A stretch of DNA of 58,417 nt, counting the filler, from Bipalium vagum (lineage: Eukaryota): the NCBI GenBank assembly GCA_037834085.1. It is 3 parts of 3 records of this genome, joined end to end, with 100 filler letters (N's around TTAATTAATTAA, not from the genome) between each part and the next. Parts side by side here need not be neighbours in the genome. Positions count along the whole stretch, not along the records: positions 16,720 to 41,355 come from JBBMKC010199386.1; 2 more parts are not named here. One strand, given 5' to 3'. A program made the translations under genes and the position numbers. A model generated the notes under the pieces. It saw nothing but the letters and a program-made list of their open reading frames with translations. It ran no database searches and had not been told where the DNA came from. Of this stretch, positions 1-58,417 are shown one piece after another. The number at the start of each line of letters is the position of its first letter. Positions within the stretch are counted from its first letter, which is position 1.

Positions 1-682
1 AATCAAATTAAAATCAAAATGTAATTAAAATGTTTCACAATTGTCGATAATGAGCTTTGGAGAATCAGCCTCCATAATCTCTTGCTCTTTTGGCTCCTTT
101 GTGGATTTAGAATTGGTGCTGATTGGTGCTGGGACCTCTTTTTCTATGGATCCCAACAATTAAAACTAAATATTCCCAGTCACATTACATCTTTGAGTGA
201 CGTTATTATTTCTTTTATGCTTAAAACTGAACAAGATTTTAATGATGATAAAATCATATTCCTCTTGTTACATTTCATTCATGATCTATGACCATTTCTG
301 AGGTTATTAATGTATGAAGAATGTACTCCAAAGCTCCACGAGATGTTATTTTAGTATTGAATTTCACTTAAAATCAAGAGCTAAGCTAATCATCTTAATG
401 TTTAATATATTTTTATTAGTTTATATATATATATATTATAAATTTATTATATTTTTACTTTATTAAAAATGATAAAAATTAACTAAAAATTGAATTTTAA
501 AACATTTCAAGAACGATAATTAATAAAAAAGAAATTAATTACAAAGCTAATATGAATTAACAAGTTAAAATTGAGAAAAATAGGTCAGCTTTGATCTCGA
601 AAAGAAATATAAAAAAATATTGTGAAAATTGGAAAATAAATAAATAATTATCTAGAAATATATATGTACTTTGGTTCAATAT

Positions 683-1443
683 ACATGGTCTTCCAAAAGA
701 AGCTTTAATACTTTTAACATATTAAATACTAAGTAGTTTTTGTTTAAATAAATTAATATTTAACATTATTCTAGCTAAACATTTGAAAATTTTCAAAATA
801 TTTTATCAAAGCGGTAGTTCAATTTCAGTAACCGTTAAAAAATTAAATGCAAAATTTGGGAAAAACAAATGTTCACCAAAACCAACAATTTACAATCTGG
901 TTCATGCTTTTGAAGCATTTGGCTTCGTAGCAGATAGACCAAATAGACGACCTCGATCTGCGCGTATACCTGAAAAAATTGCAAGTAAATGAGAAAGCAT
1001 TGAAGACAATAAATGCACCTCAATAAGTCATAGAGCACAGGAATTAAACCTCTCAAAATCCACTTTGTCGCGGATAATGCATGAAGATTTGCATATGAAA
1101 GCCTATAAGCTTACCGTACTTCAGAAGCTTAAAGAATCAGACCATAAAAGTCACCTGAATTATTGTAATTGGTTGTTAGAAAGATCAATTGCGGATCCTC
1201 ATTTTTGGAAAAAAATCATTATGACTGATGAAAGTCATTTTCACTTGAGTGAAGTTGTTTTTAATAAACAAAATTGTCGAATTTGGGTAACAAAGCAACC
1301 CTATGTTTTGAAAGAAGAAGCATTACATTCGCCAAAAGTTACTCTATAGTGTGGAATATGGGCAAGAGGTCCATACTTTTTCGAAATGCTGCAGGTAAAA
1401 CAGTTACAGTAACAGGAGAGAGATATCGACACATGATAGACAC
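683..1443 (+). mobile_element. Truncated, frameshifted IS630-Tc1-mariner transposase remnant (rosa/DD41D-like, DUF4817-type N-terminal HTH)
   Basis: ORFs 783-992 and 1065-1349 read KKIIMTDESHFHLSEVVFNKQNCRIW...LHSPKVTL*CGIWA..PYFFE...VTVTGERY, matching the DE.HFHL.G.VNKQN.RIW / PLHS.KVTVWCG / GPYFF motifs; stops and frameshifts present; 3' half missing. Confidence 0.85.
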
Positions 1444-1515
1444 ATGATTGTAGCTCAGCGATCAGAGCAGTCCATGCGTATGTGGAGGTCCCGGGTTCGA
1501 ATCCCAGTACCACCG
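1444..1515 (+). pseudogene. tRNA-derived sequence (tRNA pseudogene or SINE head)
   Basis: A-box/D-arm TAGCTCAGCGATCAGAGC, B-box/T-arm CCGGGTTCGAATCCCAG, 3' acceptor-like TACCACC; 5' acceptor strand and anticodon loop degenerate, so isotype not assignable. Confidence 0.75.
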
Positions 1516-2419
1516 ATTAATTTTTAACTAACAGTAATAATAATACTTATAAAATTATAATATAAATATCAAAATATTTTATAAGAACATTACTCTTCAA
1601 GCTCATAAATAAGCAATAAATCATTCAACTTCCTTGACCATTGAAATTAGCTTTAACAAACAAATCATTAAAACGACCTTTACCATTGAACAACCTAATA
1701 AAAATGAAATTAAACTTTATATTAATTGAAAATCAATATTTTCTGAATAAAAACTGATGTCTTCCTCGTCCTTAAACGGTCTTGTTCTTTCCGAGTTGTA
1801 AAATGATTAATTTATCCATTTCGAAAATGAATTCTACTTTCAAGCTGATCAATATTTTTCGCCCAAATGGACCAGGATCCTATTCTTATCCTTGAAATTT
1901 TTATTAGAAAAATAATTTAATTAAAAATAATGAAACCTAATTCCAATAATTTGATAGTGAAAATTAAAATATTTTAAAAATCAAAGATTTTAACGTTGCC
2001 TATAATCGAATTCTGTTGGGAGTTCATTGTCATTACCAGGGCTTGTGAATAATTAATTTAACCAAAGAATCAAAACCTTCATTAAACTTGATACAATTTG
2101 ATTAATTCATTAAAAATTCATTTAATAGAAGTAATGTACTTAAATCGATATATTGATGATATTTTTCAGTTTTTTCATGTAATAAAGTTGTTATAGAATC
2201 ATTAGAACAAAAAAGGTATAAACAGAAAATTAATTAATTTTATTAAGTGGACATTTTTTTTATTATTTTATTTATAAAAAATGAATTTTAAAAACTTTTA
2301 AAAGTTTTATTGATTAATAATCAGAAATTGTATTAGTCAAAAATACAAAAAATATTGTGCATGTATTTTATGTAAAAAAGAAAATAATAATATAAAAATA
2401 AAAATAAAAAAATGTCAAG

Positions 2420-3320
2420 GAAAAGATGCGACAAAAAATTGGAAAGGGCTGCAATTTCTTCATCACAGTGAGTAAACGTTTTAACAAGTGAAATAAATGG
2501 AGAACAAAACGGTTTTCTTATTTCACAAACAATTATTTTCAATTACCCCATTTCCTACAAAATCAAGCCAACCTCGAATGTGTTGTCTCGTACACCATCG
2601 AAATCAAACTATTTTTTTAAAAATATTCCTTCATTCCATGAAGTTGTTTGACATTGGTGGCTTTTCAATTACTCTTATATACCAATCCTTTTTAAACGTT
2701 CCAAAAGTCTTCAATCGGATAAAAATATGATTAGTAAAATTTCAAGTGAACGGATTGACTCAAAAGAATAAAACAAATAGGGTGTCTATTTGCCAATCAT
2801 TGGTTCTTAAGAAAAACAATAGGCCATTTCTATATTAAATTGGCACCTTCGACGAAAGTTTAATTCGATTCAGAAGAATCCTACAAAAGAAAACATTTCT
2901 CTCTCAAGTCCAATTCCTCAACACCAACCTTGGTGGAGGACTCTGTGATATAACTTACTGGGAATTGCTAAACAACTAATTTGGAGAAATACTATGAAAA
3001 GTGAGTAAATTAAATAAAAAAAATATTGACCAACAGAAACGATATATTTTTCATTATTACCAAGCCAGACAACAATCTTAGATAAAAAGCTCAAGGAAAA
3101 TAAAAGACCAAGAATCAGAAGCCTATATATCACTCAACAGATTTTCATCTAATCTGACCTGTGCATCACCTCTTGTGTGGAGAAAAGTAGAATGAAGACA
3201 GGGTCGATATCAAAATATTTCTTATCAATCATTTCATCTCATTTTTTCGAACGTGAATGGTGATGGACAACAAATCTTACAGAAGAGAATCGATAATAAC
3301 GTTAAATATATTTTTCAATA
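2420..3320 (+). mobile_element. Heavily decayed mariner transposase relic
   Basis: Scattered mariner-like peptide traces in the expected order (ICQSL...PFL..IGTFDE; FHYYQAR resembling DNARPH; terminal N..YIF); many stops; boundaries approximate. Confidence 0.4.
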
Positions 3321-4716
3321 TACGTCTTGTAGAATACAATTTCTGTGCAAAAACACTGCACTTTCCCTAATATATAAACAATATAATAACGTTGGTACCG
3401 AAAATATTTCTTATTCATATTATCACTTAAAGACATTAAAATGATTCCGAACTTTTCTAAGAGAAAGGCAAAGTTAGTTCGGTATTTGGATAGGCAATAT
3501 ATAATTTTATTTTTATTTCAGAAAACTTTATATTATCTGTGCCAGTTGAAAATAACGATTTTTAAGAGGTCAAAAGCGCTTATTTTAACAAAACTAAACA
3601 AATATTTTTCATTCAAAGTAATTTCCATTGCTATTTTGTTTATTACGATTCACTCATCAATACAATTTTTGACATCTTTGAAATCATAAAAACGCTGTTC
3701 AGAGAGACAATGCGTCATCGATCTAACACGTAATAATCAGATTGAGTAATGTCTAGTCAATACGGCGGGGGGAGGGTTAGACTTATCACCCAAGTATCTC
3801 CAATGTTTCATTTACAATATTTAAGCCTGAGGCCGTCGTTATCATACAGAAAAATGACCTTCCATTGTCTTTTAGCCCAATCTGGTCGTTTTTCTTTCAA
3901 TGTACGAATATTAAAATATAAAAATATAATATAAATAAAGAATATTTTTCAAGATTCCAATATTTAACCAAGAAGTAACAAATAATTTAAAAAGATAATT
4001 ATTTAAGAAAAATATTGGAAGATTTATCGATCGCATTGGACCGAACATTATTTAATTCAGTTGAATTTCAATACAAATCACAATACAAACCATTATTTAT
4101 TTTATCTTTAATTACAATTTTGTTTTAATTTTTATTAATATCAATTTTCTTCATAGGCAGTGTTAATTATTTGAAAACACCGGAAGTGATAAATTAACAC
4201 CTATGGCTGAATTTCTTTTTGTAATTATCAAATTATATATTTAATAAACACACGGTCTTTCAATTGTATTTTGGGTCAAGCTTTCTAATAGGCATATAAA
4301 TTTAGGAATTATGTATTAATTTTATTATAATAAAATAAAAATATTGTATTGTCATTTTTTTCTTTTATTATTATTATTATGATTATTTTTATTATTATAT
4401 ATATATTATAATTTATATATATTTTTATTATACTTTAACAATATTCTATATCGCGATTCTTTAATATTTTATTAAATAATAACAATTTACTTATTTTATA
4501 CCCGGAATTGATTTTCCATGATTTTTCAGATGAGCCTTTTGTAATTCATTGCTTTTCTATATGATTCGCATTTTTCATTACTTCATTAAAAAGTTAAAAA
4601 AAATAAAAACCAATAGGAAATTTTGATCAGTTCTTCATAATCTTTATTATTAAACATTAATCAATCTTTTCTGAATTAAATATGTGTGACTACATCATCT
4701 ACATTTATCTCACATA

Positions 4717-5552
4717 TTATTAGTTCGTGCAGTTTTAGCTCAAAAAATACAAAGATTTATAAGAAAACACAAATACAATATCAATCATTGAAATAATCAC
4801 CGCCACACTTTATAATATTCTGCCAACGTGTCACTAAATGTTGTATTCCGGTTTTGTAAAAATCTTTCGATTTGGAATCGAAAAAACTGCGGACCGCATC
4901 GATAACACCATCTAGAGTTTGGAATTGCCACTGCCTCATAAAATTGTCCAGAGATAGGAAAAGATGGTAATCACTTGGGGAAATATCTGGAGAATAAGGC
5001 AAATGTGGTAATGTTTCCCAGCCAAGCTCAGAAATTTTGTCATGGGTTAATCTTGCGATATGAGGCCTGGCGTTATCTTGTAAGAAGAGCACATTCTTTC
5101 GATTGAACAAAGAAGGTTGTTTCTGGACAAGTGCTGCTTTCACTTGCTCAAGCTGATCACGATAGAGTGCAGCGGTGATGGTTTGACCACTTACCAAGAA
5201 TTCATAATGAATAATTCCGGATGCTGTCCACCAAACACACAATAAAATCTTTTTTGGATGTAAGGGATTCTTTGGAGTATGCGGTATTGGAGCAGTTGAG
5301 GATAACCAATGACGAGATCGCTTATTAATGCTGAATAATAGACATTTTTCGTCGCAGGTTAAAAATCGATCGAGAAAGGACTCTTTTTATTATCTTGATA
5401 AGTTTGTTGAACAAATGGAAAAGCGGCTTATTTTGTTGGATTCTGACAAATTATGTGGGACCCATTTGCTTAATTTCCACTTCTTCCCCAGCTGGTGAAG
5501 ATGAACTCGAATGATTTCATTGCTCACATTGAACCATTTTGCAAGGTCTTCG
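4717..5552 (-). mobile_element. mariner (DD34D) element, 3' two-thirds with terminal inverted repeat
   Basis: Minus strand: KWVPHNL (~5450-5470), TCDEK (~5345-5360), ORF 4781-5242 with QDNARPH...YSPDISPSDYHLF (34 residues between the Ds) and RWQNIIKCGGDYF; TIR-like TATTAGTTCGTGCA near 4718. Confidence 0.93.
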
Positions 5553-5964
5553 AATTATATTATATTAATTATATTTCAAATTATATTATATTAAAGAAAG
5601 AGATTCTCTTTTAATTAATATTTAACTTTTTATTAAAAATTTCCATTTCATTTTGGTTTTATTTGAAATACCCGCTTTAAATAATACAATTAAATACGAT
5701 AATTATAGCGTGAGAACTATTTTAAAGAACCATAAATAACATAAAATAATATTTTATATTATAATATTATAACTTTTCTAGACCCCTTTGACAATGTTTC
5801 TCTTTTTATTATATAGTAAGTGATTCCCCGGAGATAATTCATTGAGCATAGTTATTTCTCAGAATGTCATAATATCAGGGGGTTCATAAAGTTGTCAATT
5901 TACTTAACCCTATTTAAATGTCAAGAATTATGATATTAGAGAGGCTTTCGTATTTCTGTTAAAT

Positions 5965-6420
5965 ATATTATTCAACGGTCCATGAAATAAGCACAAAAAT
6001 TAAGCAATAGTGCATGATACAGTTTTCTTAAAATCTGATGAAAAAAATATGTAAAAATGCATTTAATTAATAATTCATTTATAGCTATGCTATGTATGCT
6101 AAATTAAGACAATTGATGTCAGGATCGTTAGAAGATGGATAAATCGATTAAAAACGAAGATTCAAATATGTTAGACAAGAATATTAGCGGAAAACCATCC
6201 AACAGTATGGGTGATTCATATTCTGAACTTGTTATTGATTTAACGTATAAAGATGATCGAATTGCATGAAGTGGTCGGAATAACTGTTGGCACTATTTAT
6301 TTAAATATCGATGAATTGGGCTTCAACAAAATTGTAACTCTCAGGGTTCCAAAATTGTTAAGTCATGAAATAAAGAAACAATGAATGGAGATCTGTGTTG
6401 AATTGTAGCGTAAATATATA
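5965..6420 (+). mobile_element. mariner 5' fragment (HTH region), decayed
   Basis: VRRWINRL...D...G.P, DDRI, LGFNKI...RVPKLL (WVP motif relic), MEIC; stops and frameshifts. Confidence 0.6.
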
Positions 6421-8229
6421 TTAGCTTCATATTGTACCTTCATTGTAAAATAAAAATATTAATTTTATTAATTTGATTTTTTCTATTTATTCTTTAAAAA
6501 AATGTTTTGATTGGACTAATATATTCATTATTATAATTCTATTTTTATATGTTTTATAAATATAAAAATGAAGAACTAAAAATATCAGATATATTTTTGT
6601 TTTATATTATTAATTCTTATTATTATATTATTTATTAATATTTTTAATATGAACTTGAACTTTTTATTGAAAAGAATTTTTTTACACAATGTTTAAATAG
6701 AAAAATTAACAAAATTATAAGTTGTAAAATAAAAATATGTAAACATAATAATGAGATGAATAAAAGTAATATAAAAATAAAATAAAAACAAAACAATTTT
6801 AAAATATTTTTATTTATAAATTTATAAACATGATTTAATCATTTCTCTATTTACATTGATGAATAATTAATAAGGATATATTTTCATCATTTTGGATTGA
6901 AGAAAGAAAATATTATTGCAAATTAAAACAAATTAATGACATCCAGAAATAAAACCTCTTTATAATTTATGAATATTAATCAATAATCAATTATGATGTT
7001 ATCATTTAAATAAATTTGAGGATTTTTCATTTGTAGAAGAAAGAAAAATATTTCTTATTTAATGATATGAAATTTTAATTTCTTTTCGCTAAAATATTTA
7101 TTGAAATAATATAAAATATTTTTAAAATCTGTAAAAACAATCTTTCGAACTAATATAAACAAACGTAATTTCGTTTTTTTCTATTAATAAAATAAATAAT
7201 CAATAGATAACAGCTGATTAATTAAATATTAAAATTATTAATTATTAAACGTTTATTATTTTAAATCAATTAAATCAATTATTGTTTTTCCAAAAATAAA
7301 TTTCAGGTAAAATTAACAATGATTTTGTAATGATAATTTTTAAAAGAATGATTTATTTTTTTTATTATTAGCGAATTTCTGAATAAAAAAAGAATTATAA
7401 TAAAACAGAGAATTGGCAATTTTTCTCCTTTTAAACAGAACAAACTTGAATAATTATCGGACCAATCGATTGATATTGATCACCCCTTTCTTTTACTAAT
7501 CTGAAGTAATCTTGTTTAAATTAGCCAATTCTTTCAAGGCGAATTTTCAAAAGAACATTAGTATTAATTCTAAAAAATGAATGAATGAAAAAACAACTTT
7601 TTCCATTGTGAAACGGGTATTTTTCGGAATAAATTATTTTTTATTCCAGTTTGACAAACTCGATAATGTATAGAGACAATTCTCGTTTTATGGGAATTTT
7701 GTTTTAATGAAGAAATCATACAACCGTCACTCATATTTTTTTTCCTGAAGAATTTTATTGTTTTAATTTTCGAAAAAAAATATTTATAAAACTTATTTAA
7801 TTATAATTAAATAAAAAGTATGAGATAATTTTATTTTTAAAAGTTAATTAATTATAAATTAAGATGACTATAAATTTAATCACGCATCATCAAATCGCAG
7901 ATCAAAGACGTGGAAGTCTCTGAGGACATATTAAAGTTTTTAAACATTTTTGTCACTCATAAATTAAATTAAAATTCATTTTCTTTTTTTTTTTAATATC
8001 AATTCTCTAATCAGAAATCGATTTTTATTATTATTTACGGACCGATACTGTACAAAAAGTATTCGAAATTTGTGAACATTTTCAGATTCATATGGTATTT
8101 CCAGATCCACCAAGATGACGAATAATGGACCCTTATGTAATGACGATATTCAACTTTAATCGTTTAAAATTCACTTGTCAAAATGCACCTTATAATCTAG
8201 GGTTTATATCGCAAAAACAGAAGTATGAT

Positions 8230-8905
8230 GACCTGAAAACCAGTTTGATCTTTATCCTTTAGAGAATGGATAATCTAATTAGTGAATGTTGGTTAAAACG
8301 TTCTCAAGAGTGCAACAATGTGGAAAAATTCTTTAAAAGAAATGATTGGGTTTTGAATACTTTTAATAGTAAAAGTAAAATATCTGGAGAAACTTTTGGG
8401 AAAGAGTTAAATTAAAAAGTTAAATCAATTAGATAAATCATTTAACAGAGGAGAACGTTGACTTTAGCTAAAGGGTAAAGATAACGAAAAAGAGTAAAAT
8501 AAAATGACTTTAACCGTTGGGAAATTGGTATCAAAAACTTATGAGGGTGATTTTTGTCTGTCCATGAGCATGACAAATAGTTTTAATATATACAATTTTA
8601 ATAAGAAATCTTAAGTCAATTAGTTAAATATTTTCTACAATAACCTTATTTTGCACCGAATTGTAACTGATGATAAAACTAGAATTGGTATGTAAGAGGA
8701 GTAAAGGATATCTTGAAAAACTTAAATCTTACTACACCTGTCATCTACTTATTTTATACATCTTGCTGCTATCGAACAGTGGTTTTCCTACCAAGACATA
8801 AAATTCGGATCTATCAGTGGATTGCTGTAAAGGATCATATTTACGGTAAAAGATGATCTAAGGCTTTAGTTGTCAACTGTAAAAATTTTCAAATAGATGC
8901 TTAGT
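8230..8905 (+). mobile_element. Very decayed mariner-like relic
   Basis: Traces WLKRSQE, LHRIVTDDK and C-terminal WIA.KD..Y-like segments in mariner order; boundaries approximate. Confidence 0.35.
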
Positions 8906-8938
8906 AAATTTTGTATAATTATATTTATTTACACAATA

Positions 8939-9421
8939 CAGTTGAACCTGTTTAACATGAACATCAAGGAACAGAAATGCGTAAGTTGGTCATTTGAAAA
9001 AATGTTGGAGATAGACAGTTAATTTTTCGCAAAGCACATTACACAATAGCAATAAATGAAAGGAAGCTTATTACGTCACAATATTTTATTATTCTACTTT
9101 TTATTAATCGAAAAGAATCTAACAAAATTAACTTATTAGCTCCAATCTGAGATGTCATCTTCTGCTATAGATTCAAAAATCAGTTTTCGATTCAGTAATC
9201 TCCTGTACTTGGATTTAAAAGAACGTATTATATCAGCATCAAGTGGCTGGGTGAGACCGGTAGTTTTAGGTGAAAGAAGTGAAAGTTCAATTTCTGAATC
9301 TCTTATTGCTACCGAATGTGAATTATTCAGAATAATTTAGATCAATATTCACAAAAAATATTTTTGTTCAATTAAAAAAATGTTCATGTTAAATAGTGTT
9401 CAAATTAAGCAGGTACAGCTG
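8939..9421 (-). mobile_element. Internally deleted pogo/Tigger-like element
   Basis: TA-flanked imperfect TIRs CAGTTGAACCTGTTTAA.../...TTAAGCAGGTACAGCTG; internal minus-strand TTGLTQPLDADIIRSFKSKYRR matches the DDE_1 T..QPLD.GII..FK..YR motif. Confidence 0.85.
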
Positions 9422-10724
9422 TAAATATGTAATAAGTTATTATGTATTAATAATTTTAATAAAATGATTTTCTTTAATTTCTAGATCTAATAATACCAAA
9501 ATATTATATATAATTCTATTGTGGTAAGTGTGCTGGCGGAATTCTTGCCAAATAAATAATTAATGTTCCTAGCAGTTTCTTGAACATTATTCCCATTTTC
9601 TACTCTTAAAAAAGGACACGAAAATCATGGTTTGTCAGGTTATACGCCATTTCTAAAATTTGAATATAAAATCGATATTTATATAATGATTTAGTATTAT
9701 ATGATACAAATTCTAAGTTTTAAAATAATTATTTAAATTTAGCTAATTTTTACATGATTTACAACGTTTCCAAAAAATATGATATTAAAACGAACATTTC
9801 ATACTGCATAACCGAATATTAAATATTAAACATAATATATTACTTTTAAAAATGTTAAATCATACAAAAAATCTGTCTGAGTCTTTATAAAAAATGAATA
9901 AATAAAATAATAACTAAAAAAATTAATTAAAATTCTTAAATTATGAAAAGTATTTGAAAATATCTTAAATATTAAATTTCAAATAATATTTTTCAATGAA
10001 TTTACAGATTAAAATAAATAATCTAATTGGTTGTTCGCAAAAATATTTTCTTGTATTTCTTTAAATGGCAGTCCTTTGTTAATCTTTAAAACAAAATTTT
10101 GTAGCAAATTAAATGTTTAATCTTTAGAAGAAGACTTAGTTTAAGATTTTAAAGTTGGTTTTTAATTATAATTTCCTCAGCTGAAAAAATGATATTTTCT
10201 TTTTAATATTTAAAAAATATAATCATTTAAAATTGAAAAAAAACTTTCAACAATTGTTTAAATAATATTTTTGATTATTTTTTAAATATATAATATAAAA
10301 AGAAAATATATAAATAATAAATATCATTTTTGTCATTATTTTATGTTAAATGTCTTAATAAAATATCACCACCAATTTTAATTAATACAATGAAATTTAG
10401 ATTTTTTGTATTATTAAAAAAATTATTTAAATATATTTAATAGTAGGAACTTTTAAGGATTTAAATGCTCTTCCAAAATAATTGTTTTCGAATTTCATAA
10501 CAAATCGAATTTCAAAGATGAGAAAGATTCAAGACAGAAAGCTGCCCCTTCAAAAGATCGTTGGTTGGCTAAAAAAATATTGATTTTAATGTTTCGTCAG
10601 GAATATGAAAATATTTATTTTTTTACTGTATGCAATCTTTTTATAACTGAAAAAGTTTAATAAAATAATTAAAAAGTTGGTTTAATAATGAAATGGGTTC
10701 GTATACTGAAAAAAAGATTCTCGT

Positions 10725-11140
10725 GAGAATATACTCAGATATCATCACCGGTTACCAATCGATTTAAAATGTCAATTGAAACTTTTTCAGGTTTTCCCTC
10801 GAACATTTTCAACAGTACCTACATTTCTTCGACTGTGAGAGTATGAGGCACCCACTGAACAAAAACATGTCTGGCGCCCGGATGACTACGGAAAATATTG
10901 TGAATTCTTTATCTCAAAATTTTCAGTATTTTTGCCATCTTAACCAAATCTCAAACTGCGGTCATCAAAGACAGTCCTACCCATCCGAAATTAACGAAAC
11001 CAATTCGTAACAGAAGAATATTTAACAGTGTTGTCCCCAAAACACTATTAATCTCGTTTTTGAATATTGCGGATATTCTTTTTGAAGTAATAACCCAATA
11101 TTACTCTAATATTTCGAAAATTGAACATCATACTTTACTC
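10725..11140 (-). mobile_element. mariner transposase fragment
   Basis: Minus strand QWVPHTLT (~10835-10858) and ILNRLVTGDDI*VY (~10730-10770). Confidence 0.75.
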
Positions 11141-12417
11141 GGCCATTCCTAAATTTAATTCATTATTATTAGTAAAATATTCAACATTGAAAAATTTTAA
11201 ATTTACCTTTCATTGATTTAATTAATTGATTATTTAAAGATATATTATATCATTAAAAAAAATCATTTAGTCGCTTCAACGAGAGACTTTTCAGCTGTAC
11301 AGTTTCAACAGAAAGACGTTTTAGAGATTTTCTTGTATTAGGCTTCAAAGGATCACTAAGGTCATTCAAAACACGTGTGGTGACATGTACACTGTTTATC
11401 TGACACTGACCAAAACTATAAATTGCCGTTTGCATTTTTCTACACACTTATAAGACAAATTCAATGATTAATGGACTTGCTAAGTACTTTTTAGTGTCTT
11501 TATGGAGTTCGGATTTAAATGGGACAGCCACAGACGAATACATCAGACGAATATATCATTAAAAAAATATTATTTACAAACTTTTATACATATTTATCCT
11601 AAAAATGTTATATATAATAGTTCATAATAATTAATTATTTATATATTCTTTATTTGATGATAATGAATGATATGAAAGACCCTTGGCAGGATATATTATA
11701 CGCTATCGATAAAACAAAGAATATTTCTTTTATTGGAAAATGAGAAAATTTTGCACTCAGGAATAAAAAGAACGTATTTATTAATTTGGTTTTGTTTTCT
11801 GAATAGACTCTTAAAAACGTCACAGACAACAAAATATATATTTCTGTAATTTAATATTTTATTTTCTGGTTGCTGAGGACAAGTAACAAAGTGGCTCTCA
11901 AGAGAAAATAAAATTCCTTTTTTGGCAACAAGTCAACAGGACAGAAATGATCACCTTAAAATTGTTTGCAAGGAGAAAAATTTACATATCAATGCCATCC
12001 GAAGACTGAATTTCTCAAATATTCAATTATTCAAAACCGCAAAAATATCCACCGAAAGTCTTTGAAAAATTCCATTTTCCGATAGATAATAATAATAAAA
12101 ACAATAAAAATGATGATAAAAATAAAAATATAAAGTAATATAAAATATGATCAATAGTGATAAATATTAAAAATCATTATTATAATTATTATTTAAGTTT
12201 ATCAATTATTAATAATAATTAAACTTATATTTACAATTAAAAAAATTAAAACAACTCTTAATTCTTCTTTACGGCATAAAATTAATTTTAAAATTAAAAA
12301 AAGAAATTAAAAATTAATTACTTTTTTTGAAATTAAAAAAAATGCTTCCTTTATGAATATTTAAAATAATAATAATAATAATAATAACAAAATTAACATT
12401 AACAATAACAATAATCA

Positions 12418-12626
12418 NNNNNNNNNNNNNNNNNNNNNNNNNNNNNNNNNNNNNNNNNNNNNNNNNNNNNNNNNNNNNNNNNNNNNNNNNNNNNNNNNNN
12501 NNNNNNNNNNNNNNNNNNNNNNNNNNNNNNNNNNNNNNNNNNNNNNNNNNNNNNNNNNNNNNNNNNNNNNNNNNNNNNNNNNNNNNNNNNNNNNNNNNNN
12601 NNNNNNNNNNNNNNNNNNNNNNNNNN
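12418..12626. other. Assembly gap (209 N)
   Basis: Run of N following an (AAT)n-like tract. Confidence 0.99.
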
Positions 12627-13789
12627 AAAGTTATAATAGTTAATTTTTCATTTTATTCATTGAATTCAAACAATTTATGTTTGATACAGTACAATATATT
12701 ATTTAAGATTTCTTATCAAATTCCGACAAGGAAAACGTTACAAAAGAGAAAATCTATTTTTTTAGAATAATTGGTTACAAATTGGAATTATTTCTTTTCG
12801 AAATATGAAGAAATATTTAATAAAAAACACTTTCAAATATGATCGAATCGTTTCCATTTTAATAAGCGTTCGAAATTTAACAAATAATATAAAATGATTA
12901 ATTTAATTGATTTTCTCTTTGGGAAATTTCTTCAATTTCAAATTATATCAGCTCTATTTATATAAACATCCCTCAAATTCCAATCCATTATTATTGTTTA
13001 CTTTGAATAACTTTAAAAACAAAAACAAAATTTTCTCATTTTTAAAACAAACATTGAATCATTTTAACTCTTTCTTACTTTATTAAAACAAATTTATTTT
13101 ATAATTAAATCGTTAAGTGATGGAAATTATTTTATTAAACGAGGGAAAATATTAATTAAATAATGAAGTTTAAATTTCTTTTAATTATTTTGGAACCAGT
13201 TAAACAAAAATAGAAATAATTGAAATTCCCCACCCCCGTTATTATCACTGTGGCTGAGATGGCCATTAAATATTTTTTGAAAATATGATTTCAATCTTGG
13301 AGATAGTATTTCTTTTTTTAGTCTAATTATAGTCTTGATATTTATCAGAAATTCGATTCTACCATATTTCACAGACGTTACGTCATCTGAAGTCATATTT
13401 AGCCGGTCATCACACTTAAAACCTTTCATTTGAGAACAATTGATTAGTCTTTCCATCAACTAACAAAATTGTTTGAGTGTCAACATGATCTTCAAAGAAC
13501 CATTCGGAATTCTCAGTTTATATCTCAAAGGTTGTCCGAATACTCTTTGAAAATTTATCCATTATCTAAATCGAATATTATTTCTAATAAACTTCCAAAA
13601 TACAGTAATTGTAACCGTGTAAAGGAATGAGACTGAAAGAATCTGTATGTCTGCACAGTGGGTTAACAGTGTTCCCAACCGAATAATCAATAAATATCTC
13701 TAACACAATTTGATAAAGTGAAGGCCATCGAAACGCAAAATGATCCTTGTAAATAACTTGATCCCAAACAATGATCAATGTTTTGGTTT

Positions 13790-14407
13790 AAAAATTCGAT
13801 GTAGAAAATGTCTCATTGTTTCGGCTAATCTTCTCTCTTTTATTTCAATATTATTAGATTGTTAAGTTAGAAATGCTCGTTTTCAAGATCAAGTCGATTT
13901 GGGATCCATTTGTCACATCTATTTATTTTGTCAATTGAATTTAAATGATTTTCTATAGTTACTTGGCGGTATTTGAACATCTCACCAAGTTCTCGAGTAG
14001 TTTGTCGAGGATCTCTCTCAATGACATCTGTGAAATCATCATCATGTACCGTTCGAGGATGTCGTTCATGCTGACCATCTTCCAGATCTACATTTCCATG
14101 CTTAAATAATTAAAACGATTACTAATAATCATATCACCAAACACATCGCATATTGTTCAGTATGATTCTGCGGCTGTCTTTTCTTGTTTGAAATCATACC
14201 ACATATGAATGCTAATTTTGTTTATTTGGCCATCCATATTTCTAAGCCTAACGTTTTCCAATCAAAAATGAATGAAATGAAATATAATATTAATAAAATA
14301 TGAGACAAGTCCAGGTAGTAGAATTTAAAATGATCGGTTTTTTGGTTATTTATGAACTAATAATTGTTATTCATTAAAACGCACATTTCTAAGTTAACAA
14401 GCTAATA
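13790..14407 (-). mobile_element. mariner 5' half with left TIR
   Basis: Minus strand IHMWYDFKQEKTAAESY*TICDVFGD, LEDGQHERHPR, DPRQTTRELG, DKWIPNRL; TIR TATTAGCTTGTTAACTTAGAAATGTGCG at ~14380-14407. Confidence 0.82.
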
Positions 14408-15801
14408 GTATTCATTCTTTTGTCTGTTGTGCTGTTCTAATAGAAGACTTTCATTATTCAAAAGATCCGTGATAGATTGCACATTTTGTCTGGATACCAT
14501 AATTTGTTTAAGTTATCATTACATTATCATTTCAAAACATTCTTTCAACAAATTGAATAAATGTTTAATACCCTTTAGGGAAGTTGGGATTGATAATCTT
14601 GACCTTGATAATCTTATAAACCAATTGAAAATGATTATAAGATTTCTCTAATAAAAGAAACTGTCAAAAAAAATTTGCCTACATAACGACAGTAGTTGGA
14701 ATTTAAAGACAAAAATATATTTTAAGATTAACTTACTGAGACAAAAAATAAATATTTTCGTTGTACTTAAGGGTAAAACCCCAGGAGGTCCATTAATGGT
14801 ATATAATTATATTGTAATATTAGAGTGATTTTAAAGCGGTCATTGAAATAGAAATACCAAAATGAATTTTTAAAAAAAAATACAAATATAAAAGAATATA
14901 TGAAATAATTAAAAAATAAAAAAGATTTTTACTTAATAAACATTAAATTAACAACACAAGCCCTCTGTGACAAAATTTTTTCAAAGGAAATATTGATATA
15001 TAAACGGGATGGGTTTGTCACTTTTCTGCAGTGATACTTATATAAATTTATGTAATTTGAAAATTGTTTTGATAAATATCACAACAACGGGGGTCACTAG
15101 GTACATGTACAGTAATTATTGTCTTAAGGAAACTTCATTTACGGAAACTAATCGCTTATCGAAACCACTATTATGGAAATTATTTGGTAAACTCATTTGT
15201 TTAAATATTGCTCTCTTGTGGAAACTTTTAAATTATTTTAATAAAAGTAAAGGCGTGTACCATCAAGGCCTGAATAAGGTAATCTGGATAATAATCTAAT
15301 TGCGTCAGTTAGGAACATAAGACTTAGAAAACTGAAATGACAACATACCAATCTCCAGCAGAAGGTCGAAATAATTATGGAATCTCTGTATTAACGAAAC
15401 GTATTCATTAACTCCCATGTGCTCGTCAAGGCAAATAAATACTTCGTGAAACCAAATGCAATTAGTTTTATTTATTAAATCAATGGTTTCCTGAAACAGT
15501 ATATGTAGTAATAATGATAATAATATTTATAAAACATTTTGCGAATGACTTAATATTGTTGAGACATTGGATTTGGGATAGTTTATCGACATCTGAAAAG
15601 AAATTATTAATGACTTCATCGGATTTCGTTAATTACAAACCGTTTTTCACAAAATAAAAATGACAGAATATCTTTTAAAAGAATATTTTAATTTTAATAA
15701 TTATTATGGATTCGATTTTTACCCTGGTTTGTGTGAAATGCACAAGGTACTTTTATAAATGAACCAATCTTCTTAAAAGTCACAGTATTTAATACAACGT
15801 A

Positions 15802-16260
15802 TTAGGCTGTAAAGATGTAAATTGCGGTTTTTATTTATCAAAAAAGAAACCATTACACTGTACTCATTTCTCCTAACGAGTCCAAAACTTATTTATACCG
15901 ATTCGATAAAAATCTGGAGTCCAAAATCTTCAAAGATTTTAATGACATCATCATCAATGGAGATTCCCTCGCTGAAGACCTTCTCCATATATGCTGTTCA
16001 GATTTCGAGCGGTTTAAGCAGCAACCGCTCATTTTGTAATCATAAAGGAATAATTTTTTAATTTTGATTCCGTTCATCTTGTTTTCAAATGCCTAAAAAT
16101 TTTTGATAATTTTTTTTTAAAAAATTTTTGTGGACTTACCTTTTTAAAAAATTTCGCTTTAAGATATAAACAAATTTAAATTGTAAAACCAAGTGTCATT
16201 TAACAATTCATAATGAAAAAAAGAAGTCATAAAAGCCGCCATTAATTTCTTTAGGTACGC
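15802..16260 (-). mobile_element. Internally deleted mariner (N-terminus joined to C-terminus)
   Basis: TIR TTAGGCTGTAAAGATGTAAATTGCGG at 15802; minus strand N-terminal KLFLYDYKM and C-terminal R*EK*VQCNGFFFDK* only ~200 nt apart; right boundary approximate. Confidence 0.7.
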
Positions 16261-16543
16261 ATCTTCAAACAATTGAATTAATCTCGGATGTCTGAGAACA
16301 AAAGTAAAAATAATGAAAAGAGTAAATGGAACTGTTTATAGTCATATTTCCACGAATGGATGTGGAAACAAATCAGTTGAAAAATAATAAATAATCTATA
16401 TTTTATTTAATAAATATTGATGTTTGGTTATATTTTTGATTTAAATTATTTTTTATGGATTAAAAAAAATCTTGAAAAAATTTGATGGGTTAAAAAAAAT
16501 ACTAAAAATATTTGGGTGAGAATAAATACATGATCCAACGTAT

Positions 16544-16619
16544 TATAATATAATATAATATAATATAATATAATATAATATAATATAATATAATATAATA
16601 TAATATAATATAATATAAT
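16544..16619. repeat. (TAATA)n pentanucleotide microsatellite
   Basis: Direct reading; runs into the gap. Confidence 0.95.
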
Positions 16620-16719
16620 NNNNNNNNNNNNNNNNNNNNNNNNNNNNNNNNNNNNNNNNNNNNTTAATTAATTAANNNNNNNNNNNNNNNNNNNNNNNNN
16701 NNNNNNNNNNNNNNNNNNN
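16620..16719. other. Artificial 100-nt contig linker N44-TTAATTAATTAA-N44
   Basis: 12-mer with stop codons in all six frames centred in Ns; identical layout at 41356-41455. Confidence 0.97.
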
Positions 16720-17747
16720 ATTATTAATATTCTTACTAATATTATTATTGATATTACTTTTTTATTATTACTTTAATGATTTTTATTATTATTATTAATT
16801 ATTAATAAACATTAATCAACATATGCACTATTATTTTTAACCATCATTCTTTGGACTTTTGAAATCGCTCCCAGAGGTCTCTTTCCTTACGAAATCTCGA
16901 CAATAACTTTTTAAAATTTTATTAATGGATTCAGTCAGGAATTTTGATACCCTTTTTATTTATGAATTTAACTTTGTTTTATTTTAAAAGGAATATATTT
17001 AGAATAGAAACTGTAGAAAACACGAACGTCGCTGTTCAACTATGTTTGAGAAATTAGAGAAAGAAAACAATTTATAAAAATAAAAAAAATATTTAATCAA
17101 TAAATTATTTGAAAAATGTTTTCATATTTTATTGTTAAAAAATCGATTTTAAGTGTTTCAATTTTTCAGGGTATAAAATATTTTTATTAATTATGTAAAT
17201 TTGTTAAAATATTTATATATTAACATTAATTTTTAAGACTGTTTAAAAATAATAAAATTTTCATAATATATTAAAATTTTTAAAGTTAAAAATCGATGGA
17301 AAGAAAATAAAATTTGGCAAAAATTTGAATTTGGCTTATTTGAAAAATTAATTTTCCAACAGGTTCTCTTTTAATTTTATCAAATAATTTTATACATGTT
17401 TTATATTTTTAAAAGAATATAAAAAATTCCAGGTTAATTTTAAAGTTAAATTGAAATTTATTAAAATATAATTATATTTTATTATTATTGATTATTATTT
17501 TATGTTGAAGAATTTCTTCACAATTTCCAAATTTAAATTCGTGGTAGCTAAAAAAATCAGGCTGAAATGAAAAATAAAGCAGACTTAATGAATTGTTTTA
17601 AACTCTGCTTAAGCAGGAATTAGAACTGGGGGATAAAAATTAATTTAGAAATTTATATTTCTTTTCAATTTTTTTTGTATATTTCTAAGATATGTTGACA
17701 TTTTACAATTAACATTGAGAGCATCTTTCTTAAAAATAAAAATAATA

Positions 17748-17753
<6 letters not shown>

Positions 17754-17799
<46 letters not shown>
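17754..17799. repeat. (AAT)n microsatellite
   Basis: Direct reading; explains the poly-N and poly-L ORFs. Confidence 0.95.
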
Positions 17800-17800
<1 letters not shown>

Positions 17801-20207
17801 AATGATAATAAATAAAATATTAATATTAATATTAATTATATTAGTAATAATAAAAAAAATAAATAAAAATAATAATAATAATAATAACATAATGAGTTAA
17901 ATTCAAATATTGAAAAAATTTCTGTTTAAATTAATACAAATTAAAAACAATACATCAAAAATATCCAGTTTTCGGCAAACCCAATACAGTCTCTGCAGAA
18001 TTATATTTACAGATTCTGTTGTCTATCAGATATGTTTAGCTCCATCAATAATTGCAAATATAAAGAGTAGTTTAAGGTGGGGACAGCGTACCCGAGCCAC
18101 TATCGGGAAATTGATTTCTCTAAATTTCTCTGCTCCACTGAACATCTGACAGTTTCCCTTAGGAGCCCGGGGTATTCACATTTCAAAACTTTCGTGAGAG
18201 TTTCTAAGGATATCGGCCATATCTTCTGACAAGCGATATTATCCATTTTTGTGGCCACCTGTTCGGCCAATTGAGTTCGATCTAGTTCCAAACAACTTGT
18301 CAACAATGGGATCACTTCAGTTACATTTCCAACTATGTAAATTAAGAGAAGCCATTCACTTTTGGTTACTCATCAACAGTATGAATTAATTAAGGGTTTT
18401 CGGGACTTGTTTTAACGTACTCATTCGGCATAACATTAATATACACTCGTCCAAGTCCAATAACGAGACAAGTGTTCGGAGTAGAACAATTCCTTCATTA
18501 TCATATAAACCTGACTTCTTTGAACAAATAATTAATTTTTGGGCCCTAGGCCCTACTTGTTAAAGCCAAATATTTGGTCGTGAATATGAATATTTGAATG
18601 AAAGATCGAACAAACATTGTGAAATCATCATTGTCTGACTTTCCGCAAAACATTGATGGAGATAAAACTATAGACATTCTGATACCAGACGTGTGCTAGA
18701 AAGTCACAGAATGTCGACTCATCGAAAGGTACTAAAAATAATACCAACCAAGCATGGGGGAATGATAGGAAAAGATTGTTATCATCACATTTCTTCACCA
18801 TATCTTTCATCTTTCGGACTATCTTCATTACCACTCTATGTGAATTCATTTCATTTATCTTCAGCATTTGATTCATCCGTTATATGATAATTAGCTCTCG
18901 TCATTCAAAGCCATTCGTATCACTTTAGTCATACTCCCCAGTTTGTGCTTATCATTCCCATCAGGGAATTTTGGCATTTCTTCACCGATTTTTCCCATTT
19001 TTCATAAGTATCCGTCTAATCGTTTAATATGTATTAGTTATTCATTATTCTTCTGACATCAAAATTATTGACTTTCTTTCAGAGACATTCATCGACCATT
19101 TATCAGAAATTTTTATAAGTCTTCAAACAGGTAAATGTCCTTCAGCTCATTTGATAGATTTTGTTTTTTAGTCATCAAGTATTCCTTACTCTTCTCAAAC
19201 ATCCTCACCAGTCCTCAGAAAGTCATTATTTAAATCATCACCAGCAGCCAGTTTATATATTATTTAAAGTAATTTTAAAGTAAAGCATCTTCTTTTTATT
19301 TTTGAAGAAAACACTTTAAATCTATATCCTATACCGTTGTCCTCGTAGAGAGGTTTTATGTAAGCCAGTAATGTTTCGGTAAGTAAGCTATGTATCATTA
19401 ATCGGCGAATGCTTTTAGTACTGTGGTGTAGCTGGTATAATTGGAATGATACGAGAAAAAACATAAACGTTGTCATAAATCACTGTTATACCAAATCGTG
19501 TCGTTTGAAAGACTGCCTAACCCTTGTACAATGTGAAAGAAGGTAAAATAAATCCACATAATTTTTACAGGTTTTATTTATTTTAAAAAACAACCAAGCA
19601 AACTGTTACAATTTTTATCATGTCCCAACCAAAATGAATATTTTTGCGTTGCTAACCAATGACGCTTCAATTATTACATCATTTTATAAATGATTTTTAT
19701 ACAAACAAGTAATGTTACATAAAATGTAGACAATAATGGACGTGACTCTTGAAATTGTTAATAATCACTATGACAAAACCACTCGTCAAATTTCAGCAAA
19801 ACCTCTGTAACCGATAAAGTTATAGTGAGCTCAAAATTCGAAGAATTGTTTATCTTTCTATTGGATAAAAGTATTGTAATAATAATAATAATAAAATGAT
19901 AATAAATAATAATATTAATAATAATAATAAAATTAGTAATATATAACAAAGCAATACTGAGAAATATGTTCTTTAAATTATTAACTTTGTAACTGTTGCT
20001 CTTAGATTAAAATTAATAATTGGAGTTTGGATTTACTAAATTTAGATCATTATTACTGCTGTTATGGATTTTGTAAGTTGCTCATTAAATTATTTTTATT
20101 AACACTAATAATTACTTAGTAGTACTAATTACTCATTGATAATTTTATTACAAATTAATTATTTTTAGATATTAACATTTTTTTATCATTATTTTAACAA
20201 TTTATTA

Positions 20208-21345
20208 TTGGGTTCGTGCATATGAAATATCGCTTTTTTATTGCATTTTTGAAAACCATTTTGAGATAAATGGAATCTTGCAATTAAATAAATAAATAGC
20301 ATATTAAAAAGGTCATGCATGATATTTGTTTTAATAATGTTATTGATTGCAGAACTAAAACTTTAGTCCATATTTAAATTTTGGTGAAGAAATAGATAAT
20401 GATGAAGCCAGGATTTTAATTCATTATGAGTTCCTACTTGGAAAATATGTCGTGACAGCAATTACGAATTTTCATAATGTATCGAGATGATGCAATTTCG
20501 GATGATTCAATTCTGGTTCGTAAAATTCCAATCCGGAAAATCAAGCCTTGAAGATGAACCAAGAAGTAGACCTGGGACAGTTCTTGCTATCAAAGCTTTG
20601 AAGGATTTAATTGTTCAAAAATCTTGCCAAATATTACACAAAATGTTTACCATACAAGAACTTTACGTCATCTTCATTCGATTTAAAGTTAGAAACATGA
20701 ATGCCACATGATCGGACTGAATCATTTGGAATTATGCTTAGGTATCTGAAAAAGAACAGAATAGGTTTTTTTCTTGACAGGATATTAAGATGTGATGAAA
20801 AATGGATCTTATCCATTATTCTTTTATCGCAGGTTAATATTCTGTGTGGGTTTTGGAACAAATTCTAGGAATTTACTTTTATCAAGATTGTGGCACGATC
20901 TTTTTTAGTTGTTGTTGGAGATTCATTTTTAATAATAAGAAGCTCCTGGTATCGGTTTGGTGAAGTGTTCGATATATTATTGCCAACTGAAAAAACAGTG
21001 AATTCATATAGTTACTGCGATTATTTGGACAAAATACAAGTAAAGCCTAAGAAACAGTGATCTGTATTGTGAAATCGTCATGAACCAATTCTGTTACTAA
21101 ATAATGCCAGGCATTATGTCTCGATGAAACTATTTGGAAACGTTCGGACATAAATTACAAACTTCTTCGTCATCTACCATTTTCGCTTAACTTAGCTCAA
21201 TAGGCTTTTCACCTATTCAAGCATCTGGTTCAATTTCTACAGGAATAAGATTTTACTAATTAGGAAGATATGAAAAATTTGGTCCAAAATTTCTTTAAAT
21301 CCGGAATAAACGCACTTACAAAGCGGTGGAAACATTTGAATTTTA
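20208..21345 (+). mobile_element. Near full-length decayed mariner element
   Basis: TIR TTGGGTTCGTGCATATGAAATATCGC; IHYEFLLG, QFWFVKFQSGKSSLEDEPRSRP, RILRCDEKWIL, LLNNARH, HLPFSLNLA..AFHLFKHL; many stops. Confidence 0.85.
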
Positions 21346-22317
21346 TTTTACATTTAATTGATTTAATTTTGCAAAGTGCGTGAAAAGGCTTTGTAAAGCC
21401 TACTTTCTTATTTTTATAATTCTTAACGTGTGTGAAATTGTATCTTATGTTCAAAAATATTAATAATTAATATTTGTGTTCAATTATTAAAGAATAAGAT
21501 AAAATAAATATATAAAATGTGAGGTTAAAATATTAATTAAAATATAACCCACGTGATTAATTATTATTATAAAAATAAAGCAACTTACTATAAAAAAAGG
21601 ATGTTGGAGTAAATTTACTAAATATACTAAGTTCTATGATATAAGTAATTACTAGAAATAGTAACCACTTACCCATAATTCTATTATTAGGAAGTAAGAC
21701 TTACCTGAAATAGAAACCACCCATACATGAATTTATTATTATTAAGTTAAAATGAGAAACTCTAGAATTTGGAAAACAGGAGTACATAAACTCTTGATTT
21801 TCACATTCAAAATGCCTTTAACAACTTAGAATATGATTTGATATCTAGTCAAATAAGCTTTTAAGACGCCGGTAATAATAAAAAAGTAAATAATTTGTAT
21901 TAATTCTAAAAGTGTTTAACCGATAGTGTTAAATAAATAATTAATTAACGTTTATTTAGTGATAGGAGTTAATTCTTCTCAACCCTAACTTTTTAATATT
22001 TTCTGATATTCTGTTTTCTTGGTAATGCAATTCTGCATCGCTCTATGCGACAGAATACGCATTTCTGTTAACAGGACTTCTTCGGCTATCATAAAGTTGT
22101 CGGTTTAACCAAGGGCATATCCCTTATAACCTTTTAACGTTTTAACCTCTTAAAATTTAACTTAAAGATCGCAAAAGGGTCAAGGGTAAAATAATTTTAA
22201 TAATATTAAATAAAAATAATAATTAATTAATAATTATAGTTAATTTTAAAGTTCATGATAATTATATTTTTCAGGATCTAATCTTGGTAATTGCAAAACG
22301 CGATAAAGTGTTGTATT

Positions 22318-22794
22318 CAGTCCTTTGCACAAACGATAACTCCGAAGTGTAAGGTCATTGTGAACAATTGACTGAAGACTTGAACGAGAAATTTGGAGAT
22401 TCTTTGCCATTTTATTCAAACTGACCCCATCATTTCTAGTGATTCGTTTTTTGATGATTGCACGATTTCTTCTTGTATTAACAGTTCTCGGTGGACCAAC
22501 TTTTTTCTTTTCCGCCACTGTACCCGATATTTTCCATTGTTTCAGGACGTTATAAACCAATGAAATCGAGCAACTACGCCTTGCTGCAATAGCAGAGGAT
22601 TTCATATTTGATTGGCTCAAATTAATTATGGCCTCTCGACACGAAGGAATTTTTACCATATTTGAAATATAAATAAAATTAATATAAAATCAATGTAAAG
22701 TATTATTTAAAATTTAAAACTAACTAATTATATGCAAAGAAATGACTTTAAACATATTTTTTTATTTTTACACGTACTTATCGGCCACCGAATA
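22318..22794 (-). mobile_element. Tc1-mariner (maT/DD37D-like) 5' fragment: paired HTH DNA-binding domain and TIR
   Basis: ORF 22246-22659 (REAIINL...SLVYNVLKQWKISGTV....GPPRTVNT...IKKRITRN...SLNKMAKNLQISRSS...IVHNDL.LRSY); TIR-like TATTCGGTGGCCGATAAGTACG at the right end; catalytic domain absent. Confidence 0.8.
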
Positions 22795-24669
22795 TTGTAA
22801 TTTTCTTTGATTTGCGCATACAAACTTTTTTATAGCTTCTGAACCTGAGATCCTCTTCTTTCTATTCTTCTGACGTAGGTTCTGAATTTTATTACTTTTT
22901 CCGACTTAGATAATTCTTGTACAGATTTTCTTAGACTTTTTCTTTTCTTTTTTTGTTTTGAAGAATTTCTGACCGAAATTTCGCCTTAGATCGCCAATCT
23001 ATACTTTTGAAAAGCCATTTCCTCCAATAGTCCACCAATGCTAAGATCTGTGTTATACTATCTCGACGACGAGATTAAGTTATTAAATTTTATATCATTA
23101 AATCTCGTGATAGTTCTGTTTATATTATATATTTTTTGTTTTAGTACGTTTGAATATTTAACCTTTTTCTACTGAGTGTTTCGAAATATAATTTTTCAAT
23201 ATTATTTTATGATGGAACCCTTTAATGAAGAAACATTCCTATTACATTATTATACTTTCATTTGTAGCTAAATTAAAACGGTTCTGAAGGAGACAAGAAG
23301 AATTCTCCAGCTTATGGTATAAGAAATATTTGAGACATAATAAAAAGTTAATGATTAAATATTAAAATTGTGAAGCTACCTAATAGTACTCTGTATTTTT
23401 ACAAGTAAATTTGATTGGCTGTTTATGTCTATCATTTTTAGTTGAATGAAATAGTGACCGAGGAAATGAGAAAGTGAAATAAGTGACGGTCAAATACAAA
23501 TTTGTTGTACATACTAGTGGAATTTCTTTTTTTCTGTATTATTACTACACCATGATTTTTTCTACCCCAACGAAATCGTGATGAAATTGGTGGACATAAG
23601 TTCACTAATTCAGTTCACAGTAACCTTAGAATAAGTCAGCTGCTTTTATTGCAAATTGCGTAATTTTATTTTGGATATTTCTCTCAAGATAATCCATTAA
23701 ATTTCTGTTTCAAAAATTTTCATTTTTTTCAAACAATCGTTTTTTTAATGATCAATAAAAATGTTTTAGCAGAAATAGAAATTTTAATTTGATGATTTCT
23801 TTTCAGACTGAATCTATAAGTGAAAATTGAAATTAACCGGAATATCCTATCCGACAATTGTCTCCTTTATTTACTCTTAATATTACAAAATTAAAGTGCC
23901 CATATAAAATGAGATTTTCAACAGTCTAGGGACGAGCAGCAAAAACGACTACGACCTCGCATGTGTACAATGAAATAAAAAAATAATATCCAAACTTGAT
24001 AATTCTTTGCTTCGACAAAAATGATACTTAGAACGTATATATTATAGTATAATTATACAAAGAACTGACTAATTCAAGAGGATTATACCATATTGTGACT
24101 AAGTGTTTCTGTAATATGAAAAGAAACTACAAGTATTATTATTTTCCCTAAGACCAAAATAAGTACATTTCTCTTAGAAATAACTGCCTTTAAGCGATGC
24201 ATCAAATCCTGATTCACCAGAAATCTTATGCACCAATCCGCAAATCTGTCTACAATTCTCATCAATTTGGGAAAGCCGTTACACAATAATTAATTTGAAC
24301 AATGAAACGTTTTCGATAACAGGAAAGGGTGAGCAGGAAATTGTCTTACGACACTGCCAATGGCAAATGTCTGTTTATTAATCAACTGTTACATCACCGT
24401 TGATGCCAATTACCGTACGGTTAATGGAAATATTTCCTTCTCAGATTTACAATGACGATGTTCCATGCTAACAAATCTATCAAATAATTGCTTGGGAAAA
24501 ATCCGATTTTCAGCGAAACCCAGGAAATGGTCGACATCAAACAAAGTGTACAAGAAAAACACGTTATTTATCCACCAATGAAAACGCGTTTCGAAACATT
24601 ATAATTAACGAATGAAAACGAGAAGTTTGTTTAAATGTATTCTTTGTTCTTTTCAAATTGTATGATTAA

Positions 24670-24718
24670 ATGAAGCTCCTGTTTATTGTGATTTTGGGAT
24701 TTTATCGTTCCTGTTTTG
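24670..24718 (+). CDS. DDR-like gene, first coding exon (signal peptide MKLLFIVILGFYRSCF-V)
   Basis: ATG at 24670, basic-hydrophobic signal-peptide pattern, canonical G|GTAAGT donor in phase 1 matching the phase-1 acceptor at 30028. Confidence 0.72.
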
Positions 24719-27700
24719 GTAAGTTTTACTGGTTTTTTAAATTTTAACTTGTCTTTTTCTTCACTTAAACATATTTGTTAGACATTTGATTTTGAAATCA
24801 CTTTCGATCATTTTTTTCGGTTTGAATGCAAAATGTATTAAAAAGTTGATAATAAATGATAAATTAATGTGCAACTTAAAGGAATTCATTAAATAAATCA
24901 CCATAATTTCGTGATAATAATCGTTTTTTGGCAATATGTTTTGTTTATTTATTTTATCGATTTAGAAATTTTTTCGTATTAAAATTACGCCTCTAAAGTT
25001 GAGTAATAAAATAAACATTGATTTTTATTTAGTTTTTCACATTATTTTAACATGATTAAATTTGTCTGTAGATAATTCATTGTCAAAAGAAAGGGTCGCT
25101 AGTTACTGGATTTTTTATCATTTACGTAATTAAAATCAATATTATATATTTTTTGTGTACTTTTCAGATAATTTAAAAAAATTTTACGTTAAAGTAACAT
25201 AATCCTAATCATATTTATATTTTTACGCATTTCATAGGCATTACTACTCATACTGTGACTTACATATTCATAAAAACTTTCTTTTAATAATAAAAAAATT
25301 GTTAAATCGATAAGAATTTGATACGAGGAACATTCTTGAGGCTTTCTGTAACAATAAATGAATCTGGAAGTAACAAATTAATTAATTAATGTTAAGTATT
25401 ATATTAATGTTTTAAAACAAAATATCGGCCTGCATTTTATCCGAATTTCACTCATTTTCCATTTATTGGAAGAAAGGCCTATTTTAATTAACTCATCTCA
25501 CTTAACCAGAAAATTACCATTGATTTAAAGTTCGTCGCTTTGGGAGTCTCAACGAGAGACGCTTTTCGACCTTGGTAATCAATTCCATCGTGAAATATGT
25601 ATTTGGAAACCACGTGTCTAGACAATGTCATAAATTGGTTTCTATTTATTTATCACTTCATGCCTTACGTTGTTTCTAAGAACTGCTTAAAGTGAATTTA
25701 TCGATTGATATTATTTATGTGATAATAAGTTTTTATTATTTACATCTTTTCATATGCCAAAGAAAGCATAGATTTTGATCACTGACAATTATATATACTT
25801 AATCGAAAGATCAGTGTCCAGGAATATTTTTCCGAGTGATTGAGAATCAAAGTAATAATTGTTCTTGATTTTCTCAATTGGTCAAAAGAATTATTATTAT
25901 TATTTAGACTTGGAATTTTAACACTCCAAATTTATTTACTTTAATATTGCATTATTTCATTAGGATTTTACTCAGATCTTAACGTTTTTATTTAATCCTT
26001 TTTAAACTTGCAAAAATCTAATTTTCTTAATAGATTAGTTTTCGATTTAATATAAGTGCTTTCAAGAATAGCACCTTCTCTTCACAACTATTTATATCTA
26101 TCATTAGTTTCGGTACTCACTGAGATTTATAGTATTAAATAAATATTAATTTTTTGTAATAATCCGTTACTTTATTGTCATAGATATTAATCATAAGAAA
26201 AGTTGAAGTAATCTCTTACATTATCTTTTAAGATATTGTAATCCTGCACATTGTTACACGGGTTTAGGCATGAAGTTTTGTCAATACACTCAAAATTCAC
26301 AGATTGTTCAATTTCTAGAGAGGTCTCGGTTCTTGCTTCTAAAAAATGTCTTGTTGAATGGCGTTGAAATTTTTAATTCGTTACATAGCAAATTTTTCTT
26401 TGAAAAAAAACAAATTTTCAGCTTTAAAACTTTGTTTTTTTCCTCTTTCGCTCATTAATATTTTAATCGTTGATGAATTTTGCCTGAATACCGTTTCTTG
26501 TGCAATTGGAAAAAAAATATTTCCAGGAAAAAAGAAATTATTTATTTCTTCACTAGTTTTTACAATCTTTTCGGTTTTAAATTTTTTAGCCAACCGATTT
26601 CTTAAGATAAATAATTTAACATTTGATTATTTTTTTCCACAAGTCTTTTTTATCCATTCACATTTAATGTTGCTATTGACACAACAGTAATTTATTTTTT
26701 ATCTGTTTGAACAATTTTTCAATTAATTAACCATTTCAATTAAATCTCGTAAACTGTTTACAGAACTGTCTCAAATTAATATTAATTAGACATTGTAATT
26801 AAATGTTTTATTTGTGATTAATAAATTTTTATGTTCCATCGTACACGATGATTTTATTTTCTGAAATCGGTTGATTATTAATTGTGTGTTATCCCATGGC
26901 TGGAAGGTTCAACGAATTGTTGTCTGATTCATTTGGAAAAAAGCAAAAGAAAATATTTATTTTTATATATTAATAAAATAAATTTTCATCGCGAAATGTT
27001 TGTCGCGAATAAATTGAAAAATATTCTGCAGACAAAAAATAATTATATTTAATGAATATTTTTCAGCTTGTTTACCTACCGAGCCTCTTTTACTCGTTTA
27101 TTGACTTTTTTATTAAATTAGTTGGTTAGCAGAATTCTTTATTGATTAATATGAAACTTGGGTGAGTGATAAAGCTTTTTAGAGTGATTTTAAATTAAAC
27201 ATGTTTAAATAATAAATAATATAATAAAAAATTGATATAAATATCTTAGAAAACTTTCTGCCAAGTAATGAAAAATATTAATACCCAATGAAAAAAATAT
27301 ATTCTACCGGTGATATTCATTAATTCTTGTACAGAAATAATTCTATCAGTTTTCCCGTAATGTGATAAATATCACAAATGATATCAAATAACTATTAAGA
27401 GGAATTTTTCCTATATTTTGTTTGAGTTCAAATTGTTAATTATTTTCCTTCTGCATAAGCTGGTATTTCTTGATGGAGAATCTTATTTCATTAGTTTTCA
27501 TCATTATAATAAACCGGCTTCAAAAAAATTATTGCCATTTAATCGTTTATAATAAAATAAGATGTTACAGACTTATTCTGTTCAAAATTAACCGTTTGGA
27601 ATAATACAGAAAAAGTAAAAAAAAATTATTCATCCAAATCAAAAAATTTTGTGTTTTATTTTTTTTGCCTAGTAAATTAAAGAGAAATAATTTCACTATG

Positions 27701-30027
27701 AATATTGTAAATATAATATATTCGTTTAAATATAATATAATTTCACAAAATATATGAAATATTATATCCATTATTTATTTATTTTTAATTATTTTTTTAT
27801 TATTGAGATATTATAATTAATATTGTGAAATGATATAATTAAAAATTAGTTATTAATACTTATTATTATTTTTACATATATTTATTTATACTAATATTTT
27901 TATATATTTAGTATTTTTTTATATATATTGAAATATTATATATTATACTGTGAAATATAATAATTTTAATTGATAATTCAATATTTTATTCCTATATTAT
28001 TTTAGTAAATTAATTTTTTAATTATGTTAATATTAATCATCTCCATTGAAATTAATTAATACGACAGCTCATAAGACATTTATTTCAAGGATTTGGCAAT
28101 TCCATTAATGCATAATAGAAAATAAAATTTAGTGAACTACTCACAGTTGGATGTCATACGTTGAGGAATTTTTGGTCAGAGCTTACTTTTCTGGGATTAT
28201 AAATCAATCAATATAAATACCACAAATCAATGGCATTTGTGATTGATTAAATATTTCTGTCTGCAAGTTAACCTTTTTATCATTTTATTACTGTTGGAAT
28301 AATAATTTACAGTGTTGGTGTGAAGTAGATTAATATTTTAACAAATTAATTTTATAAACTTATATTTATAAATTACTTATAAACATTAAGTTAAATTATT
28401 GATAATTAAATTAGTTAATAAATAATAAACTTAATTTTATATATTATGTATCATAATGATTTTCTTAATTTTTATTCGTCAATAATTGAATATTTTACTA
28501 ATAATTTTAAGATTCACGTCTAATTTTCTTTTAAATAAAATTTTCAGTTACTAATTTATTGATTATTAATTTTATTACCAGTGTCAAGACATTATATTGT
28601 TAATATTTTATAAGAAAAAACATGATTAAAAAAATATAAAAACATTTCATTAACATTTTCTTTTTATTCAAAAAATTATATATTTACAATGCTTTCAAGG
28701 ATTAAATCTAATTCCCCATCAACCCACTTAAGCTGTTTCACAAATTTTGGTATGTATTTCTGCTCTACTTAATATGGATAAAATTGATCCGAGGATTATA
28801 TTATAATCTGTTTTTGAAATTTTATGAAGAAAAATTTTTAAATAAAAAATAAATAATATTTCAGTGACTTATTTTCAGTAAATAAATTTTTCAGGAAAAT
28901 ATATAACATACATAAAATGATAGCGGTTTCCTTTTTCTAAAATTTTTATAGATTAAATCAAATAAAAACGATATCATGAAAAATAATTTATTAAAAACAC
29001 CGATTTCAAAAAAATTAAGAAAATTATAAATAAATGATCAAGAATTATGCAATGCCATTCTCTACTCCCCCCACAGAAATTATTTTTTGATAATATTATT
29101 GATAGATTTTTGTAATAAGTTTTTGCTTTCTAAAATAAAGCTCCTTCCTCTATTTACAATTAAACATACTGGTTTTGATTTAATTAGTTCAGATTACATG
29201 CCAGTATGTCTACTTTTGTTTTTCGGTATGAGAATTATCTTTGAAAAATATAAATAGACTTTTTCAAAGATTCTTTCAGAACATTGTGGTAATTAGCTGG
29301 TTAACATTACTTGGCATTGTCTTGCACCCATTCTCTTATTTATAAATATATTATACTATATCCTATGATCTTCTGTCTCTTTCATTTTATAATGATAACA
29401 TTATTCTATTTGAACCATTCATATTAACATTATTCTCATCTAAAAAAATTAAATTTTACCAATAACTGTTAAGTTCTGACAAAATCAAGAAGATCTTAAA
29501 TATGATGATTTTCTAATTTTTTAGAGCAGCCAATATTTTTTATTTTAATTTTCACGGTATTTAGTTAAATGAAAGTGTAATTCTCTTTTCCTCTTTTTCT
29601 ACACAAATTATTGAAATAATAAAGCAAAATAATCTATATTTTATCGGTAAAAACCTTGTGCTTGTTTTCACCATTGTTTTATTCATCACTTTCTTATTTA
29701 TTTCTTTATAAAACTCAATTTTAAATCTTTAATATGTTCGTCATTTAAATTTTCAAACATCGAATTAACAAAAAAAATGATAAAGAATAATTTTTTAAAA
29801 AGATGATTTATTCAAATATATTCTGGAAGTAATTTTACAAAAATATTAATCTTTTTTCAACAATTTCTACTCTTTGGATAGTACACTAAAGAAATATCAA
29901 GTATTTAAGAGCATAAAAAATATAACGTTTCTGTTATAATAAAATCGTTTTAATAGTTACAATTTTTTTGATTTTTTATAGATTTAATTATTATTTTAAA
30001 AATGTCCTAATTCTTTTTTCATTTTAG

Positions 30028-30133
30028 TGTCCTCTTATCGATGCAAAGAAGTAAAAAATATTTTATATGACCTCAAGAATGATGCATTTACAAGCAGTAG
30101 TTACAAGGATAATTTTTATCCACATTTGGCTCG
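30028..30133 (+). CDS. DDR-like gene exon 2: start of discoidin (F5/8 type C) domain
   Basis: Pyrimidine tract and TTTTAG acceptor, CG|GTATGT donor; reads SSYRCKEVKNILYDLKNDAFTSSSYKDNFYPHLAR (C...L...F.SSS....P..AR discoidin pattern); phase 1 to 2. Confidence 0.85.
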
Positions 30134-33100
30134 GTATGTTCGATTCTTATAATTTTATTATGACAAGCCTAGCGTATTTTGACATTTTTTTGAGATTTTA
30201 TAGATTAAAAAATTTATTTTATCACATTTACGTTTTATTATAATTAATAATTTTGTCAATATTAACGATTGCACCAGATATAAATTAATATTCACACCCA
30301 TGTACATATTATATTATTGTCTGTCTGAAAATATAAATTGATCAAGGGAACTTAATATTAAATTTTTTCTATTATTATACTTTTCATAATGTCCATACAA
30401 ATGTCTTCAAAACTATGCGAAGACATACAATATTTCTTTAAAATCGTGAAAACAATAACTCCTAGTCCTAAATATCCGTTGTCATTTTATGAGAAAAATA
30501 ATTGCCAAATATTGCAACAAAAGAAATATGAATTTATTGGTTTCTCTTTTCTCAAACATATTTTTTATCTTTACATATATTATGACAAGTTTACCAAATC
30601 AATGATCATTTATTTTCTAAACCTCGGAGAATTTTATATAATATGAGAAGCGAATTGTCGATAAAATATTGCAGTGTACAGACCAGGAAAACAATTTGCG
30701 TAGATGCTGCTGAATTTCAGTTCAAGCAGTTTTTGTAGATATCATCCTCATTATTGCTGCAATGCATTGATATATTGTCCACTGGAATATTTTGTCTGCA
30801 AAAATTTTCCTACATATTTATTTTCAATATTTTCTCTAACTCCAATAAACAAAACCTATCATCTTTCAAAGTTTAACATTTGGTTTAGGAATGATTTTAA
30901 TAATGTTCTGATATATTTATATTATCTCGTGATAAATGTAAAAGTTGACAGAAAACCATTTATTATTAAAAGAAAAAGACTATCAGTGAAAAGTGTTTCA
31001 TAAGCTATAAAAACCGATATTATTATATAATTGATTTGATGTTGTCAATATCATGGTCAGGGTGAACCTCAAAAGATGATAAAATATATTCCACTTATCA
31101 AATGTTTACCTAATTATTTGTCAGTTAATTTATCTCTCCAATTTTCCATTTCGAATATGCTTTTGATAACCGCCCTCAACAACACCGGTCACAGTGTTCT
31201 GCCATTGCTAGTTTGATGTTTCAGGGGATTAAATTATTTTCAGAAAAGACTTTCAGAATTATAATGAAGTCGATTTTTTAACTGAATCGATTTATTTATG
31301 ACTTTTCAATGCATATTGAAATGATTTGATGATAATGTGATTCCTTTCCCATTAATAATTGACTGTGGATTTTATTCGTAACCAGGAAAATGTCTTAGAT
31401 ATTGCTCAATAAATTATTAATGATTTATTGCTCGTTTAATGATTGAAAATATTGACTTGTATTTTGGTTTGATTCATTGAGGTCTCGGTACCGCTAATTG
31501 ATTGACCCATTGATTGCCATCATTTGTATTGTTTTAAATAATTAATCTTTATTGGATGAGATCGAGGAGACTTGTGAAGCGTATCATTTCAAATTACCCA
31601 ATCTACCCGTTATAATTTTTATCGATTTTTTAATTTTTCATTATTGATTGAATGAGAATTTTTTTTGAAATGTCATAGTTTTTTTTAATTTACACTGTTT
31701 TATTTCTTTTAGATTTTTCTTTAAATATTATTTATTACAATATTTTTAATATTGCAATCGTTTGCTGAATGAACTTATTTTCTCTAATTTGTTTTCGTTC
31801 AATTTCGAGATAATTTCAAGTGTTACACGGTGATTTTGTTTACACTACTTTGGTTTTTCCCTTATCACTTTTGTTATTTTTTAAATTTAAATTTTTTCTT
31901 CAAGCAGAAATGGTGAACTTGAAAAATTATTTATCTTGTCAATTAAAAATTTTGTTTATCTTATGTTACATTTGTAGTGAAGTCTCTATCGAACTTAAAT
32001 AGATAAAAATTTTCCTTTATTTGTCTACCAACTTTTCAATTATATTTGTGTTGAGCACATAATAATTTAAAGTAAGTACTCTTTTTTAAAATGTCCTGGT
32101 CAAATATTTCACAAATATGATGAAAATGTTAAGGTTTTCTTAACATTGATATTTGAGAAATTATATCAGCAACCACTTATTTCCTTGACACAATATATTA
32201 TGAAATCCAATCAACATTTTTCTAATTATTTTAGTATTTTTCTCCATATAATTCTTGTTTCTGTCGACATTTTTAGGTGAAATTCGTTTACGAAATGGCA
32301 ATCCGCTTTACAATATGTTAACTGTCATTTTTTAACTATTAGACTTTGCAGTTACCTATTTTTTATTTAAACCAATCAGATAATTATTATTTATACATTT
32401 TTAAACTTATTATTACATCAACCTTAACTTGATTTTTCTTAAATTTCTCTGACATTGTCTCATTAGAATATTAAATTTTACTGAAAATTATTAAATTTTT
32501 TTCATCATTCTTAAAAATATAGGAATCGAAGAATTTCACAATTCCAATCAATATTATAATATCGTTTAGCTAAGAAAAATTTTCATGGTTCATTGTTAAA
32601 AATATAACTTAGAATATTGAAAATTGAAACTTTCAAATCAACTACCTTATAACTGTAAAATTTGTAGCACTTATTGAAAATTTTTAAATAAAGTTTTTGG
32701 TAGAACACTGTTTTCGATCAAATACATAAATAAAATATGGGCATCTTAGCGTGATTAGACGAAACTTTAATTATTGTTAATATATGAATCTTATTATTGG
32801 AATTATGTAAATTATAATTTTGTTTATAATATAATCCGTAAATTGAAGAGATAAGTATTCTTATCCTCATCAACTTATTCGCATTTTGTTACAGGCTCTG
32901 CTTAAGTAATTTTGAATCTCTACGTTAATAATAATAATAACACGATTGATTTGTTAAAGGTATTACAATATATTTTCATCTTAATATTATTTGAATTTTT
33001 AAAAATAATAAAAAAAAAGAATACTAATAAATTTTAAATAATAATAAAAAGTTATAAAAATTTGGATTATTTAAAAATTTGTAAAACGTAATCGAGGATT

Positions 33101-35906
33101 ATTTCTTTTTCAAATTTTACCAGAAAAACTATTTTTAAATTTTAAAGCCAGAAAAATTAATCAAACCTTATGTATTCATAAATTTATGGATTTTAATGCT
33201 GTTTATATCAATCAGTTATGAGAGGATTCAATACTATCCAATTCTACTTTTTATTATATCATGGATTCCAGATCGAAACCGACGGTGGTTATCTCAAACT
33301 CTCTATTCCATGTGATTAGTTTTTAACATATGTCGGTACTTTTAAATAAAAATCCATTAAATACTGGTTTGTAGTTCAGAATATCCGGTTCATGATATAA
33401 TGATGATATTTGTACAATGATTAAAACGAAATCAATGAACTGTTGACTAAACCAACCAAATAATTATTTAAAAGTTAATACCACTGTAAAGATCGTTTAT
33501 CTTTATGCTATCAATCTAGACTCGTTGGAAAAATGGATAAAATTAATACAATCACAGATAATTATCAAGATTTTATAAATAATATTTTCCCGAAAACACT
33601 GAAAATATTTTCTTCTATTAATATAAATCTTAATTAAGATAATATATTTTGGTTCAACCAGTCATTATTGAAACTGTGAAATGTTAATTAATGAATTTAA
33701 AAATGGTAAAGATTAAATATTTTGATAAGCCGAAAATATTTGATTCGCAAATTTAGCGAGAAATCAGTTCTATTATTAATTCATCCATTTAGAGGAGTCT
33801 TTTAGAACTCTATGCCGAATATATTTAGAATAATGTGAGAATAAATTTTTTAAAAAAACTATTTTTATAGATTTATTATCATTAGATAATAATAATAATA
33901 ATTTTTCAAATTATGTCAGTGTCACTGCTGAATAAAGCAAATATTATTTTTCAAAACATTTTCTGAAAGTTAATAATCCACAATATTTGTGAGATAACAT
34001 ATTCCAGAGGAAACTCTGGCGGTTTTGTGATGTGTTATGTTATTGAACTTCATTGGCATAATATTTTTATGGTCTAACCTGGTGGTATCGTCATAATAGA
34101 CTGGATCGCTGAAGATTGACCAAGGAAAACTGTTCTAATTCTATCGTTATGGATTCCTTGAGATATATCTCCTTTAGATGTATAGACTGTTTTTCCCCCG
34201 ACGATATCCACATGTTAGCCTGGACCTGATGAAAACAATTGCGCCAAAGAAAACAATAGAAAATCAAAAACAAATTCAAATAATATACAAATGATAAATA
34301 AGAACTTAACCAAATCGCCAATTAACTTTATTTATGATCTTGTAGTAACCTGTAAATTAATCGCTGTAACTTAAAAATTATTTAGGATCATCAGATATGA
34401 TGTAGGGGGGGATATTGTGTAATCGCTATTATCAGAATTTAATGAACCAAATATTCACCTGCATTTCGGCATTTGTTGTCATGCATTTTAACGATTGACA
34501 TTTGACTTTTCTTGTGATGCTTGTGAAAAATCAATTTTACACCATATATTAAAATGGGATTTCATTATTGCAGGTGTGACAACAAGTGAAACAGCTCTCT
34601 AAAAAATTGGATACACGATAAATAATTTTTTTTGTCTATAACAAGGTATAACCTTACCCTTATAATAGAACATGTCGTGGATAGCAGAATGAATGATACA
34701 GTTACAAGAATTTTCGATTGTTATCAAAATTGGAATTGAAATTTTTCAGATTACAATAATTCATAAAAACAAGTCTCGGGTATTAAAATAATAACACGAA
34801 GAAAAGAGATGTAAAATGTGAAATTGGTAAATAATAAAAATAGGGAACATTATTAAGAAATAGGTGACTTTTAATTCTATAAATAATTCCTGAAATCGGA
34901 ACCTGTAAAGCATGATTAATAGAAGACAATTTCCAAAAAAGTATGTTACAATTATTGAAAAAATGAGTATTTTATTTTTATTAGTAATTGGGGACGAAAA
35001 TAAACATTTTCCGGCTTTATGCATTTTATCCCAACTAATGATAATTAGGAAGCCAGGAAATTTTAAAAAATCATGTTTCAACTTATCGTTGGGCATGGCA
35101 AAAAATCAGTTGACTTTTAATTTTCTTTCGGTTAATCTCGTTTAAAAAATATGTAGGCCTGAAATTTATTTTGTTAGAAAATTTAATTCCTCTTCCACAG
35201 TAAACCCCTTTCTTCGAAATTGATTGTCACAGAAATCTGAAATCTATCGATGCCAGTTAAACACGGGCTAGAGAAAGGTAAATTTATAATCACCAATGGG
35301 TTAACAAAAATTTTACGATAAAATTGCACAAGGAAAACAAATGTATGAAAAACACCTATTTTGTCCTATAACATCCGAATCTGCACAAGTAAGTGGTTTA
35401 CATGTGGTGAAAGTGACAGGACAATTAATGCAAATTAAGCCATTGTCAAGCTGTGACTGTCGTTAGGTTATCGGCGATGCGACACTGGAGATGAATTGAA
35501 CCAGTCCTAGTTTTAATGATTAGGTGATTCATGTTGTAGACTATTCACAGAACATGTTGATTTACGACTTGATTATCCAAATCAGGTCGTAAGAGATAAA
35601 ATCGATCTCGTTCCATTGAACTGTCCTATTAATATCTGCTGTCCCTGGCTTATAAAATGTCAACTAAGATGGCTTTATGTACCCCTACATTTTTATAAAT
35701 TTTGTTTTTCTCTTTTGGCTTATTTACCGATTTGTTATTAATTCATAATTAATGGTTGATTTCTAATTCAATCCCTCTGTGTGAAGAATCAATTGTATAT
35801 TCGATAAATTTTTTACTATTTTTTTTATCTATATTTTACAATTCTTTAGCAAAATGAATTTTTTCTTTTTCAAAAGAAAATGAAAATTAATTGGTAATTT
35901 TTTAAG

Positions 35907-36063
35907 TCGAGCCATAAAAGACGGAAATAGTACCAGTGGATCAGAACTTGCTTGGTGTCCAAAGGGACCAATTGGGCCCAACTCAAAGGAATTTATCCAA
36001 GTTGAATTCAATAAATTGGAAATATTGTGCACCATTTTTACTTATGGATTGGACAGTGGAAAT
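35907..36063 (+). CDS. DDR-like gene exon 3: discoidin domain core
   Basis: TTTTTAAG acceptor (phase 2), AAT|GTAATC donor; reads RAIKDGNSTSGSELAWCPKGPIGPNSKEFIQVEFNKLEILCTIFTYGLDSGN, matching the DDR AWCP......E(Y/F)LQVD.......TQG signature. Confidence 0.9.
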
Positions 36064-36997
36064 GTAATCAATAAATAAATTAATTATTATTTATATCATT
36101 TATTTCAACTGACAAATTTTTTTGAAGATGCTCTGTCGATTTAATCTTTGTCTTTGTTTCAATACAGGGTTCCATGGAAAAATTAAAGAATTTTAGAATA
36201 AAGTCTCTCATCTTCTGTTGTTAAATAAAACTTTTAATTTTTAATGCAAATTTGACTCAAATTATTTATTTATCAAAATTTATTTTTGTTAATTAGGAAA
36301 GATAATTGAAGTTCTATTTGGATCGGAAATTTTCAATATATTTCATTGTTATTAATATTATTATTAATACGTATAACGTTTTATAACATTGAAAGAAGAA
36401 ATTTTGCTTCATAATTTGTAATATTTTTGCTAAGTGAGTATTGACCTCCAATCTCAGGTCATTCCAATGAAATCTATGTAGTGTCAAGCATATGTTATAG
36501 GTTTAGTGGTTTTTCATTTCGCCATGTCTGTAGTGACTTTATTGCATGAACGAACCATTTGGCTAACGTCCACCGCAATTAGTAGATCATTAGAAAAAGT
36601 AAAGAGTGTCTATAGAAGTCTTAAAGGAAAAATAACTCAAGACAATTAGTTTCTATCAGCAATTGTTCAGTGTTAGAGAACTTCATTTCAACAATCAAAT
36701 TGAAGAGTAAATAAAGGAAAATACTAGATTTTTCAATTAAATTTATTGGCTTCATGTAGATAATATATGAAACTTCAACTGGAAAATCAATAATAAGCAC
36801 TCAAAAACTGATTTTTAAATTATTTTTGGTCAATGAAGTATAAACTTTTCTAAAAAATCCATAAGAAGGAAAAGGTTATGAATGTTGATTTTTATAATAA
36901 ATATATTAATAAAACATAATAAAATTGATTTTTGTATACCGAAGGTAGTCCTTAAAAGGATTTAGTAAAAAATGTAATCAATGTCGTTGTTTCCTAT

Positions 36998-37122
36998 TAT
37001 AGGAGTACGCAAAAAAACTTCATTTTTACAAAATTATATTTTAATTATATATTATTATAATATTATAAAATATGTGTTTGTAGTAATTTAGAAAAAACGA
37101 AGTTTTTTTGCGGACCCCTATA
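36998..37122. mobile_element. Small MITE (~125 bp)
   Basis: ~38-bp imperfect TIRs TAGGAGTACGCAAAAAAACTTCATTTTTACAAAATTA / TAATTTAGAAAAAACGAAGTTTTTTTGCGGACCCCTA with TATA-type flanks. Confidence 0.75.
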
Positions 37123-38169
37123 TTTATGAAGTTTGGTATTCCGTTTGCTCTATATTTTAATGATATAATATTAATTTTTTAAAAATCTTTTTATATATAA
37201 TTTTTTTTAATTGTCTAAGACAAAAAGGGTGGCATATAATGGTTATTATTTGTAACAAAAAACACAGATCATTTAATTATTAATGATGTCAACAATATAG
37301 AACTTGAGAAATAAATCTCTTAAGAACAAGATTTCTACATTGGTGGCATATTTCTGAAAATGGTCTCATTTTTAAGACAAAACCAAAAATTAACACGCCT
37401 TCAAAATAAAAATGTAGTTAATCAAATTCCTCATTTTAAACGAGAGGGGTTATTTATGATTGGTCTTAATGGAATTTTGTAATAAAAATAATTAAGAACC
37501 ATTATTGGAATTTTCGTTGAACATGAAAAGAAAATAGTAGTCTATTTTTGCTATCGGAAAATATCGATGAAATTTTAAGGCATTGATTAGCATTTAGAAA
37601 AATTCTGGAAATTACTGAATGGTTTTCTTTTTACATATTTACTTGTTTGTTATTGTCATGTTATGTTTATTTACTTTCGTGTGGAAAAGTTAACGTGTTC
37701 AGTTTTTTCAGAATTTGTTTACTCTTTCTCTGAATCATTCTGCCATTTTTGTTGACAAGCATTTATTATCGTAGAACGATTCTAAACTTTTTGCGAATTT
37801 GACATTGTTTTTCAAAAATTGTATTTATAGACCACATTTAAATGGTCAAGCCTTAAAGATCTGAAATATAATAATGATATATCGTTTTTTTTAAACCAAT
37901 TGAATATTTTTTACATTCCATTGCCGTAAATCAGATAAAGTATTAATAGAGTTTAATATTTTTTCTATTTGTGGATGGTATTGGTTTATTATAATTTTCA
38001 TAGATTCATTATCATCTATAGTGTATATTGATTATAGTGTTTTCGATTTTTTAAAGCTTTTGATGACTAACAAAATTTTATTAATTTATTATTATTATTG
38101 AATTAAATCGATTTCATTTTTTGATTATTTTGGTCGTCTTAAGCTTTTATATAACGTTTTTTTAATTAG

Positions 38170-38259
38170 ATTGGGTTTTTCGTTAGCAAATTCTATCTGG
38201 ATTATCAAAGAGAAGATGGTAATTATTGGCACCGATACAGAAATAATACTGGGAGTTTG
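38170..38259 (+). CDS. DDR-like gene exon 4: discoidin domain
   Basis: ATTAG acceptor phase 0, TTG|GTAATA donor; IGFFVSKFYLDYQREDGNYWHRYRNNTGSL matches discoidin F...Y.L.YS.DG..W..Y. Confidence 0.88.
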
Positions 38260-38836
38260 GTAATAATTTTATATGTTTATTATTCATCAAAGTAAATGTT
38301 AAAAATGAAGTAATTAATAATAGAAAATAAAAAATATCAGATCGAAAAATTATTTTAATAATATTTTTCCTGTTGTTTTTGAGTGTGTCATATTTTTTTC
38401 AGACAAGACCATAAATTTTTCATATGATATTTACAATTGAATATAATGACAACACTTGATTTTTTGTTCTTGATTTGAGAATTATAAATACATTAATCAG
38501 TAATTTTCAAGAGTAATCATAATTCTTTTGTGTTGCCTTGCAATTAATATGAATATATTTTATGATGTATAAGAAATTGGTGGAAAACACATGATACGGT
38601 GACGGAACATCTGACTTGTGTTCATGGAAAATGTATTCATCATTTGTCACAGTTATGTAATGTATTTTTTACAAAAAAGGAATTTAATCAAAATATTTGA
38701 TTGTGTATAATGAAATAATGATTTTTCTAATATCCCATTCTTCAAACTTTGAGGCATTGAACTTTCCTGAGGAATTGTAAATCAAATAATTTTTCTTTAT
38801 TTTTCTCTTCTGCAAAACTGGAATTCTTGAAAAAAG

Positions 38837-38851
38837 ACAGCCTTAATTAAT
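38837..38851 (+). CDS. Candidate 15-nt in-frame microexon (TALIN) of the DDR-like gene
   Basis: Pyrimidine tract 38791-38810, TGC at 38811, first downstream AG at 38835-36, ACAGCCTTAATTAAT, donor GTTTGT; phase 0-0; three TGCATG downstream. Confidence 0.5.
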
Positions 38852-41279
38852 GTTTGTGCATGTACCTTATGTCTTATTTTTTGACTCATGCTATAACAGA
38901 ATCAATCATTGTTACCAACGTTACCATGTGACCGACTGTTCGTGCATGTTTTCACGTGGGTGTTTTGCTTCGTTTTTAATTCCTCATGTGTCATGCATCA
39001 AATTGCATTCATTCATGCATGTCCTGCTTTGTTCGCTGCTCAGTGCATTTGTCTGACCTTTGTATTCCGTTGAAAGATAATTCTGTCGTTACTTAATCTT
39101 GTTTTTACTACATTCATTAATTTACATTTTTTTCAATTTCACGTCTTTATTTTGTTTTTATTTCACATTGATTTCACAAATTCAGATCAATTTTCATTTT
39201 AATTGATTTTATATATAACTGTGATTTTATAAAATTTATTAATTTTTTTTATAATCAAAAATATTTAAAAGAAATTAATTAATATTTTATTTTTGATTTC
39301 CTTAAAATAATTAAAAAATTTTCCTTTAAATTGAAGTGAATTTTTTCCCTTAGTAATAATTGTTAAAATAATATCATTTTTTTATTAATTTTAAGTTATT
39401 TTTTCATTGAAGAAATTCATTGTACACAATTCCAATATAACAAATGCAAATATTCCTATTATTTAATAAAATTAGTTAATGATCAACTCGTTCATAATGA
39501 TGAAGATAATTTCATATATTATTCTTATGTTACGCACCAATTAGTTTCGCTATAATTGGAATTGCAATTTGCATTGTCCGTATTCGTGTGTATTATTATC
39601 ATTTATATTTTCTCCATTGTGTTTTTCGATAGTGCAAATTTCTGTAAATAGATTTTTCTTTGTCAAATTTTAAAAAAATATGTACAAAAAAGCTTTTTAG
39701 TATTAAAATTAAATTAAATCAGCGTGTTAATATTTAAAATATGGTTTCGATAAACAAGAAAAAAGATAGAATTTCAAAAGGAAGAATGATTGGTAAATCA
39801 CGAAATTAGAAGTCTGTTGTTTATCATTAGAAGGCATATATATATAATGTATACAAAAAACCTTTCTTATATATTCCTAACATCTTATCAAGAGTTAAAA
39901 TTTTTAAATCAATTAAATTTTCACTAGAAATTTTTTATATTTTCAATGATTCCAGCTATTCTTAATTATGTTCTAACAATTTTTAAAGTTTTTTTTAAAT
40001 ATTTGGTTTTAAAAACGTTTGAAAACAAATCTTTGGGGTAAAACAAGTGGAATATTAACTTCATTATTTAGCTAAAATTTTATTGGACAGTAATTTTCTA
40101 AAATGTAAATAAAATTTCTAAAAAATTTTTATATTGTTTGAATTCTGAAAATGTTTTGAGAGAATTTTTTTTAATTAAAGAAAACGCTTAAAGATTCAAT
40201 TTGTATATTTAAAACATATTAAAATGTTAATTATACGTTACAATAATTATATTATACATTGATTGGTCGCGTATTAATTTTGCTTTTCATCATAGATTCT
40301 GAAAATTGAACCAAATATTTTTTCACAATTAAATTATTTACCATTTTGACATTTAATATAAATATTTTTAAAATGTGTCCTTTGAAATATCAAGAAACCA
40401 AATTAGATTAGTTCGCCTAGGTGAAGATCAGTTTTAATTTATTTAATTAAAAAGCAAATCGACCACAAGTTTGACCTAAAATGTAAAACCAATTTCTATA
40501 ATTATAGAATTCCCACTATCAAGTTGGTAGATTTAAGTTAACCTTTTAATAGGACATTCGTAAAGATTTTAGCTGGCAACATAAAATAGTGATTTTCTTT
40601 TTTACCTATGAAAAATTATTTCTCCATTAGAAATTCGAAAATGTAATAGAAAATACATCCTGTGAAATGCAGAAAAACCGAATGGTCATTTTATGTAAAT
40701 AAAAGTTCCACAATGATAATTTTCTAACTTAACCACGATCTTCCTCTATTTGAACAATCAGTAAATATTGATCATTGTAATATCTTAATATTTATACGTA
40801 ATAGTAACAGTAATTCTTTTTTACTACAATAAATAAACAAATCCTTATAGTATTCCTTATAAACATTTCCACCTTCTTGATTTCGTTTCTAATATTTTCA
40901 GATTCATGAATTATCCGAAATCCCATAAATAGTACTTTATTTTTGTTATAACGTTCTCCAGTTTATCGACTCGCTTTGTCAAATGAATTCGTGACGCTGT
41001 CTGATTTCTCTCAATATGATCAATTTACTATCCAAACTGTCCATCCATGTTTCAGATCCAGCAGTCATTCTTATCGTCTTTTATTTCTTCTTTTAGCAAT
41101 ATCAACGAAATTATATCATAATTTAATATTATTCAGTTATTCAAAGTTATTATTTATAATGTTAAGTAATTATTATTAATTAATTTATAATTGTGCAGTC
41201 TTAGAGATGAAGAAGACTTCACTAGCGCTTAACTTTATAATATTCACTTGAATCCCTGTCCTAAATTTAAACGCAGATT

Positions 41280-41295
41280 AATAATAATAATAATA

Positions 41296-41355
<60 letters not shown>
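41280..41355. repeat. (AAT)n microsatellite
   Basis: Direct reading; runs into the gap. Confidence 0.95.
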
Positions 41356-41455
41356 NNNNNNNNNNNNNNNNNNNNNNNNNNNNNNNNNNNNNNNNNNNNT
41401 TAATTAATTAANNNNNNNNNNNNNNNNNNNNNNNNNNNNNNNNNNNNNNNNNNNN
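41356..41455. other. Artificial 100-nt contig linker N44-TTAATTAATTAA-N44
   Basis: Same layout as 16620-16719. Confidence 0.97.
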
Positions 41456-41654
41456 GATTGTGATTTTTTTTGTTATTCTTGTAATTGAATATATTGAATA
41501 AAAACGCTAATGACTTTTGACTCAACCTGGTAAAGTTAATCACAAACGTTAACAATAAATTGTTTGTAAAGAGTAACTTTCAAACTTTAATATAAATATA
41601 AAAGTAAACATATTAATTTAAAGTAAAAGTTTTTTTATTGTTCTTTACTAGGCA

Positions 41655-42740
41655 TGGTTGATCAACAAATTTGAGTATGCATATTATACGAGTTCAAACT
41701 TAACCATAATGCATCAAAAGCAACTCGAAACATTAATGTTGCATGGGATGAAGGTAGTATAAGCTAAAGAACAACACAGATATGGTTCAAACACTTTCGA
41801 GACGGGGACCTAAGTCTCCAAAACCAAGACCGCAGAAAACCCAGGTCCCTCTTAAATGAAGCCCAATTGAAGTCAGCTATCGAAGAAAATACTCGAACAA
41901 ATGTGAGAAAACTTGCTGAAGTTCTCAATGTGTCCAAATCAACAATTTCCACCCATCTAAAAGAAATTGGTAAGATTAAGAAGCTTGATTCATGGATCCC
42001 CAATGATTTAACAGAAAATCAACAAAAATATCGATTGCAAATTTGTTGGTCATTAATAAATCGGAACCAAATTGATCCATTTTTGTTTCGTATTATAACA
42101 TGCGATGAAAAGTACAACAATCGTAGACGATCAGCGCAATGGTTAAATGCTGATGAGAAGCCGAAAACCATGTCTAAACCAAGCCTTCACTCCAAGAAGA
42201 CTATGAAAACTGTGTGGTGGTCTGATAATGGGTTAATACATTAGAATTTCTTGAAATCAGGTGAAACGATTACCACACAGTCATACTCTCAAGAAATTAA
42301 GGCTATGCACACAAAGATGATTCAAAAACAACCAGGTCTTGTAAACCGAAATGGGTCGAGCTTGCTTCAGCTTAATGCAAAAACAAATGTTTCTAAAGTG
42401 ACCTTACAAAAATTACATGACTTACAGTACGAGGTTTTGCCTCATTCAGCTTATTCCCTAGATCTGTCATCTAAGATTACCACCTGTTCAAGCATATGTT
42501 TGCATTTCTGGCTAATAAAATTTTCAGGACCAAGGTGCCCTCAAAAAGGACATCGCTCAATTTTTTGATTCAAGAAGTTCGGAGTTTTACCAAAAAGGAG
42601 TTAAACAGTCATCATCCCGATGGCAACAGTGTGTCAAAAGCGATGGGAAATATTGTAATTAATAAAATTTATGTACAAGCTGTTTTTGACTTTTTAAGAA
42701 TAATATTGAAGATCCGCAATTTCAACTGGACTACTTAATA
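41655..42740 (+). mobile_element. Decayed mariner (DD34D-type) element with right TIR
   Basis: ILYEFKLNHNASKATRNIN, WFKHFRDGD, ISTHLKEIGK.KKLDSWIPNDL, RIITCDEK, KPSLHSKK.M.TVWW, HSAYSLDLS; TIR ...ATCCGCAATTTCAACTGGACTACTTAATA; stops and frameshifts. Confidence 0.92.
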
Positions 42741-45265
42741 CAACTATATTAAAATTAAAAAACAGCGATAACACACTGATTTTGAGTTGTCATAGAAAGA
42801 AACTGAAAATACACTGAAAGATTTTCGGTCAAAACAATCATTACTGAAAAAACAGGAATTTTATATTATCAAATAACAGATTAATTATTTATCTTCAAAT
42901 GTTATTTTGGAATAAGAGTTGAGAAATTAATAATAATTTGTTTTAATCAAAGGAAAAATCCTTTTTATATCAACTGTTGATATTGGTTAAAAGATAATTA
43001 ATAAATGAACATAAATATTTTAAAAAATTGTTTAATATAAATTAAAAATAAATTATTTGATGTCATCTTTAAGAAATATTCTCCTCGATTTTTGGAGATC
43101 CTTCTACATTTTTTCTTTCAAAAGTTCAATGGTTGGTTGGTTGGTTTGTTTTTGAAAAAATTGAATAATTATTGAATAAAATGGACAGAAAATTGGCTAA
43201 ATTTAATCAGCAAATATATTTCCAGTGAAAGATAAATACTATTCTTTAAAATTGAATTACAATAAAGTAATTATCAATACTTTCCAAACAAAACTTTAAT
43301 AAGAAAATATTTTTCTTCTATTTCGGTGTTTGCACTCATTAATACCCTGTGTTTCTTTCATTTAATAAAGGTGCTCTAGACCAAGAAAATATCGGCCATA
43401 ATTTATAAAAATTACATAAACCAAAGATTTTTACAATCACAAAGATTTTGCAGATGTTGTGGAAAATAATCAAATATTTTGTATAATAATGATTTAATGA
43501 GGCGCTTGCCAATTTTGAAGGCAGTTGAAATAAATTGGATTAATATTTACAAAAACTACCCTTAAATGTCATTTTAGGTTTTCCTCATTACTGCCTTTTT
43601 TTTCTTTTTGCACTTATCCCATCGAAATTATGTTAATAAAGCGACTTTTTTTCTTTTTTAACTACCTCAACATTATTTGGCATTGAAGTATACGTCTAAA
43701 ATTTCTATTCACGTGAAACAGAAAAAAATATTATATAATGTAGTATTAAGAGATTAAATAAATATTTATTTTGTTTTAATAAATCGTTACAGAAAAATTA
43801 AGAAAATGATTCTAATAAAATAATTGAAGTCCTGATATTAATAATATATGGTTGTATCAAATGAAATTATTATAAACAATTATTTCTTTATTTAAAGCTT
43901 AATATTTTTGATATTTTTCCATTAAAGAAATATTTTGATGAACCTTAATTTTTTAGACAGAATTTTGCTACAACATTATCCAAATATTTTATTTTCAGTT
44001 TGTGTGTTTTGGTGAATTTAATTGTAAATTTTATTTTTATTCAAACATTAAATCGTTAAATATTGACCATTTTTCAATAATCAACTGCAATCTCTGAAGT
44101 AGCTTCAAAATTCTATCCTCTTTTTTTATAAGTTATAAAATAAAAGATTCAAAAAGACTCGAACTTTTCTCCATTAAAATAATTCATCGGAATTTATAAT
44201 AATTGAAATGATTCATATAAGAAGATCCTATCCAAATTCTTTCAATTTGTGAAGGGTCAACACAAACCTATATGGTCTTACACTGTCTTGATGAACTTTC
44301 ATCTTATTTCTATAGACAAATTTGTTGTGTCTAATTGTTCATGTTAGAGTTTGGAATTTTATGTTTGGGAGTTGCTTGGTAGAAGTTCGTGATAAATTAT
44401 ATCAAATTTATCCACCAACAAAAATAATATTACCCTCTATTTGTGTAATTCTGGTTGTGGACGTCTTACCGAATACAAAAAAATATTTTTTGAATGCTGT
44501 TTTTGTTGTACAGTATTGAACAGGTACTACTTCACTTCAAGGCTTTTCTAGGGTTTAATTGAAAGTTTTTTAATATTGTGCTTTTCTATGTTAAGGATCA
44601 AGATAACACAAATTCATCTGCAAACAAGAAGTAAATGAAGAAAACGTGGTAAAGCGCAACACTAAATTTACACAAGATCAGACACTGTTTTCAGATGGAA
44701 AAATAATATTAAACAATAATATTCAAATATTAAACAAGTTGTTCTAAATAAGCTTTTAATTTAACAAATGAATTTATTTATTTGCAAATTCCTAAAAAAA
44801 AATTTAAAATGAAACATCAGAATTTACGTTAATGTCTAGGAAAACAATCTACATCTCTGACAACCTTAAGTTTTCCCTTACAGATCAAGTTCGGGAGGAA
44901 TTCTACAATCATTCAATACATGACTCTTAAACATCCTCAAAGAAAAGTAGTTAACAGAGAATTAAAATTAATTTACTATATCCGAGTTCAGTGTTTCCCT
45001 TCTGTTACCACTCAGAATCAATTTTAAATGTCTGCTAAGACTTTCCTTTATGGTTCTTTTTATCCAAATTTACTGGCCAATACCATTTCTACGAACTCGT
45101 TCATAACTACTGTTTTCAGACACAATTTAAACTCCAAAAATAGTTTATGTATTTTTCAATAATTAAATATTTTCATGAAAAATGATTGTCAATAAAAATA
45201 AGAAACAACATGATCTCATTAAATTAATTTGACTATTATTTTGAAAAAAAATTATATTTTTATTA

Positions 45266-45749
45266 CCGTAGATACTCGAATATAAGTCGAGGTTTTGATG
45301 AAAAAAAAGGGGTCGACTTATTTAAGAATCATAGCAGTTTTAATCAATTTAATAGCTGTATTTATGCAATGTATCACGTTGTGTTCATAATTGAATACTG
45401 TTTATCATTTGTGTTTCGTTGAATCGAATGACGACGACTTCTATTCAGACCATATGACTAATGTGCAGGCATTGCAACTTCTTCAATCAGACTCGGATTC
45501 TGAATTTTGTGGTTTTGACTAAATGTTACCTATGATATAAATAATATCACGAATATTTTGAAATAAAGTATCAAAAGATTGACATTTTTCCTTGTTATTT
45601 TGTTATTTTCCAAATGTACGAAAGAGGAAACTACCCAGACATATATTTTTACCTCGACTTATATAAGAGTCATACGGTTTTTCACAGTATTTCCCATTTT
45701 TTCTGCCTCCACTTATACACGAGGTCGACTTATATTCGAGTATCTACGG
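45266..45749 (+). mobile_element. pogo/Tigger-family MITE (484 bp)
   Basis: Perfect 25-bp TIR CCGTAGATACTCGAATATAAGTCGA, TA target duplication, subterminal TCGACTTAT repeats, residual acidic C-terminus SDSDSEFCGFD*. Confidence 0.92.
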
Positions 45750-46018
45750 TATTTATCATTTTCAATATTATTTAAATTCATTACGAGCGATTTATCTAAA
45801 CACAAAATATTTATAGTTTTAAATTTACACCCATTATTTTAATATTTAAACAAATTATTTATTCTGTGTTTTTCAAATATATCAATTATGAAATTTTATA
45901 AAATTTATGAATTATAGTTATTACTATGTATTATTATGCATTAGGTTTAATTTTACTTTAAAACTTTAAATACTTTAATAAGATTATAAAAGTTCTTTTA
46001 AAAGACTTTAAAAAATTT

Positions 46019-46264
46019 GTAGGAAGCCACAATTTAGGGTCAAGTAGTTTAAATATATCAATTAATTATTTATTTCATTCATAAATTTTTATCAATGAAA
46101 TAAATTTCTGAGTTAAATTAGGCATTATTTTCAATAGTCTCCACTAAAACTCAGGCACAAACATTTTTAAAATTTTACATTTTCAAATTTCATTTAAAAT
46201 ATTTATATATAAGTAAATAAATTGAAGTATTCAAACAACCTGACCCTAAATTGTAACTTCCTAC
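46019..46264. mobile_element. MITE (~246 bp)
   Basis: Imperfect ~36-bp TIRs GTAGGAAGCCACAATTTAGGGTCAAGTAGTTTAAATA / TATTCAAACAACCTGACCCTAAATTGTAACTTCCTAC. Confidence 0.8.
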
Positions 46265-46438
46265 CAAAAAAATTAATTATTTTTTTAATTTCTAATTAAT
46301 AAATTTAGTACAAACTTTAAAAGTTACCTTTAGCAATATCCTTGTAATTTATATTGAAAACACTAAAAATATTTTATTTATTAATTTACTCTAAAATTTA
46401 ATTAATAGAGAGAAAGTTTATTTATTTATAATATTTAG

Positions 46439-47324
46439 TTTGTGAAAAATTACCATTGCTCTATATCCAGTGGACAGAGATTCCTTCAATTATTGCTATT
46501 GTATTTTCTTGTGTAGGAATTATTGCAACCGCCATCATTACAATTATTTTTGCAAAATTTAATGATACCCCAGTCGTAAAATCTTCCACAAGAGAACTCA
46601 TGTATGTTATTTTAGTAGGGATCACATTATCATATTTGACCACATTTCCATTAATAAACAAACCGTCCTCTCTCAGCTGCACATTGACAAGAATCATGCC
46701 GGGATTATCATTTTCCTTAATTTATGGCTCCCTTGTCACCAAAACGAATCGTATATGTCGGATTCTTGCAATTTCTAAAAAGAAAATTATACGAAGCAAA
46801 GGAAGATTTTTAACAACAACAGCACAATTAGTTATTGTCTTCATTATAAATGTTGTGGAAGTTATTATAATTATTCTAATGCTGTGGCAAGAGCCTCCGA
46901 AAGTGGAAAATAATTTTGAAACTTGGGGAAAAGCTTATTTGATATGCAAACATTCTGTATATTCGCTTTATCTTCCTCTGGGATTCGATGCACTTCTTGT
47001 ATGCTTTTGTACTTGGTATGCATTTAAGACCAGAAATCTTCCTGAGAATTTCAACGAAGCTAAATTTATCGGATTTACAATGTACACAACTTGCATAATA
47101 TGGATTGGCTTAGTTGCCGTTTACTATGGAGATCAGTTCAGAGTCATATCTTTATGTTTTGCAATAAATCTGTCTGCAACAGTTGCCATTGTACTCCTCT
47201 TTATGCCAAAACTGTATATAATACTTTTTAGGCCGGAGAAAAATGAAAGAGCAGCTTTTACAACAACGACTGAAATTCGATGTCATATTGGGTCTGGCAA
47301 AGTTGAATATCAATGCTTCAAAGA
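46439..47324 (+). CDS. Metabotropic glutamate receptor (class C GPCR, group I-like), exon encoding end of Cys-rich domain, 7TM and proximal C-tail
   Basis: TTTAG acceptor then CEKLPLLYIQW; TPVVKSSTREL, KTNRI.RIL, YAFKTRNLPENFNEAKFIGFTMYTTCIIW, FMPKLYIILFRPEKN, AFTTTTEIRCHIGSGK (cf. mGluR1/5 SAFTTS.VVRMHVGDGK); donor GA|GTTAGT phase 2. Confidence 0.97.
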
Positions 47325-47639
47325 GTTAGTTATTTCAAATAATGTTATAAGTAATATTTCATTATAAAAAAAACTATAAGACCTGTTAAACTTAAAATAA
47401 TATTTAATTTCATATTTAATCTCAAAATTAGGTATTGCACCCAACACAATACAATTTGCCTCACCCAATTTTATAAAAAAAAACTCATAAAAAAATAAAA
47501 AAATATTTGAAAGCTTATTTATTAATATATTCGAAAGACTTTGATATGAAAAACATAATCCATATGAAACAATTACAAAGATTTTATAGACAAAATATTT
47601 AATTTTGGCAATGAAATAAAATTGACGTCACATTACATT

Positions 47640-48245
47640 TTCTTTAAACCATGTGCTACATATGGACAACAAAACATTCCACCATTTATCCGTTCACGAC
47701 ATACATTTCCTTGCAAATAATCTTGGTTTTTGATGTTTCTTTGTTAGTTTTGTCTTAAATATCCACTTTGAACAACCTGTGTTTAGATTAGCTTTTAATA
47801 CCCAGTGGGTTGTAACTGCTAGTTGAGGATTTCCTTTAATTTTATACACAAATTAGTGCTTTACCAAAGCATTTCGATAGATTGAGCGTATGTCCCGATT
47901 GATAACTTTTTTCTTCTTTCCAGTATTCGAGTGTTTTCCATAATTTTTCCATTTTTGTCAAAATTTTTGACAACTTTTACAGATCTTCCGATTTCCAATG
48001 CTAGAGATCTCTGTAAACAACAATCTTTCTCCTATTTTCTGATAACTACTTCTATGGTCCATCTTTGAATTTTAGTGAAAAACAAAATGTAATGCTTTCA
48101 AGAATTAATATAACTTAAACGAACCTGTTTGATTATTAATGTTTAGTATTACAACACCAGTTTATTTACCAATTCATTTACCATGCTTCATTTTTAAACT
48201 GTAAAACATAATTCTTAAGTGGAGTCAATTTTATTTCGCACCTAT
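47640..48245 (-). mobile_element. Tc1/Tc3-like transposase 5' relic
   Basis: Minus-strand traces LALEIGRSVKVVKNF, NYGK, RDIRSIYRNA, PRLFARKCMS*TDKWWNV; frameshifted. Confidence 0.55.
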
Positions 48246-48356
48246 TTTTGCTTTTCCTAAATTGATCTCATCTTGATAATTAAATAAAAATAGATTTATA
48301 TAAAATGTAAGTCATAAAAAATGTCTTTCAAAAATATGTTTTAAGGATTACATTTA

Positions 48357-48690
48357 TTAGGTTGTCACATATGAAATGTCCGATTGTGTAATATGCAATA
48401 AAAAGCAATAAAAATCCTATTTAAAAAAAATTTATTTATTTGAAATATTCACCATCAGATTTTACACATTTTTGTCATCTAGAAACTAGTTTCAAAATGC
48501 CAGTGGCATAAAAACCGGGTTCTCTGGATTCGATGAATTCGAATATGGCCTTTTTGATATCCCCTGGATTAGCAATAATTTTTTTATCCAAAAAATTATC
48601 TAAATGCTTTAAAAAATGATAATCTGTCGGAGATAAGTCGGGCGAATATGGTGGATGTTTCAAAGTTCCAATTTTTAAGTCTAACAGCTA
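48357..48690 (-). mobile_element. mariner 3' fragment with TIR
   Basis: HPPYSPDLSPTDYHFLKHLDNFL...FYATGILKLVSR*QKCVKSDGEYFK*; TIR TTAGGTTGTCACATATGAAATGTCCG. Confidence 0.92.
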
Positions 48691-48922
48691 ATATATTGAC
48701 TCTCTTAAATCACTTTTATTGGTGAAGCCAATTTTATTTTGTTGTATAAAAATTATAATACCTGAATATAATATAATACCTAGATTTAATAATAATTATA
48801 AAAATATTATAAATTAAATTTTAAAAATATTTTTTGCAAATCATGTGTTAATTTTCATTTAATAAAATTAATTATTTATAAAAAAGATTAAGTAGAAAAA
48901 TAAATTATTAGTAATAGTAGTA

Positions 48923-49262
48923 CCGGATTTCCCAAAAAATAACCCTCGGAATTATCTTTACAAAATCAACCTTTTTTAAGAAAAAATTATTGAAATTCTT
49001 AATCAATTCAACGATTATAATATATTCTAGAATAATTAATTAATTCTAAATTAAGTAATTTTAAACATAGACTTTTATGACTCTTCAATTATTAATGTTT
49101 TTTAATTTTGCATGAAATTTAATATTAAATATTTAACTATCAAGCAAAATATTGAAAAACCGATTTTATTAAAAAGCAAAAACTTAAGAAACTAAAAAAG
49201 AATTTTCCAAAAATAAGCCTATAGTTCTTTTTTCGAATGGGCTTTCTTTTGGGAAAATCTGG
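48923..49262. mobile_element. TA-flanked MITE (pogo/Tc-type termini)
   Basis: TA-CCGGATTTCCCAAAAAATAACCC ... GGGCTTTCTTTTGGGAAAATCTGG-TA. Confidence 0.72.
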
Positions 49263-49849
49263 TAATATTATATTATTATTTATCATTATTATAAGATATT
49301 ATATGCTTTAAAACAGAGCAACAGAACCAACTAGAAATTTTCATAAAATCTTTATAGAGGAAAGGATTATAAAATGGTAACTTGGATCTTGTTTCTAAAT
49401 TATCGAAATTTGATTTTTCAATTTCAAAGAAGTCTCGTTATGTTATTACTTTTTCCAGCTATAATTAAATTGTGGAAAAAAAATAACCATTAAAATTAAT
49501 ATTCATTAACGCGAAATAATTCTTATTTAGTACATTGTTAACTGATAAAGTAGAAACCTTATCTGATTTTTTCTCTTACATGTGAAAATGATAACCCGAA
49601 ATAAAAATGGATTAAATTTATCAAAGAAGACCGTTGAACCTTGAATACTGAATATCTGTCACTTAAGATTTCTATTCCATTGTATGGAAACAATTATTCT
49701 TGATATATTGCAATCAAATGATACTTTAAACTTACAAAACACATTTAAAAATCTGATTTTAACCAATAAAAATATTAGTTGGTGGTAGGCATGGAAATTC
49801 TTAATCATGAAACATTGATATTATCTAATCTCTTTGATAAATTATTTAG

Positions 49850-49933
49850 AGTAGATCATTCGTTGATTGAAGTGATGTTAAATCAGCTTTTCTTATCTTC
49901 CTTTATTTTAAATTCAACGAATATTAGCTGGAG
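49850..49933 (+). CDS. Candidate 84-nt phase-2 cassette exon of the mGluR C-tail
   Basis: CTAAT branch-like site, TTTAG acceptor, strong GAG|GTAAGA donor; open in the required frame (VDHSLIEVMLNQLFLSSFILNSTNISWR); an internal TAG acceptor would give a 6-nt version 49928-49933. Confidence 0.45.
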
Positions 49934-50579
49934 GTAAGAAAAAATTCCAGTAAAATAAAAAAATAGTATAGTAAAGTATGAAAATTATGTTTCGGATGAC
50001 ATAAAACGGTTCAAATTGTTGTTTTTAATTTTGTTGAAAATATTTCACAATATGTGAAAAAATTTTGAACTATTTTCTTATAAACAAAGTCTCAAGTTTA
50101 ATTTAGATATAAGCAGTGAACCCTTTTAATGATCCATATGGATATGTATATACCAAATAACGAAAATTTTATAAAATTGAAACAAATTTCACTCAGTTTC
50201 AAATGAAAATAGAGTGAATATAGTTCAATTTCAAAAATGTATAATATTTTTATCAATTACAATATTAACCAATTAATTACGAGATGAGTTTAATATTAAT
50301 AATATTTTTTACTGCCTTCTCTTTTTTATTAATTTCTTATTTGGAGTCTCTTCTTTATTTATCATATAGTCTTCTTTTACTTAAGTTTATTCATTTGTGA
50401 TTTAGACAAAAATCTTTACTAAGATTTCTTAAGGGATATATATGTTGGGTTCTCGCCTTCTAATGAATTTAATAACACAATTAATATTAAAAGTAATTAT
50501 GACACAAAAATAATGTAAAAAATTCTTTGTCTTAACGGAAAAATATTTTCCATTTTTTAATTTAATCCTTCTTCTACAG

Positions 50580-50718
50580 CAGCGTAGAAGAAGCTTGTTT
50601 TCTCACATACCACAATTGCCTTCTGAGGGGAAATCCTCATCGGCCGCCATTAATTAACAATAATAATACTGCAGCCATAATTGATCAATTATCCCTGATG
50701 CAGTATTGGTTCTCTTAG
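50580..50718 (+). CDS. Candidate alternative (terminal or cassette) exon of the mGluR C-tail
   Basis: Strong pyrimidine tract and CTACAG acceptor (NAGNAG); GC-enriched; phase-2 frame open for 45 codons (SVEEACFLTYHNCLLRGNPHRPPLINNNNTAAIIDQLSLMQYWFS*). Confidence 0.45.
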
Positions 50719-53064
50719 GACATCAGCTCTTTTATTCTCATTGGCCGATAGGAACTATATATAGAGCTCACAGATATTGAAATTTTATAAGTGAAAATAT
50801 TCTGATTTTGTGTCAAAAAATTTTTTATTATTGAACGACCAATGAACAACCATTCAGCACAAGATCTCATTCTAGTAATCATGATTTATCATTTGTTGTC
50901 ATATCTTGGCTGATAACGAGTGATCCATTAAGGGACTCATAGTTGGTCTATGGACCCAGAAAAATTATCCAACTGATGATACTTTATTTATATTTTATCC
51001 TTTTACCATTGATTAGTAGTATTTTTGTATTTCAAAGTGTTATAATCGACGACTGTTTTATTTTACTTTTTAACCTTATTGCTAATTTATAAATTTTATT
51101 AGATATTTCCATTTATTTGATGATTATTGTCATTGTTTGACTAGCCAACGGCACACCCCTTCAATTCTTATAGATTATCCTTTGAATACCACTAAAGAGT
51201 CTAGGATAATCATAATATTTATTAATTAATTAGAAAGACCTTAAAAGAGTCAGAAACAGAATTATATAATAATTATATATAATTATATAAATAATACTGA
51301 AAATAATAAGTAAATTATAATTATATAATACTCATAAAAATACAGAAATTAATTATAATAATAATAATAATAATAATAAAATTGTTTTTCTTTTTCCAAA
51401 AATGATCTAACCTTGACAACGGCGAATTGTCAAGATTAAATCAGAGTTCGCAAGTAGGGGCAGATTTGGAATTAATGGCCTAAAATTGGAATTGACATTC
51501 CCTATTAAGAATACCGGTCTACGACTGATTAGTCATCTGACCAGTATGTTATATAAGGCATTGGAGTCCACAAAAGAGACTAAGTAAAATTGATATATTG
51601 TCAGAAGATTTCAAGTTGGTAAACAGTTAATTTGCCAAGTTTTATGTGACAGGAGGCAACGATGGGTCATGCGCTGTTATGGCGTTTATGAGCGTACCGA
51701 ATCGAGTTCATCAAACTACCCTTGGACCTGTCGTCTACTTGATCGATGAGATCTGTATTTCATTGTTTTTTTTCTATTTCAGTTTTTAAAAAATATTATT
51801 AATTCTATTAATTATTTTGTTGAATATTATAATTAAGGTTCGAATATTATTGATTATTTTATTTGATTTGATTAATATGCTTTGTAGTCTTACTGATTCT
51901 GATTATTTTAAACATTTCACATTGAATGTTATGTTATTGTGTGATTACTTTTGTATATTTGCGTTAAAAGAATAAAGTTTTACTGTAGTCGTTTGATTTA
52001 ATTATTTGCGAACATATTATTAACAGAAGTTACAGGGCCAGTAAATTCACAATATAAGTGTTACAAATAGTTTCATAATGATATAAACAGAAAATTTTCG
52101 TTATCATTACCAAATTCCCATTTTAAGAGTCACTTATTAAGAGTTAAGTGAAACTTGTTGACAGAAGCAGTTGATGTTGTTTTATCGAAGCATAGCCTTG
52201 TTATTGGTAATATTCAGGTAGATACTGACGAATTATTAACCAATCTTTGTGTTGTGTGATTAATATTGACATTCCTTTTAGTGATTTGAGTTCGCGTCAA
52301 ATAAATCCAAATGTTATTATTTGATTTGCCTATAGGATTATCTTAGAATCTAATCATATAAAAAGATATTGATTCAGATTAGTATTCATATTAAAATTGA
52401 TTAATATTAAAATAGTAACACATTATTTCATCACAAAAGTTAAATTTATTGTTATTACTTTCAAAACTTTCATTTCTCGGTTTGGTATATCCTTTAATAT
52501 CATTTTTGTCTTAGATGTTCTAATTTCAACCATAGTTATTTAATAAATCACGAATAAATTTATGTTCCTTTTAAAATTATTCAACCTCTAAAATTAATGG
52601 TTTGATTATTTTCTGAAAACTTTAAAAATATTAATTTTTATTTATTTTTTCTTTTTTTTTTATATCGATCTATAACTTTTAAAATACTTTTCCTTACAGA
52701 AAAAATTCTTTTCAAATTTTAATATAACAAATCTTCATTTTTACCTGTTTTCTTCTCGTCTCATTTTATGATTTGGTTTTTTAAAATTAAAATTATTATC
52801 ATACATTCACAAAACAAATTTATCATGAATTTATGACCTAAATTAAAAATTAAATAAAACTTAATACAGAATTACAAAACTGATTTTTAAAGGATTCTTT
52901 TGAAATAAATAATTAAAAATAAATTATTAATAATCACACCTCTCTGCTTTGTATTTTATGGAACATAATAAAAAAGGAATTCATTTGATTCCTGGAAATA
53001 TATTTTTACCTCAATTTAATCTTCAACAATGTTGAATACTCTCTTATATTTTTCTTTTTTTCAG

Positions 53065-53671
53065 AAAAAGTTCTACTCTTAAGTCGAATTCACAGCATTT
53101 AAAATGTCCTCCTGAAGAAATTCAAATTATGGTGAAAAAGCCCAACGAACCAGAATTCACTGATAACTTTGTCTCTTCAAACAATATAACCTTTCCTCAA
53201 TCTTTAGAAACACTTTTATCAAAAGAAGCAAAACCAACGCAAACAGATTTTTCATTGATGATTGACTTTCTGTTCAGCTTATCAAACTCTCTTGGTATCA
53301 ACAATGATGACTTAAATATCACGCAAATTGCTTTATTGCAATTTCTGGAAGAAAACTGGAATAGAGAGGATATTCTTCAGTTAAGTAAAATTAACATTCA
53401 GGATAATTCACATCCCAGCATTTTATGTGTGGAAGAGGTGTTTGAGGAAGATGCGCAGTTCTCAGACAATGATCTCGAATATGCAGACGCTGATAATAAT
53501 TCGCTGAAAAGACAGATTCTTACACAATGTAATTCCGTTTTAACTTGCAGTCCAATCTCGAATGTTTCAACCGACGCTTCTTCTACAATTACTACAATGT
53601 TCCTAGACTATCTTCAAATGCATGGAAAGAAATTTAAGAATCAAAATAATAAAAAATCTGTAAAGCTATGA
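53065..53671 (+). CDS. mGluR terminal exon (long intracellular C-tail)
   Basis: Strong acceptor TTTTTCTTTTTTTCAG; phase 2 matches the 47324 donor; frame open from KSSTLKSNSQ through ORF 53129-53671; ends ...DYLQ...KKSVKL*. Confidence 0.8.
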
Positions 53672-54579
53672 AATTTGATGAAAATGTGTAATTAGTCTGT
53701 AAACATTTCTTTCTGGTGATAATGACAATTATACAACTATTAAAGAAATATATTTGATTTTGCTGTTTATTTTACTTTTTTCAAATCTTTATAAAAAAAT
53801 TAATTTTATAAGTACCAACTACTGTCATAGACTGAAACACAGGAAAGATCTCTTTTAAGGAAAGTTGTAAATTATGAAATAATAACTAATAATAACTAAT
53901 TCCAGTAAGGATTCATATCCAATATTTAAGCAGAAAACTATTCTATGTCAGATTTTACCCTGCTCAGCAAAATAGAAAATATTATTGGAACCTTCTCCTG
54001 ATGAGTGTTCAAAACTTCAGAATAATGAATAGGTTATAATTTATGATCTATGATTGGCGAATAACTTGAAAATTATGAGATTCTCGTTTAGTCAAAATAA
54101 ATTGAAATTTAGTATCTGTATTATTGATTGCGAGTAATATTTTTTAACAGATTCAGATTTTAGCACATAATTTGATTTAATTTAATTAAAAATAAATAGA
54201 TTCATAAAAGAAGTTAATTTTTAATATTATTATACTATTAGCTGCGACTTCAACAAAATCAGACATATTTTTAGTTTTTATTGATTGATGAAAAATAATG
54301 TTTAAATAAATTTTATAAGCTCAATAAATTAATTTAATGTACCTTTATTGTAATAATTTTAGTATGTAATAAATTTTAAAATTAAATATATTTTACAATT
54401 TTAAAAAAATTTTAAATATCGAGCACATTATAAAAATTTTTAAATTCTAAAACATGTTTAACGACTCACATCCGTCTATCAAGTTTTTAATTTTTTCCTA
54501 AAAGTAAATATTTTCTCTCATGAATTTTTCTTTTAACTGTGTAAGATCCTTTGTATCTTTCTTTATCTTTACTTCTGCC

Positions 54580-55209
54580 TTCGACTTATACGATCCAGGC
54601 TAAGAATATATCTAATATGGATGAATTATCAATGTCTTTTGATATTCTTGAGTTATTTTACTAGGAAATCATTATTGGTTTTTGATTCAATGTCCACATG
54701 TCGTCTTGAATCTATTTACAAGTTGTTAAACTGTTTTGGTACTCACGTTGCCATCGTATTGACTGGATTAACTTCAAAACTACAGCCTCTTGATATTACT
54801 GTTAATTTTCCATTTAAATCATTTGTTAGGAATGAATGGATAAAAAGTGGTGAGTTCACGTTTAATAAATCTGAAAACAAAGAAAAACATCTTATGCAGA
54901 TGGATTATCAAAGTTTCATTATTTCTGAAGATTTAGAAAACCTTGAAGAAAGTTTTACATAAATGAATAGAACCTGATTGTTGAAAAATATTTCCCTTTG
55001 TTCGATGAGGAACTTGATTTTGATGGTTTTTCATCGGCAGGTAAATATACATTTGAAATTTAGTTATTCGTTATTTAATATTTATTAAATTAAAATTATC
55101 GAATTTAAAAAAATGAAATTTATATTACTGGAACTCGTAAATAACCCGCGGATCTGGCGAAAAATTATATATTTTTACGTAGCCGTGGGTTATACATGCG
55201 AAAATAAGG
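54580..55209 (+). mobile_element. pogo-family (DDE_1) 3' remnant with right TIR
   Basis: KSLLVFDSM...LTGLTSKLQPLDITVNFPFKSFVRNEW, acidic end DEELDFDGF, TIR ...GTGGGTTATACATGCGAAAATAAGG-TA. Confidence 0.87.
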
Positions 55210-56884
55210 TATAGTGTCTAATACTTCTTTAATCCACCCTTTTAAATTCAAATGAAACTGAATAAAATAAATCAATAAAAAATATTTATCTAGTAAAACA
55301 TTGGCTAACTATATCTTTAACTTGTTTAGAGGTTATGTTAATAAATTTTGACTCAAATGATTTTAAAACAAATGAAGAAAAAACGAAAATGATTATTACT
55401 AGGTCGGCTATTATTAGTTGTACTTTGTTGCTCCAAAATACGAAAAATAAATCAATGTCATTTTAAGTTCCAAAATCCAAAATTCATTTATTTTTAAAAT
55501 ATTTTCAAAATATTATTTATTTTAAGTGTCATCTAAAAAATTTTTCTAAGAATTTTTTTGTTTAAAAGAAAAGCTCTTTAAGTATTGTACTTTTGCTAAC
55601 TTTCATATTTGACTTAATTTCTAAATATCAAAGCAAATATCGGAAAACAACTGATCAACATAAATATAAGTAGTCTATTTCATCCCCTACGGCAAACTCA
55701 GTTTGATAAAACATCGAAAATTACAGACTTTATAAGTTCTATTCTCCGTTTCCATTAAAGTGCCCCATCATGAAAGTTCGTCATTCGATTAATCGTTTTC
55801 TCAGGCCCAACGTTCAAAGACAATTAATATAAAATGTTCAACAATTTACCGCTTCAGATGTACAGAAAAGCAAACCACTAATATGATGCTGTTACTTCAT
55901 TCAGAGATGGTGAATTGATCACTTAGAGCCCAATAAATAGTTATGGATGATTCGGCATTGATCGATCAGCTCTATCCAGTTTTATTGCATCAAGCAGGGC
56001 TACTGTGAAAATACAAATGAGATTGAAATGAGATTGGCATGACTCCAGTCGACGACGAGAGAGTCGAGAGGAGACAAGTTGAAATTTAATTACACTCCTT
56101 AGTAAACATAATCCCAAATTTTTCTGATTTACCCATTTCTTTCTCAATCTGTTGAGATATTGTTGGTATTTTGTTAATATTTAATTGCCTTAATCTTACT
56201 TTAACAACGGCAATCGTGTATCTGTAAGCCACGTTCCACTGCTTTTCTCTGATCTTGAAATCATTAATTAACTCAAATATTTCTTAGATAATTTCAATTT
56301 ACTTAAAAAGTATTTATTATTATTATTTATTTATTTGCTGTATCAATAATCAGGCTTCGAAAGAAATAAAAAAAATTTGATTAATTTTAAATTTCTGATT
56401 ACTTTTAATTATTTTTATCAAGTTAATTAATTAAGTTACATCTTAAAATATTAAATGAAAAATTCAAGAAAATTAATTAATTAACTATGATTAAAGACCA
56501 ATGAAAAATTGAAGAAAATACGTAGATAGACAAAAATACATTTTTGCAAAAAATTTAATTATTAAATCACTATTGTATAATTGAGATGAGTTTTTTTTAT
56601 TAATTTTTGATTTTTATTAAGTTCATTTTCCTTTGAAATTAAAATATAACTTTGAAAATTTTAATATTTCTTATTTTATTTACTCTTAATTATTTTAATT
56701 TTTCATCAACACTAAACCTAATATGGAGAGCAAAATAAGAGGACAGAGATATAAGTATAGATTGATTAAATCTGAAATAAAACCTCTCAATGCTGCTCTT
56801 TGAGATTTAAGATTCACCATAATCTATGTGATAAATGGCAAATAGAAATTTCTCACGAAATAAATAAAAATAAATCTTAATATA

Positions 56885-57200
56885 CAGTGTGTCTCAAGAA
56901 ATGTATACACACTTTAAATATAAATCGTTAGATATTATAAGTCCTTATTAGTTATTTTATAGTTTGTTTAAATACTCCAATAACTGGTAAGAAATTACCA
57001 CTTTTTTAAACCTATAAATTTATTCGTAAAAGTTGAATCATGAAAGGTAGGTTGAACTTTGAGCAACTTTTTATATCTCAATATACATGCTCAAAATACA
57101 ATTGTATTAAAACAAGAGATAGCGATCTTTTTGTTTCTTAATGGTGAAAGAGAACTTCTCAACCAAACAGTTCTGCCCATTAAACTATAGCATATTTTAT
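56885..57200 (+). mobile_element. Tc1-like left terminus and 5' relic
   Basis: TA-CAGTGTGTCTCAAGAAATGTATACAC TIR-like start followed by MKGRLNFEQ-type N-terminus; right boundary approximate. Confidence 0.5.
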
Positions 57201-58341
57201 ATAACTATATCATATTTTTAAAAAAATTTCGCTTTTATTATCAAATTCAACTATGAAACATGTATACATAAAACCGGAAATATATTAATTATATTATTTT
57301 TTTATTGTGACTTATTTAACGTCTCTATTAATTTTTAAACCTCCATAAAAAAATCAGTAAGTCATAATAATTAGTCGGTATTAAAAATGGAATTATTTCG
57401 ATTAACCAGAAAATAATTATTAATTATGAAATCTCTCTTTTAATTCTAAGAAAGAGAGAAAAATATCAAATATTAAATGCAAAAATAATATTTTCAGAAA
57501 AAAAATATACAAGCGGAATTTTGAAGATGTCCTTATAAAAGTCGCTATAAATCAATTACAAATGATCTGAAGAAAACTCTGGAACTGGAAATATAACAAA
57601 TGAATATTTATACTACTATTTACTTATAAAATAAAATCTTTTTAATCAACTTTTGATCAAAAACTCCGTAGGACCAGATAAAAATTTTTTATGTATACTT
57701 TAGAAAATTTTATAATTAAAATATATAAATGCCATCTTTAAAATTAATTCATAAAAATTTTTAAAGAAAATTATTTTCGAAATTTATTAATTATTATTAA
57801 ATTATTTAATTTTTCAGGAATTTTAAACAAATTAATATAATAAAATTTATGATTAAATTTATTTATTTTTATTCAAAAATAATAATTAATAGGTTAAAAT
57901 CTAGCAATAAATGAATGCAAAAATTACTTTTTCTGTAACTAAGAATAATTAATACTGAATATTTAATGCAATTCTCAGTCGTAAACTCACAAAATAACTT
58001 TAGAATAATGAGAGAATTTGGGGATATTTTCATTAATTATAGAGCAGAATCTTTGAAATTTTGTACAATATCCAAATTACCCTTCCCAAAGAACTAAATT
58101 GATTATATTTTATCTTTTGATCTATCAGAAAATTGTAGATTAATCATTTTCCCTTTATTAAATCAGTAAATGGATAAGTTATAGAGAAATTTTTGAGGAA
58201 AAACCAATTGATTAATTCATAAATAATCATGTAATCTATGATGAGTTTTTAGTATTTTCTCTGACAAATGAGTTTGAGAGATAAAATTAAAATAGTTAAG
58301 TCGATCAGTTTTCTTTAATATTAACTTTGTAGAATATACTA

Positions 58342-58417
58342 TAATATAAAATAATATAATATAATATAATATAATATAATATAATATAATATAATATAAT
58401 ATAATATAATATAATAT
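58342..58417. repeat. (ATAAT)n pentanucleotide microsatellite
   Basis: Direct reading to the window end. Confidence 0.95.

Follow-up and report, generated by a model that had tools for sequence, protein, structure and literature searches.

A microexon-like 15-base segment and a TGCATG-rich island in an intron of a DDR-type discoidin gene of Bipalium vagum

Among the closest described systems are the eMIC microexons of flies, which, according to the available part of the source (PMC8797185), have a long UCUC-containing pyrimidine tract, a UGC near the 3′ splice site, and a long AG-free zone. The same text describes weak 3′ and 5′ splice sites as typical of these exons, together with a strong branch site (CUAAY) and short flanking introns. 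Planarians have rbfox-1, and of their 262 microexons, 72 are no longer than 15 nt, as given in the available text of PMC4978528. The available part of PMC12064062 describes control of the Snap23 microexon by MBNL, QKI, and RBFOX2. Our literature search found no link between a microexon and a discoidin domain receptor.

We analyzed a window of B. vagum DNA (the whole stretch under study, 58,417 nucleotides with filler) in which contig JBBMKC010199386.1, 24,636 bases in size, carries part of a discoidin gene. A first-pass annotation had proposed a regulated 15-nt microexon in this gene. Our favored explanation, to which we give about an even chance, is that nothing is spliced here, with the 15-base segment being a pseudo-exon and the island downstream of it neutral intron sequence. 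The features of the locus are as follows.

35907-36063, plus strand: discoidin-domain exon B (RAIKDG..LAWCPKGP..FTYGLDSGN), acceptor ttttaag, donor AAT/GTAATC, 3′ end in phase 0
38170-38259, plus strand: discoidin-domain exon C (IGFFVSKFYLDYQREDGNYWHRYRNNTGSL), called exon 4 in the first-pass annotation, acceptor aattag, donor TTG/GTAATA, phase 0 at both ends
38260-41355, plus strand: on-contig part of the C-D intron, 3,096 bases, where the contig terminates in an (AAT)n run
38772-38836, plus strand: AG-free zone that runs into the candidate acceptor gaaaaaAG, with no AG in 38772-38834 and the first AG at 38835-38836
38790-38813, plus strand: pyrimidine tract (38790-38810) with one TCTC, then TGC at 38811-38813
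38837-38851, plus strand: candidate 15-base phase-0 segment ACAGCCTTAATTAAT (TALIN), stop-free in the frame left by exon C, most likely a pseudo-exon
38852-38857, plus strand: candidate donor GTTTGT, whose positions +3 and +4 are both T, read directly
38852-39060, no strand assigned: GC-richer island, GC 0.40, holding eight CATG and one CACGTG (38953-38958)
38857-39022, plus strand: three copies of TGCATGT, at 38857, 38943, and 39016
38887, 38992, and 39014, plus strand: CATGC(A), giving minus-strand GCATG, from a motif scan

The host gene is real, as its matches indicate, with two DDR-type discoidin exons on the contig. By tblastn, exon B matched P0002 and P0003 (E values of 3e-5 and 2e-6, respectively), and the four solved structures (PDB) that it matched were all of DDR1 (4ag4) or DDR2 (2z4f, 7azb, and 2wuh), with E values of 9e-5 to 3e-4; its match to Pfam F5_F8_type_C (E value of 0.22) fell under the cut-off. 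A protein search of representatives with exon B returned five matches at E ≤ 0.001, among which the only discoidin proteins were P0002 (Lingula) and P0003 (ostracod), its best protein matches at 35 to 45% identity; word searches with this exon gave no ortholog candidate. Exon C matched P0002 (tblastn, E value of 0.003) and has a counterpart in five paralogs. With at least 25 discoidin-exon matches in the genome, the host gene is, judged by sequence, one member of a large discoidin family. Upstream of exon B, exon A was not located on the contig, and a weak match at 22851 lacks coding context. The contig lacks the next exon, D (type F/L-x-G-N/P..P-I-I-A-R), as tblastn downstream of 38260 at E ≤ 100 gave chance-level matches only. 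Another contig, C156956, which opens with (TAA)n and carries a D-type exon 85 bases beyond, is a candidate continuation. The earlier label of “DDR receptor” fits the discoidin exons, whose structure matches are DDR-type, but extends beyond what the contig carries: it stops 3.1 kb past exon C and encodes none of the kinase, transmembrane, or DS-like regions. A search for sequencing runs spanning the stretch returned one, X1, and no RNA run; X1 consists of DNA contigs, and its eight listed joints involve low-complexity sequence only, none of them falling at an exon border (36063/38170, 38259/38837, or 38851).

Direct reading bears out the layout that had been described around the 15-base segment. 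The pyrimidine tract (20 of the 22 bases in 38789-38810 are C or T) and the TGC are located as claimed, the AG-free spacer runs to the first AG at 38835-38836, the 15-nt piece reads T-A-L-I-N without a stop in the exon C frame, and GTTTGT stands at 38852-38857. Under a definition drawn up after the candidate was seen (≥18 pyrimidines in 20 bases, TGC, and a first AG 5 to 40 bases on), this is the single plus-strand site in the 24.6-kb piece, and the layout occurs once per strand there. The site lies 22 bases 5′ of the first TGCATG, and the segment that it brackets is frame-preserving. The annotation had spoken of a full set of splicing-regulator motifs; the tract, TGC, AG-free zone, and TGCATG are indeed in place, but YGCY, an MBNL-type motif, shows no enrichment (5 in 38852-39060 versus 4.2 expected; P = 0.42) and drops out of the signal.

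The candidate splice sites are, on sequence grounds, weaker than those of real exons nearby. Homology-anchored donors in the host gene and its five paralogs begin with GTA in 7 of 7 cases, whereas the candidate donor has T at +3. The candidate acceptor has one pyrimidine in the six positions from −4 to −9, compared with three to six in seven real acceptors, making it the weakest of the eight; from −4 to −15 (5/12) it is level with the weakest real acceptor. A purine run, AAAAA, lies immediately 5′ of the candidate AG. Direct reading of 38772-38835 found no CTAAY, the CUAAY branch site of flies, a consensus that may not be the host's, and the nearest CTAAT (38727-38731) is upstream of two AGs (38752 and 38770). 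The flanking introns measure 577 bases and >2.5 kb. Frame-0, stop-free AG..GT segments of 3 to 54 bases number 38 in the 3,096 intron bases, or ∼1 per 80 bases. The C/D junction is in phase 0 in all five paralogs, and the region around it, which varies among them in length and sequence, may be a tolerant loop.

All three TGCATG motifs reported earlier (38857, 38943, and 39016) are on the plus strand, at +6, +92, and +165 from the candidate donor, so placed that the first overlaps donor position +6. They are locally rare. The 24.6-kb contig has five plus-strand TGCATG, of which three fall within 165 bases (38857-39021), and local dinucleotide shuffles of 38852-39060 gave a mean of 0.52 compared with the three observed (P = 0.011). 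Sixteen other loci of the genome hold 15 TGCATG in 101,834 strand-bases (∼0.025 per 170 bases), and none of the 16 has three within 170 bases. The estimate that far fewer than one TGCATG is expected per 170 nt is accurate at background composition; at the composition of the island itself, ∼0.5 is expected. The signal is only partly strand-specific: on the plus and minus strands, the island has three and three GCATG, three and two TGCATG, and three and zero TGCATGT. The palindrome CATG (eight versus 3.0 expected; P = 0.002) underlies the motif excess. Five paralogous C-D introns, 9.6 kb in total, contain one TGCATG and no cluster. Genome-wide, a search for three TGCATG at 50- to 80-base gaps returned 166 matches and its reversed-pattern control returned 24, so triplets of the same composition arise dozens of times at one spacing; most of the 100 genome-wide TGCATG triplet matches listed are tandem repeats.

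The island is GC-enriched, as had been noted (GC of 0.40 versus 0.06 to 0.30 in adjoining 50-base bins). Comparable GC islands number six in the 24.6-kb piece, one of them inside a transposase-like open reading frame. Three plus-strand frames are open for 38 to 69 codons across the island because its A content is low; no coding similarity was found for it, and a word search with its 68-codon open reading frame gave no candidate. We rejected a repeat or transposon, given that the island occurs as a single copy in the assembly and that a search for terminal inverted repeats gave nothing but AT-rich low-complexity pairs. A structured RNA was also rejected: the best Rfam E value across 38300-39500 was 6.2, nothing in the whole piece reached gathering score, and fold z-scores of +0.48 and −0.64 gave no signal. 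Among regulator genes, Pfam Fox-1_C (PF12414) had no match in the genome, whose assembly is fragmented and its genes intron-split, and SRRM_C (PF15230) had none at E ≤ 1 in 272,664 contigs, where introns may interrupt this short domain or the model may not reach it.

Under the explanation that we favor, a chance AG and GT would bracket five sense codons in a long intron between discoidin exons of a DDR-type gene. The downstream island would be intron sequence that occurs once and has many copies of the palindrome CATG, and the three TGCATG(T) would be either a chance cluster, as expected in a scan this large, or the relic of an older inserted sequence. A pseudo-exon that probably goes unused is what the GTTTGT donor, the pyrimidine-poor acceptor, and the 38 comparable in-frame segments of the same intron argue for; GCATG at three per strand, YGCY at expectation, paralogous introns that lack the cluster, the recurrence of triplets genome-wide, and the commonness of GC islands are consistent with neutral sequence. 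Less easily accommodated are the rarity of the cluster on its contig and at the other 16 loci, the extension to TGCATGT at all three sites on the gene strand only, an island that is not a repeat in the assembly, and a lone plus-strand layout site 22 bases upstream of the first TGCATG, with its segment in frame. Weak splice sites also count less against use of the segment than they otherwise might, being typical of fly eMIC exons in the available part of PMC8797185. A rival reading is a tissue-regulated microexon at 38837-38851, with an eMIC/SRRM-type code upstream and RBFOX sites downstream, which would place TALIN at the exon C/D junction of the discoidin domain. At sequence level its layout is complete and includes features of the fly code (weak sites, AG-free zone, UGC, and UCUC-rich tracts in the portion of PMC8797185 available); the frame is kept at a junction that is in phase 0 in the five paralogs and that may be a tolerant loop, and planarians have microexons this short (72 of 262 in the available text of PMC4978528). 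The evidence, indirect and mixed, nevertheless tilts against such a microexon, which we consider very doubtful, because its donor has T where 7 of 7 real donors have A, AAAAA abuts its AG, its AG-free zone has no CUAAY, its introns of 577 bases and >2.5 kb differ from the short ones described for fly eMIC exons in that source, its first TGCATG overlaps donor position +6, the genome gave no SRRM_C match (a short domain that may be missed), YGCY is not enriched, and 38 rival segments share the intron.

The island might instead act on a neighboring exon, as an intronic splicing element bound through (U)GCAUG by an RBFOX-type protein; its target would be exon C, which lies 600 bases upstream, or exon D beyond the contig end, or a further small exon such as a 42-base candidate at 38900-38941. 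Three gene-strand TGCATGT within 165 bases (P = 0.011), a single-copy GC-rich island in an AT-rich intron, and the presence of rbfox-1 in planarians (available text of PMC4978528) make this worth considering, but the opposite strand is equally rich in GCATG, five paralogous introns lack the cluster, chance triplets are expected genome-wide, and Fox-1_C had no match in the fragmented, intron-split assembly. Skipping of exon C would, moreover, presumably delete core strands of the domain, and we regard such an element as unlikely. The near strand symmetry of the CATG excess would fit a DNA-level intronic enhancer or silencer bound via CATG-core and E-box sites, and an island that is GC-rich, single copy, and free of RNA structure or coding signal, with CACGTG at 38953-38958, would be compatible with one. 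This, too, we think rather improbable, as TGCATGT is strand-specific (three versus zero) and a lone E-box is expected by chance. Least credible, and in our view highly improbable, is that the island is part of an exon (a UTR, a noncoding RNA, or an alternative last exon running from the 38836 acceptor to a TGA at 38882-38884). The frame from 38837 does read a short tail to a stop, and three plus-strand frames are open for 38 to 69 codons, but low A content explains the latter, the island has no protein similarity, Rfam family, or fold signal, and truncation inside the discoidin fold would presumably yield a nonfunctional product.

The pseudo-exon explanation carries a practical lesson: AT-rich introns abound in short AG..GT segments that keep the frame (∼1 per 80 bases here), and constellations of motifs picked out by eye require RNA or comparative support before they count. 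The CATG/TGCATG-rich island is the sole part of the locus that would merit reexamination, given RNA data or the genome of a relative. There is a slim chance that this locus, as a lineage-specific DDR-type paralog of an AT-rich invertebrate, does contain a regulated microexon of 15 bases, with an eMIC-like code despite its GTTTGT donor and with three downstream UGCAUGU. The five residues TALIN would then immediately precede the first strand of the last discoidin-domain exon, and this would be, in the literature searched, the first microexon described within a discoidin domain. Such an exon would imply tissue-specific remodeling of a binding domain of the collagen-receptor type, and would add an animal lineage that has received little study to those known to use the microexon code, with an eMIC and RBFOX code active beyond arthropods and vertebrates.

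Compared with eMIC microexons (SRRM3/4 and fly Srrm234; 3 to 27 nt), the candidate is likewise ≤27 nt and frame-preserving, and it shares the UCUC tract, UGC, long AG-free zone, and weak sites given in the available part of PMC8797185. It differs from them in having no CUAAY in the AG-free zone, long flanking introns, and T at donor position +3, and the genome gave no SRRM_C match. Like RBFOX-enhanced cassette exons, such as the Snap23 microexon in the available portion of PMC12064062, it has three UGCAUGU ≤170 bases downstream on the gene strand; it differs in that its GCAUG core recurs just as often on the opposite strand, its first site overlaps the donor, and there is no YGCY excess of the MBNL type. 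Relative to DDR1 and DDR2, the contig carries two exons of the domain only, without the kinase, transmembrane, or DS-like part, but exon B resembles their discoidin domains, and the AWCP..(F/Y)(I/L)QV(D/E) motif is common to both.

The 24,636-base piece of the window at 16720-41355 is one entire contig of a fragmented, 440-Mb assembly and has a GC content of 0.17 to 0.31 per kilobase. Two exons that encode parts of a discoidin (F5/8 type C) domain lie on it:

35907-36063, plus strand: exon B, acceptor ttttaag, donor AAT/GTAATC
38170-38259, plus strand: exon C, acceptor aattag, donor TTG/GTAATA, phase 0 at both ends

With two proteins as queries, tblastn matched exon B (E = 3e-5 and 2e-6) as well as exon C (E = 0.003). 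Among solved structures, all four matches of exon B were DDR1 and DDR2 discoidin domains and nothing else, exon C gave only nonsignificant factor VIII matches, and the Pfam match of exon B was under the cutoff (E = 0.22). The contig holds no next discoidin exon (D) by tblastn and no kinase or transmembrane part, so the first-pass annotation's label “DDR receptor” is only half shown, resting on the DDR-type exon B. The genome has 25 or more discoidin-exon matches on many different contigs; the gene is therefore one member of a large family of DDR-type or discoidin genes. Five paralogs share the B/C/D exon layout (L014, L015, L016, L021, and L022, on contigs C101170, C62343, C36221, C37637, and C266642, respectively). 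A representative search with exon B returned five proteins, including two discoidin proteins, from a brachiopod and an ostracod, with 35 to 45% identity to exon B; neither exon B nor the ORF of the island downstream of the candidate below yielded an ortholog candidate in word searches.

Several other features of the piece were recorded. An (AAT)n run (41290-41355) closes the contig. Contig C156956 (1-330) opens with (TAA)n, 85 bases beyond which lies a D-type discoidin exon (GLKEVLKGPNDPFLDAYETLDPPIITRWIRIYPYS..), and so may be the missing continuation, although its D exon is closer to the L016 subfamily than to that of L022, the nearest paralog of the window gene. The GC-richest island (17970-18369; GC, 0.46) includes a chance-level match (E = 5.6) to the last discoidin exon (..GN..INFPIVAR) at 18092-18172 on the minus strand. 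Just upstream of exon B, a single-copy, GC-richer island (35250-35760; GC, 0.40) with a consensus-like donor (CAA/GTAAGT at 35390) is a possible site of an upstream exon, although a discoidin exon A was not recognized. A 137-codon minus-strand ORF (22249-22659) within another GC island matches HTH_23 (E = 1e-4), HTH_28, and the Sleeping Beauty transposase HTH, all helix-turn-helix domains and all below threshold, and is probably an N-terminal fragment of a Tc1/mariner-type transposase. In the B-C intron, summed contig depth in DNA sequencing run X1 reaches ∼1,000 at 36940-37167 vs 4 to 80 elsewhere, and many partial contigs end at 37084-37124, which together point to a short, high-copy, AT-rich repeat.

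A regulated 15-base microexon had been proposed in the intron between exon C and the off-contig exon D, and direct reading of the sequence bore out the coordinates of all its features:

38772-38834, plus strand: AG-free zone, ending at the AG at 38835-36
38790-38810, plus strand: pyrimidine tract
38811-38813, plus strand: TGC
38837-38851, plus strand: candidate 15 bases, TALIN in the required frame
38852-57, plus strand: candidate donor GTTTGT

The splice sites are poor. All seven homology-anchored donors (exons B and C here and exon C of the five paralogs) begin with GTA. The candidate's T at donor position +3, rare in animals and absent from these seven, is a heavy penalty against a microexon. 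Pyrimidines at acceptor positions -4 to -9 number 3 to 6 in the seven real acceptors vs 1 in the candidate, whose AG is directly preceded by AAAAA. Moreover, 38 AG..GT segments (3 to 54 bases) that keep frame 0 without a stop lie in the on-contig intron sequence of 3,096 bases. One of these (38900-38941, plus strand; 42 bases; NQSLLPTLPCDRLF) has a CAG acceptor (ctataacag) better than the candidate's and a GTGCAT donor overlapping the second TGCATG. A search of sequencing runs gave no RNA run covering this stretch, only the DNA run X1, in whose contigs 0 of 8 listed joints fell at an exon border.

The island directly downstream (38852-39060) is GC enriched as claimed (0.40 vs 0.06 to 0.30 in adjoining 50-base bins), with TGCATG at 38857, 38943, and 39016. 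These 165 bases hold 3 of the 5 plus-strand copies in the piece (0.52 expected in the island by local dinucleotide shuffles; P = 0.011). Across sixteen other loci of the genome (101,834 strand-bases), there were 15 copies, with never three inside 170 bases. The MBNL part of the proposal failed, as YGCY is at expectation (5 vs 4.2). The GCATG core occurs three times per strand and TGCATG 3 vs 2 times; only the 7-mer TGCATGT is strand specific (3 vs 0). These counts reflect an excess of palindromic CATG (8 vs 3.0 expected; P = 0.002). The island is single copy in the assembly, with no terminal repeats, Rfam match, protein similarity, or RNA fold signal on either strand. The five paralogous C-D introns (438 to 4,204 bases; 9.6 kb in total) contain one TGCATG and no cluster, so the cluster is not shared by the family. 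All five paralogs have a phase-0 C/D junction, and the surrounding region varies in length and sequence.

Genome-wide, three TGCATG at 50- to 80-base gaps occurred 166 times, compared with 24 matches of a reversed-pattern control. Of the 100 matches listed, most were tandem repeats with 16- to 70-base units, mostly on short contigs (∼150 to 400 bases; e.g., C7960, C104457, and C114960), and the assembly shows a large satellite fraction. By arithmetic from the 16-locus counts and this search, tens to hundreds of chance triplets would be expected across the genome if any spacing within 170 bases is allowed, enough for a scan covering roughly a thousand windows to come across several.

The rare upstream layout, the frame-keeping segment, and the rare TGCATGT cluster together are not one-contig chance; as a counterweight, the constellation was singled out by eye within a very large body of sequence. 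We give roughly even chances to a pseudo-exon lying in intron sequence that is neutral or relic, a reading consistent with the poor splice sites and the many comparable segments. An intronic element of the RBFOX type that acts on a different exon would accommodate the strand-specific TGCATGT; it is unlikely, and the absence of the cluster from the paralogs counts against it. The palindromic excess is compatible with a DNA-level control element, which we consider rather improbable. The GC-rich island could be part of another unannotated exon; with its lack of protein similarity, this is very improbable. The evidence leans against a real regulated microexon, which we regard as improbable.

Neither Pfam Fox-1_C nor SRRM_C matched the assembly, in which such short domains, if split by introns, could be missed among the 272,664 contigs. 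No paper in the literature searched connected microexons to discoidin domain receptors. Planarians have rbfox-1 and 262 microexons, 72 of them ≤15 nt and many mbnl dependent (PMC4978528), so the microexon idea is reasonable if the animal is a flatworm. The layout of ≥18/20 pyrimidines, TGC, and a first AG 5 to 40 bases on, defined after the candidate had been seen, occurs once per strand of the piece, the plus-strand occurrence being the candidate. Fly eMIC exons combine a very weak 3′ site, with UGC close to it, and a weak 5′ site; their AG-free zones are long, their tracts UCUC rich, their CUAAY branch sites strong, and the introns on either side short (PMC8797185). The AG-free zone of the candidate has no CTAAY and its flanking introns are long; because these branch-site and intron-length features differ, the candidate, compared at sequence level, cannot be filed as an eMIC-type microexon. 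In its weak sites, AG-free zone, UGC, and tract it nonetheless fits the fly exons, and it resembles a microexon of the eMIC type that has RBFOX enhancers.
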